From Candidatus Pacearchaeota archaeon (lineage in GTDB: Archaea > Nanobdellota > Nanobdellia > Pacearchaeales > GW2011-AR1): a stretch of 42,300 bases of DNA. This document shows positions 1 to 42,300 of the stretch, piece after piece. Under the pieces are notes generated by a model, which was not told the origin of the DNA, made no database searches, and was given only the letters and a program-made list of their open reading frames with translations. The translations under genes were made by a program, and so were the position numbers. The stretch covers positions 1-42,300 of the forward strand of contig JAGVXK010000008.1 in assembly GCA_018303825.1 (NCBI GenBank). The letters are read 5' to 3'. Position 1 is the first letter of the stretch. Each line of letters opens with the position of its first letter.

Positions 1-54
1 GAACAAGTATTTACATATATAGAAAATCAATCGTTGCACCACGCGACGCAATAA
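1..54 (+). CDS. tnpA: IS200-type Y1 transposase TnpA, C-terminal fragment
   Basis: YIENQ motif; stop TAA at 52-54; the 5' part lies outside the window. Confidence 0.75.
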   Translation, partial: EQVFTYIENQSLHHATQ

Positions 55-97
55 GACTAACTGGACGCCTAGCCCTTTAGGGCTAGGAGGATGTCAC
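1..97 (+). mobile_element. Right end of an IS200/IS605-family element (truncated by the window edge)
   Basis: Frame 1 reads EQVFTYIENQSLHHATQ*, which carries the YIxNQ catalytic-Tyr motif of Y1 TnpA. It is followed by the perfect hairpin CCTAGCCC-TTTA-GGGCTAGG (68-87) and ends AGGATGTCAC, as typical IS200/IS605 right ends do. Confidence 0.85.
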
Positions 98-132
98 ATA
101 TAATCATATTCTTATAATGATGCTTTAAGCAT

Positions 133-408
133 TTATTCCAATCCAAACGAAGAGGTAAAGTCAGCAATCATCCTATACTGATTTAGATAGTTTAATCCTT
201 TGTCTGTGATGAGGTAGGTTTTGCCTTTTGACTGTTTTTTTTCCCGGATGAAACCTTTAGTTATCAATTCGGAAAGATATTCTTCCATCATCTGATAGGA
301 GAGGTTTGACTTGTAAAGGATATGGGTTGGCTTTATTCTTCCAGATTTATTTCTAATCACCTCTAATATATCTCTTATTACCTCAAGTCTATTTCTTTTT
401 TTGTTCAT
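133..408 (-). CDS. Winged helix-turn-helix DNA-binding protein
   Basis: KRNRLEVIRDIL...PTHILYKSNLSY...YLITDKG matches the common small archaeal wHTH family. Confidence 0.8.
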   Translation of the reverse strand: MNKKRNRLEVIRDILEVIRNKSGRIKPTHILYKSNLSYQMMEEYLSELITKGFIREKKQSKGKTYLITDKGLNYLNQYRMIADFTSSFGLE

Positions 409-409
409 A

Positions 410-1072
410 TTATTTTTTCTTCACACTTGAAACTAGTCTGGTCAATATTAAAGAATAAGCGACCAATTCAAGGAGGTGTCCTATTACATATGCTAAAGAG
501 TATCTTATGGTAAATATGAAGTCTATGCTGCTTACCAAAAGAAGCGCGAATGCTACAAGAGTTAACCTCGCTTTTTTGCTTTTGTGTTCCACCATGTAAT
601 GATATAATAAGAAACTAAGCAATAACACTGAAACTATTCTAAATGTAATTAATGGCAGAGAACTGGATACTATAGCAAGCAAGGATAATCCTGCAAGGAG
701 ATAGTATGTGCCGCCAGTTCTTTTAGGCAGTGTTGAATATGTAAGAGTTACTAAGCCTATGACAAACAGCCCCATTTGCACAAGGGCGGAAATATAAGTG
801 ATTGAAAGGATATTGTTCAATTCAAATTCGAAAATTTCCGCAGATATCTTTGAAAGAAGAAAAAGGTTCATCGTTGCCCAGACTGTGTATGAAAGGGAGA
901 TTAGAGAGAATGAGATACCAAAAAATTTGCTATCCTCTTCTTCAGATATTTTATAAATTTTAAAGGAGAAGAAGGCAACTAGCGCCGCTACTATGGCAAA
1001 GACGAGTTCCATAGCTATATCTACCCCGAAAAACCAGTGCGGTATAATATAGAATTGAGTCATACTAAACAA
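410..1072 (-). CDS. Polytopic (~7 TM) membrane protein, sensor-like
   Basis: About seven hydrophobic segments with no soluble output domain; ends 1 nt before the wHTH start. Confidence 0.7.
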   Translation of the reverse strand: MFSMTQFYIIPHWFFGVDIAMELVFAIVAALVAFFSFKIYKISEEEDSKFFGISFSLISLSYTVWATMNLFLLSKISAEIFEFELNNILSITYISALVQMGLFVIGLVTLTYSTLPKRTGGTYYLLAGLSLLAIVSSSLPLITFRIVSVLLLSFLLYHYMVEHKSKKARLTLVAFALLLVSSIDFIFTIRYSLAYVIGHLLELVAYSLILTRLVSSVKKK

Positions 1073-1301
1073 TATCTTGTTTGCTTTTTAAGGCTTATGG
1101 ATTTGATTTCAGGAATTATCTTTTAATATTAAAATGGACTGTTGACTTAAAAAGTAATAGCTAATTTCATCATCAATATTTCATGATAATATCCTAAACA
1201 AACTTTGATATTTTATCGTTGTAATCTTAATATTTATCACCAGTTGGTTTAACAAAGCCATTGAAGGATATATTTATAAAATAAGATATTGTTCTAAGAT
1301 A

Positions 1302-1358
1302 ATGAAAGTAAAGATGACCTTTAAGAAAGCTCATGGAAAGTTGAGGTTCATAAAATGA
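1302..1358 (+). CDS. 18-aa upstream mini-ORF MKVKMTFKKAHGKLRFIK
   Basis: Starts 21 nt after TTTATAAA (1273-1280). Its TGA overlaps the next ATG (ATGA). Confidence 0.4.
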   Translation: MKVKMTFKKAHGKLRFIK

Positions 1359-1418
1359 AAGTAAATGACAAGACTTATGAAGTCTTGAGGAAGATGAGGT
1401 TCATAAAATGAAAGTAAA
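1342..1418 (+). repeat. 24-nt direct repeat TGAGGTTCATAAAATGAAAGTAAA x2, plus a partial copy at 1301-1312; period 53 nt
   Basis: Exact copies at 1342-1365 and 1395-1418. Confidence 0.9.
1355..1411 (+). CDS. 18-aa upstream mini-ORF MKVNDKTYEVLRKMRFIK
   Basis: Preceded by GAGGT; ATGA overlaps with both the previous mini-ORF and the CBS gene. Confidence 0.4.
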   Translation: MKVNDKTYEVLRKMRFIK

Positions 1419-1785
1419 GGAAATTATGAAGCAGCCATTTGTTACCGAGAAAGATTTGTCTTTGCAGGAGGTTGCAAAGATTATGAGCACAAAAGATATA
1501 GGAAGTTTGATTTTTACGAAGAACGATGAGATTAAAGGAATTGTTACAGATTCTGATTTAATCAAGCATTTCGGCTCAAAGGCAAAAATGAGCCAGATAA
1601 TGGCAAAGAATGTGATAACAATTGCTCCTGATGAAAATTTAGATGGGGCTTTGAAATTAATGAAAAAGAAAGAAATAAAGCGACTGCCGATAATTCAAGA
1701 TGGTAAGCTTGTTGGCATAATAACTATGACTGATATTATGGCTAATGCGGAAGAACTCGAAGAAGATTTTCTGCTTGATAATTAG
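1408..1785 (+). CDS. CBS-domain pair protein
   Basis: Two CBS repeats (VKEIM...GIVTDSDL; IKRLPII...GIITMTDI). Confidence 0.9.
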   Translation: MKVKEIMKQPFVTEKDLSLQEVAKIMSTKDIGSLIFTKNDEIKGIVTDSDLIKHFGSKAKMSQIMAKNVITIAPDENLDGALKLMKKKEIKRLPIIQDGKLVGIITMTDIMANAEELEEDFLLDN

Positions 1786-1849
1786 TGCAATCTGAGCAAT
1801 ATGGAATTTTTTTCGAAACAATTAAAAAGTTGGGGAAAGAGAATTTTTA

Positions 1850-3334
1850 ATGAAAAAGTTAACTAAACAAAGCAGGATTGTTCTTTCTGAACTCCCCCCT
1901 TACCAGCATGGCGTTTTAAATGCCTCGTTAGCGGAGGATATATATTCCCAGTCTAAAAATCCTGCAAGAGCGCTACATTTTTTGACGGCACTTTTAATAA
2001 AAGATGGATGGACTAATGTTCAAATAATTAACCCTATATATCATGGGAAAAATGGGCAATTAACCGGACAAAATTTCAGAGATATATATTCTTCCGATGC
2101 TCTTCTTTTTTCCACAATAACGAGGACTGCACCACAAACAATGCAATTGGTTAAAAAATATCATGAAATCAATCCTGGAGGTATTGCAATAGGCGGAGGT
2201 CCGGATCCTACATTCAGGAAGGAAAAATATCTTGTAGATGGAATGGCAGACATTATATTCAGGGGAGAGGCTGACAGAAACTTAGTTACTTTAATGGAAA
2301 GATTAACTCTCTCTCCAGATGATTTATCTGGAATCGGGGGAATATCTTATAGAAGCGGCTCATCAATAATTGACAATGAACCAGAACCTCTTCTTAGCGT
2401 TGAAGAACTTGGCAGAGTGCCGCACCCATTCTATGATTCCGAAACAAGGAGGGGAGTAAGAACAGCCCCATTAGAAACTACAAGAGGCTGTCCAAACGAC
2501 TGCGAATTTTGCAGTGTCACAAAATTTTATGGAAAAAAGTTTAGGGTAAAACCGATTCAATGGACTCTAGATGAACTAAAGAACATTGATAAAATGGGAA
2601 GATGGATATTTTATTCAAGCGATAATCTGACTGGAAATAATCACCTTCCGGAAAGCAGAAAAACAGCTCTAGAAATGCTTGAGGCAATAGCTAAAAGTAA
2701 ATACAAAAGAAAGGGAATCGCTCAGGTTACTATTGATGTGGCAGAATATCCTGAATTAGTATCTGCATTGGGAAAAGCAGGAATAGACTTTTTATGTATT
2801 GGAATAGAATCAATCAATCCTGCGGCTTTAAGGGAAATGAGAAAACCTTACACTGCAGCACAAAATATCAGAAATGTGAAATTGCTTAGAGAGGCAGGGC
2901 GTTGGAATCATGGGATGATGATAATTGGTTTTGACGCTGATACTCCTGAAATAGCTGAAGCCACAACAGAATATGCAAAGGAAAGTCTGGATAGCTGGCA
3001 GCCGTTTGCCCCGACACCAAACCCCGGAACTGATATGTATGCAAGATTAGAAAGAGAAGGAAGAATTATAACTCACGACTTTTCTCTGTATGATGGTCAG
3101 CATGTTGTTATTAGGCCTAAAAACTTTACGCCATATGCTCTGCAAAAAACAATATTTGATGGGATGGAGGACTTCTATTCTAAGAAAGAAATTGCAAGAA
3201 GATTTGTAAAATCAAAGCATAAGCTCAATGCGTTGGGAATTGGGGCATATATCCATCTTTTCGGTGGAAAAAGAAGAATGCTTTACAACCCTCAAACAAG
3301 AGCTCATCTGGAATTTCTGAGGTCAGTTAGTTAA
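1850..3334 (+). CDS. B12-binding domain radical SAM protein
   Basis: CxxxCxxC (RGCPNDCEFC), preceded by a cobalamin-binding-like domain (IAIGGGPDPT...GEAD). Confidence 0.85.
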   Translation: MKKLTKQSRIVLSELPPYQHGVLNASLAEDIYSQSKNPARALHFLTALLIKDGWTNVQIINPIYHGKNGQLTGQNFRDIYSSDALLFSTITRTAPQTMQLVKKYHEINPGGIAIGGGPDPTFRKEKYLVDGMADIIFRGEADRNLVTLMERLTLSPDDLSGIGGISYRSGSSIIDNEPEPLLSVEELGRVPHPFYDSETRRGVRTAPLETTRGCPNDCEFCSVTKFYGKKFRVKPIQWTLDELKNIDKMGRWIFYSSDNLTGNNHLPESRKTALEMLEAIAKSKYKRKGIAQVTIDVAEYPELVSALGKAGIDFLCIGIESINPAALREMRKPYTAAQNIRNVKLLREAGRWNHGMMIIGFDADTPEIAEATTEYAKESLDSWQPFAPTPNPGTDMYARLEREGRIITHDFSLYDGQHVVIRPKNFTPYALQKTIFDGMEDFYSKKEIARRFVKSKHKLNALGIGAYIHLFGGKRRMLYNPQTRAHLEFLRSVS

Positions 3335-3372
3335 CACAAAACTATTAAAAACCTTGTTTGTGATAATTATTT

Positions 3373-3633
3373 ATGGTATTTAATTGGTTGTTTAATATTA
3401 TTTTTTTAGTTCTGGCAATTCCGATAGGATATTTAATTGCTTATTGGTGCAAGGATGAATTAGTTGATGGAAGAAAATGGTTCAGGATTTTGATAATTGT
3501 TTCTATTATTGGGGCTCTTGGATTTTATCTTTTTGGCTTTTCTTACATCTCGTTAACTTTTGGGTTTATACTGATAGTTTCCCTTATATCCTTGATAAAG
3601 AGCAATGATAAAGGATTGATAAAAAGAAGGTAG
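3373..3633 (+). CDS. Small membrane protein
   Basis: Three hydrophobic helices. Confidence 0.65.
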   Translation: MVFNWLFNIIFLVLAIPIGYLIAYWCKDELVDGRKWFRILIIVSIIGALGFYLFGFSYISLTFGFILIVSLISLIKSNDKGLIKRR

Positions 3634-4020
3634 TTAATCAATCAGACAACTAGGCACAGATATAGTGTAAATTCCAGGTTCTATTTCAGTCTTGTCAATA
3701 CTTTTATTAAATAATATTTTGCATTCTTCCCGAGAAATAACTTTGATTGCCTCGCAGGTGTTATTTTTTTCATAATATACTATCTCGATAGGGTTACAGT
3801 TTATATCATATGCACAATTCTTAAAAATAACTCCGGCGAAAAGAGCTCCAATTGAATATCCCAAAATCAGAAAAACAATGATTGATATTATTATAAAATA
3901 TATTCTTTTTTTTGGTTTCCAAATTTTATGCAAAAGAAAGAGGAGAATAATAGGAACAATAATTGCAACAAATATAGTTATAATCCATTCTATTGTGGTT
4001 GGACCATAACATATTGTCAT
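3634..4020 (-). CDS. Hypothetical membrane protein
   Basis: Two TM helices followed by a Cys-containing external domain. Confidence 0.6.
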   Translation of the reverse strand: MTICYGPTTIEWIITIFVAIIVPIILLFLLHKIWKPKKRIYFIIISIIVFLILGYSIGALFAGVIFKNCAYDINCNPIEIVYYEKNNTCEAIKVISREECKILFNKSIDKTEIEPGIYTISVPSCLID

Positions 4021-4117
4021 AAATATCAGTCAGTTTTTAATTATATAAAAGTTTCTATAAGATAGAAAGCTATTTCATAATTTGTTGGATAAATTATTTA
4101 TTTTTTATTTCAATAAA

Positions 4118-4125
4118 TTTAAATA
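4118..4125 (+). promoter_or_regulatory. Archaeal TATA box for the leader-cimA-ileS transcript
   Basis: AAATTTAAATACC. The same TTTAAATA core precedes other genes here (8781, 17307, 19046, 37160). It lies 21 nt before the leader ATG. Confidence 0.65.
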
Positions 4126-4146
4126 CCCTATATTTCTCAGTCTGTG

Positions 4147-4215
4147 ATGGCTATAAGCAAGTTAAATGAAGCGAATGCAATTGAAACAAGCTTTATCATA
4201 GCTATTATTATCTAA
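4147..4215 (+). CDS. Ile-rich leader peptide MAISKLNEANAIETSFIIAIII (22 aa)
   Basis: 7 Ile codons, 5 of them in the last 6 sense codons, directly upstream of citramalate synthase and ileS. Confidence 0.7.
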   Translation: MAISKLNEANAIETSFIIAIII

Positions 4216-4219
4216 GTCT

Positions 4220-4239
4220 GCGACTCCAAACTGAGTTGC
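4220..4239 (+). promoter_or_regulatory. Hairpin between the leader stop and the cimA start
   Basis: GCGACTC-CAAACT-GAGTTGC, 7 bp with one G-U pair; no U-tract follows. Confidence 0.5.
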
Positions 4240-4248
4240 GCAATTAAT

Positions 4249-5868
4249 ATGACACATACAGAGATTTTTGATACAACATTAAGGGATGGTCCGCAAGGAC
4301 TTCATATTAGCTTGAGCAAAGAGGATCATATAAAACTTTTCAAGGAATTGGACAATTTTGGAGTAGATTATATTGAGCTTGGCTGGCCGGCAAATGCAAG
4401 CAATGTAGATCACAGCATGATTGATGTCTTCAAGGAATGCGTTCCTCTTGCCAAAAAATCCAGGGTTGTGGCTTTTGGCTCTACTTCAAAAGCGTCAAAT
4501 CTTGCAAATGACAGGAAAATTCAATCTCTTGTTGAAACTGGAGCTGGAACTGCATGTATTTTTGGAAAATCCTGGCTTGAACATGTGGAAAGAGATTTGC
4601 AGATAACTCCTAATGAAAACCTTGAAGTAATATCCAGAAGCATTGATTTTCTTAGAAGGAATAGCATGGAAGTCTTTTATGATGCTGAACATTTTTTTGA
4701 CGGCTACAAAGAACATCCTGAATATGCTCTGCAGACTCTTTTAAGAGCCGAGCAGGCAGGCGCAACAAGATTGATATTATGTGATACAAATGGGGGCTCT
4801 ACTCCAGAACAGGTAAGAGAAATTACTTCTCAAGTATTTAAAATGGTTAACACTTCATTAGGAATACATACTCACAATGATAGAGGCCAGGCAGTGGCAA
4901 ACGCAATGGCATGTTTGAAATATGTAAAACAAGTTCAGGGAACGATGCATGGAAGGGGAGAGCGGGCTGGGAATATGAGCCTTGCGGCATTTATAGGCAA
5001 TATTGTTGAAGAAAGCTATAAACTTGGAAGAGAAAATCCTAATCTTATTGGAAAAATTGACTCTAAAAAATTAAAACATATATACGAAGTATCATGTTTT
5101 CTAAGCGGGATAGAGCCTGATGAAACTGAGCCTTATGTTGGTGATGCTGCCTTTGTCCATAAAGGGGGAGTTCATCAAAATGCTGTTGGAAAAGGTGGCG
5201 GACATTTATATGAACATGTTCCTCCTGAATTATTTGGAAACAGGAGAATATTTCCGCTTAATACTCTTGGAGGGAAAAGTTCTGTAGCATTAGTTGCCTC
5301 GCAGTTCGGATATACTTTTGACAAAAGAGATCCCAACCTTGAGGGCAAAGTAGATGCGCTTTTTGCAGAATTAAAGAAATATGAAAATGAAGGCTATAGA
5401 CTCGGAACTTTATTTGCAGAGCAATTTTTACTGATTGAAAAGTATTTTGGAGGCATGAAACCTTTTTTTGTCCTAGATATGAACAATTACCATATAGAAA
5501 TAGGAAGAAAAAATGGAGTTGAAAGAAGCTCTTTTTGGTGTCCAGTAAGAATAGATGGGGAGTTGTTTGTGGCTTCCAAAGAAGTTGAGGGCGGACCAAT
5601 AGATGCTGCAGACAAGGCGATAAATGAGACTGTCTCAAAGAAATATCCTGGAGCCGGAGAATTAAGATTAATAGATTATCATGTTAGTCTTGCTAGGAGA
5701 AATGCAGAAGAGAGCACTGTCAGGAATCTTATATATTTTGAAAATGGGGAGGAATTTAAGACTGTTGGAGTTAGTGAGAACATTATTGAAGCAGGGGTGG
5801 AGGCTCTGGTTAAAGGACTGCAATACCATCTGTGGAGGACTTATAAAGGCAGGAATGCGAAACTTTAA
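4249..5868 (+). CDS. cimA: Citramalate synthase, bacterial type (LeuA/CimA DRE-TIM family)
   Basis: DTTLRDG, GIHTHND, GERAGN and YVGDAAFVHKGGVH motifs plus a C-terminal regulatory domain. The Ile-rich leader favours CimA over LeuA. Confidence 0.8.
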   Translation: MTHTEIFDTTLRDGPQGLHISLSKEDHIKLFKELDNFGVDYIELGWPANASNVDHSMIDVFKECVPLAKKSRVVAFGSTSKASNLANDRKIQSLVETGAGTACIFGKSWLEHVERDLQITPNENLEVISRSIDFLRRNSMEVFYDAEHFFDGYKEHPEYALQTLLRAEQAGATRLILCDTNGGSTPEQVREITSQVFKMVNTSLGIHTHNDRGQAVANAMACLKYVKQVQGTMHGRGERAGNMSLAAFIGNIVEESYKLGRENPNLIGKIDSKKLKHIYEVSCFLSGIEPDETEPYVGDAAFVHKGGVHQNAVGKGGGHLYEHVPPELFGNRRIFPLNTLGGKSSVALVASQFGYTFDKRDPNLEGKVDALFAELKKYENEGYRLGTLFAEQFLLIEKYFGGMKPFFVLDMNNYHIEIGRKNGVERSSFWCPVRIDGELFVASKEVEGGPIDAADKAINETVSKKYPGAGELRLIDYHVSLARRNAEESTVRNLIYFENGEEFKTVGVSENIIEAGVEALVKGLQYHLWRTYKGRNAKL

Positions 5869-5892
5869 AAGTTCCAGGATAGAAATAAAGAC

Positions 5893-8754
5893 ATGATTGA
5901 CTTTAAAAAAGTTGAAGAGGAGATGTGGGAGTTCTGGGAAAAGAACAAGATATATGAAAAATTGGAAGAGAAAAATAAGAAAGGGGAGAAGTTCTGGCTT
6001 CTTGATGGACCGCCATATGCAAATGGAGTTCCCCACATAGGGCACATAAAAAATACTGTTTTCAAAGATATTGTTATAAGAATGAATTTTATGAAGGGCA
6101 AGAGTGTCATGGTAAAGCCCGGGTTTGATACACATGGGCTGCCTGTTGAGAATATGGTTGAAAAAAAACTTGGACTGCAGAGCAAGAAAGACATAGAGAC
6201 ATATGGAATTCCAAATTTTATGAAACAATGCAAGGATAATGCTGCATTAAATAAAAATATATGGATGAGGGTTTATAAAAAACTGGGAAGTTTATACTGC
6301 TTGAAAGAGCCTTATCTGACGTATGATGATTCGTATATAAGTTCTGGGTGGTGGACATTTAATGAAGCATACAAAAAAGGGTTTGCATATTGGGGGGAGA
6401 AGCCAGTCATGTGGTGCCCTCATTGCCAGACAAGCCTGTCAGGATATGAAATTACAGATTCATATAAGGACGTTCAGGACCCCGGAATATACATTTTGTT
6501 TAGAATAAGAAACAGCGATGAATCCCTCTTAGTTTATACAACAACCCCCTGGACTCTTCCGGGAAATGTGGCCATTGCGATAGCTCCAGATGAAAATTAT
6601 GTTGTTGCGGATGTTGCCGGAAGGAAGATAATAATTGCAGAAAAAAGACTTGAAAAATTAAGTGAATTGGGATTTGGATATAATATTCTTAGAATATTCA
6701 GAGGGGAGAAGCTTGTTGGGATGAAATATGAACCTTTGTTGGATGTTCCATTGCAAAAATCACTTGATTCAGGAAAATTGGGAAGAGCGCATGAAATCAT
6801 CGCCTCTATTCCACTATTGAAAGAAAGGGTTGCCTCAAAAATGAGAACAAAAAAACATATCGAGGGAGGAGATTTATTTGAAGAATTTGTAACAATGGAT
6901 GATGGAACCGGGCTTGTTCATACTGCCCCCGGGCATGGAAAAACAGACTTTATTGTTGGACAGCGCTATGGTCTTGCCTGCGTTTCTCCAGTTGATGATG
7001 AATGCAATTTAACAAAAGATTCTGGATTTTCTGGGTTTGTAAAAAAAGCAGACAAAGATATTTTGAAAAGACTTGAGGAAACTGGAAAATTGCTTTATCA
7101 GGAAACCATAACCCATAGTTATCCTTTATGCTGGAGATGCAAATCCCCCCTAATATTTAGATTGAGCAATCAATTATTTTTAAAAATTGATAAAGTTAAG
7201 AAAATAATGAAGAAAGAGAATAAAAAAGTTAATTGGATGCCTGAATTTGCAAGAGAAAGGTTTGATAATTGGGTTGAAAATGCGGAAGATTGGAATGTAT
7301 CCAGGCAAAGATATTGGGGAATACCTATTCCGATATGGAGATGCTCTAATTGCGGGAATGAAAAAGTTGTTTCCAGCAAGGTAGAATTAGAAAAATTGAC
7401 TAAAAGAAAAATAAGTGATTTGCATAATGCAGGAGAATTAACAATACAATGCGGGAAATGCAAGAAAGCAATGCATAAAATCAAGGGAGTCCTAGATGTT
7501 TGGTTTGATTCTGGAATAGCTCCCTGGGCAAGCATAGGTTATCCGGATGAAAACAAAGAATTATTCGAAAAGACTTTTCCAGTCGATAGGATAAATGAAG
7601 CGCAGGACCAGATAAGAGGTTGGTTCTATTCTTTGATGTTTTGCTCCAGCGCTATTTTCGAAAAGGCACCCTACAAGGGAGTTTCTATGATTGGATGGGT
7701 TGTCGATAAAAAAGGAGAAAAGATGTCTAAATCTATTGGCAACATCATAGAAGGAGAAGAGGCTGTCGACACTCTTGGCGGAGATATGCTCAGATATTAC
7801 TTCTGCTGGGATGTTGCCCCATATGAAATACAAAAATTCAATCTAGATATCGCTAAAAAAGAGATAGGAAAGATTCTCAATGTGCTTTGGAATCTGCAGA
7901 ATCTTGCAAATAAAAATGAGTCTGAAGAGGAAATAGAGGAAAAATGGCTGACTTCCAAATTAAATAATGCTATTAGGATTTACCAGGAAAATATTGAAAA
8001 ATTTGAATCGAATACGGCATTGAGAGCCATATCGGACTTTATATTAAATGATTTATCTAGAAGTTATGTTCAGATGACCAGAGGGAAAGAAAATGGGAAA
8101 ATAATTCTTGATTCGCTGATTGTTTTGCTGAAATTGCTTGCCCCAATTTCCCCATACATAACGGAAAAAATATGGCAAAATCTTAAATTGATGGATCTTG
8201 TGCAGGAAGAGAGCATACATCTTACTAATTGGCCCGTTTTTAATGAAAAGAAGATAGACAAAAAGTTGGAAGAATCTTTTGCTGATGTTATGAAATATGT
8301 CGAACTTGGCTTGTTTGAAAGGGATAAGGCTAAGATTGGACTAAAGTGGCCACTCGCTAAAGCAATGATAACAAGCGATAAAAAAATCGACGAAGAAATG
8401 AAGAAAATAATCGCAAAACAATTGAATGTTAAAGAGATAGAGACAAGAGAAGGAAATGATATTAAGATAGAAATTGATACAAAGGCAACGCCTGAACTGG
8501 AAGCCGAGGGATATGCAAGGGAGTTTACGAGAAAAGTGCAGGCTGAAAGAAAGAATAAGGGGCTAAAAAAAGGAGAGTTAATAGTACTGAAAGTAAGTAC
8601 TGACAAAAAATTGAAGCAAACTCTGGTGGAAAATATTGAATTCTTAAAAGAGAGAACAAATTCAAAAAAGATTGAATTTTTCGACGATAAATTGGGTGAA
8701 AATGCGGTAGATTTTGCAATCAGGGACAGAAAAATCTCTATTGAGTTGGAGTAA
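5893..8754 (+). CDS. ileS: Isoleucine--tRNA ligase
   Basis: DGPPYANG-PHIGH, WTTTPWT-like editing motif (YTTTPWTLPGN), GTGLVHTAPGHG, DW-ISRQRYWG-like, KMSKS. Confidence 0.97.
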   Translation: MIDFKKVEEEMWEFWEKNKIYEKLEEKNKKGEKFWLLDGPPYANGVPHIGHIKNTVFKDIVIRMNFMKGKSVMVKPGFDTHGLPVENMVEKKLGLQSKKDIETYGIPNFMKQCKDNAALNKNIWMRVYKKLGSLYCLKEPYLTYDDSYISSGWWTFNEAYKKGFAYWGEKPVMWCPHCQTSLSGYEITDSYKDVQDPGIYILFRIRNSDESLLVYTTTPWTLPGNVAIAIAPDENYVVADVAGRKIIIAEKRLEKLSELGFGYNILRIFRGEKLVGMKYEPLLDVPLQKSLDSGKLGRAHEIIASIPLLKERVASKMRTKKHIEGGDLFEEFVTMDDGTGLVHTAPGHGKTDFIVGQRYGLACVSPVDDECNLTKDSGFSGFVKKADKDILKRLEETGKLLYQETITHSYPLCWRCKSPLIFRLSNQLFLKIDKVKKIMKKENKKVNWMPEFARERFDNWVENAEDWNVSRQRYWGIPIPIWRCSNCGNEKVVSSKVELEKLTKRKISDLHNAGELTIQCGKCKKAMHKIKGVLDVWFDSGIAPWASIGYPDENKELFEKTFPVDRINEAQDQIRGWFYSLMFCSSAIFEKAPYKGVSMIGWVVDKKGEKMSKSIGNIIEGEEAVDTLGGDMLRYYFCWDVAPYEIQKFNLDIAKKEIGKILNVLWNLQNLANKNESEEEIEEKWLTSKLNNAIRIYQENIEKFESNTALRAISDFILNDLSRSYVQMTRGKENGKIILDSLIVLLKLLAPISPYITEKIWQNLKLMDLVQEESIHLTNWPVFNEKKIDKKLEESFADVMKYVELGLFERDKAKIGLKWPLAKAMITSDKKIDEEMKKIIAKQLNVKEIETREGNDIKIEIDTKATPELEAEGYAREFTRKVQAERKNKGLKKGELIVLKVSTDKKLKQTLVENIEFLKERTNSKKIEFFDDKLGENAVDFAIRDRKISIELE

Positions 8755-8825
8755 TTTTCACATAGTAAATTTTAAAAAGATTTAAATAGTATATTTCTTA
8801 TAAAAAGACAGGTTATAATTGTATA

Positions 8826-9659
8826 ATGATAATAAAAGAAGAATTTTTGGGAAGGATAAGGAAGATTTTTGATTTGAACTTGTATGAGGTGCGTGTTTGG
8901 ACTGCTTTGCTGTCAAGAGGTGTTTCGACTGCTGGCGAGTTAAGTAATATTTCTGATGTTCCAAGATCTAGAACATATGACATTCTGGAATCTTTGGAGA
9001 AGAAAGGATTTATTATTATGAAGATTGGAAAGCCGATAAAATTTGTTGCCTTAAAGCCGGAGGAAGTTGTTGAAAGAGTTAAGAAAAATTTGGTTGTCCT
9101 GGCCCAGGAAAGAAGCAAGAGGCTTGATCAGTTGAAGGGAGATGATGTTCTTACAGAGTTAAACACATTATTTAATACTGGGGTTAAGTATGTTGAGCCT
9201 TCTGAATTATCTGGAAGCTTGAGAGGAAGGCAGAATATGTACAATCACATGGACATGATGATTCGCTCAGCCGAAGAAGCAGTTACAATAGTCACAACTG
9301 CAGAGGGATTGAATAGAAAATTGGAAGTTTTGGCTCCTGCATTGGAAAAAGCAAAGAAGAGGGGGGTGGCTGTAAGAATCGCAGCCCCGATTAATGAATC
9401 CAATATCAAAGTGGCCAAGGAATTGTCCAGGATTGCAGAGATAAGGGATGTTTCAAATTCAAAATTACAGGGAAGGTTTATGGTTGTTGATTCTGAAGAA
9501 TTAATGTTTATGCTGCTTGATGACAAAACAGTGCATCCAAACTATGATGTTGCTGTCTGGCTTTCCACTGAATATCTTGCTAAGGCATTGGAGCAGATGT
9601 TTGAGCTTTCATGGAATGATTTCACTCCTTTGTCTAAGGTTAGATTGAAGGCCAAATAA
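8826..9659 (+). CDS. TrmB-family transcriptional regulator
   Basis: LNLYEVRVWTALL...VPRSRTYDILESLEKKGF wHTH plus a C-terminal effector/PLD-like domain. Confidence 0.9.
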   Translation: MIIKEEFLGRIRKIFDLNLYEVRVWTALLSRGVSTAGELSNISDVPRSRTYDILESLEKKGFIIMKIGKPIKFVALKPEEVVERVKKNLVVLAQERSKRLDQLKGDDVLTELNTLFNTGVKYVEPSELSGSLRGRQNMYNHMDMMIRSAEEAVTIVTTAEGLNRKLEVLAPALEKAKKRGVAVRIAAPINESNIKVAKELSRIAEIRDVSNSKLQGRFMVVDSEELMFMLLDDKTVHPNYDVAVWLSTEYLAKALEQMFELSWNDFTPLSKVRLKAK

Positions 9660-9737
9660 ATTTTTCAAAATTCTCTTCAGAGTAGCAGTAAAATGTCAAA
9701 TAATAAGATTTAATAGCTAATATTAACTAATTGTGGT

Positions 9738-10484
9738 ATGTTCATAGATGTGCATTGTCATCTGGATTTTTTTAAAGACAACGAGATAAAGAAAATAGTA
9801 GAAAGAGCTGGAAAAACAGGATTAAATATTATTCTGACGCAAGGCATTGATGCCAAGAGCAACGAGAAAGTTCTCTCATTAGCAGAAAAATACGATGTTG
9901 TTAAAGCTGCGCTTGGCTTGTATCCTACAGATGCCATATCTCTAAGCGATAAAGACATAGAAAAAATTATTGATTTCATAAGGAAGAATAGAGATAAAAT
10001 GATGGCTATAGGGGAAGTTGGACTTGATTATAAAGAAGATGAGAAACAACACGAAAAACAAAAAGAGATATTTAGACGATTCATTAAGTTGTCCATTGAA
10101 TTAGACAAGCCAATAATTGTCCATTCAAGAAAGGCAGAAGCGGAGGTAATAGATATCTTAGAGGAAGTGAAGGCAAAAAAAGTTGTGATGCATTGCTTTT
10201 CGGGAAGCCTTAAGCTTGTAAAGAAAATAGTTGATAATAAATGGTTTTTAACCATTCCAACAAATGTTACGTTTAGTGAGCACTTTCAAAAAGTTATCCA
10301 AGTGGTGCCAATCGGGCAATTATTCTGCGAGACTGACAGCCCTTATTTGCATCCAATAAAAGGGGAAAAGAATAATGAGCCCGGAAATGTTATTGAAAGT
10401 TATAAAAAGATAGCTGAAATAAAAAAAATTACCTTAATAGAGACAGAAAAAAAGCTGGAAGAGAATTACAAAAAATTATTTTAG
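9738..10484 (+). CDS. tatD: TatD-family nuclease/hydrolase
   Basis: DVHCH, IGEVGLD, VHSR, HCFSG and ETDSPY motifs. Confidence 0.93.
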   Translation: MFIDVHCHLDFFKDNEIKKIVERAGKTGLNIILTQGIDAKSNEKVLSLAEKYDVVKAALGLYPTDAISLSDKDIEKIIDFIRKNRDKMMAIGEVGLDYKEDEKQHEKQKEIFRRFIKLSIELDKPIIVHSRKAEAEVIDILEEVKAKKVVMHCFSGSLKLVKKIVDNKWFLTIPTNVTFSEHFQKVIQVVPIGQLFCETDSPYLHPIKGEKNNEPGNVIESYKKIAEIKKITLIETEKKLEENYKKLF

Positions 10485-11002
10485 AATTTTTTTTTGAGAC
10501 GCACTTCTATTTTTCCACCTCGATTATAACCAAATTTTGCTGAAACATCAATATCGAAATCGCCGATGGGCTCATAATTAAATTTCTTTTGAAAAAGCCC
10601 CACATTTACTCTTTCAAAGTCCACTGAAACTTTTGGCCTATTCCGTTCAGGAAGCCACGAAAACATTTCAGACACATGACCTTTTAGTGAACTATTTAGG
10701 TCATTTCTTTTTTCATCCACATCATCATAAATTCTCAGGACAATATCCTCTTTTGGTATGTGGATTTTATACCTCTTTTTTCCAATATCAAAATCTCTCA
10801 TCGAAAGGAAGCTTGCATCTGTTCTTCTTGTTAAATTTCCAGCCAGAGAATAACCCTCTCTTTGATAAGGCGGCATGTTAGGCAATGCATTTCCAAAGGA
10901 TTCAAGAGTATTTGTTGATTGTGATATTGATTGTGCAAAAGCAGCGCCTATGCTAGAAAAAAATAAAAACGTGCATAGAGAACCGACTTTTACAGGTTTC
11001 AT
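10481..11002 (-). CDS. Hypothetical secreted protein
   Basis: Signal-peptide-like N-terminus (AAFAQ); no recognised family. Confidence 0.55.
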   Translation of the reverse strand: MKPVKVGSLCTFLFFSSIGAAFAQSISQSTNTLESFGNALPNMPPYQREGYSLAGNLTRRTDASFLSMRDFDIGKKRYKIHIPKEDIVLRIYDDVDEKRNDLNSSLKGHVSEMFSWLPERNRPKVSVDFERVNVGLFQKKFNYEPIGDFDIDVSAKFGYNRGGKIEVRLKKKF

Positions 11003-11317
11003 TTTCTTATTCCTTCAAACTTAATGCCCTAATTTACACTCCTTTTTAAAGGTTTATGTATCCTAGGCTTTAAGCAGCGAAATAAAAACTAATGTAATTG
11101 TCAAAAATACGCATAAAATAGGCACTGACAGCATAAATCCAGACAATATCCTGATGAGTTTAATTATTAATTAATGAAAAGACATATTTGACAAAAAATT
11201 CATATATTCTGACGGTTTTTATTATCCTTATTATCTTAACAAGAACCTTTTAACTTCTATTTATTTCCCGTTAATCATAATTTCAGCTCTATCGGAGATA
11301 CTTCAGAACTATCGAGA

Positions 11318-12259
11318 TTACTTATGTATTTTTTGCCTTTTCACATGATTAAATAATATCCAGGAGTAGACTGGACCCAAAATTAAAATTGTCGCTGTTG
11401 ATGCAATTCTGCTGATTAATGCCGCAGCCAATGCCTGAGGAACAGTTATTCCTATAACCAAACTTGAAAATACTGCAATCGCCTCCGATATTCCTAAAAT
11501 CCCTGGTGAGACTGAAATGAATCCTCCTAGAAATCCGGTGCATGCCAAAAAGAAGGCAATTGTCAGGCTTATTTTTATATTAAATATTTCAAATGCCAAA
11601 GCTATTCCAACCATATTGAGCAGTGTCTGCACTATTGTAATAATGCAAACAATGAAAAATACTTTATGATTTTTTCTTATCTTGTGCCAGCCATTTACTA
11701 CCTTTACTATCTTTGAAAACCACCTGTGATTGCTTTTTTTTAACTTCGGAGAAAACAAAGTTATTGTTAATGATACAAAGAAAATAATCAAAAATGCAAG
11801 AAAAATTGGGAGATTAAATGCTTTATATTTTACATAGAGGAACAATATGCTTAACAATCCCAGAGTTGAACCTACCAGAAAGTGCGTTATGTAAATCCCA
11901 GATAATGATGAGATAAAGGAAGAGTAATGAAAATTATGCTTTTTTTTCAGATATAAGGCTCTTGGCACCAAACCGCCGGTTGCCGGAGCGATTATGTTGT
12001 AAAAACTGGTTATAACTGAAAGGCCAAACCATGCGTTGAATTTTAATTTTATCTTAAATGGTTCTACCAAATATTTTATTACCAACCCGTATGTTAAGGA
12101 GAAGAAAATGGTCAGTATTATAAGAAAAAGAAGATAAATCGGGTTCACTAATTTCAATTTTGCAAATTCATCTACATGAATGTATATGTAACGAATAAAA
12201 AGTAAAAATATCAGCAGTAAAACTGCCAATATTGTGATGCTTTTTGCCTTATTATTCAT
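11318..12259 (-). CDS. Lysylphosphatidylglycerol-synthase TM / flippase-like (UPF0104) protein
   Basis: Multi-pass membrane protein with the SPGILGISEA...AAALISR motif region. Confidence 0.8.
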   Translation of the reverse strand: MNNKAKSITILAVLLLIFLLFIRYIYIHVDEFAKLKLVNPIYLLFLIILTIFFSLTYGLVIKYLVEPFKIKLKFNAWFGLSVITSFYNIIAPATGGLVPRALYLKKKHNFHYSSFISSLSGIYITHFLVGSTLGLLSILFLYVKYKAFNLPIFLAFLIIFFVSLTITLFSPKLKKSNHRWFSKIVKVVNGWHKIRKNHKVFFIVCIITIVQTLLNMVGIALAFEIFNIKISLTIAFFLACTGFLGGFISVSPGILGISEAIAVFSSLVIGITVPQALAAALISRIASTATILILGPVYSWILFNHVKRQKIHK

Positions 12260-12302
12260 ATTTATTTTAGGGGATAAGTCATTTTAAGCTTATTTATTTA
12301 GT

Positions 12303-13172
12303 TTAAAATAAAAATCCTGAAATATAGACTTCTATTAAACCAGCCACGGCTAAAACGATTATTCCGATTATTACAAGTAATAGTGAACGTCTTATTATTG
12401 TGAATAGTTTTTCTTTTGACAACTTATTTTTGAAAAAGCTTGACAGAGCAAGGCTTGCCATGCCTCCAGCCATTGCGACAAAGAAGTATGCTATCATTTC
12501 AGGTATTCCATGAAGAAGGAATTTAGTAGCCCCAAAAGGCAGGTTTATTAGAGAATACTGAGCAGTGAGAGCAATTACTGCGGCGATTATACTTGCGTTC
12601 CAGGCAATTACAAATATGACTCCTGCCCCAAACAGCAAAGAAAATATGAGTGTAGAAACAGCAACGAGAACATTATTTGAGAATATTGTCAAAAAGTTTA
12701 TGCTTGGATTATGCTGAATTCCCTGAAGAGTTTGATTTAATTTTAATTCGTCCAGACAGTTAGTGTATTGCAATGGCTTATTTATTACGCAATAAGTTTG
12801 CATCTGTGAATTAAATGCTGCTTGGCTTGGAAAAATAATCTGCCAGAAGGCAAAACCAATAACAAAACCAAGGAATAAATATACAAACATCAGAGCTATT
12901 TTCCAATCATCTTTTATTGCTTTTTTATCAGTCTTATCTTTTATATTATCTTTTTCATCTAATTTGAGTGCATAAAAAACAAATATAATTGAAAACAAGG
13001 AAGCGAACATTACTATCAATAAGCCGGAACTTTTTGATAGAACAACGTCATGGGCGAAAAAGAATTTTACAAGCAAAAAGGAGATTGATGAATATAATAA
13101 TCCTATGAAAAATAGCTCCCAGGGTTTTCTTTCAGCTCTTTTTGGAAAAATCAACAGCTCAAGCATTTGCAT
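12303..13172 (-). CDS. SpoIIM-like (DUF95) membrane protein
   Basis: IFSNN...WNAS...HGIPE...AGLIE motifs. Confidence 0.8.
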   Translation of the reverse strand: MQMLELLIFPKRAERKPWELFFIGLLYSSISFLLVKFFFAHDVVLSKSSGLLIVMFASLFSIIFVFYALKLDEKDNIKDKTDKKAIKDDWKIALMFVYLFLGFVIGFAFWQIIFPSQAAFNSQMQTYCVINKPLQYTNCLDELKLNQTLQGIQHNPSINFLTIFSNNVLVAVSTLIFSLLFGAGVIFVIAWNASIIAAVIALTAQYSLINLPFGATKFLLHGIPEMIAYFFVAMAGGMASLALSSFFKNKLSKEKLFTIIRRSLLLVIIGIIVLAVAGLIEVYISGFLF

Positions 13173-13264
13173 AATATTATTCGGCTCTATTTAAGCTTAT
13201 TCTAGTTATTGTTCAAATATTAGACAGAGGTTAAAATTAAATATCCTTCCTACCAAGGTTATCT

Positions 13265-13582
13265 ATGAAAAAGGAATTGAGAATTTTAATATATATAGCT
13301 TTAGTGGTTATAGCTGCTGCTATTCTCGTTTTTCTTTATATTCAAAACAGCAAAAAAGGACAAAATAATCCAAATGATGGCATTAATGATACAAATTATT
13401 GCAATGTTGATTCTGATTGTGTTGCTGCAAGCTGCTGCCATTCAACTAGCTGTGTAAATGTAAATGCTAAACCTAGATGTGATGGAGTATTTTGCACCCT
13501 TGAATGTAGGGCCGAGAGCTTGGATTGCGGTCAGGGAAGTTGCAAATGCGTTAACAGGGAGTGTAAGGCAGTTATAAAATGA
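13265..13582 (+). CDS. Membrane-anchored 12-Cys small protein
   Basis: N-terminal TM anchor and a CxxDSDC...CC domain with 12 Cys; ATGA overlap with the subtilase. Confidence 0.8.
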   Translation: MKKELRILIYIALVVIAAAILVFLYIQNSKKGQNNPNDGINDTNYCNVDSDCVAASCCHSTSCVNVNAKPRCDGVFCTLECRAESLDCGQGSCKCVNRECKAVIK

Positions 13583-16554
13583 AAAAATATCATTTTTATA
13601 TGATTTTATTCCTATCTTTGGTTATTTTTTCTATAATTATAAGCGCAGGCATCCAAAATAACGCAAAAATAAATAAGGGATTGGCTGACGAAGTCAGAAA
13701 TGGCAAAGAGGTTAGAGTTTACATAAAGTTTAAAGCTGGTGAATATTCTCTTGGAAAAAAGATTAATGCCCTTGATGGAATTAAAGTAAGAAGAGATTTT
13801 GGAGATGTAGTTTCTGCAAGCATAAATGAAAATGATTTAAAAAAACTTGAATCTAATCAAGATATCGAAGAAATTGGCCTTGATGGCGTAAAGCACCCAT
13901 TTTTGCAGAATTCCACTGTTTTGATTAATGCCACAAGAACCTGGAATTTGCAGCAAAATACTTTGAACCTTACAGGAAGAGGGCAGGCAATTTGCATTGT
14001 TGATACAGGAGTCAATTATACTCATCCTGATTTTGGAGGATGCTATGGAAATAATACCAATTTCAACTGCAAGGTGGTTGGAGGGCATGATTTTACAAAT
14101 AACGACAATGACCCTATGGACGATTATGACCACGGAACACATGTCGCAGGAATAGCAGCTGCGAATGGCTCTATAAATGGTGCTGCCAAAGAAGCCAGAA
14201 TAGTTGCCTTAAAAGTCTGTGACAATGCCGGAACATGCGCAGACAGCGATATCAGACCAGCAATAGATTGGTGTGTTACTAATTCTTCTATGTTTAATAT
14301 TTCAGTAATAAGCATAAGCCTTGGCGGGGCAATAAATTACACAAGTTATTGTGATGGACAGGATGACCCCTTTGGTTTAACAGGGGCGATTAACAGGGCT
14401 GCTGCAAAAAATATTTCTGTTGTTGTGGCTTCTGGAAACAGTTATAATAACAGCGCAATATCTTCTCCTGCCTGCGTTCAGAATGCCACTCCCGTCGGTT
14501 CAACAACAAAGTTAGATGCAATTTCAACATTTTCCAATAGGTATCAGTTGATGAATTTGCTTGCTCCTGGCGGAACATCTGGCGGAAGCGCAAGTTGCAC
14601 TGGAACAACGACAACTCCAAACTTTATCTGTTCGACATATCTTTCTGGGGGTTATATTGGCTTTTCCGGAACAAGCATGGCGGCTCCTCATGTTTCCGGG
14701 GCAATTGCAATAATGAGACAATATCTATCTCTGACATCTCAGACTAAAACTTCCAAGGAGATTGAGACTGCATTAAACAATACTGGAAAAAGTATTGCAG
14801 ATACAACTGGAATCAACTACTCAAGAATAGATGTTTACAAAGCTGTAATTTCTCTAGACAATCAAAACCCTAATGTTACGCTCTCCGGAATGAATTTGAC
14901 AACCAACAGAATTAATCAGACATTTTCATGCAATGCAACAGATTTATCCTTGAAAAATGCAACTTTTTATCTCTGGAACTCCACTGATGTGTATAATCAA
15001 ACTTTTCAGACAATTTCCGGAAGCAGCAATAATTTTGAGGTAAATGTCAGCAATATTGCCTTTGGCGGTTACAATTGGAATTGCCAGTTCTATGACGAAA
15101 ATAATAATGCTGCCTTTGCGCTAAATAATTTAACTTTGACCATTAGTTCTGTTATTGTTAATCTTGTTTCTCCTAGCAATAATCTCACGACAAATTTGAA
15201 CCAGACATTTTCATGTAATGCAAGCTCCAATAGTTCTTTGAAAAATGCAACTTTTTATCTCTGGAACTCCACTGCATTGGAAAATACTTCTTCTTTTCTT
15301 GTTTCCGGGACTTCCAATGTTACTAATTTCAGTTATGGATTTAGGCATGAAGATAATTATAACTGGAATTGCTTATATTATAATTCCCTTAACTACTCAA
15401 ATTATGCCAGTTTAAATTATTCCTTAACTTACGACATAACCAAGCCTATCTTGACTATTATCTCTCCAATAAATAATTCTTGGTACAATCGTGGAATATT
15501 CAATGTCTCTTTGAATGAGCAGGGAAACTGCTCTTATTCTGTAAATAATGAGCTTAATATCAGCATGAATAAATCTTCATTAAACTTCACATCTATTAAC
15601 TCATCTTTGTCAGATGGAAATTATAATGTAACCTTTTACTGCAATGACTCTGCCGGGAATATGAATTCTTCCCTGCTTTTATTTTCTATTGACCTAACTC
15701 TTCCTGTTGTTAATCTTTCAGAGCCTTATCCTAGCGATGAAACAGCAAGTTCAACCACAAGAACATTTTATTACAATTCTTCTGACAATTTGAACATAAC
15801 AAGATGCGATTTGATTTTCAATAATGTTAATGTCAGCACAAATTCTTCTGTTGTAAGCCAAACAAATAATATTACTTATTCATTTTCATCTGGAACATAC
15901 AATTGGAATGTAAATTGCACTGACCAAACTGGAAATGTTGGAAATTCAAGTTCCAGAATATTAACTATAAGCGCTCCGAGCGCAAGCTCCAGCTCCGGCG
16001 GAGGGGGAGGCGAAGGTTCGATTTCTACGGCAAATACATACTCAATTAGTAATGAACAATTATTAAATGGATATTCAAAAGAAATTGGTAAAGGAGATAA
16101 GATTAGTTTTAATCTTGTTGAAAATCATACATTAAAGTTAAATTCAATAGGAAATGATTATGCAAATATCACTCTTTCAAGCAAGGAAGTAAATCTCCTT
16201 CTTGGCTCTGGACAGAGTACAAAATTGAATCTAACTAACAAGGATTATTACGATTTGCTTATTAAGCTTGACAGTATTTTCAACGGCAAGGTGAATATAA
16301 CTCTTAGGGAAATTAATGAATCTATGAACATGGTTAGTATAGACAACGGGCAGACGAATGCCTTTAAGAATACTGCTAATGATAAACTTATAAAAGATTC
16401 CCTAATTAAACAAAGGATTTATTTTTTCGCTATTGAAATTATTTTAATCATTGCAATAATTATATATGCTATTTATATATATTATAAAACTCCTGCAAGA
16501 AAAGAAGTTTCTAGAAACAGGATTTTAAGAAAAGCCGGGAAGAAATTGAGATAA
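13579..16554 (+). CDS. Cell-surface S8 subtilase with Ig-like repeats and a C-terminal TM anchor
   Basis: Catalytic triad IVDTGVN / HGTHVAG / GTSMAAPH, signal peptide, propeptide, Asn/Ser/Thr-rich beta repeats, C-terminal hydrophobic helix. Confidence 0.93.
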   Translation: MKKYHFYMILFLSLVIFSIIISAGIQNNAKINKGLADEVRNGKEVRVYIKFKAGEYSLGKKINALDGIKVRRDFGDVVSASINENDLKKLESNQDIEEIGLDGVKHPFLQNSTVLINATRTWNLQQNTLNLTGRGQAICIVDTGVNYTHPDFGGCYGNNTNFNCKVVGGHDFTNNDNDPMDDYDHGTHVAGIAAANGSINGAAKEARIVALKVCDNAGTCADSDIRPAIDWCVTNSSMFNISVISISLGGAINYTSYCDGQDDPFGLTGAINRAAAKNISVVVASGNSYNNSAISSPACVQNATPVGSTTKLDAISTFSNRYQLMNLLAPGGTSGGSASCTGTTTTPNFICSTYLSGGYIGFSGTSMAAPHVSGAIAIMRQYLSLTSQTKTSKEIETALNNTGKSIADTTGINYSRIDVYKAVISLDNQNPNVTLSGMNLTTNRINQTFSCNATDLSLKNATFYLWNSTDVYNQTFQTISGSSNNFEVNVSNIAFGGYNWNCQFYDENNNAAFALNNLTLTISSVIVNLVSPSNNLTTNLNQTFSCNASSNSSLKNATFYLWNSTALENTSSFLVSGTSNVTNFSYGFRHEDNYNWNCLYYNSLNYSNYASLNYSLTYDITKPILTIISPINNSWYNRGIFNVSLNEQGNCSYSVNNELNISMNKSSLNFTSINSSLSDGNYNVTFYCNDSAGNMNSSLLLFSIDLTLPVVNLSEPYPSDETASSTTRTFYYNSSDNLNITRCDLIFNNVNVSTNSSVVSQTNNITYSFSSGTYNWNVNCTDQTGNVGNSSSRILTISAPSASSSSGGGGGEGSISTANTYSISNEQLLNGYSKEIGKGDKISFNLVENHTLKLNSIGNDYANITLSSKEVNLLLGSGQSTKLNLTNKDYYDLLIKLDSIFNGKVNITLREINESMNMVSIDNGQTNAFKNTANDKLIKDSLIKQRIYFFAIEIILIIAIIIYAIYIYYKTPARKEVSRNRILRKAGKKLR
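14950..15274 (+). repeat. 37-nt identical intragenic direct repeat (14950-14986 and 15238-15274; LKNATFYLWNST)
   Basis: TTGAAAAATGCAACTTTTTATCTCTGGAACTCCACTG twice, period 288 nt. Confidence 0.9.
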
Positions 16555-16564
16555 AAGAATGCGA

Positions 16565-16706
16565 TGCGGGGAGGAGGATTTGAACCTCCGAAGGCACTAA
16601 GCCACAGGATGTCTCAATCTGATAAGAGATTATCCTGAACAAAAATCTTCCTAACGGAAGACCGACTTCTTAAGTCCTGCGCATTTGACCGCTTTGCTAT
16701 CCCCGC
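16565..16706 (-). tRNA. tRNA-Leu(UAA) with a 58-nt intron (16611-16668) at position 37/38
   Basis: Acceptor GCGGGGA/TCCCCGC-A, anticodon arm CAGGA-CTTAAG^A-TCCTG, long variable arm, canonical bulge-helix-bulge (CUUA/UGAG central helix). Confidence 0.95.
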
Positions 16707-16771
16707 ACAACTATAACTGAGATAAATAGCTTATAAAGATTTCTTATGTGAATGATAACTTAGTTATTCGA

Positions 16772-17158
16772 TTAAGAAGGAACAAGTTCAAGTCTTTCCT
16801 TTTTGTGCTCTTGAATGTTGTCAACAAATGGAACTCCTCTTTTGTCGTGATACCAACCATAACTTTCATTTTCAGCCCTAGCCTGTGCAAGCCTTTTCGC
16901 AAGATCATATGTTCTTTGTTCTACATCCTCGCGTCTGTCTATTATTCCAACAACATTTCCTATTATTGGAATTCCTAAACTGAACCCATTAAATGCAATA
17001 GTCAAGTAATGCCCATCTATCACTTGGTCAGGAGTAGCAATGGTGATTTTATTATAGATATCATCACGTAGAGGATTATAAAATATAAAACTAGAAGCAA
17101 ACTTATAGGCATCATTAGGTTCCGGGTTTCTTCTTTCTAAGACTATTTGTTGATGCAT
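16772..17158 (-). CDS. Hypothetical protein
   Basis: 128-aa ORF with protein-like composition; no recognised motif. Confidence 0.55.
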   Translation of the reverse strand: MHQQIVLERRNPEPNDAYKFASSFIFYNPLRDDIYNKITIATPDQVIDGHYLTIAFNGFSLGIPIIGNVVGIIDRREDVEQRTYDLAKRLAQARAENESYGWYHDKRGVPFVDNIQEHKKERLELVPS

Positions 17159-17326
17159 AAATAAGCGACAATTAATCTGTTTTTAATCTTATGTATGTTA
17201 TAAAGTTTACTCTTGTTATTCTAAATATACCTTTTATTAAAATAAATAATATACTTCTATGTATGTATATATAAGCTAATAACATCTATCTACTTATATA
17301 GAAATATTTAAATATTGCCTTGTCTT

Positions 17327-17482
17327 ATGGAATATATGAAAGAAAAGGTAACTTTGAGCATAGAAAAAGAAGTTTATAAAAAATTCAGAAAATATTGCGA
17401 TGATAATGCAATAATGCTTTCTAAGAAAATTGAATTAATAATGAAAAGAATAATGGATGAAGAAAACGGAGGCAAGAAATAA
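17327..17482 (+). CDS. Ribbon-helix-helix (CopG-like) microprotein, 51 aa (not in the ORF track)
   Basis: MEYMKEKVTLSIEKEVYKKFRKYC...LSKKIELIM has a beta-alpha-alpha pattern; TATA at 17307; TAATG overlap with the next gene. Confidence 0.7.
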   Translation: MEYMKEKVTLSIEKEVYKKFRKYCDDNAIMLSKKIELIMKRIMDEENGGKK

Positions 17483-17826
17483 TGGCAAACATAAAAGTAG
17501 CGCTTATAGGGAATCATGTAGACACTATCACAAACATGTCTAACTACTTGCGGTCGAAGGGAATAGAGACCTGCTGGGCATATCTTGGAAATGAAGCAGT
17601 ATCATTATGCAAAAACAACAACCCAGATATATTAATTATGGATTCCACAATGTCTGGGATGGGTGCGTTTGAGGCAGCAAAGCTTTTGCCAAAGCAGAAG
17701 ATTATTGTAATGACAGGATTAAGCGATATAGAATTTCTTGCTTCTCATATAAAAAATATAGTTGGAGTTGTAAAGAAACCTGTTGATTTGGAAGAATTGG
17801 AAAAGCTGATAAGAAAGAATGTTTAA
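17482..17826 (+). CDS. Stand-alone response-regulator receiver (CheY-like)
   Basis: DILIMD phospho-acceptor, MTG and KKP motifs. Confidence 0.8.
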   Translation: MANIKVALIGNHVDTITNMSNYLRSKGIETCWAYLGNEAVSLCKNNNPDILIMDSTMSGMGAFEAAKLLPKQKIIVMTGLSDIEFLASHIKNIVGVVKKPVDLEELEKLIRKNV

Positions 17827-17841
17827 TGATGCTGCAATAGA

Positions 17842-18120
17842 TTATGGAGCAGCAGTAACTAGTTGATTAGCGTGCATTTCGCCAAGATAAACAAATTCAT
17901 ATGCCTTTCTTTCCTGTTCCTTTTTATCAAAATGGTCTGGGATAAATCCCCAACCCATTTTTGCTCTAAGAACCTCTATCTTCTCGTCATCAGTCCAAGG
18001 ATATGGCTTGTGGCTCAAATAAGCTGAAATTAACAACTTTCTCTCAGTATCATTGAATCCAAGATATTCTCTCTTTCGAAAGAAATCTTCCATTCTTTCA
18101 AGTTCTTCCTGCAAAGTCAT
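17842..18120 (-). CDS. Hypothetical protein
   Basis: 92-aa ORF coupled to the upstream small ORF. Confidence 0.55.
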   Translation of the reverse strand: MTLQEELERMEDFFRKREYLGFNDTERKLLISAYLSHKPYPWTDDEKIEVLRAKMGWGFIPDHFDKKEQERKAYEFVYLGEMHANQLVTAAP

Positions 18121-18284
18121 TATTTCAATTCCTCATCAATCTTAGCAAGGATTATTTCTATCTGTTTTGTGATGTGGTTTATAACATCTGCTTCGCTTGC
18201 TCTTGGATTCTTTTCTTTAAATCTTGCAGCACCAGAAGCGCCGGCAATTATTGCCACCTTCAGTTTCTCTTTTTCAACCATCAT
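18120..18284 (-). CDS. Small helical protein, 54 aa (not in the ORF track)
   Basis: MMVEKEKLKVAIIAGASGAARFKEKNPRASEADVINHITKQIEIILAKIDEELK; TAATG overlap with the next gene. Confidence 0.65.
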   Translation of the reverse strand: MMVEKEKLKVAIIAGASGAARFKEKNPRASEADVINHITKQIEIILAKIDEELK

Positions 18285-18312
18285 TTCTTTTAATTTTTGT
18301 AGTTTAAAAGCA

Positions 18313-19020
18313 TTATTGTTGTAATTTTTCCACCAACCTATATCCTACTGCAACTTGCTCAATAGAAACCGGGGCATAATGGGAAGAATATTTTTCTGAA
18401 TGAAATAAATCATCCAGAGAGATGTTTCCAAAAAGCATATTTGAAATAGTGTCTGCCATTTTTACTATCTTGGGACATTCAATTTTTTTGCATAACTTGT
18501 TCTGGTCTGTTCTCTGTTTTTTATTAAAGTTGTCCACTACACAGGATGTGAATTCGGGAAAAGAGTTTCTTATATATTGCCTATGGTTAGCTTTCATTGC
18601 TCCATCAAGAAAAATCTTCAATGAATCTAGCTTTAAATCCCGATGCCTGTTCAAGTGCTCTTTAACTAAAATTGGAGCTACTATAACCAAATTATGTGGT
18701 CTGGATAGAACACTAAATTCTGGAGATTCCGGTCCATAAGTCAGCAGTGTAAAAATATAGTCTCTTTCTGGTTTTTCTAGCCATTTTTCCGCTTCACTAA
18801 TATCTCTTCTATATGGCTGATGAATAACAAGCCCATCTTCTTTTAAGGTTGAAAAGGCTACAACAATAACTTCTCCTTTTTTATTCTGGCCAACATGATT
18901 TGAATCATCTGCTCCAGATATTAAGGAGATTGTTGAATTATCTACCATTTTTATCCATAACAACTGGAAATAATGGATTATAAACTTAATTCTGGATTTT
19001 TTATCGTGAGTTAGTAGCAA
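18313..19020 (-). CDS. Hypothetical protein, possible RNase H-like fold (RNase HII/DUF3800-like)
   Basis: Spaced acidic motifs SGADDSNH...KIFLDG...KMADTIS. Confidence 0.45.
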   Translation of the reverse strand: MLLTHDKKSRIKFIIHYFQLLWIKMVDNSTISLISGADDSNHVGQNKKGEVIVVAFSTLKEDGLVIHQPYRRDISEAEKWLEKPERDYIFTLLTYGPESPEFSVLSRPHNLVIVAPILVKEHLNRHRDLKLDSLKIFLDGAMKANHRQYIRNSFPEFTSCVVDNFNKKQRTDQNKLCKKIECPKIVKMADTISNMLFGNISLDDLFHSEKYSSHYAPVSIEQVAVGYRLVEKLQQ

Positions 19021-19088
19021 ATATTAATTATTTTAAACGTAAAGGTTTAAATAAAGGTTCGCTTTAATCTAAGCATAAAAGAGGGAAG

Positions 19089-19910
19089 ATGGAAGCGATT
19101 GAAAAACTTAAAACTGAACTTAAATTAAGAGGCCTTTCTCCGCTTACTGCTAGGAATTATTCTTTTTTTGTAGAAAAGATGCTGAAAAGGACAAATAAGC
19201 CGGTTGAAGAGATAACCGAAGATGATGCGAGAGCATATTTATCTGAATTGTTTGAAACAAAATCCAAGAATACAATAATGCTTGCAGTGGCCTCGTTAAA
19301 ATTCTTTTACTCCCAGATATTAAAAAAAGATATCGGAGAGATAAGAGTTCCCAAAAAAGAGAAAACACTTCCGGAAGTCCTAACAAAAGATGAAGTGAGG
19401 AAGCTTATAGATGGAACTGATAATATTAAATCAAGACTGATAATTTCTATGCTTTATTCAGGAGGTTTAAGAGTATCAGAATTGGTTAATTTGAAAGTTG
19501 ATGACATTAATCTTGCTGAATATACCGGATGGGTCAGAAAAGGTAAGGGAAACAAGGACAGGTTATTTGCAATTTCCCAGAATCTTGCCCAAGAAATCAA
19601 GGAATACATTGAAGGAAGAGAAAATAAATATGTTTTTTCAAAAGAAAAGCCGTTAACAACGAGAAATGTCCAGAAAATAATTAAATTGACAAGGGAAAGG
19701 GCAGGGATAAATAAAAAAGTTACCCCGCATACATTAAGGCATAGTTTTGCAACCCATCTTCTTGAACAGGGAACAGATATAAGAATTATTCAACAAATGC
19801 TTGGCCACTCCTCACTTAATACCACCCAAATTTATGCTCATGTCTCTAGTGATGTAATTAAAAAAATTAAGAACCCTTTAGATGGATTGAATAATAAACA
19901 GAATGAATGA
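19089..19910 (+). CDS. xerA: Tyrosine recombinase, XerA-like
   Basis: GLRVSE, KG-K, HTLRHSFATH, LGHSSLNTTQIY (R-K-H-R-H-Y set) with an N-terminal SAM-like domain. Confidence 0.88.
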   Translation: MEAIEKLKTELKLRGLSPLTARNYSFFVEKMLKRTNKPVEEITEDDARAYLSELFETKSKNTIMLAVASLKFFYSQILKKDIGEIRVPKKEKTLPEVLTKDEVRKLIDGTDNIKSRLIISMLYSGGLRVSELVNLKVDDINLAEYTGWVRKGKGNKDRLFAISQNLAQEIKEYIEGRENKYVFSKEKPLTTRNVQKIIKLTRERAGINKKVTPHTLRHSFATHLLEQGTDIRIIQQMLGHSSLNTTQIYAHVSSDVIKKIKNPLDGLNNKQNE

Positions 19911-20376
19911 GATAAGATATCCAATAATAGAACACAATCTTAGGGAGGGTTTTGGCATATTTGTTTTTGCTGAAGATGAACCTCCGAGACCTACTTTCAA
20001 CATTGGCAGGATTGATGATAAATTGGCTTTCGCTCCCGAATATTTCCTAAAAGCAGATACAGTAGGGTATGGATTTAGGTGTTTAGAATATTTTTTGGCT
20101 AATCAGTTTTCTGGAAATGGAACGAAAATAAAATATCCCGAAAATTCTTTCGAAGCTGGTTTTGCTGACAGATTTGTCAAAAAAGGTGGGTTGATAATTT
20201 GTTTATCTGCGGGAAATGTTTTTACACTTATGGCTAGGCTGGCAAGGAATACCTCAACAATAAGTATCACGGAAAATAGTTTTGATAAAGCATATAGATC
20301 TTTTGTGGAAGATGGTGTTGTAGAAAGATTCTTTGATAAATTGTTGATGGGGAAAAGAGATTCAAAAAATACATAA
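19903..20376 (+). CDS. Hypothetical protein
   Basis: 157-aa ORF overlapping the xerA stop. Confidence 0.55.
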   Translation: MNEIRYPIIEHNLREGFGIFVFAEDEPPRPTFNIGRIDDKLAFAPEYFLKADTVGYGFRCLEYFLANQFSGNGTKIKYPENSFEAGFADRFVKKGGLIICLSAGNVFTLMARLARNTSTISITENSFDKAYRSFVEDGVVERFFDKLLMGKRDSKNT

Positions 20377-20470
20377 TATTTCATAACCATCCAATTTAAT
20401 CTTTTATCAGCATATTTGAAACTTTAAAGTGGTAAGATATCTATATATCTTGGTTAAATCTCTGTTCTCC

Positions 20471-20750
20471 GAAGCTGGCGGGACATTTCGGTTGTCCTGG
20501 AAAGGATGTCGCTATAAAAGCCTCTGTCAGGTGTGCAGCTATTAATATGGCGTCTGGACTATAACTCGTCATACGGAATCTGCATCTGTTAAGCTTATTT
20601 ATAGGTCGAAGGAGATAACCTTTAAAACATGTCAAGAGGTTAAGATTGAATTGGCGCTGTTTAAGGCACTTCCCTCACCGAGTCCAGATGCCTGAAACTC
20701 TTCAGAGTTTAAGGGACAGGAGACATGAAAGTGTCTTCTGTATCAGCTTC
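20471..20750 (+). ncRNA. Unassigned structured RNA, ~280 nt
   Basis: Terminal helix 20471-78/20743-50, 12-bp helix 20549-60/20681-92, hairpins 20481-97, 20695-710 and 20716-41 (GAAA loop). G-U pairs are tolerated only on the + strand. TATATA at 20442. GC-richer than its flanks. Confidence 0.65.
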
Positions 20751-20767
20751 ATATTCATAAAAATGAA

Positions 20768-20950
20768 ATGAGCAAAAAGAAATTGAAAAAAATGGTTGCT
20801 AAGAAGGTTAAAAAGACAGCACAACTAAGACGCGGCAGATCTTTTAGTGAAAAGTCTAAAGCCGGCAAGATAAGAAAAATAAAGGCTTCTTTGTCAAAGC
20901 ATCATAAGAAAAAAAACATCAGCAAAGGCTGGATGTTCTGGAAAAAATAG
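20768..20950 (+). CDS. Very basic 60-aa protein
   Basis: 21 Lys + 4 Arg and only 1 acidic residue; starts 17 nt after the RNA. Confidence 0.6.
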   Translation: MSKKKLKKMVAKKVKKTAQLRRGRSFSEKSKAGKIRKIKASLSKHHKKKNISKGWMFWKK

Positions 20951-20959
20951 TCATATCAG

Positions 20960-21172
20960 TTATTTTTTGTAATTCCCTTTGATTAAATCATAAAGAATAC
21001 AGGTATTTGCGAAAGGCTGTATATTTCCCACGACAATCATCCCAATCATATAAGAAATTGTCTTCTTTGAATCTCTCGTCTCCCTATTCCAAAAGGTTTT
21101 CATTAATGTTCCATCAACAAATCCTTCCAAAAATCCTGTTTTAACACTTCTTCCAGTAAGTTTATTATCCAT
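20960..21172 (-). CDS. Hypothetical small protein
   Basis: 70-aa ORF 9 nt downstream of rps9. Confidence 0.4.
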   Translation of the reverse strand: MDNKLTGRSVKTGFLEGFVDGTLMKTFWNRETRDSKKTISYMIGMIVVGNIQPFANTCILYDLIKGNYKK

Positions 21173-21181
21173 AATGGTGGT

Positions 21182-21595
21182 TTATCTATAAGACTTCTGT
21201 CTCTTTGCTCTTGCTTTGGAATCGCCTGGCTTCCTTGCTTCTTTTCTTCTTGAGTCTTCAACAAGAATATTTCTATCATATCTGACAAATGCCTTCTTTA
21301 ATACATCCGAACCGGTAAGAGCAACTAATGCACGAGCAATAGTCAATCTTGCCGCTTCTACTTGCGCTTCTTTTCCCCCCCCAACAACTTTTATAAAGAA
21401 ATCGTAATTCAATGATTCTCCAAGCGTCTGCTCAAATATTCTTATCGGTTCTGATAAAGCTAATTTATGAAATAGATTAAGTTCTGCTGTTGGAAGATAA
21501 TTGAAATATATCTTTCCAGTTCCAGGTTTCACTCTGAGCTTTGCTACTGCCGTTTTCCTTTTTCCAGAATATATTTCTTTTTCCCGAGGTATCAT
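21182..21595 (-). CDS. rps9: 30S ribosomal protein S9 (uS9)
   Basis: SGKRKTAVA, VVGGG, DSRRKE, ARAKRQKSYR. Confidence 0.97.
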   Translation of the reverse strand: MIPREKEIYSGKRKTAVAKLRVKPGTGKIYFNYLPTAELNLFHKLALSEPIRIFEQTLGESLNYDFFIKVVGGGKEAQVEAARLTIARALVALTGSDVLKKAFVRYDRNILVEDSRRKEARKPGDSKARAKRQKSYR

Positions 21596-22089
21596 ATTAA
21601 TCTGGCTACCTCCTTGAGGGCCATTGTCTTTACATTCTTGTTTTCCAATGAAGATTCTTTCAAAACAAGTTTTTTTGCAGATTCATATTTTGTTGGAAGA
21701 GAATTATAGCACATTACTCTTTTCCAGGCTTCATAACCTCTTGCCTGCTTATAAGACAGCATTCCACGAACAGTTCTTTTTACTATTTTCTCAGGAACTT
21801 TAGGCAAAATAGGACCTCTTAGATTAAGAGTGTCAAGTTTTCTTATTCTTGAGTATTCCCTAAGAATGTTTTCCCTGTTTCCGGAAACTAAAACATCATT
21901 GCAGTTGACAATAACTATATTTTTTCCTAAAAGTGCTTGCTTAGCGGCAAAACTGCATAATCTCCCAAGTATAATGTTCTTTCCTTCTAATACAATTTCA
22001 TTTCCTTGACCAGCATTATTAGCTATTGTCCTATCTTTTGCTTTGGCTGTTCGCTCTTGATTTTCCTGTTTGTTTTTTTCTTCTACCAT
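21592..22089 (-). CDS. rpl13: 50S ribosomal protein L13 (uL13)
   Basis: ILGRLCSFAAK...RTVRGML. Confidence 0.95.
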   Translation of the reverse strand: MVEEKNKQENQERTAKAKDRTIANNAGQGNEIVLEGKNIILGRLCSFAAKQALLGKNIVIVNCNDVLVSGNRENILREYSRIRKLDTLNLRGPILPKVPEKIVKRTVRGMLSYKQARGYEAWKRVMCYNSLPTKYESAKKLVLKESSLENKNVKTMALKEVARLI

Positions 22090-22090
22090 T

Positions 22091-22468
22091 TTATCTTATT
22101 AACTTTATTCCCGCAGCTTTAGCATTTGATTTAATTTCTTCTAAAATTGAGACAAATTCTGATTTTGTTTCCTTTAATTTTTCTTTCGCATCTTCTGAAA
22201 TTCCGAGGGAGCATATTCTAACTTTCTTAGTTAAGCTTCCGGAGCCAAGAACCTTTCCAATTATTACAACTGTGTCTCCTGCCTTTGTTTCTTTGTCTAT
22301 TTTTTGAAGATTAACAGAGGAATACTGCCTAGTTGAACTGGAAATTATTTTTATTACCCGCATCCAAGCCTTGTTCTTTCTAGCAAGTTGCAACAACTCA
22401 AGTAATTCGGGGTTTGTCTTTCTCTTTATTCTAACTTTCAACTTTGTTTGTGAAATTGCATTAACCAT
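22091..22468 (-). CDS. rpl18e: 50S ribosomal protein L18e (eL18)
   Basis: KTNPEL...VNLQKI...VVIIGKVLGSG. Confidence 0.95.
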   Translation of the reverse strand: MVNAISQTKLKVRIKRKTNPELLELLQLARKNKAWMRVIKIISSSTRQYSSVNLQKIDKETKAGDTVVIIGKVLGSGSLTKKVRICSLGISEDAKEKLKETKSEFVSILEEIKSNAKAAGIKLIR

Positions 22469-22547
22469 AATTAGCTATTTTTCCGATAGTATTTAAACCT
22501 TTGCCGGGAGAAAGGTTTTTATACTTAAATACACACTTATACTTACT

Positions 22548-22772
22548 ATGACTAAGAATATGAAGATAAGGGTAAATATAACTGTAGACAAAGAATCTTT
22601 GGAGAAGGCAAAAACAAAACTTAACCTTTTCGGAGGCAAATTAAGCACATTATTCAATGCATATCTTAATGATTTCGTAGAATCCATGAACAAAAATAAT
22701 CCTAATAAAGAATTAAGCAGGAGAATAAAAGAACTTGAAAATAGATTGAAGAAATTGGAGCATAAAACATAA
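22548..22772 (+). CDS. Ribbon-helix-helix protein with a C-terminal coiled coil
   Basis: IRVNITVDKESLEKAK...LSTLFNAYL. Confidence 0.7.
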   Translation: MTKNMKIRVNITVDKESLEKAKTKLNLFGGKLSTLFNAYLNDFVESMNKNNPNKELSRRIKELENRLKKLEHKT

Positions 22773-22802
22773 ATTTATAAGCTTATTTTTATAATAACTG
22801 GA

Positions 22803-22964
22803 ATGGCATCAACAGCACCTGGAGCAAAAAAAAGAAAGATTGACTATAATGTGGATCAGGCAACTTACGACGATTTTATCAAGGCTTGCACCAGAAAGGG
22901 ATTTGCCCCCCAGGTAATTCTTGAGCAGGCAATGAGAAAGTTTACCCAAACCGGGCAAATTTAA
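22803..22964 (+). CDS. Ribbon-helix-helix microprotein, 53 aa (not in the ORF track)
   Basis: MASTAPGAKKRKIDYNVDQATYDDFIKACTRKGFAPQVILEQAMRKFTQTGQI; own TTTATAA at 22776. Confidence 0.7.
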   Translation: MASTAPGAKKRKIDYNVDQATYDDFIKACTRKGFAPQVILEQAMRKFTQTGQI

Positions 22965-23003
22965 TAAGAATTAGTAAGAATTAATCAGTTGTACTAATAA
23001 TAA

Positions 23004-23345
23004 CTATTCTCTTTCATATATTGGTTTATTGCTAAAACCATATACTCTTCTTAATTCAAGACAGCATGTTCCAATGTCCATTTTTTTAGGATCATCTCCA
23101 AGAAAATCAGGTTTCATATCCCATTCAAAAACCCCTAAATATCTCTCCCCTTTCTGATAAAGCTGCCTATTTCTTTCATTATTTCTGACTTCAATTCGTA
23201 CGGAACCTTTCTTGTTACCTATATTGAAATCAACAAGCATTTTCTTTCTATCATATGTGAGTATTCTAGTACGTTCCACATCAATAAACTCAAGACTATG
23301 TTTAACATATCTCTCCTGCAATCTTCCTTGTAATTTACCGGTCAT
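23004..23345 (-). CDS. Hypothetical protein
   Basis: 113-aa ORF downstream of the tRNA. Confidence 0.55.
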   Translation of the reverse strand: MTGKLQGRLQERYVKHSLEFIDVERTRILTYDRKKMLVDFNIGNKKGSVRIEVRNNERNRQLYQKGERYLGVFEWDMKPDFLGDDPKKMDIGTCCLELRRVYGFSNKPIYERE

Positions 23346-23398
23346 CTGCTTCCCAGATTTTTCCGATATATAAATATTATTGCAGTATTATTTTTAAG

Positions 23399-23482
23399 TG
23401 CGGGAAGGAGGATTCGAACCTCCGCAAGCACTAAGCTACATCGGCCTTAACGATGCCCGTTTGACCGCTCCGGCATTCCCGC
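23399..23482 (-). tRNA. tRNA-Leu(AAG)
   Basis: GCGGGAA/TTCCCGC-A acceptor, D-arm CCG-GAGCGGTCAAA-CGG, anticodon arm CATCG-TTAAGGC-CGATG (U33, A34, G37), long variable arm, T-arm GGAGG-TTCGAAT-CCTCC. Confidence 0.9.
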
Positions 23483-23545
23483 CTGCGGGAATGAGTTTTG
23501 GGAGAATTATAAATGTTTGCAGAACTAAGGAACCAATTTAATCAA

Positions 23546-24166
23546 TCAGATGGTTTTCATGAACTTTCTATAAGCAGCTATTTCATCAGAATCTTTCATA
23601 TCGGAAGTATAACGGAGAACAATTTTGAATTCTTCTTTACCTTTTATTATCTCATGCGTAGAAATACCTGCTTTCCCGGCAAAACTGCTACAAAAGAAAC
23701 CTGGAAAACTATCTGATACTTGAACCATGTCATGACTTATGCAAAATAATGAGGGATTAATAACATATCCATTATCTGTGATAGTTTGAATATTATCCTG
23801 TAATATCTTAAGGGCTTCTCCTGCTAGCGCAAATTGCTCCCTATCGCCATGGGATGAGGGATAATTCAAAAGCAACTTTTCTAACCTTATTCCATTTAAT
23901 ATTTTTTTAAAACTCTCAGAATCCTGAGATGATGGGCAAACTGTTTCTCTAAGGTCCAAAGTTGCCCTTTCAGTATCTATTGAGATATCTGCATGGCTTC
24001 CAGCCAAAACATTTTCACTATTAGTGAAAAAATGCATTCTAAAGTAACCAGTCTCTGAAGTAGTTGGGGCGATTCTTACCAGATTGTACAATGTATCCGG
24101 CTTGATTGGACCTGCCTCTTCAGTTGTATAAATTAAGCGGTGCTCATAAGGTAATTGCAAAGCCAT
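23546..24166 (-). CDS. Hypothetical protein
   Basis: 206-aa ORF with its own TATA-like TTTAAATA upstream. Confidence 0.6.
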   Translation of the reverse strand: MALQLPYEHRLIYTTEEAGPIKPDTLYNLVRIAPTTSETGYFRMHFFTNSENVLAGSHADISIDTERATLDLRETVCPSSQDSESFKKILNGIRLEKLLLNYPSSHGDREQFALAGEALKILQDNIQTITDNGYVINPSLFCISHDMVQVSDSFPGFFCSSFAGKAGISTHEIIKGKEEFKIVLRYTSDMKDSDEIAAYRKFMKTI

Positions 24167-24239
24167 ATTTTCATAAGTTTAGAACATCTATTTAAAGATA
24201 ATTGTAATCTAAAGTATATAATTAACACGATTTTTTATT

Positions 24240-25436
24240 TTAATTAACAGACACTTTCCTCAATTTACTAACAATTTCTTTAACTGCTTTTATTACATAA
24301 TTGATATCTTCTTCTTTAGTGTATTTCCCAAGGGAAAATCTTACAATGTCCTGCGCATTCTTAGCTGAAAGGCCGATTGCTCTTAGAACATGGCTTGATT
24401 CTTCTTTCTTTGAATCGCAGGCAGAACCGGTAGAAATATAGATTCCCAAATCACTAAGCTGATTAACCATTGCCTCTCCCTCAACACCAAAGAAAGTAAT
24501 ATTAACATTATTTGGAAGTCTTTTGTCAGTTGAACCATTAAGTCTTGTCTTTGGAATTTCGAGAAGTTCTTTTATCAAATAATCTCTTAATTCTATTAAC
24601 CTCTTTGACTCCTTCTCTTTGTCTTTTTGGATTAATTCTAGGGCTTTTGCAAAACCAATAATTCCCGGAACGTTTTCAGTCCCACTCCTAAGTTTATTTT
24701 CCTGCCCTCCTCCATGCAGCAAAGGGGTTATCTTTATCCCTTCCTTAATATATAGGATTCCAGAGCCTTTTGGCCCGTAAATCTTGCTTCCATTCATTGT
24801 CAAAAGATCTACCCCTAACTTCTTAATATCGAGGTCAAGAAGTCCGGACTGACAGGCATCTGTATGAAACAGGACTTTTCTTGATTTTGCTATGATTCCT
24901 ATTTCTTCTATCTGTTGGATTGTTCCAATCTCATTATTTGAATACATTATTGAGATGAGAATCGTTCTACCGGTAATCGCATTAGCAACATCGAAAGGAT
25001 TGACCAATCCATACTTATCGACATCGAGATAAGTTACTCTAAAACCCTGAGATTCAAGGTATTTGCAAGTGTCAAGAACAACATGATGCTCTATTTTTGA
25101 AGTTATGATGTGATTTCCTCTGTCTTTGTTTGCAAATGCTATGCCCTTTAACGCAAGATTAATGCTTTCTGTTCCAGAAGAAGTAAATATAATTTCTCCT
25201 GGATTGCAATTTAGTATTTTGGCTATGGTTTTTCTTGAATCTTCAATTGCCTGCTTTGCTTCAAGACCTTTTTCATGCATTGATGAGGGATTTCCATATT
25301 TTTCGCTAAAATAAGGCAGCATTTCTTTTAACACTTGAGGGTCTAGAGGAGTTGTTGCAGCATAATCTAGATATATCTCTTTCTTCATTTCTTTCTTCGC
25401 TTCTTTTGTTTCCTTAGTCTCTTTCTTGGCTTTCAT
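24240..25436 (-). CDS. iscS: Cysteine desulfurase, IscS/NifS type
   Basis: YLDYAATTP, FTSSGTES, HTDACQ, PLP Lys in SKIYGPKG, catalytic STGSAC. Confidence 0.93.
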   Translation of the reverse strand: MKAKKETKETKEAKKEMKKEIYLDYAATTPLDPQVLKEMLPYFSEKYGNPSSMHEKGLEAKQAIEDSRKTIAKILNCNPGEIIFTSSGTESINLALKGIAFANKDRGNHIITSKIEHHVVLDTCKYLESQGFRVTYLDVDKYGLVNPFDVANAITGRTILISIMYSNNEIGTIQQIEEIGIIAKSRKVLFHTDACQSGLLDLDIKKLGVDLLTMNGSKIYGPKGSGILYIKEGIKITPLLHGGGQENKLRSGTENVPGIIGFAKALELIQKDKEKESKRLIELRDYLIKELLEIPKTRLNGSTDKRLPNNVNITFFGVEGEAMVNQLSDLGIYISTGSACDSKKEESSHVLRAIGLSAKNAQDIVRFSLGKYTKEEDINYVIKAVKEIVSKLRKVSVN

Positions 25437-25542
25437 AATTATAAAGAATAAAGGGGGCTTTTAATTCTTGCGAAAAAGAAATCTCATACATATAGTCATA
25501 TCATCAGTAACATTTAAAAAGATATTATATGGAGATATCAAC

Positions 25543-25818
25543 ATGACGAAGACAGTAGAAGATTACTATAACGAGTATTGTCGTGGTGGAAATGCACAAA
25601 CTGGATTACTTAAGTTTGACCGTAAATTTGATTCCCGCAATTCGCTTTAAAAATGGCATAAAAAACCAAGTTTAGGTGACACAGATTACGCAGATTATAG
25701 AATTCAAGGGGTTTGGATGGATGGTAAAGCTGCTGTCGCTCTTATTCAGTATGATAATGAAATATCATTGAGATTGCCTGTAAAAGAGATTCTTAATGAT
25801 GAAGAAATTCAAAACTAG
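25543..25818 (+). pseudogene. 91-codon hypothetical ORF interrupted by one in-frame TAA (25648-25650)
   Basis: GGAG RBS before the ATG; the same frame stays open for 55 more codons after the TAA. Confidence 0.5.
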
Positions 25819-25862
25819 TCTTTTAGCTCTTTCCTGATGCCTCTGAGCCTTTTCCACATAAT

Positions 25863-27191
25863 CTATCTCTTACTAAGTTTATATCCTTCTTTCTTGTCTT
25901 CGACCATAAATCCTTTTTCTGATATCTTTTTTCTCAGTTCATCTGCTAATTTCCAGTCTTTTGCTTTTCTTGTTTCTTCCCTTTGTTCTACCAGTTCTTT
26001 GACGTCTTTTGGAATGACAATTTTTTCTTTTTCCAATAAACTTAAGCCTAAAACTTTGTCCATTTCCTTTATTGTATTTAATTTTCCTTTTGCTTTTTCA
26101 TCCCTGACTAAATTCCACAGAACTGCGAGAGCTTTTGGTGTGTTAAGGTCATCATCCATTGCTTTCCTAAACTCATCCAAGTATTCTTCATTCTTCTTTT
26201 TATCATCCCTTATGTCAAATATAATATTTTTTAATCTTTCATAAGCTGTTTTAGAATCGTCCAGAATTTTTTTATTGAAGTCTATTGCCTGCCTGTATTG
26301 ATTTGATATAATAAAATATCTTATAACTGTTCCATTATAATTTTTTAATACATCTTTGATTGTTCTGAAGTTTCCAAGTGATTTGCTCATTTTTACTTTA
26401 TCAACATTAATCATTCCGTTATGAATCCAGAAGTTTGCTATTTTTTTACCATAGGCAGCTTCGCTTTGTGCAATTTCATCTTCATGATGCGGGAATATTA
26501 AATCTTGGCCACCGCCATGAATGTCAAAAGGCAGTCCAAGAATAGAATACGACATGGCAGAACATTCAGCGTGCCAGCCAGGCCGACCCGCTCCCCAGGG
26601 AGAATCCCATTCAGGCTCTCCGGGCTTTGAGAATTTCCAAAGAACAAAGTCTTCCTTATTCTTTTTTTCTTCATTTGCCTTCACCCGCGCTCCAGACTTC
26701 AAGTTTTCTATATTTTGATGCGAGAGATTTCCATAATCTTTGAATTTGGAAACATCATAATAAACCCCGTCTCCTTCAATCAGATAAGTGTATCCCTTCT
26801 CTTCAAGCTTTTTTACAAGTTCTATCATTTCTTTTACATATTCTGTTGCCTTTGGCTGTACATCTGGTTTGCCGATGTTTAGCAAGAAGTAATCTTTAAG
26901 ATGAGCAAGAGTATTTCTTTTTGTCAGCGATTCTATAGATTCATTCAATTCTTTTGCCTTGTTTATTATTTTATCTTCTATATCTGTTATGTTAGAAACA
27001 AATTTTACTTTATATCCTGAAAAAATTAGGTATCTTCTTAATATATCAAAAGATATCTGCGCCCTTGCATGGCCTAGATGAGGAACATTATTCACAGTCG
27101 GACCGCAGACATACATTCCAACATTTCCTGGCTTGATCGGTTTAAACTCCTCTTTCTTTCTTGTTAATGTATTATATAATAACAGACCCAT
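25863..27191 (-). CDS. cysS: Cysteine--tRNA ligase
   Basis: LYNTLTR, VCGPTV, HLGH, PGWHAECSAM, HGGG-DL-FPHH, KMSKS. The start is placed at the second Met (27191); the track start is 27236. Confidence 0.97.
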   Translation of the reverse strand: MGLLLYNTLTRKKEEFKPIKPGNVGMYVCGPTVNNVPHLGHARAQISFDILRRYLIFSGYKVKFVSNITDIEDKIINKAKELNESIESLTKRNTLAHLKDYFLLNIGKPDVQPKATEYVKEMIELVKKLEEKGYTYLIEGDGVYYDVSKFKDYGNLSHQNIENLKSGARVKANEEKKNKEDFVLWKFSKPGEPEWDSPWGAGRPGWHAECSAMSYSILGLPFDIHGGGQDLIFPHHEDEIAQSEAAYGKKIANFWIHNGMINVDKVKMSKSLGNFRTIKDVLKNYNGTVIRYFIISNQYRQAIDFNKKILDDSKTAYERLKNIIFDIRDDKKKNEEYLDEFRKAMDDDLNTPKALAVLWNLVRDEKAKGKLNTIKEMDKVLGLSLLEKEKIVIPKDVKELVEQREETRKAKDWKLADELRKKISEKGFMVEDKKEGYKLSKR

Positions 27192-27442
27192 AATAAATTG
27201 ATTAACTTGTATGTTTAAAATGCTTTCTAGTCCCAAAACCTATTTATCTAACCAAACACGCCGATAATACTTTGTATGAATAATATTTAACATGAAGAAT
27301 TTAAGATTTTTACATTAATTAACAGAAGGCCTATTAAAACAGCTTTTTATGATAATTTTAGTGAAAGACCTAAGTCTTTCCCTAAATAGTCAACGACAAA
27401 CTGCGGAAATATTAATGTTCTTGACTATATTGTCAAACAGAA

Positions 27443-28150
27443 TTAAGCGTTCTTGTTTATGAACTTTTCAAATTCGTCAAGGTTTTCAGAAAGAGCTTCT
27501 ATTGCTCTGGTAAGAATATCTTTTGCTGGAAGGTTTCCATATGATTCAATGATTAAAAGAATTTCATTTGCACCGATAACTGCAGATTTGTCCATATCTC
27601 TTATTTTATCTGCTTCGAGGTCATTTAAGTCGCAAATCCACTTGCTTTCTTGCTTTTCTGGCTTGATGAGGGCGAATTTGAAACCTTGAACTATCTTGTC
27701 TGCTTCAGGGCTTGACTTTACTTCCAATAAATGCCTGTAAAAGCATAATCCTGGAACGAATTTTGCATGATTAATTCCCTTTCCAAGAACCGCCGTAGCT
27801 ACTAACTCTAATTTATGCCCTTCTCCGAGAATTGTTATGGGAATGTTATTAAAAACTATATCTCCTGCTCCCTTTAGGTCTTTTGAATAAACTGTGCATG
27901 GACCTTCTTTAGTTAATTTAAAGTCTATTTTTGTCTTTGATGTCATTGATTTTTCTGTTACCAAAGGAATTAAACCTAATCTGTGGGCAAGAACCTCGTC
28001 ATATAATGCAGAATCATTCTTGTAAATTTCAACTTCATCTATTGCCAGAACCGGAATTTCTGAAACTGAGCGTCTTATCGCATTGGCAAGAGATTCCGAT
28101 ATCTGTCCTCTTAAAACAAGTTTTTCCTTTGTATTTGTTATTGCTTCCAT
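27443..28150 (-). CDS. rpoD: RNA polymerase subunit Rpo3 (D)
   Basis: ANAIRR...VLAIDEV...NDSALYDEVLAHRLGLIPL...HAKF. Confidence 0.95.
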   Translation of the reverse strand: MEAITNTKEKLVLRGQISESLANAIRRSVSEIPVLAIDEVEIYKNDSALYDEVLAHRLGLIPLVTEKSMTSKTKIDFKLTKEGPCTVYSKDLKGAGDIVFNNIPITILGEGHKLELVATAVLGKGINHAKFVPGLCFYRHLLEVKSSPEADKIVQGFKFALIKPEKQESKWICDLNDLEADKIRDMDKSAVIGANEILLIIESYGNLPAKDILTRAIEALSENLDEFEKFINKNA

Positions 28151-28187
28151 TTTATTATTAATAAAAAGAGTCTTTTAAAGCTTGCCT

Positions 28188-28820
28188 TTAGACTCTTCTG
28201 CCCCTTTTGCCCCCTTTCTTCTTAGGTCCTCCACGAGGAACCCTTGTAGCGTCTAAAACATTAAGAATTCTGAATCCTTCTCTACCCAAAGATTTAACAG
28301 CAGAGTGCGCTCCTGGGCCCACTCCAAGGCCTTCAGTGTTTGTCTTTGCTCTCATTCTAATGAACAAGGCGTTGATTCCTAAGTCTTTCGCTCTTTCTGC
28401 AGCCTTTTTTGCAACGAACATCGCGATTGTTGGGTCTGCTTTCAATCTTGAATGCTTTGTAACCATTCCACCAGAGACACGAGAAATTGTATTTCCTGCT
28501 AGGTCTGTAATATGGACAATTGTATTGTTTGGAGATGAGAAAATGTATGCTATTCCTGCTCTTTCTTCTTTCTTTTCTACCTTATCGCTATCAGTCACAC
28601 TATCACTGGCTTCATTGCTTTTACCTTTTTTATCCTCAATTATTTCCTTCGCCTCAACTTTTACTTCAACATTTTTATCTTTTAACTCGTTTTTTATATC
28701 TATTTCATTGCGTTTAACCTCAACTTTCTTTTCTATCTTAATATCTTCTTTAGATTTTTCTTTAATAACTTTTTTTTCTTTCACTTCTGCTTTATAGATT
28801 ATTGATTTTTCTTTTGCCAT
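28188..28820 (-). CDS. rps11: 30S ribosomal protein S11 (uS11) with a ~85-aa charged N-terminal extension
   Basis: IFSSPNNTIVHITDL...GPGAHSA...GGKRGRRV. Confidence 0.95.
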   Translation of the reverse strand: MAKEKSIIYKAEVKEKKVIKEKSKEDIKIEKKVEVKRNEIDIKNELKDKNVEVKVEAKEIIEDKKGKSNEASDSVTDSDKVEKKEERAGIAYIFSSPNNTIVHITDLAGNTISRVSGGMVTKHSRLKADPTIAMFVAKKAAERAKDLGINALFIRMRAKTNTEGLGVGPGAHSAVKSLGREGFRILNVLDATRVPRGGPKKKGGKRGRRV

Positions 28821-28822
28821 TT

Positions 28823-29362
28823 TTATTTAGCTTTCTCCTTTGCTTCTTTTGGTTGTTCCTCTTTTATTTCTCTTGCTTCTTTTGTTTCTGAAATTTCTTG
28901 CTTCGGAGCTTTTGGTTTTCTTTTCTTTAGTTTTATTTTGCCTTCTTCATTGACATAAACCAGATAACTCGGAATGTTTATCACTTTATTGTCTATTAAA
29001 ACTCTCTTATGGATTACCATTTGCCTTCCTTCTCTGACTGTTTTTGCCAAACCCTTTCTTTGTATGACTGAAGGAAGCCTTCTTTGAAGCAAGTCTTCAA
29101 CAGTTAATGCGAGAACATCTGCAATTGTTGAAACCTTAAGTCCAAAACCTCTAAGTTTATTGAAAAGAATTTCCTGCTCTTCATTTGCAGACTTTGCAAG
29201 TGCCATGGCCCTTCTTCTGAAATAGTTTACCTTAGCAATTGTTTTCCATATTTCTTTTTTATTTTTCAATCCATATTTTTCCAAAAGAACGTTCTCTTCC
29301 TTTATTCTTGATAGTTCATATGCTTTCCTTGGCTTTGAGTATCTATTTGGTTTTCTTATCAT
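28823..29362 (-). CDS. rps4: 30S ribosomal protein S4 (uS4)
   Basis: YGLKNKKEIW...RRL...RQMVIH...IPSYLV. Confidence 0.95.
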   Translation of the reverse strand: MIRKPNRYSKPRKAYELSRIKEENVLLEKYGLKNKKEIWKTIAKVNYFRRRAMALAKSANEEQEILFNKLRGFGLKVSTIADVLALTVEDLLQRRLPSVIQRKGLAKTVREGRQMVIHKRVLIDNKVINIPSYLVYVNEEGKIKLKKRKPKAPKQEISETKEAREIKEEQPKEAKEKAK

Positions 29363-29363
29363 C

Positions 29364-29918
29364 TTATTTTCCTGTTGACTTTATCGGTTGTTTAATTGCT
29401 TTTTTTCCGACGATTGCGACTTTCTTCTTTCTGAAGTGGGACCTTGTTCTCTGTCCACGGACTGGCTGGTTTGCCCCGTGCCTGATTCCAATATATGACT
29501 TCATTTGCTTTAGCCTCTTAATATCAAATTCTTCTCTAATGTCAAGGTCTGAGCCGTATAAATGCGATGTCTTTCCTGTCTCAGGATCAAACCTTCTGTT
29601 TTTCATAAATGGCAATACTTCCAGATTTTTAAGAAAGTTTTCAATTTTTTTTATTTCATCTTTTGATAAATCCTGGATTCTTTTATTTCTTGGCATGCCG
29701 AGTTTAATGCACGCTGCATTAGAAATGCTCCATGAAATTCCTTTTATTCTTGTTAACCCTGCATAAATGTTCTTTGTTCCAGGAATGTCATATCCGAAAA
29801 TTCTGACTAGGGATTCGTATCTTTCTTCTTTCATCGGTTTCTTTTCTTCTTTTAGTTCTTTCTTTTCCTGTTTAGGCTTTTGCTTCTTTTCTTCTTGTTT
29901 TTGCTTTTCTTCTGCCAT
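29364..29918 (-). CDS. rps13: 30S ribosomal protein S13 (uS13)
   Basis: LTRIKGIS...SYIGIRH...PVRGQRTRS. Confidence 0.96.
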   Translation of the reverse strand: MAEEKQKQEEKKQKPKQEKKELKEEKKPMKEERYESLVRIFGYDIPGTKNIYAGLTRIKGISWSISNAACIKLGMPRNKRIQDLSKDEIKKIENFLKNLEVLPFMKNRRFDPETGKTSHLYGSDLDIREEFDIKRLKQMKSYIGIRHGANQPVRGQRTRSHFRKKKVAIVGKKAIKQPIKSTGK

Positions 29919-29939
29919 TTTTATTTTAAATTTTATTTC

Positions 29940-30476
29940 TTATTTAACAAAGAGGTTGAATCTTTGTTTTTCTGTCAATTCTTCCAATATTCTTTTTTCT
30001 ATTGCTTTCTTAGGATCAGGTAAGTTTGAAACCTTTGCTTTTATATCATCAAAAGATTCAAAGGCTTTTTCTTCTCTTGCCTTTAAAATCTCCTGTGTGT
30101 GTTTCTTGCCAAACCCAGGCAATAGTTCAAGCTGATGTAGTCTTGTGTTGATTGCCTGAGCAGTGTTAAAGAAATCTACGAATTTCTTCTCCTGCTCCGC
30201 AACTATTTTTTCTACATAAGTTTGTAGTTGGATCTTTGCAGTCTCCGTTAACTTCTCTCTTGGCAGCCTGCCAGAGATATAGTATATCTTATCTCTCTTT
30301 TCTTGACCTATATAAACCTTTTCTCCACTCTCTAAAGTCATTCCACGCCTTGGAATTAACTCAAGAAGGACAAGAGTCTTTTCTCCTATCGCCTGGGCTA
30401 CGGGAAGCATTTTCTCCCCCATTGGATAGCCATATGGCAGGTAATCTAAGATTATCGCATTATCTTCTTTTTCCAT
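29940..30476 (-). CDS. DUF655 putative RNA-binding protein
   Basis: LDYLPYG...QAIG...LHQLELLPGFGKK; conserved neighbour of rpo4. Confidence 0.9.
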   Translation of the reverse strand: MEKEDNAIILDYLPYGYPMGEKMLPVAQAIGEKTLVLLELIPRRGMTLESGEKVYIGQEKRDKIYYISGRLPREKLTETAKIQLQTYVEKIVAEQEKKFVDFFNTAQAINTRLHQLELLPGFGKKHTQEILKAREEKAFESFDDIKAKVSNLPDPKKAIEKRILEELTEKQRFNLFVK

Positions 30477-30482
30477 TTTAGT

Positions 30483-30791
30483 TTATTTAATATATTTAGA
30501 AACAATATCAACAACTGCCCTTGCCTCTTCTTCTGAAAGACCAACCTCTATAAATATTTTATTTACATCTTCGCTGTCTTCTGGGAGCAAGTCGATGACT
30601 TTTACTATGTCTGAATCTTTTACCTTTGGATTGTTTAATGCCTTTATTTCTTCTGCAAGCTTTTCAGCTTTATCTCTGCTTAACTTTGAGAAAGTCTTGA
30701 AATATCCATGAATTGGCTTGGACTCGCTCATGTTTTTTATATATTCTTTCGCTTCGACCATTGTTAGGGCCTTTCTGTTTAGTACGTTCAT
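30483..30791 (-). CDS. rpoF: RNA polymerase subunit Rpo4 (F)
   Basis: KVIDLLPED motif and position in rpl21e-rpo4-DUF655. Confidence 0.9.
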   Translation of the reverse strand: MNVLNRKALTMVEAKEYIKNMSESKPIHGYFKTFSKLSRDKAEKLAEEIKALNNPKVKDSDIVKVIDLLPEDSEDVNKIFIEVGLSEEEARAVVDIVSKYIK

Positions 30792-30792
30792 T

Positions 30793-31047
30793 TTATGCTT
30801 TGATTTTGATTAGATGGATTGGTTTAATAAGGTATCTCTTTAGTTTGTTTATGTCTTTTATTTCAACATAATAGGCATCTCCCCGCTTTTCTATGACTTT
30901 TCCAGTCCTTCCTTGCAGCTTCTTCACATAGTAAAACGGAACATTTAATTCCTGAGACACAGCTACGTAATCTCCAGTTTTAAACTTCTGGAAATATCTT
31001 GTCAATGACAATTTTCCCTTTGTTCTTATTCTCTTATGACTCAGCAT
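30793..31047 (-). CDS. rpl21e: 50S ribosomal protein L21e (eL21)
   Basis: FKTGDYV...QGRTGKV...KPIHL. Confidence 0.93.
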   Translation of the reverse strand: MLSHKRIRTKGKLSLTRYFQKFKTGDYVAVSQELNVPFYYVKKLQGRTGKVIEKRGDAYYVEIKDINKLKRYLIKPIHLIKIKA

Positions 31048-31113
31048 TTTAATATCTGATAAAAGTAGTTTAAAAAGATTTGCTTTAATGAGTGTGTCGC
31101 ATCTTAGGGACTT

Positions 31114-31515
31114 TTATCCATAATTTTCTCGCTTGTCGCTTTCGGGACTTTCTGTCAATCTTAATTCAGTTAGATTAAGATACCTCATTTTTCCATCTCC
31201 TCTGCAAATCCCTTTATAGCTTAGAGTTAATTCCTTTGTTATTCCTGAAAAGGTTTTATCTTCCATCAGAATCATATCTCCGTTCGGTTCAATTAGCTCG
31301 TGTCTTATGTTTTGAACTCCTTTTCGGTCTTCTAAAAAGGTGATAGTTAAATCAGGATTTATTCCATAATGTATATGTGCTTCTTTACCTTTCTTACCAA
31401 TTAATATATCATAATAAGTTTTTTTATTCTTTATCTTTATCCAAAAATTTTTAGTTCTTCCTTCAATTTTGTTAATATTACTAACTTTAAGCCAAGTATC
31501 CTCTTTAAGTTGCAT
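31114..31515 (-). CDS. Hypothetical passenger protein
   Basis: 133-aa ORF whose start overlaps the transposase end and whose stop abuts the left IR. Confidence 0.6.
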   Translation of the reverse strand: MQLKEDTWLKVSNINKIEGRTKNFWIKIKNKKTYYDILIGKKGKEAHIHYGINPDLTITFLEDRKGVQNIRHELIEPNGDMILMEDKTFSGITKELTLSYKGICRGDGKMRYLNLTELRLTESPESDKRENYG

Positions 31516-31968
31516 GGTTTTTAGAAAGCGAATTTATTAATAAAGTGTTCCATCTATTCCCTTGAACTCCTATCCCACATTTATCAGCAGGGGTTAAATC
31601 ATCTCTTGCTGACTTTCTAACAAAATTATGAAATACCTTAAAGCCGTCTTGATAGGTCTGAACTTCCTTAACTCCCTTTCTTACTTTATGAAAGTCCTTT
31701 ATTAAAGCATGATGGCTCTCTATTGCATTATTGTTAATCTCTTTCCTATGCCCTTTGATTGAAGTAAAATTAACCTTCCTTTCTTGTCCCAAATTTCTAA
31801 ATGTTTTCTACATCCATCTTGATAACCTGCATATCCATCTACGATTATCTGGAATGGAATTTTACCATTTTGCTTTAATGCTTCTTGAAAGACTTTCTCT
31901 GCATATTTACTACTTCTACTTCTTCCAGAATTAACAGAGGCAAGTAAAAACTTTGTTTCTTTGTTCAT
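31505..31968 (-). pseudogene. IS6-like DDE transposase remnant (5'-truncated, frameshifted)
   Basis: KETKFLLAS...IIVDG (D) in one frame and NNNAIES (E)...HNFVR...LTPA in the next. One extra A in the run at 31804-07 would join them. Confidence 0.8.
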
Positions 31969-32725
31969 TACTAATGGAAAAGGCATTTCCCTTTTTAACA
32001 AGATTAACTGGTTCTCCACTTGAGTTTGAGATTTTTATTTTATCGGCTCCCCTCGAACCATTATTTATTTGTCTTAATTGTTCGAAGAAATCTCTTAATA
32101 CAATCATAAGGGAAGAAGTAGTATGGTGGTCATTAAAAAATATTGTTTTTAATGGGCTATTCTTTTCTTCTGCACAAAGAAAGTTCAACCAACTTAAACA
32201 ATTATCTGGATAATTAAACAAATTCTTAAAAGTTCCATCTGTATAAAGTAGGGGGCATATCGCTTCCTTCTTTATTTCAATCTTCTTTTTATGCCCTACT
32301 ATTCCGAGAATTAAATGTATCGCCCCTAAAGGATATTTTAAGTTGAAAGAATTCTTTGCATCATATCCCCTTATATTATTGGGTTGTATACAATTATCAA
32401 AATTAAACCAGATATTAGGAACTTGCCTTTTATTATACAAAACCATATGATGTCCTAAACTTTTGACATAATCTCTGAAAATTTCCATATCTAAAAAGAT
32501 GCATTCTTTAACACTTTCTCCCTTCTTCAAAGCCAATACTTTACCATCATAATATCCCACAACATTTCAATTTAGAAATTTTGACATAAACAATCCGCAT
32601 AATAACCCATCACTATCTGGGCTTAAAATACATTTTTGGTTTTCTTTAACAATCCAAGGATACTTTTTTATTATATTATCATAAATTATCTTTCCATCCT
32701 CATCAACTAAGTCCTCTTTTTGCAT
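31931..32725 (-). pseudogene. DHH-phosphoesterase-like gene with an in-frame TGA (32567-69), apparently 3'-truncated
   Basis: MQKEDL...ILSPDSDG...FLN*NVVGYYDG...FLDME...LGHH; the frame is continuous across the TGA. Confidence 0.6.
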
Positions 32726-32808
32726 GTCTTATATACAAAAAACCCATATAAAAACCTATTCCTGTTTAAACCAAATACCTTTAATATCCTATTTCGGTAT
32801 ATAATATA

Positions 32809-32982
32809 ATGAGCCAAGAAGAAATACTCAATATATTAAAAGAATTTGGAGGGGTAGCATCAACAAATGAAATAAAAAGAAAAGCAAAAGAAAAGTATCC
32901 TTATACTTCCCTTAGAAGATTAAAAAGAAATAATAGAATAGAGAAATTTAACGGAAAATGGAGAATAAAGGAAGCAAAATGA
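32809..32982 (+). CDS. Small wHTH-like protein, 57 aa (not in the ORF track)
   Basis: MSQEEILNILKEFGGVASTNEIK...LRRLKR...W; divergent from the DHH-like gene. Confidence 0.5.
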   Translation: MSQEEILNILKEFGGVASTNEIKRKAKEKYPYTSLRRLKRNNRIEKFNGKWRIKEAK

Positions 32983-33297
32983 CTCTCAATTTATAAAAGT
33001 CCCGTCATGCAACATCAATATTCAAGTCCCGATTATGCGACACACTCTGCTTTAATAAATCTCAAAATTTCTTCTGATAAGGCTTCTGGTGAAGAACCCC
33101 AAAGATAAAACCTTAGAGCATAGGAAAACAAAAAACCCTGTTATCTCATGCAACGGCTTATCTTCATCGAGTATAAGATAATATTTTAGTTAAACTATTT
33201 TTATTTTTAATATCTATTTCCTGCCTTGCTTTATCCCAAAGACAAGACCTTTGGGTATTAAGGAAAAATAAAAAGCTCGTTAAATGTCATTATTATT

Positions 33298-33513
33298 TTA
33301 AAAGCGCCTAGTTGCCTTATTATGCTGTGAATCACTGAAAGAATCTGTTATGCTGCCTTGGAAGAGATCTCCGTTATCTCTTGATTTTTCCATGCCTTGC
33401 ACAATAGCATTGAACATCTTTTCTCCCCAAACCCCAACGCCGCATCTCCTACAGAAGTCTATTACGCTTTCGTCAGCTATTTCATTTTTGCAATATATGC
33501 ACTTTCTCGCCAT
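33298..33513 (-). CDS. Small zinc-finger-like protein
   Basis: CxxC (CIYC) ... CxxC (CRRC). Confidence 0.7.
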   Translation of the reverse strand: MARKCIYCKNEIADESVIDFCRRCGVGVWGEKMFNAIVQGMEKSRDNGDLFQGSITDSFSDSQHNKATRRF

Positions 33514-33649
33514 TTTACTCTTTTTTTATTAGGAGGATGTTGCATATTTGGTATTTAAAGTTTCTTATAGTTAAATGGATGATAAACTTAGAAGAAATTT
33601 CTTACTTTTTTATGAAAAATTTGTAATTCTTTCATGATTTTGCTAAATT

Positions 33650-34750
33650 TTATTTAACATCTGCTCCAATGGCTAGGCTTATATTTGTGTGGCCGTCTTT
33701 TTTTAGTAATTTTGCGAGTTCATAATTTATTTCTCCTATCAAACTTGGTCCCTGATATATCATTCCAGTAATGAGCTGCACAAGGTCAGCTCCAAGTTTT
33801 ATTTTTTTGTACGCATCTTTTGCATTGAAAATTCCTCCAACACCTATTATTATGAACTTTTTCTTTTTTGAATTTGCTTTTTTATAGACATACTCTAGGA
33901 TTTCATTTGATTTAGCTTCTATTGCCTTTCCAGACAAACCTCCTTTTGAAAATTCATGTTCTTTGCGGAGATTAGTGCATATAAATCCTTGAATTTCATA
34001 TTTCTCAGACAATTTTATTATTTCATTAATATCAGAATGTGAGGAGTCTGGAGATATTTTCGTAAATATTGGTTTTTTTACTCTTATTTTTCTTATTCCT
34101 TCCAGCAATTTTTTATATAAATCTGGAGAAGAGAATGCTCTCCCACCAAAAGCATTTGGACAGCTTATATTTAACACCAGAAAGTCTGCAAGATTCTTGA
34201 ATTTGTTTATTGTGTAAAGATAATCCTGCAAACCTATTTTTTCATTGCGTGTTTCCCTGCAATTTGTTTTTGCTACGCTGATTCCAATCGGAAAATTATA
34301 TTTTTTATCCTTTAATCTTTCATAGTTTATATCTGCTCCTTTATTATTTAATCCAAAATTAACCCATAGCGCCCTTCTGTCTACTAATCTTTCAAGTCTT
34401 TTTCCAGGATTTCCCTTGGAAGACCGGGCAGTTATGCTTCCTATTTCAACAAATCCAAATCCCACGTCTTCCATTATAGATATCATTTCGCCATTTTTAT
34501 CGAATCCTGCCGAAAGTCCAATCGGACTTTTGAATCTTATTCCCAAGATTTTCTGTTCCAAGACCCGATTTTGATAATTGAATGCAAAAGAGATTAGAAA
34601 TTTAGTTATCACATTAGAGCCAAGAATTTTTCCTATTTTAATAAAAGTGTTGTGTATTAATTCTGGCTCAAACAAAAATAGGATAGGTTTTACCAATTTA
34701 TCATACCCCAGACGATTAATTTTGTTCCTTATTTCAATGATTTTGTTCAT
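33650..34750 (-). CDS. pyrD: Dihydroorotate dehydrogenase, class 2 (quinone-type architecture)
   Basis: N-terminal helical extension with PE-H, GLSAGFDKN, GFVEIGSIT, NFGLNN, NISCPN, GGLSG, VQLITG. Confidence 0.9.
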   Translation of the reverse strand: MNKIIEIRNKINRLGYDKLVKPILFLFEPELIHNTFIKIGKILGSNVITKFLISFAFNYQNRVLEQKILGIRFKSPIGLSAGFDKNGEMISIMEDVGFGFVEIGSITARSSKGNPGKRLERLVDRRALWVNFGLNNKGADINYERLKDKKYNFPIGISVAKTNCRETRNEKIGLQDYLYTINKFKNLADFLVLNISCPNAFGGRAFSSPDLYKKLLEGIRKIRVKKPIFTKISPDSSHSDINEIIKLSEKYEIQGFICTNLRKEHEFSKGGLSGKAIEAKSNEILEYVYKKANSKKKKFIIIGVGGIFNAKDAYKKIKLGADLVQLITGMIYQGPSLIGEINYELAKLLKKDGHTNISLAIGADVK

Positions 34751-34884
34751 GAATTTAACTGAATATTAGGGGTTAAAAACATAACTATTATTTGACTGAT
34801 GATAATTACAGCAAAGCTGCGAATCGAGTCAAATAACGAGCTATAAAAATATAGCCAAAAAATAAAAATAAAAAAACAGAAATG

Positions 34885-35013
34885 CTAATCTTCGCCTTCT
34901 AAATCACCTTCAGGTTCATCGTCCAAATCGTCTTCAAATAAGTCACTGTCCAGGTTATCTTCATCCAGCTCCTCATCCTCTTCTATTTCTTTGCCCACTT
35001 TTCTGCCCCTCAT
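34885..35013 (-). CDS. Acidic microprotein, 42 aa (not in the ORF track)
   Basis: MRGRKVGKEIEEDEELDEDNLDSDLFEDDLDDEPEGDLEGED; TTTAAATA promoter at 35056-63 and a T-rich tract after the stop. Confidence 0.65.
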   Translation of the reverse strand: MRGRKVGKEIEEDEELDEDNLDSDLFEDDLDDEPEGDLEGED

Positions 35014-35261
35014 TTTTTTAAACTAAGTTTAGTTATCGCTGGGAGAAAGAAGAGGTATTTAAATTTTATGGCTCTGATGAATTTCTGCATTTTTCAGGTT
35101 TTTCAGGCTTAAACATAGGTTTAAAAATGTTTGTTTTCTGATGAATTAATGAGAAAGAATATAAGAAGAAAAAGAAGGGAAAGAAAGCTAATGATGAAAT
35201 TAAGAAAGAAATAGAAATAAGGATAAATAAGGTTTAAATAGTTATATTTGCTGTTTTCTCG

Positions 35262-36167
35262 ATGAAAAGAATGTTGGTCATTGTGCTTGCTTTGGTCTTG
35301 TTAATAGGAATATTTGGTTTTGTTATGGCTAAAGAAGGGGTTAATAGAAATATGAATTCTGGTGCGAATGGCGAAGACATTAATGATGACTTGAATGAAT
35401 TGAACAATAACGATAAGGGCAAAGATGGGGCTGAAAGAGAAGTAGAAGTTGAACGTGAAGGAAATAAAACAAAGTTCAAAATAATGCAAAAGATAAAAAA
35501 TGAGAGTGGAGAATTTAAAATTAAAATAAAAGGAAGTAATATAGATGCATTGTCAGATTTGAATATATCTATAGGAAATAGTTCTCTTGGAGAGATTTTG
35601 AGAGTTTATTTGTCTAATGGTAGTCTTATTGATATACAAATAATGCCCGATGATGCATCAGGGATTTTGATAAATAAAATGAAAGTCAGGTGCGCAAGGA
35701 ATGGATGTGTAGTCAAATTGAAAGAAAATAATGGAAATAAAGTGGTTTACAAGTTAGAGTATGAGGAAGAATATAAGTTTTTCTTTTTTTTCAAAAGAAA
35801 GACGAACGCAACAATAGAAATTGATGCTCACAATGGAAGTATCCTGAATGTAACTGCTAGGAAAGTTACAATATGCCATAAACCAGGAAAGATAAATAAC
35901 ATCATAACCATTTCAAAGAATGCGCTGAAGGCGCATTTAGCTCATGGAGATTACATTGGAGCTTGCACAAACCGAACGATAGTTCCACCAACAAATAATA
36001 CAAATGTTACAATTCCGCCAGTTAATAACACGAATGTAACCACTCCTTCGATTAACGATACTAATATGACTAATCCTGTTGTCAATAACACGAATGTCAC
36101 AATTCCGGAGCAGAATAACACAAATGTAACCCTCATAAATAATACTGATTCTAGTCAAGACAGTTAA
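35262..36167 (+). CDS. Secreted protein with an ICH...HGD...C domain and a sequon-repeat tail
   Basis: Signal peptide; KVTICHKPG...AHLAHGDYIGAC; five 10-aa NNTNVT repeats. Confidence 0.75.
   Translation: MKRMLVIVLALVLLIGIFGFVMAKEGVNRNMNSGANGEDINDDLNELNNNDKGKDGAEREVEVEREGNKTKFKIMQKIKNESGEFKIKIKGSNIDALSDLNISIGNSSLGEILRVYLSNGSLIDIQIMPDDASGILINKMKVRCARNGCVVKLKENNGNKVVYKLEYEEEYKFFFFFKRKTNATIEIDAHNGSILNVTARKVTICHKPGKINNIITISKNALKAHLAHGDYIGACTNRTIVPPTNNTNVTIPPVNNTNVTTPSINDTNMTNPVVNNTNVTIPEQNNTNVTLINNTDSSQDS
35994..36137 (+). repeat. 30-nt degenerate tandem repeat x5 (NNTNVTxPxx)
   Basis: AAYAAYACNAATGTNAC units at a 30-nt period. Confidence 0.85.
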
Positions 36168-36176
36168 ATAGACGGA

Positions 36177-36416
36177 TTAAACAGCTTCTATATCATCTTC
36201 ACTGACTGAGCAATAGGCAATTATGTTGCCTTTCTTGTCTTCTATCTGGACATGATATTGCCCATTGGGAAGGATGATGTTGATTCTGCCCTGCATGCCT
36301 GCGATTATTGCAGGTTTTTTCTCTTCATCTTCAAGCTCTTCATGATATTCAATATACTCCCTGTCTGGGTCTCTTAATAATTTTACTTTTTGATGCTTCT
36401 TAAATTTAGTATTCAT
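36177..36416 (-). CDS. Hypothetical small protein (SH3-like beta pattern)
   Basis: 79-aa ORF; the fold guess is weak. Confidence 0.55.
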   Translation of the reverse strand: MNTKFKKHQKVKLLRDPDREYIEYHEELEDEEKKPAIIAGMQGRINIILPNGQYHVQIEDKKGNIIAYCSVSEDDIEAV

Positions 36417-36457
36417 AATTTAATTATATCTTTATGATATTTAAATGATTCTTTTAT

Positions 36458-36745
36458 TTATTTCCATCCAGAATTGAACTTACCAACAACATATTCAATG
36501 GAATGGCATATGGGCTTGACTATCTGTTCTTCTAATTTTTCTTTCGCTAGAGCGAGAGTTGGAGAACGCGAAGCACAATATGCGAACAAAGAGAGAATAA
36601 TTGGGAACGCAAATACTTTTAGATAAAAACTTCTAGAATTGTGCCTGCAACTATCTATTATTTCCCTTGCTTTTTCTTTTGGCAACGGGCCATAAATAAG
36701 ACTTTCGGCATATCTTTCTTTGTCACTATTTGCTCCTTCCCTCAT
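36458..36745 (-). CDS. Hypothetical protein
   Basis: 95 aa, one hydrophobic segment; 1 nt from the upstream gene. Confidence 0.5.
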   Translation of the reverse strand: MREGANSDKERYAESLIYGPLPKEKAREIIDSCRHNSRSFYLKVFAFPIILSLFAYCASRSPTLALAKEKLEEQIVKPICHSIEYVVGKFNSGWK

Positions 36746-36746
36746 A

Positions 36747-36998
36747 TTATTTTTTTCTCGGATTGCTTTTCTTTCTGTTATTTAATTTTATCTCTGAAAA
36801 CAGGAAGATATATAGAATTTCAAAAATACCCAATGTATTGATTATTAGCAATGTTATAAACCAGATTGGCTGATTCATTCTGGCAGATTTCCATAGAGCA
36901 AGCGCCTTCCAAATTAAAGACCAGACTAGGGCTATTCCCAATAAATACAATGGAATCCCTAATTGAAAGGACAACTGATTCATAATGTTTTCCACCAT
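36747..36998 (-). CDS. DUF5652-like small membrane protein
   Basis: WSLIWKALALWKSAR...WF...NTLGIFEILY. Confidence 0.8.
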   Translation of the reverse strand: MVENIMNQLSFQLGIPLYLLGIALVWSLIWKALALWKSARMNQPIWFITLLIINTLGIFEILYIFLFSEIKLNNRKKSNPRKK

Positions 36999-37192
36999 TT
37001 TTTTGTTAATAATTGGTCATATATAAAATTATGTATAAAAAAAGAGCATTAATACCGTGATTATTTTTTATCTTTAGGTTAAAAATAATTTATCACTATA
37101 AAAATGATACAAATTTTTTTCTATTTTTTGCCGAGGATAAAAAATATTCAATAGAAATGTTTAAATATCCTAAACCCATCAAGAACTAGTAA

Positions 37193-37241
37193 ATACAATA
37201 AGTTGTGTTAATTTGATATTAAAGACCACAACGGGTTGTGT
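37193..37241 (+). promoter_or_regulatory. Tandem NrdR-box-like operators
   Basis: ATACAA-TAAG-TTGTGT (37193-208) and CCACAA-CGGG-TTGTGT (37226-41), 33 bp apart, downstream of TATA 37160-67. Confidence 0.65.
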
Positions 37242-37263
37242 TTAGAAACATATATAAAAAGAG

Positions 37264-37698
37264 ATGATATGCCCTTACTGCCTTCATGAAGAGACGAAAG
37301 TCGTGGATAAGAGAGATTTTGAAGGTGTAACTAAGAGAAGGCGAGAGTGCTTGAAATGCAGGAGGAGATTTAACACTATTGAGGCGGTTGAATCTGTCAG
37401 GCTAAGAGTAATTAAAAAAGATGGAAGCGGAGAGGATTTTGACAGGGAAAAAGTCCGAAAAGGAATAGAAAGGGCATGTGAAAAAAGACCTGTTGGGCAT
37501 GAAAAGATAGATAAAATGATTGCAAATGTTGAAGATAGGCTGAGAAAGATGGGGAAAGAAGTAAAAACAGGAGTCATCGGAGAGCTTGTTTCAAAAGAAC
37601 TGAAAAAGGTTGATAAGGTTGCTTACATAAGATTCGCTTCAGTATATAGGGAGTTTAAAGATATTGGAGATTTCAAAAAAGAGATAAAGGAGCTTTGA
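37264..37698 (+). CDS. nrdR: Transcriptional repressor NrdR
   Basis: CPYC...RRRECLKC..RF zinc ribbon, ATP cone, VAYIRFASVY. Confidence 0.95.
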   Translation: MICPYCLHEETKVVDKRDFEGVTKRRRECLKCRRRFNTIEAVESVRLRVIKKDGSGEDFDREKVRKGIERACEKRPVGHEKIDKMIANVEDRLRKMGKEVKTGVIGELVSKELKKVDKVAYIRFASVYREFKDIGDFKKEIKEL

Positions 37699-37778
37699 TA
37701 AAATAGATATTAGCAAGATTACATTCAACTAAATATAAAATTAAATACTAAAATAGGGGAAAAAGAGGATTTAAAAAA

Positions 37779-40730
37779 ATGGAAATGACAAGCAACATGA
37801 ACAATATGGATAAGGTTGACTGGAATAAATATGAACCGCAGTCAGGAACCAGCGAACTTGGTGTTTTTAGGATAGATAGATTCTTCACAAATGAGGGAAA
37901 GAGCCCGTTCGAATTTGATATATATGGGAATCCTATTAAATGGTTGGCAAAAGATGTTAAAGTTAGTGATGATTCTGGAAAAGTAATATTTACACAGCCA
38001 AGTGTTAAAAGACCTGATTTTTGGTCTTCTTTAGCAATCAAAGTTGTCGCAAGCAAATATTTTTGGGGAGACCAAGCAAAAAATGAAAGAGAAAATTCAA
38101 TTGAACAGCTCATAGGAAGAGTTGCCCGATTCTTTGAAAGGCAGGCGTTAAGACAGGGATACATGAATGAAATTCAGGCAAATATTTTCAAAGATGAGTT
38201 AACTGCTATCTGTTTAAATCAGCTTGCTGTGTTTAATTCTCCGGTCTGGTTTAATGCCGGAACAATAGAATATAACAAGGAAGCTGGAGGAGTTGTTCCA
38301 TATAAATGGGATTTTGCATTAAATAAAGTTGTTAACTCCAATAAAGGAGATGATAATCCTCAGTGCTCTGCTTGTTTCATTCAAGGAGTTGAGGATAATA
38401 TGGAAGCTATTCTTGCTTTGCAGACAGCAGAGGCAAATCTTTTCAAAGCTGGATCTGGAACTGGAAGTAATAGGTCCAACTTAAGAAGTTCAAAGGAAAA
38501 ATTGACTGGCGGAGGAAGAGCATCGGGACCTGTTTCGTTTATGAAAGGTTATGATGCCTATGCCGCGATAATAAAGTCTGGAGGAAAGACAAGAAGAGCT
38601 GCAAAAATGGAAATACTTAATGCAGATCATCCTGACATAATAGAATTCATTAATGCCAAGCAAAATGAGGAAAGAAAGGCTTGGGCCCTGATAGAACAGG
38701 GATATTCTGGAGGATTGAATGGAGAGGCATATAACAGCGTGGCTTTTCAAAACTGCAACATGAGCGTAAGGGTTCCTGATGGATTTATGGAAGCAGTTCA
38801 AAGTGATGGGGAGTGGCAAACAAAATATGTTAAAAACAAAGAAATTTGTGAAACTTTCAAAGCAAAAGATATTTTAAACAAAATTGCAGAAGGAACCTGG
38901 ATATGCGGAGATCCCGGGATGCAGTTTGATACAATTATAAACAAATATCATACCTGTAAGTTTTCCGGAAGAATAAATGCAAGCAATCCATGCTCAGAAT
39001 ATGTCTTTCTTGATGACACCGCCTGCAATTTAGCATCTATTAATTTAATGAAATTCAGAACTGAAAATGGATTTGATGCTGAAAAGTATAAAAAAGTTGT
39101 AAAGTATTTTATAGCTGCAATGGAATTGGCTGTAGATGGGAGCAGTTATCCAACAGAGAAGATAGCAAAGAACTCTCATGATTTTAGACCTCTTGGTTTG
39201 GGATATGCAAATTTGGGGGCATTGCTTATGAGCCTTGGATTGTCATATGACAGCGAAGAGGGAAGAGCAGTTGCTGCTGCAGTAACAGCAATAATGTGTG
39301 GGGAAGCATACAAAACCAGCGCTGAGTTAGCTTCTCTTGTCGGTCCATTTCCAAGATTTGAGGAAAATAGAAAACCTATGCTTGAAGTAATGAACTTGCA
39401 TAGAGATGCTGTAAAGAAGATAGATGTTTTGAAAATGCCTGAAAATCTAAGATATCTTGTGAATGAGGCTTGGGATTCTTGGAGCGAAGCAATTGAACTT
39501 GGAGAAAAATATGGGTATAGAAATGCGCAGGCAACTGTACTGGCTCCTACTGGAACTATCGCCTTTATGCTCGATTGTGACACAACGGGAATAGAACCCG
39601 ATATTGCATTAGTAAAATATAAGATACTTTCAGGAGGAGGAATGTTAAAGATAGTTAACAAATCTGTGCCATTGGCGTTGAAAACTCTTGGATATGATAA
39701 TTTTAAAGTTAAAGAGATTATAGATTACATAGATAAGAATGATACAATTGAAGGTTCTTCATTAGAAGATAAGCATCTTGGCATTTTTGATTGTGCATTC
39801 AAGCCAGCTAAGGGGAAGAGGTCAATTCCACACAGGGCGCATATTTTGATGATGGCAGTCACGCAGCCGTTCATTTCAGGAGCGATAAGCAAGACGATAA
39901 ACATGCCAGAGTATTCTACTGTAAGCGAGATTGCTGATGCATATGTATTCGCATGGGAGCAAGGATTGAAGGCAGTTGCTATCTACAGAGATAATTCCAA
40001 AAAGTCTCAGCCGTTAAACACCGCTAAGACTGAAAATGAAATGATGAAAAAGAAAGAATCTGTGAGGATTGAAAGGATTGAGAGAAAGAGAATGCCCCAG
40101 ACAAGAAAGTCTATAACTCATAAGTTTGAAATTGCAGGACATGAAGGATATCTCACAATTGGATTGCATGATGATGGAAAGCCGGGAGAGATTTTCATAA
40201 CAATGCACAAGCAAGGCTCTACAATAAGAGGATTAATTGATGCCTGGGCTACATCAATGTCACTGAATCTGCAATACGGAGCCACTGTGAATGACTTATT
40301 CAACAAATTCAGGCATCAAAAGTTTGAGCCTTCAGGTTTTGTCAAAAATCCTGTTGGGGGAGAACTAGACAAACAGATAATGAGAATAACATCAACTACA
40401 TCTATTGTTGACTATGTCTCCCAGTTTATGCTTAACAATTTCGGTGAAGGAGCAAAGAAAATAAATGTGGAAATAAAACAGCTTGAACCGCAGATGGAAA
40501 CACAATTGTCAATCAAGGATTTCAATGAAGGAAACAAAGTTGATAAAGAATTCAAAGACCTTGAGGAGATGGAAATAGAAGAACTGGAAAATGAAAGCGG
40601 AAACGAAGTTAATTACTCTCACGAGGGCTTAGTCTGCCCGCATTGCGGTGGTCCAGCGAAAAGACTCGGCAATTGCGCTATATTCTGCACGATCTGCAAG
40701 CAGACAACAAGGTCTGGCTGCGGGGAATAA
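37779..40730 (+). CDS. nrdJ: Class II (adenosylcobalamin) ribonucleotide reductase
   Basis: NSPVWFN, QCSACF, GGKTRRAA, SNPCSEY, APTGT, GAISKT, C-terminal TSCPD domain and Cys cluster. Confidence 0.95.
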   Translation: MEMTSNMNNMDKVDWNKYEPQSGTSELGVFRIDRFFTNEGKSPFEFDIYGNPIKWLAKDVKVSDDSGKVIFTQPSVKRPDFWSSLAIKVVASKYFWGDQAKNERENSIEQLIGRVARFFERQALRQGYMNEIQANIFKDELTAICLNQLAVFNSPVWFNAGTIEYNKEAGGVVPYKWDFALNKVVNSNKGDDNPQCSACFIQGVEDNMEAILALQTAEANLFKAGSGTGSNRSNLRSSKEKLTGGGRASGPVSFMKGYDAYAAIIKSGGKTRRAAKMEILNADHPDIIEFINAKQNEERKAWALIEQGYSGGLNGEAYNSVAFQNCNMSVRVPDGFMEAVQSDGEWQTKYVKNKEICETFKAKDILNKIAEGTWICGDPGMQFDTIINKYHTCKFSGRINASNPCSEYVFLDDTACNLASINLMKFRTENGFDAEKYKKVVKYFIAAMELAVDGSSYPTEKIAKNSHDFRPLGLGYANLGALLMSLGLSYDSEEGRAVAAAVTAIMCGEAYKTSAELASLVGPFPRFEENRKPMLEVMNLHRDAVKKIDVLKMPENLRYLVNEAWDSWSEAIELGEKYGYRNAQATVLAPTGTIAFMLDCDTTGIEPDIALVKYKILSGGGMLKIVNKSVPLALKTLGYDNFKVKEIIDYIDKNDTIEGSSLEDKHLGIFDCAFKPAKGKRSIPHRAHILMMAVTQPFISGAISKTINMPEYSTVSEIADAYVFAWEQGLKAVAIYRDNSKKSQPLNTAKTENEMMKKKESVRIERIERKRMPQTRKSITHKFEIAGHEGYLTIGLHDDGKPGEIFITMHKQGSTIRGLIDAWATSMSLNLQYGATVNDLFNKFRHQKFEPSGFVKNPVGGELDKQIMRITSTTSIVDYVSQFMLNNFGEGAKKINVEIKQLEPQMETQLSIKDFNEGNKVDKEFKDLEEMEIEELENESGNEVNYSHEGLVCPHCGGPAKRLGNCAIFCTICKQTTRSGCGE

Positions 40731-40788
40731 TTTATTAATTATCTTCGAGAGAAATAATCAAAAAGACTAAAATTCTTTTTAACTTTTA

Positions 40789-41397
40789 TCACTCTTCTTT
40801 CCTCAATGGTATAAAGGCAAAACCTGGAAATTCTTTTTCTATTAACTTGGCATTTTCTTTCTTTATCTGAAATATTGATTGTTTTACTGCTGCAACTAAA
40901 ATTCCTCCTTCTGAAAGCTGCTCCACTAAATTATATGGAATTCTCATATCTGGACATGAAGCTGAAATAAGAATCCTGTCAAATGGAGCGAACTTTGGGA
41001 GTCCGAGGGAGCCTTCTTTGTTGAATATTTTTATCTTCTTGTCATCTCTCAATAAGTCTGAAGATTTTACTGCAAGCCTTTTTATTATTTCTATTCCATA
41101 AATCTCGCCTTCTTTTATTATCTCGCTTATCAAGGAAAGGGCATATCCGCTTCCAGAGCCAATCTCAAGAACTTTAATTTTTGGCTTTAACTCTAAAATG
41201 GAAAGCATAAAGGCTATTGTGGAGGGCTGTGAGATTGTTGAGCCAGATTCTATCGGCAATGCAATGTCATCATATGCATATGAAACTATATTTTCAGGGA
41301 GAAATTTCTCTCTCTTTATATTTGCAAATGCTGATAGTATCTCATCTGAATATCCCTGCTTTTTCAAACTCTCAAGCAGATTGTCTTTTTCCATCAT
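40789..41397 (-). CDS. pcm: Protein-L-isoaspartate O-methyltransferase
   Basis: YDDIALPI...TISQP...VLEIGSGSGY...APFDRI. Confidence 0.88.
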   Translation of the reverse strand: MMEKDNLLESLKKQGYSDEILSAFANIKREKFLPENIVSYAYDDIALPIESGSTISQPSTIAFMLSILELKPKIKVLEIGSGSGYALSLISEIIKEGEIYGIEIIKRLAVKSSDLLRDDKKIKIFNKEGSLGLPKFAPFDRILISASCPDMRIPYNLVEQLSEGGILVAAVKQSIFQIKKENAKLIEKEFPGFAFIPLRKEE

Positions 41398-41749
41398 TTA
41401 CCGACGAAGAAGAAGTATTAATAGTTATCGACGATAACTATTCTTGATTAAGCAGCATCCCAAAATAATCTTATTAAGATTGATATTTATTACATGTTGC
41501 CAATGACAATAATTATTTCAGCGATTGTTTTAATAGATGACATTAATTTCGTTCTAAATAACCAATAGCACATCATTTGGCAACAACCCTATAGAGCACC
41601 TTATCATCTAAATTGTTAATAGCAGGTAAGATAAAAGCGGTATTTAGAGAATTGATTTAGAATGTTATTTTAGACCATTACTATTTTATTATTTAACCTC
41701 TTGGAAATTATTACACAAAGTTTATAAGCATAATTTTTTAAAGGAAGAT

Positions 41750-42073
41750 ATGAAAGAGGAAAATATTATTGAGCTGACTGAAAGGAATTTTGATAAAACT
41801 GTTGCAAAGGGCAATTGGGTGATAGATTTCTGGGCTGCCTGGTGTGGTCCTTGCAGGATAATGGGGCCACATCTTAGAGAGGCAGCAAAAGAATTAAGGG
41901 GAAAGGTGAATTTTGCCAAAGTCAATGTTGAGGAAGAGAATGGACTAGCAAACAGGTTCCAGGTAATGTCAATTCCGACAACAATGTTCTTCAAAGACGG
42001 GGAGCAGGCGAATAGGGCTATTGGAGCAATGCGCAAAGAGAGCATTATTAAGATGGCAAAGGACAGCTTCTAA
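41750..42073 (+). CDS. trxA: Thioredoxin
   Basis: DFWAAWCGPC, SIPT. Confidence 0.95.
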   Translation: MKEENIIELTERNFDKTVAKGNWVIDFWAAWCGPCRIMGPHLREAAKELRGKVNFAKVNVEEENGLANRFQVMSIPTTMFFKDGEQANRAIGAMRKESIIKMAKDSF

Positions 42074-42225
42074 ATATCTTTTGCAAGGTTTTAAAAAGAA
42101 ATTCCATAATGTCTATAATTAAATCATGATGTTATAATCTTAGCATTTTTGTTGTTTAATATAACTTTCCATATTTTGATTAATAATAAATAGCTTTAAA
42201 AATTGTCCTTTGCTGTTAGAGTCAT

Positions 42226-42300
42226 GGCCTCGTAGCTCAGCCTGGTCAGAGCACTGGACTTTTAATCCAGGTGTCGAGGGTTCAAATCCCTTCGGGGCCA
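42226..42300 (+). tRNA. tRNA-Lys(UUU)
   Basis: GGCCTCG/CGGGGCC-A acceptor, CTGGA-CTTTTAA-TCCAG anticodon arm, GAGGG-TTCAAAT-CCCTT T-arm; TTTAAAAA promoter at 42195. Confidence 0.95.

Follow-up and report, generated by a model that had tools for sequence, protein, structure and literature searches.

A probable amino-acid-sensing leader peptide ending in isoleucine codons upstream of a cimA-like gene in a Pacearchaeota archaeon

Amino-acid sensing by leader peptides is a textbook bacterial mechanism, usually operating with bacterial terminators and the masking of Shine-Dalgarno sequences. The best known cases for branched-chain amino acids are the enterobacterial attenuators ilvL (of ilvGMEDA), ivbL (of ilvBN) and leuL, short ORFs rich in codons for the end product that are located upstream of the first pathway genes, with separate Ile-type and Leu or Leu/Val-type leaders per organism or lineage. 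Firmicutes gauge charged tRNA-Ile in another way, through T-box leaders that regulate ileS and ilv genes; these RNAs bind uncharged tRNA directly and do not contain an ORF.

In mycobacteria, translational attenuation is carried out by leaderless short ORFs that contain a cognate-codon run (bioRxiv 10.1101/834739). These poly-cysteine ORFs (Ms5788A type; Canestrari et al. 2020, bioRxiv 10.1101/834739) are the first cistron of their message, contain consecutive cognate codons, work without a terminator and are found at several loci for the same amino acid; the signal is proposed to be a pause of the ribosome, which when stalled lies over a duplex masking the Shine-Dalgarno of the next gene. In ermCL and catA86 (summarised in 10.1101/834739) an arrested leader ribosome also changes how accessible the start of the following gene is, transcription not being terminated; the arrest is due to drug and nascent peptide, and alternative hairpins free the Shine-Dalgarno. 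For archaea, no description of leader-peptide amino-acid sensing was found in the literature searched.

We have analysed a window of 42,300 nucleotides from Candidatus Pacearchaeota archaeon, in which region 4112-4251, the 5' end of the cimA mRNA, is probably a leader-peptide amino-acid sensor judging from its sequence. The feature looks like a ribosome-based amino-acid gauge of the kind so far established only in bacteria. The analysis established its anatomy, its conservation, the covariation of its helices and the matching of the amino acid to the enzyme encoded downstream. The features, all on the forward strand, are the following:

4112-4117, +, BRE-like purine-rich hexamer, read from the sequence
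4118-4125, +, TATA box TTTAAATA, with a gap of 21 nt to the ATG of the small ORF
4112-4125, +, archaeal promoter formed by the hexamer and the TATA box together
4147-4215, +, putatively leaderless leader ORF, 22 codons and stop
4195-4212, +, terminal Ile cluster, 5 Ile in 6 codons
4147-4158, +, 5' strand of helix P1, the mRNA 5' end including the leader start codon (RNAfold)
4190-4205, +, 3' strand of helix P1, over the beginning of the terminal Ile cluster (RNAfold)
4219-4240, +, hairpin P2, arms 4220-4226 and 4233-4239, loop 4227-4232 (RNA folding)
4249-5868, +, cimA-like gene, 539 aa (TIGR00977; HMGL-like, HCS_D2 and LeuA_dimer domains)
5864-5871, +, TATA-like box TTTAAAAG, overlapping the cimA stop codon, 21 nt upstream of the ileS ATG
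5893-8754, +, ileS, 953 aa (TIGR00392, 780 bits)

The first-pass annotation had already listed the TATA box, the ORF, its Ile codons, the hairpin and a TGCAATT inside the leader ORF (4176-4182), and all of them were found at the coordinates given there. Transcription is predicted to begin at A4147 or within 1-2 bases of it. The ORF has seven Ile codons among its 22 (ATA twice, ATT three times, ATC twice) and ends in three consecutive ones, the equivalent number in relatives being two to five; charged tRNA-Ile would be sensed at the terminal cluster. A TTTAWATA-like box at a gap of 19-25 nt precedes 27% of the long ORFs of this genome, versus 5% of control positions.

The Ile-run leader is not due to chance. 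Only three small ATG ORFs in the whole 806-kb genome have at least five Ile in their last six codons, and the other two (on contigs C3 and C5) are found without promoter, hairpin or downstream target gene. When small ORFs are required to have a TATA box at the leaderless distance, 310 remain, of which only the cimA leader ends in five Ile of seven codons, and just two have at least five identical residues in the last seven, both located upstream of the two synthase genes described here. These genome-wide counts and the featureless look-alikes rule out chance or AT-richness (genome G+C 34.5%, Ile 8.9% of codons) as the origin of the run.

The check that had been proposed, a comparison of the upstream regions of cimA homologues, came out in favour of the leader. 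Of 30 archaeal cimA loci that could be assessed, from DPANN relatives and metagenomes and with proteins 32-51% identical, 28 have the short leaderless ORF with an Ile run, its sequence varied, its frame kept and its hairpin covarying. In all 28 a TTTAWATA-like box (at most two mismatches) is located 19-25 nt (median 22) upstream of the ATG, so the small ORF can be taken as leaderless. The leader ORFs range from 15 to 53 codons and their sequences have diverged, with ATG, Ile run and stop always in frame, the ATG at the predicted transcription start and the stop at most two codons after the run. The last seven codons hold 3-6 Ile in every one of these loci (in total ATT 84, ATA 31, ATC 14). Outside the run there is no conservation of the peptide, and it is the RNA helices that covary instead. 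No Ile-run leader was found in about 140 bacterial-type cimA loci; the ORF appeared in 0 of 79 other genome-collection loci (nearly all bacterial) and in 0 of about 60 metagenome loci of high GC. The bacterial cimA loci group in one clade without leaders, with 100% support in a quick maximum-likelihood tree, and inheritance of the leader together with a bacterial cimA is ruled out since bacterial loci have no such ORF. A second sample of 400 genomes of the class provided no further cimA loci.

Another leaderless small ORF of the same genome, with six Leu codons at its end, is located 73 nt upstream of a leuA-like gene whose best models are 2-isopropylmalate synthase. In the class, most of the closer leuA homologues (at least 42% identity) are preceded by leaders with Leu or Leu/Val runs, among them some that open a full leuA-ilvBN-leuCD-leuB-ilvC operon. 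Seven of the nine paralogues that are more distant (33-38% identity) are without leader, one of the seven adjoining a LysW-like gene. This matching of amino acid to enzyme, Ile before cimA and Leu before leuA, is the strongest support for a sensor that would be read by the ribosome.

Helix P1, which was not in the first-pass annotation, pairs 4147-4154 with 4198-4205 and 4155-4158 with 4190-4193 (RNAfold), its 3' strand stopping 4 nt short of the last Ile codon. It was recovered by RNAalifold in six divergent loci with compensatory double changes in 5 of 10 pairs. The mean duplex energy is -7.6 kcal/mol for cognate strands and -5.2 for non-cognate strands, a difference with permutation p about 5e-5; roughly one locus in three has a weak P1 or none. 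From ribosome geometry we infer that a ribosome paused on the last Ile codons would cover the 3' strand of P1. In the fold, about 13 unpaired nt separate P1 from P2, and the last Ile codons are located in this linker.

Helix P2 follows the stop codon and has a stem of 7 bp including one G-U, a 6-nt loop and a possible extra terminal wobble, U4219-G4240. It folds at -9.8 kcal/mol (z = -3.8 relative to dinucleotide-shuffled sequences) and is separated from the cimA ATG (4249) by 9 nt, the sequence after P2 being CAATTAAT and then the ATG. P2 was found in 27 of the 28 leader-bearing loci with unrelated stem sequences, and three pairs show compensatory changes in each of two subgroup alignments. 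In 17 of the 27 the first paired base lies 9 nt past the first base of the last Ile codon, a rule that represents few independent events because the loci are related; in the window this distance needs the wobble, being 10 nt without it. The distance from last Ile to P2 is constant whether the stop is preceded by 0, 1 or 2 codons. The 9-nt rule was not seen in the Leu leaders, where distances are 3-10 nt with one at 23. In E. coli, a stem-loop 11-12 nt from the first P-site base is located at the mRNA entry channel, and both translocation and the binding of tRNA to the A site are then hindered (PMC7282821). With the last Ile codon in the A site, P2 takes the same spacing as the dnaX and HIV gag-pol stem-loops studied there (Bao et al. 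2020, eLife, PMC7282821); unlike these it has no slippery sequence, so no frameshift would be expected, and the published data are for bacterial ribosomes.

Compared with the enterobacterial attenuators, the locus has the short upstream ORF enriched in cognate codons (7 of 22 Ile here, such leaders at 28 loci, and the Leu version before leuA), with the differences that the ORF is probably leaderless and its run is at the extreme C-terminus, beside the stop. The exclusive 1:2/2:3/3:4 hairpins and, in the window, the hairpin-plus-U-tract terminator are missing. The mutually exclusive hairpins that characterize trpL, ilvL and leuL were rejected here by equal duplex energies. The alternative pairing that had been claimed, of TGCAATT with AGTTGCG, did not hold up, since it is not conserved and cognate and non-cognate duplexes have the same energies. 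Six strand combinations gave no signal of antiterminator-type pairing by the same energy comparison, and equal energies were also obtained for cognate and non-cognate duplexes of the P2 arms with the ORF body, with the downstream region and with the 5' end. No U-tract is found 3' of P2 in the window or its whole clade, so there is no hairpin of the intrinsic-terminator type; the first-pass annotation was right about this absence in the window, and also in stating that the direction of control cannot be read from the sequence.

A rival explanation is a transcription attenuator, in which P2 and the U-rich stretch present in many relatives would stop the archaeal RNA polymerase or let FttA/aCPSF1 act, with the leading ribosome deciding on read-through. 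Archaeal polymerase does terminate at oligo-T tracts, and the relatives contain suggestive sequences: a conserved CCATTGTTTCT-like motif 3' of P2 in cimA loci with long spacers and a Shine-Dalgarno, T5-T7 runs in several P2 loops, and a T-rich spacer behind the Leu leader of this genome. However, besides the missing U-tract, the cimA ATG is only 6-14 nt from P2 in most loci of the window's clade (20 nt in L028) and no antiterminator pairing is conserved; with a single hairpin, a stall would permit P2 and favour termination under starvation, the wrong direction. Furthermore, the CCATTGTTTCT-like motif finds its pairing partner in the cimA codons of the conserved LRDG motif in some long-spacer loci (L017, L113 and L124), which suggests a helix enclosing the Shine-Dalgarno and not a terminator. 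We consider this explanation unlikely. Still less probable is a hydrophobic micropeptide, for example a membrane peptide, or a device that delivers ribosomes to the SD-less cimA start, with the Ile content derived from hydrophobicity and AT-rich DNA. Several leader peptides do end in 12-20 hydrophobic residues, enough for a membrane span, and the base composition and Ile usage of the genome would favour such peptides. Against it, the shortest leaders (15-19 codons) are too short for a span, the peptides are unconserved outside the run whereas the helices covary, the residue of the run matches the downstream enzyme and no run precedes 7 of the 9 distant paralogues, and the only two such runs among the 310 leaderless-like small ORFs are before the synthase genes.

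An RNA that binds tRNA-Ile or Ile itself, in the manner of a T-box or riboswitch, would show the codons to an anticodon between the helices and make the ORF incidental. The single-stranded linker holding the last Ile codons would suit it, and T-box control of ileS in Firmicutes is a precedent. Yet Rfam gave no match at gathering thresholds in the window, T-box included, and nothing but noise up to E = 10 in 4050-4350; no sequence motif is conserved outside the helices; all 28 loci keep an in-frame ATG at the predicted start and a stop within two codons of the run; and the Leu/Val leaders mix several codons that a single specifier could not read. It is the reading to which we give the least credence, a very remote one.

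For the sensor read by the ribosome, we infer the translation of the leader, the output step and the direction of control. Transcription would begin at the ATG of the 22-codon ORF, to be translated as a leaderless message, and since its last codons are almost all Ile, the dwell time of the ribosome on them would tell how much charged tRNA-Ile is available. Because P1 joins the 5' end to the first part of the Ile run, it would form only when the run is free of ribosomes, and once formed it would conceal the start codon of the leader itself. With the last Ile codon in the A site, P2 would begin 12 nt downstream of the first P-site base, so that a waiting ribosome would touch it without melting it. 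P2, 9 nt upstream of the SD-less cimA start, would be entered only by a ribosome that has passed the last Ile. In the preferred reading, slow decoding of Ile would hold P1 open and keep ribosomes flowing through the leader, and those finishing it would open P2 and expose the cimA start, the net effect being more cimA when Ile-tRNA is scarce. With plain coupling, cimA would instead rise as Ile becomes abundant, opposite to what is expected of a biosynthetic gene. Simple unmasking of the start by a stalled ribosome was rejected. By geometry that ribosome would not itself open P2, and in constrained folding the cimA start came out equally accessible whether the ribosome was placed on the last Ile codon or on the stop (0.53 vs 0.52).

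With the mycobacterial Cys ORFs this locus shares an ORF at the putative transcription start (from the TATA gap of 21 nt), which would be the first cistron of the mRNA, and at least two consecutive cognate codons. A terminator is missing from both, pausing of the ribosome is the signal proposed for both, and in both one amino acid is linked to several loci. The masking differs: here P1, under the ribosome, would mask the start of the leader itself, while P2, 9 nt before the cimA ATG, would be just outside a stalled ribosome, modelled accessibility being unchanged; cimA is SD-less and the organism an archaeon. With respect to ermCL and catA86, arrest here would come from tRNA supply, and alternative hairpins were not found.

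The downstream protein is citramalate-synthase-like, scoring 424 bits against TIGR00977 (cut-off 450), with the CimA catalytic-site columns invariant in 17 archaeal homologues. The 33-nt spacer before cimA contains neither a Shine-Dalgarno motif nor a promoter of its own. The gene adjoins ileS in 13 of 13 loci of the window's cimA clade, and the leader had been thought possibly to control ileS as well. This is doubtful, as six class A loci (L001, L002, L003, L004, L112 and L126), including that of the window, have a TATA-like box (at most two mismatches) with a gap of 19-21 nt to the ileS ATG; in the window, TTTAAAAG is a probable separate ileS promoter. A similar box precedes ileS also in relatives without cimA. 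Actually, an Ile leader belonging to ileS can be discarded because the cimA-less loci among 29 ileS loci of the family have their own promoter and no Ile leader, the sole exception being a doubtful short ORF in L197. As for the role assigned to cimA as the start of the Ile route, a complete pathway is impossible in this genome, where LeuC, LeuB, IlvC, IlvD, IlvE and AHAS families were searched for and not found. This poses a metabolic puzzle, both first-step enzymes being retained and apparently regulated with the rest of the pathways missing.

The leader would represent a stripped-down, leaderless form of leader-peptide sensing in uncultured DPANN archaea, whose structural rules would be the P1 gate, the P2 helix at a fixed distance and the C-terminal run. 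It would provide a handle on the translation of SD-less internal genes in archaea and a sequence signature to find regulated amino-acid genes in metagenomes, as well as an independent functional label that ties the cimA-like gene to Ile and its paralogue to Leu. More tentatively, and with considerable doubt, DPANN-group archaea may use a distinct amino-acid switch read by the ribosome, a leaderless leader whose cognate-codon run is framed by two helices, one closing the start codon at the mRNA 5' end and the other a hairpin at the entry channel of the ribosome. Such a switch would work without terminator or antiterminator, the ribosome being the sole alternative partner, and its matched Ile and Leu versions would control CimA and LeuA, the first enzymes of the two pathways, even in host-dependent genomes that do not have the later steps. 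If this is true, the orphan enzymes would make amino-acid-regulated intermediates passed to, or from, a partner organism.

The cimA leader of the window, which lies on contig C4 of an 806-kb assembly in 23 contigs (34.5% G+C, 86% complete), consists of the following features, together with the genes downstream:

4118-4125, forward strand: TATA box TTTAAATA, with a 21-nt gap to the leader ATG
4147-4215, forward strand: leader ORF, Ile in 7 of 22 codons with all three Ile codons used, five of the last six codons being Ile
4147-4158 with 4190-4205, forward strand: P1, the helix joining the mRNA 5' end to the start of the Ile run (RNA folding)
4220-4239, forward strand: P2, the hairpin right after the leader stop, 7 bp, extendable to 4219-4240 by a U-G pair
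4249-5868, forward strand: cimA-like gene, 539 aa, with HMGL-like, HCS_D2 and LeuA_dimer domains
5864-5871, forward strand: TATA-like box overlapping the cimA stop, 21 nt 5' of the ileS ATG
5893-8754, forward strand: ileS

Re-reading of the sequence recovered the TATA box, gap, leader ORF, Ile count and hairpin as described in the first-pass annotation. Nine bases separate P2 from the cimA ATG. The cimA-like protein scores 424 bits against the citramalate synthase model TIGR00977 (cut-off 450), and ileS, the next gene downstream, matches TIGR00392 with 780 bits. Genes for TrmB, TBP, archease, RtcB, deoxyhypusine synthase and a diphthine-synthase-like methylase occur in the neighbourhood or at related loci, indicating that the organism is an archaeon; the one named close relative of this cimA belongs to a Candidatus Pacearchaeota MAG of the kingdom Nanobdellati (DPANN group). 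Elsewhere in the window an Rfam tRNA match of 142 nt (16565-16706, minus strand, 48.8 bits), not reported by ARAGORN, probably represents an archaeal tRNA gene with an intron.

Homologues of cimA were collected from genomes of the same family and class, a species-level genome collection and metagenomes, and archaeal and bacterial versions were parted by a quick maximum-likelihood tree, in which one clade with 100% support held all bacterial cimA plus two low-GC metagenome loci, the remainder being archaeal. The first-pass annotation had proposed looking for Ile-run ORFs upstream of DPANN cimA homologues, and a small ORF with a terminal Ile run was indeed found just 5' of cimA in 28 of the 30 archaeal loci having enough upstream sequence. 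At one exception, L022, cimA directly follows another gene and has no leader ORF. At the other, metagenome locus L112 (~1100-1192), the gene of a diphthine-synthase-like methylase carries a short Ile-rich tail and a stop-adjacent hairpin, with cimA 43 nt further on, so that the end of the leader may have become fused to the preceding gene. The Ile-run ORF was lacking at every other genome-collection locus, nearly all of them bacterial, and at all high-GC metagenome loci. L017, among the 28, and the leuA locus L224 come from the unpublished genome G304; no conclusion rests on either.

Ile makes up 8.9% of codons genome-wide. Small ATG ORFs with at least five Ile among their last six codons number only three across the genome, the cimA leader included, and promoter, hairpin and downstream gene are all absent from the other two. 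A TATA box placed as for a leaderless mRNA precedes 310 small ORFs, and of these the cimA leader alone ends with five Ile in seven codons.

In the 28 loci the leader ATG lies 19-25 nt (median 22) past the end of a TTTAWATA-like box with no more than two mismatches, a distance at which the ORF would be expected to open a leaderless mRNA; boxes of this type precede 27% of long ORFs in this genome against 5% of control positions. The ORFs measure 15-53 codons (median 22) and have diverged in sequence, and all 28 keep the frame through ATG, Ile run and stop, the latter falling 0-2 codons past the last Ile. P2 begins 0-6 nt past the stop in 27 of the 28; its stem sequences are unrelated, and compensatory double changes affect three pairs in each of two subgroup alignments. 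Counted from the start of the last Ile codon, the first paired base of P2 comes at 9 nt in 17 of 27 loci, and 20 loci fall at 8-9 nt (in the window, 9 requires the U4219-G4240 wobble pair and the value is 10 without it). This distance of nine is reached by three layouts, namely the run followed directly by the stop and three spacer bases, the run with one further codon, stop and zero spacer, or the run with two codons and the stop inside the P2 stem, indicating that P2 is placed relative to the Ile codons and not to the stop. The rule fails in the Leu leaders described below.

P1 is formed by the mRNA 5' end, together with the start codon, and a stretch that begins shortly before the Ile run and extends into it. 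RNAalifold recovered this helix across six divergent loci, with compensatory double changes in five of ten pairs, and duplexes between 5' end and run averaged -7.6 kcal/mol for cognate against -5.2 for non-cognate combinations, a value reached by none of 20,000 permutations. P1 is weak or missing in about a third of loci.

Two architectural classes could be distinguished. The 13 loci of the window's clade have spacers of 27-41 nt and an SD-less cimA that is followed by ileS. In the other lineages cimA stands alone, mostly with an SD, and the spacer is 47-240 nt except in L016 and L023; about half of these loci have a CCATTGTTTCT-like motif after P2. In long-spacer loci such as L017, L113 and L124 this conserved motif is predicted to pair with the codons of the cimA LRDG motif, which would form a long-range helix enclosing SD and start codon.

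When the source genome (G000) was screened for leaderless small ORFs with a homopolymeric run at the end, one further convincing case emerged, on contig C20:

C20 62564-62629, minus strand: leaderless Leu leader of 21 codons, the last six Leu, preceded by a perfect TATA box (~22 nt) and having a 5'-end helix of the P1 type
C20 61330-62490 (locus L013:1396-2553:-): leuA-like gene, 386 aa, separated from the Leu leader by 73 nt with an SD

The leuA-like gene matches best the 2-isopropylmalate synthase models (521 bits, cut-off 532, catalytic domain only) and has no regulatory domain. The closer leuA homologues in the class (at least 42% identity) mostly have leaderless ORFs with terminal Leu or Leu/Val runs ahead of them, including complete leuA-ilvB-ilvN-leuC-leuD-leuB-ilvC operons. 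Seven of nine more distant paralogues (33-38% identity) lack such run-type ORFs, one of the seven adjoining a LysW-like gene. At locus L241 (genome G153) a 53-aa zinc-ribbon ORF resembling LysW, the carrier protein of the lysine pathway, precedes a distant HMGL-like paralogue without a run-type leader; this neighbour suggests that the paralogue is a homocitrate synthase. Thus, Ile leaders go with cimA, Leu or Leu/Val leaders with leuA and none with most distant paralogues, and it is this matching of amino acid to enzyme that argues most strongly for a sensor.

P2 begins 12 nt beyond the first P-site base when the last Ile codon occupies the A site. The bacterial mRNA channel extends 11 nt past that base, and a stem-loop located 11-12 nt downstream is positioned at the entry channel and impedes A-site tRNA binding as well as translocation (PMC7282821). 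On this geometry, a ribosome awaiting Ile-tRNA would cover the 3' strand of P1, leaving the 5' start codon free; it would abut P2 unmelted, and P2 may lengthen the pause; and only a ribosome past decoding of the last Ile would invade P2. Beyond the anatomy, conservation, covariation and amino-acid matching, which are directly observed, our preferred and tentative model, given somewhat less than an even chance within the overall reading, is that P1 gates leaderless initiation and shuts when no ribosome is on the leader. Ribosomes moving slowly through the Ile run would hold the gate open so that others still enter, and each one finishing the leader would open P2 beside the SD-less cimA start, allowing initiation or re-initiation. 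The net result would be induction of cimA on Ile limitation without an alternative hairpin.

Several points weaken this model. Plain coupling would act in the direction opposite to induction on Ile limitation, modelled ribosome positions did not differ in cimA-start accessibility, and the 9-nt spacing does not carry over to the Leu leaders. The pairing suggested by the first-pass annotation, between 4176-4182 and the P2 3' arm, is not conserved among loci, and no alternative partner of either P2 or the 5' end is conserved. The way of working resembles that of bacterial leader-peptide attenuators, but their alternative hairpins and terminator are absent from the cimA leader; transcription attenuation is possible in the long-spacer class.

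Control of ileS by the leader, initially raised as a possibility, is at best partial. Six loci of the clade, among them that of the window, have a TATA-like box before ileS (at most two mismatches, 19-21 nt gap), and relatives without cimA have the same promoter type for ileS and no Ile leader, so that ileS is probably transcribed separately, as a leaderless transcript of its own. The cimA-ileS adjacency is nonetheless kept in 13 loci. In one cimA-less relative (L197, genome G644) an Ile-rich 14-codon ORF with a small hairpin lies ~55 nt upstream of ileS, before its promoter, and could be a leader relic or a chance ORF. The view that cimA starts a complete Ile route did not hold for the source genome: LeuC, LeuB, IlvC, IlvD, IlvE and AHAS families were not found in its 86% complete assembly. 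Searches for LeuC and KARI families likewise found neither in 12 of 17 genomes with cimA; the source genome is among the 12, of which seven are 91-98% complete. Both cimA and the leuA-like gene are therefore orphans there, and both enzymes keep their active-site residues.

The closest known system is that of the mycobacterial leaderless poly-Cys short ORFs (10.1101/834739), although the stalled ribosome covers something else in the cimA leader. A full-text literature search of non-exhaustive coverage found no archaeal leader-peptide attenuator. New here are the P1 helix, the fixed spacing from last Ile to hairpin, the two architectural classes, the co-occurrence of an Ile and a Leu leader in a single reduced genome, the probable separate ileS promoter and the orphan state of both enzymes. 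The cimA leader element is real and conserved, and a role as a ribosome-read sensor of isoleucine for cimA is very probable.

Follow-up and report, generated by a model that had tools for sequence, protein, structure and literature searches.

Bacterial RNase P, composed of the RNA RnpB and the protein RnpA, combines a small, very basic protein with a pseudoknotted RNA that has paired ends and is a few hundred nucleotides long, and the archaeal locus reported here has the same composition; the RNA is more conserved than the protein in both. The two differ in helix order and pseudoknots, and the RNA family here is not universal and has its partner gene co-transcribed directly 3' of it. The leaders of ribosomal-protein genes (L1, L10, S15) are likewise structured RNAs located 5' of a small basic protein gene on the same transcript, with the start codon beside the structure, and the protein here probably binds its RNA as well. 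However, the RNA here is much larger, is more conserved than the ORF and contains two pseudoknots; it also occurs without an ORF or with an unrelated microprotein, and the protein belongs to no ribosomal-protein family. Generic riboswitches and leaders are always located in the 5' UTR of the regulated gene and adopt ligand- or protein-dependent alternative structures. Here most loci have the 5'-UTR position, at least seven loci are RNA-only and followed by T-runs, and one position covaries with two partners.

The ToxIN system shares the order of RNA gene, optional terminator and protein gene behind one promoter, as well as a patchy distribution and orphan RNA copies. Type III antitoxin RNAs (ToxI-like) consist of tandem direct repeats of ~34-36 nt in front of an endoribonuclease toxin gene. 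In contrast, the RNA here is one complex fold without tandem repeats (TRF finds none inside 20471-20750), and the protein is a helical Lys-rich peptide of 40-75 aa instead of an endoribonuclease. The glmS (RF00234) and GIR1 lariat-capping (RF01807) ribozymes are 5'-UTR ribozymes. Like the RNA here, they have a double-pseudoknot core of ~170-230 nt directly 5' of an ORF, and processing would explain translation without a Shine-Dalgarno (SD) sequence; the differences here are that no model matches, that the putative cleavage site has no conserved sequence and that RNA-only loci exist. The raiA motif RNA, OLE, ROOL and GOLLD are large orphan RNAs of bacteria, to which the RNA here is comparable in its ornate covarying fold; they are often found beside one gene, although they are apparently independent RNAs. 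The RNA here has no sequence or model similarity to them, is archaeal (DPANN) and has a near-obligate microprotein partner. To our knowledge, new large and intricately folded RNA families are rare, and there are almost none in archaea beyond the universal ones. The family here has two pseudoknots proven by covariation, keeps 73-83% identity across families and reaches a second phylum of genome-reduced symbionts, in which there is little room for non-essential DNA.

The locus and its predicted transcript

The window is a stretch of 42,300 nt (contig C4; JAGVXK010000008.1) from a DPANN-type archaeon, the genome of which has 0.8 Mb and ~33% G+C and is 86% complete. An earlier note on this DNA had described an unannotated multi-helix RNA of ~280 nt with paired ends in a gap without a credible ORF. 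Both points hold, as the RNA at 20471-20750 is backed by covariation among homologues and 20377-20767 contains no conserved ORF. Absent from that note was the conserved 60-aa ORF at 20768-20950. The features of the locus are as follows.

20428..20449 (+): promoter, with a TATA box at 20442-20449 and a semi-conserved AGTGGTAAGATA-type element 5' of it
20471..20750 (+): whole structured RNA, 280 nt (covariance model R1, 217.6 bits, and homologue covariation)
20472-20699 (+): conserved 229-position core of the RNA (R1 match)
20768..20950 (+): co-transcribed gene of the 60-aa Lys-rich microprotein; motif form in the window, GRSFSEKSKAGKIRKI
20963..20968 (+): T6 run, likely end of the RNA and ORF transcript (read from the sequence)

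TATATAT is located at 20442-20448, ~24-25 nt 5' of the first strand of the terminal helix, in agreement with the TATATA reported earlier at ~25 nt upstream. TATA-like boxes recur at homologous loci (27-35 nt ahead of the model start in 25 of the 35 loci listed), and so does an AGTGRT-type element 5' of the TATA box. From the 5' end of the RNA to the stop codon of the ORF (20471 to 20950) there is no run of five or more T, and the spacer is too short to hold a promoter, so the RNA and the ORF are placed on one transcript. A 64-aa ORF on the minus strand (20441-20635) was rejected as a coding sequence, since its substitutions are base-pair compensations and are not codon-like.

Conserved fold and covariation

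Searching 60 relatives with blastn gave 11 strong matches, which share 73-83% identity over ~200 nt and come from several families of the order. RNAalifold predicted 69 pairs from the first alignment of these 11 sequences, 35 of which show compensatory changes. This structure was then revised: P1 and PK1 were added, and the GGAC/GUCC pairing proposed by RNAalifold (18-21/228-231), which does not covary, was dropped for PK1, which does. In the revised structure 92.7% of cells were paired over the 11 sequences, compared with 35-44% when the partners were slid. The covariance model R1 (229 positions, 73 pairs) gathered 73 matches, 66 of them distinct, from two DPANN phyla. We define the R1 family by P2, P3, P4-P6, P7-P8, PK1 and PK2 together with a TATA box ~27-35 nt upstream. 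The window scores 217.6 bits over model positions 1-229, and every helix can be placed on its coordinates (all on the + strand).

20471-77 / 20744-50 (+): P1 outer, GAAGCUG/CAGCUUC
20477-80 / 20689-92 (+): P1 inner
20488-92 / 20677-81 (+): P2, UCGGU/ACCGA; 99.1% paired, GC to AU compensatory change in 8 sequences
20494-20507 (+): P3 hairpin, GUCC-UGGAAA-GGAU with a conserved UGRAAA loop; 98.8% paired, UA to CG in 14 sequences
20508-17 / 20599-607 (+): P4; 9 of 9 pairs with compensatory change
20519-34 / 20582-95 (+): P5; in P5b 8 of 9 pairs with compensatory change
20546-52 / 20567-73 (+): P6, UAUGGCG/CGUCAUA; 6 of 7 pairs with compensatory change
20553-59 / 20682-88 (+): PK1, UCUGGAC in the P6 loop with GUCCAGA in the 3' tail
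20577-81 / 20637-41 (+): PK2, AAUCU 3' of P6 with AGGUU in the P8 loop
20608-14 / 20669-76 (+): P7; 6 of 7 pairs with compensatory change
20619-35 / 20651-66 (+): P8; compensatory change in 8 of 10 lower and 5 of 5 upper pairs
20636-20650 (+): conserved P8 loop, 15 nt
20693..20743 (+): lineage-specific insert of 51 nt in the 3' strand of P1, with hairpins at 20695-20710 and 20716-20741

Ten nested helices (P1-P8, with P5 and P8 as two each) and two pseudoknots are supported by the 66 distinct homologues. In these, 94.5% of cells are paired (33-42% with slid partners), and the covariation score is 0.49 (0.07-0.10 in the slid controls). The homologue alignment and covariation analysis, which the earlier note had proposed as a check, found compensatory changes on both sides at 62 of 79 pairs. 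The five conserved pairs of PK1 (20555-59 / 20682-86) are 100% paired in the 66 sequences, and four of the five show compensatory change (UA51/AU9/CG6; AU54/GC12), while its outer pairs (20553-54 / 20687-88) are weaker and were unpaired in 5 and 3 of the first 11 sequences. PK2 is 95.4% paired, with UA53/CG10 at its closing pair. Since neither pseudoknot is part of R1, the alignment was not fitted to them.

The fold is compact, with many invariant unpaired bases, and PK2 links its two arms, P4-P6 and P7-P8. P2, PK1 and inner P1 draw on one uninterrupted 3' strand (20677-20692), so that these three helices could stack as one long helix. All nine P1 pairs change on both sides across homologues. 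P1 is missing in one subgroup (L007, L036, L038, L046, L047, L049), and in the window it carries the 51-nt insert, so that it is peripheral. Among the aligned homologues only one other (G143, L032) has this insert, and both of its hairpins are kept there through compensatory changes. U20581 covaries with two partners, A20637 (PK2; UA53/CG10) and A20537 (AU37/GC9/GU12), which are columns 126, 194 and 77 of alignment A4. This might reflect a base triple, or mutually exclusive pairings and thus a conformational switch. A search by eye for K-turn and loop-E motifs in the RNA gave no convincing instance.

The window sequence folded by itself is not convincing (MFE z = -1.88 on the + strand, with 7 of 100 shuffles folding as well; z = -1.26 on the minus strand), and the significance comes from the comparative data. 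The MFE fold gives the terminal helix, a GGACA/UGUCC hairpin, a 12-bp long-range helix and two 3' hairpins, all of which the earlier note had listed, and the homologues separate them. The terminal helix GAAGCUG/CAGCUUC is present and its P1 pairs covary; the hairpin AAACUC-UUCA-GAGUUU and the GAAA-capped hairpin, both in the insert, are borne out by compensatory changes in G143; and the + strand is the right one, as the covarying helices with G-U pairs read on it. The 12-bp helix GGCGUCUGGACU/AGUCCAGAUGCC does not exist as one helix, although its strands do pair elsewhere: GGCG in P6, UCUGGAC/GUCCAGA as the 7-bp PK1, and UGCC as the 3' strand of inner P1. Covariation replaces the GGACA/UGUCC hairpin with UCGGU/ACCGA (P2) and GUCC/GGAU (P3), and rejects both the suggested pseudoknot UGGCGGG/CUCGUCA and the alternative pairing AAGGCACUU/AAGUGUCUU. 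The proposed resemblances, of the 5' part to an SRP Alu domain and of GACTA...AGTCC to group I P7, find support neither in covariance models nor in the revised structure.

Microprotein partners and RNA-only loci

At almost every locus a Lys/Arg-rich ORF of 38-75 aa is located directly 3' of the RNA, and the motif [GS]RxPSxKxKxSK[VI]xKL is common to 43 of these ORFs and loci. The entropies of the three codon positions are 0.93/0.75/1.57, and conserved Arg, Leu, Ser and Val residues draw on all of their synonymous codon families, which together indicate that the ORF is coding. The microprotein of the window matches the profile with E 1.3e-9, and in the AF2 (AlphaFold) prediction the GRxPS loop connects two helices (pLDDT 80). 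Pfam and NCBIfam contain no matching family, and searching 5.8 billion proteins by profile, as well as the ESM Atlas, gave hypothetical DPANN proteins only; one record carries the automatic label "histone". This dedicated microprotein is mostly left as "hypothetical" by gene callers and databases. One locus (L302:4731-4940, G293:C67) encodes a microprotein with the motif GRKPSxKSKxSK[VI] twice in tandem, and the same contig also holds an ORF-less RNA copy 2.5 kb upstream (1700-1927).

The microprotein was found in 35 of 151 genomes of the order, and 34 of these are among the 39 RNA-positive genomes. In the 34 genomes with both, the gene and the RNA are neighbours without exception and agree in copy number, and the 112 RNA-negative genomes of the order gave one weak microprotein match. 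The same motif follows the RNA in the second phylum. Besides, there are loci at which the RNA stands without the ORF and is followed by a T-run (in G048, G053, G293 copy 1, G417, G389, G410 and G415), and in five of these genomes neither microprotein type was found anywhere; the microprotein profile had worked in the 151-genome search, which served as the positive control. The RNA keeps 73-83% identity between families, compared with ~26-41% for the microprotein.

Some homologues form a divergent subgroup, which still aligns to R1 over its whole length with 44-105 bits, and by eye one member (L319) seems to keep PK1 and PK2. In three distant genomes these divergent RNAs (L319:510-707(-), L307:1169-1348(+) and L311:151-348(-)) are followed by an unrelated microprotein of 60-66 aa with four conserved Cys, the pattern MVCPKLxxGxC...C.RPY..KM.....C and a basic tail, for which Pfam has no matching family. 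The better conservation of the RNA, the RNA-only loci and the unrelated Cys4 partner indicate that the RNA is the core part of the system. Together they speak against a mere leader, and in favour of an RNA that functions in its own right with small cofactors that can be exchanged.

The distance from the RNA end to the ATG is at most 10 nt in 19 of 31 loci, and 18 of these 19 have no SD-like sequence; of the 12 loci in which the spacer is longer, 5 do have one. In the genome of the window (G000), a TATA-like box stands 18-30 nt ahead of the first ATG in 34% of ORFs of at least 150 aa (background ~8%), and SD-like sequences are only weakly enriched (19% vs 9%); leaderless mRNAs therefore seem dominant there. 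In the window, P1 and the ATG are 17 nt apart, and this spacer contains a mini-ORF of two codons, ATG AAA TGA (20763-71), the stop codon of which overlaps the start of the microprotein in an ATGA arrangement; with this spacer and mini-ORF, a strictly leaderless product is not obvious.

Distribution and possible roles

R1 is present in 39 of 151 genomes of the order (24 of 85 genera; 11 of 68 high-quality genomes), in 14 of 151 genomes sampled across the phylum and in 13 of 121 genomes of the second phylum, where the MAGs carry the NCBI labels Micrarchaeota or Bilamarchaeaceae. Overall the RNA occurs in ~10-25% of related genomes, although absences may be inflated by MAG incompleteness and by the stricter search filters. 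Some genomes hold two copies. A scan with a 17-base pattern was too loose, as 53 of the 80 public-genome matches listed were chance; all 27 verified matches among these 80 come from DPANN MAGs. We also considered a mobile element and rejected it: none of the 80 pattern matches in viral contigs is real by covariance model, blastn against phage and plasmid collections gave no match, and no neighbour other than the ORF is conserved (an integrase is nearby in 3 of 35 loci). The location of the RNA is syntenic within genera, and conservation of its neighbours does not extend past the genus level. The RNA tree groups the families, though not cleanly (15 label changes, compared with a minimum of 9 and a mean of 24 after shuffling), and a P1-less clade with 99% support mixes three families from two orders, which points to horizontal transfer or mis-binned contigs. 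For annotation, an R1-type model would be an aid in a recurrent "empty" gap of DPANN genomes.

The RNA is close to certain to be real and to represent an uncatalogued family. With Rfam 15, the whole window yields only two tRNAs at gathering thresholds, and 20300-20900 yields no match at E<=10 under permissive filters; 20 diverse homologues have no match at the RNA at E<=10 either, and full-text literature searching found no description of it. The three models named for a check in the earlier note were run and none matches at E<=10: Archaea_SRP (RF01857), a model with the helix 8 and helix 5 motifs, in 20300-20900, RNaseP_arch (RF00373), which encodes the universally conserved regions and the P4 pseudoknot, at the RNA, and group I intron (RF00028), with its P3-P7 pseudoknot core, which like GIR1 (RF01807) is without a match here and in the 20 homologues. 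The RNA is intergenic with its own TATA box and does not interrupt a host gene, as a group I intron would. A permuted RNase P, prompted by AGUCC and ACGRAA...GCUUA strings, was dropped, since the pairings differ and no model matches. That note had left the choice between a divergent housekeeping RNA and a new class of ncRNA, and it is the latter that stands. A length of ~225-280 nt, paired ends, pseudoknots and a raised G+C (0.40-0.43 at the RNA vs ~0.33 for the genome) would suit a highly diverged SRP, RNase P, 5S rRNA or tmRNA-like RNA. However, the genome has its own SRP RNA (C19:21864-22122, 72.5 bits), RNase P RNA (C11:29639-29964, 134.9 bits) and 5S rRNA (C11:27422-27536, 50.4 bits) elsewhere, so the RNA is not a diverged copy of these. 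In addition, RF00001 (5S, a three-way junction of 120 nt) and the rest of Rfam give no match at the RNA at E<=10, ARAGORN finds 0 tRNA or tmRNA genes in 20300-21000, and only a minority of related genomes have the RNA, all of which makes a housekeeping identity extremely improbable.

In our main reading, to which we give a probability of about 0.5, the RNA is a stand-alone functional molecule and assembles with co-transcribed cofactors into an RNP. A promoter-driven gene would produce an RNA of ~225-280 nt with two pseudoknots, which would be the functional core of a family that is patchy in DPANN archaea. The gene arrangement suggests that the 60-aa helix-loop-helix Lys-rich microprotein may bind this RNA as a cofactor or chaperone and so give an RNP. 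The same arrangement would allow the folded, protein-stabilised RNA to limit translation of the microprotein as a feedback, or processing at the RNA 3' end to free a near-leaderless microprotein mRNA. Since the start codon usually abuts the 3' helix stack without an SD sequence, either feedback or processing would set the amount of microprotein. Two points count against an RNP: one of housekeeping type would be expected in more than ~10-25% of genomes, and the RNA-only genomes show that the microprotein is dispensable. The activity of the RNA, once worked out, could reveal a new RNA-based function or a way of producing an RNA and its partner in fixed proportion. A bolder version, in which the RNA would be the catalytic or ligand-binding core of a new class of ribozyme or RNP of DPANN symbionts, served by interchangeable Lys-rich or Cys4 cofactors from the same transcript after processing, is put forward tentatively and is rather unlikely.

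Other roles would follow from the position of the RNA in front of the ORF. It might be a purely cis-acting 5' leader, a riboswitch or autoregulatory operator, that controls the Lys-rich microprotein only: most loci have it directly 5' of the same ORF and within the same transcript, the start codon is right beside the 3' helices, and U20581 covaries with two partners, as alternative conformations would. Nevertheless, a leader would hardly be expected at RNA-only loci with terminator-like T-runs or in the five RNA-positive genomes without a detectable microprotein, nor would it be far more conserved than its supposed target gene or pair, in its divergent form, with an unrelated Cys4 microprotein. 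The microprotein gene is essentially never found without the RNA, unlike the genes of typical riboswitch regulons, and P1 is no conserved expression platform, since homologues may lack it or have 51 nt inserted in it. We thus regard a pure leader as unlikely. That the RNA is instead a self-processing 5'-UTR ribozyme of the glmS or GIR1 kind, cut near its 3' boundary to yield a near-leaderless microprotein mRNA, would agree with the compact core, the two pseudoknots and the many invariant unpaired nucleotides, with the 18 of 31 loci in which the ATG follows the RNA end by at most 10 nt and has no SD-like sequence, and with a genome that relies largely on leaderless initiation. Yet no known ribozyme family matches, the putative cut site has no conserved sequence, RNA-only loci have nothing to release and the spacer in the window is 17 nt, which leaves this version improbable.

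A type III-like toxin-antitoxin or selfish module, in which the RNA would neutralise a toxic polycationic amphipathic peptide encoded downstream, appears to us a long shot of the same order. One promoter followed by RNA, T-run (at some loci) and protein is the order expected for it, and the patchy distribution, the two copies in some genomes, the variable neighbours, the strongly supported RNA-tree clade that mixes three families and two orders, and the existence of orphan RNA copies with essentially no orphan protein could all be understood in this way. But the RNA has no tandem repeats, unlike ToxI-type antitoxins, and the protein has no nuclease-like fold or family; the 73-83% conservation of the RNA across families and its invariant unpaired bases exceed what sequestering a peptide needs, the phage, plasmid and viral collections yielded no copies, and the location is syntenic within genera.

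Several minor observations were made around the locus and its promoter. The region directly 5' of the RNA (19089-20376) encodes a tyrosine recombinase of the XerC/D type (273 aa), which overlaps by 8 nt with a 157-aa ORF without a family match, and a recombinase is also found 5' of the RNA in two other genomes (L048, L049). A tRNA gene of the window (16565-16706 (-); Rfam tRNA, 48.8 bits) has its anticodon loop interrupted by an intron of 61 nt. In many genomes the AGTGGT-type element (20428-20441 in the window) immediately precedes the TATA box of the RNA, and in the genome of the window (G000) three near-identical 30-nt AGTGGTTAYAAAT..AAGRTTTA blocks (C18:22503, C22:97122 and C22:24434) are located ahead of other TATA boxes; such AGTGGT-type and AGTGGTTAYAAAT..AAGRTTTA blocks may represent a lineage-specific promoter element.
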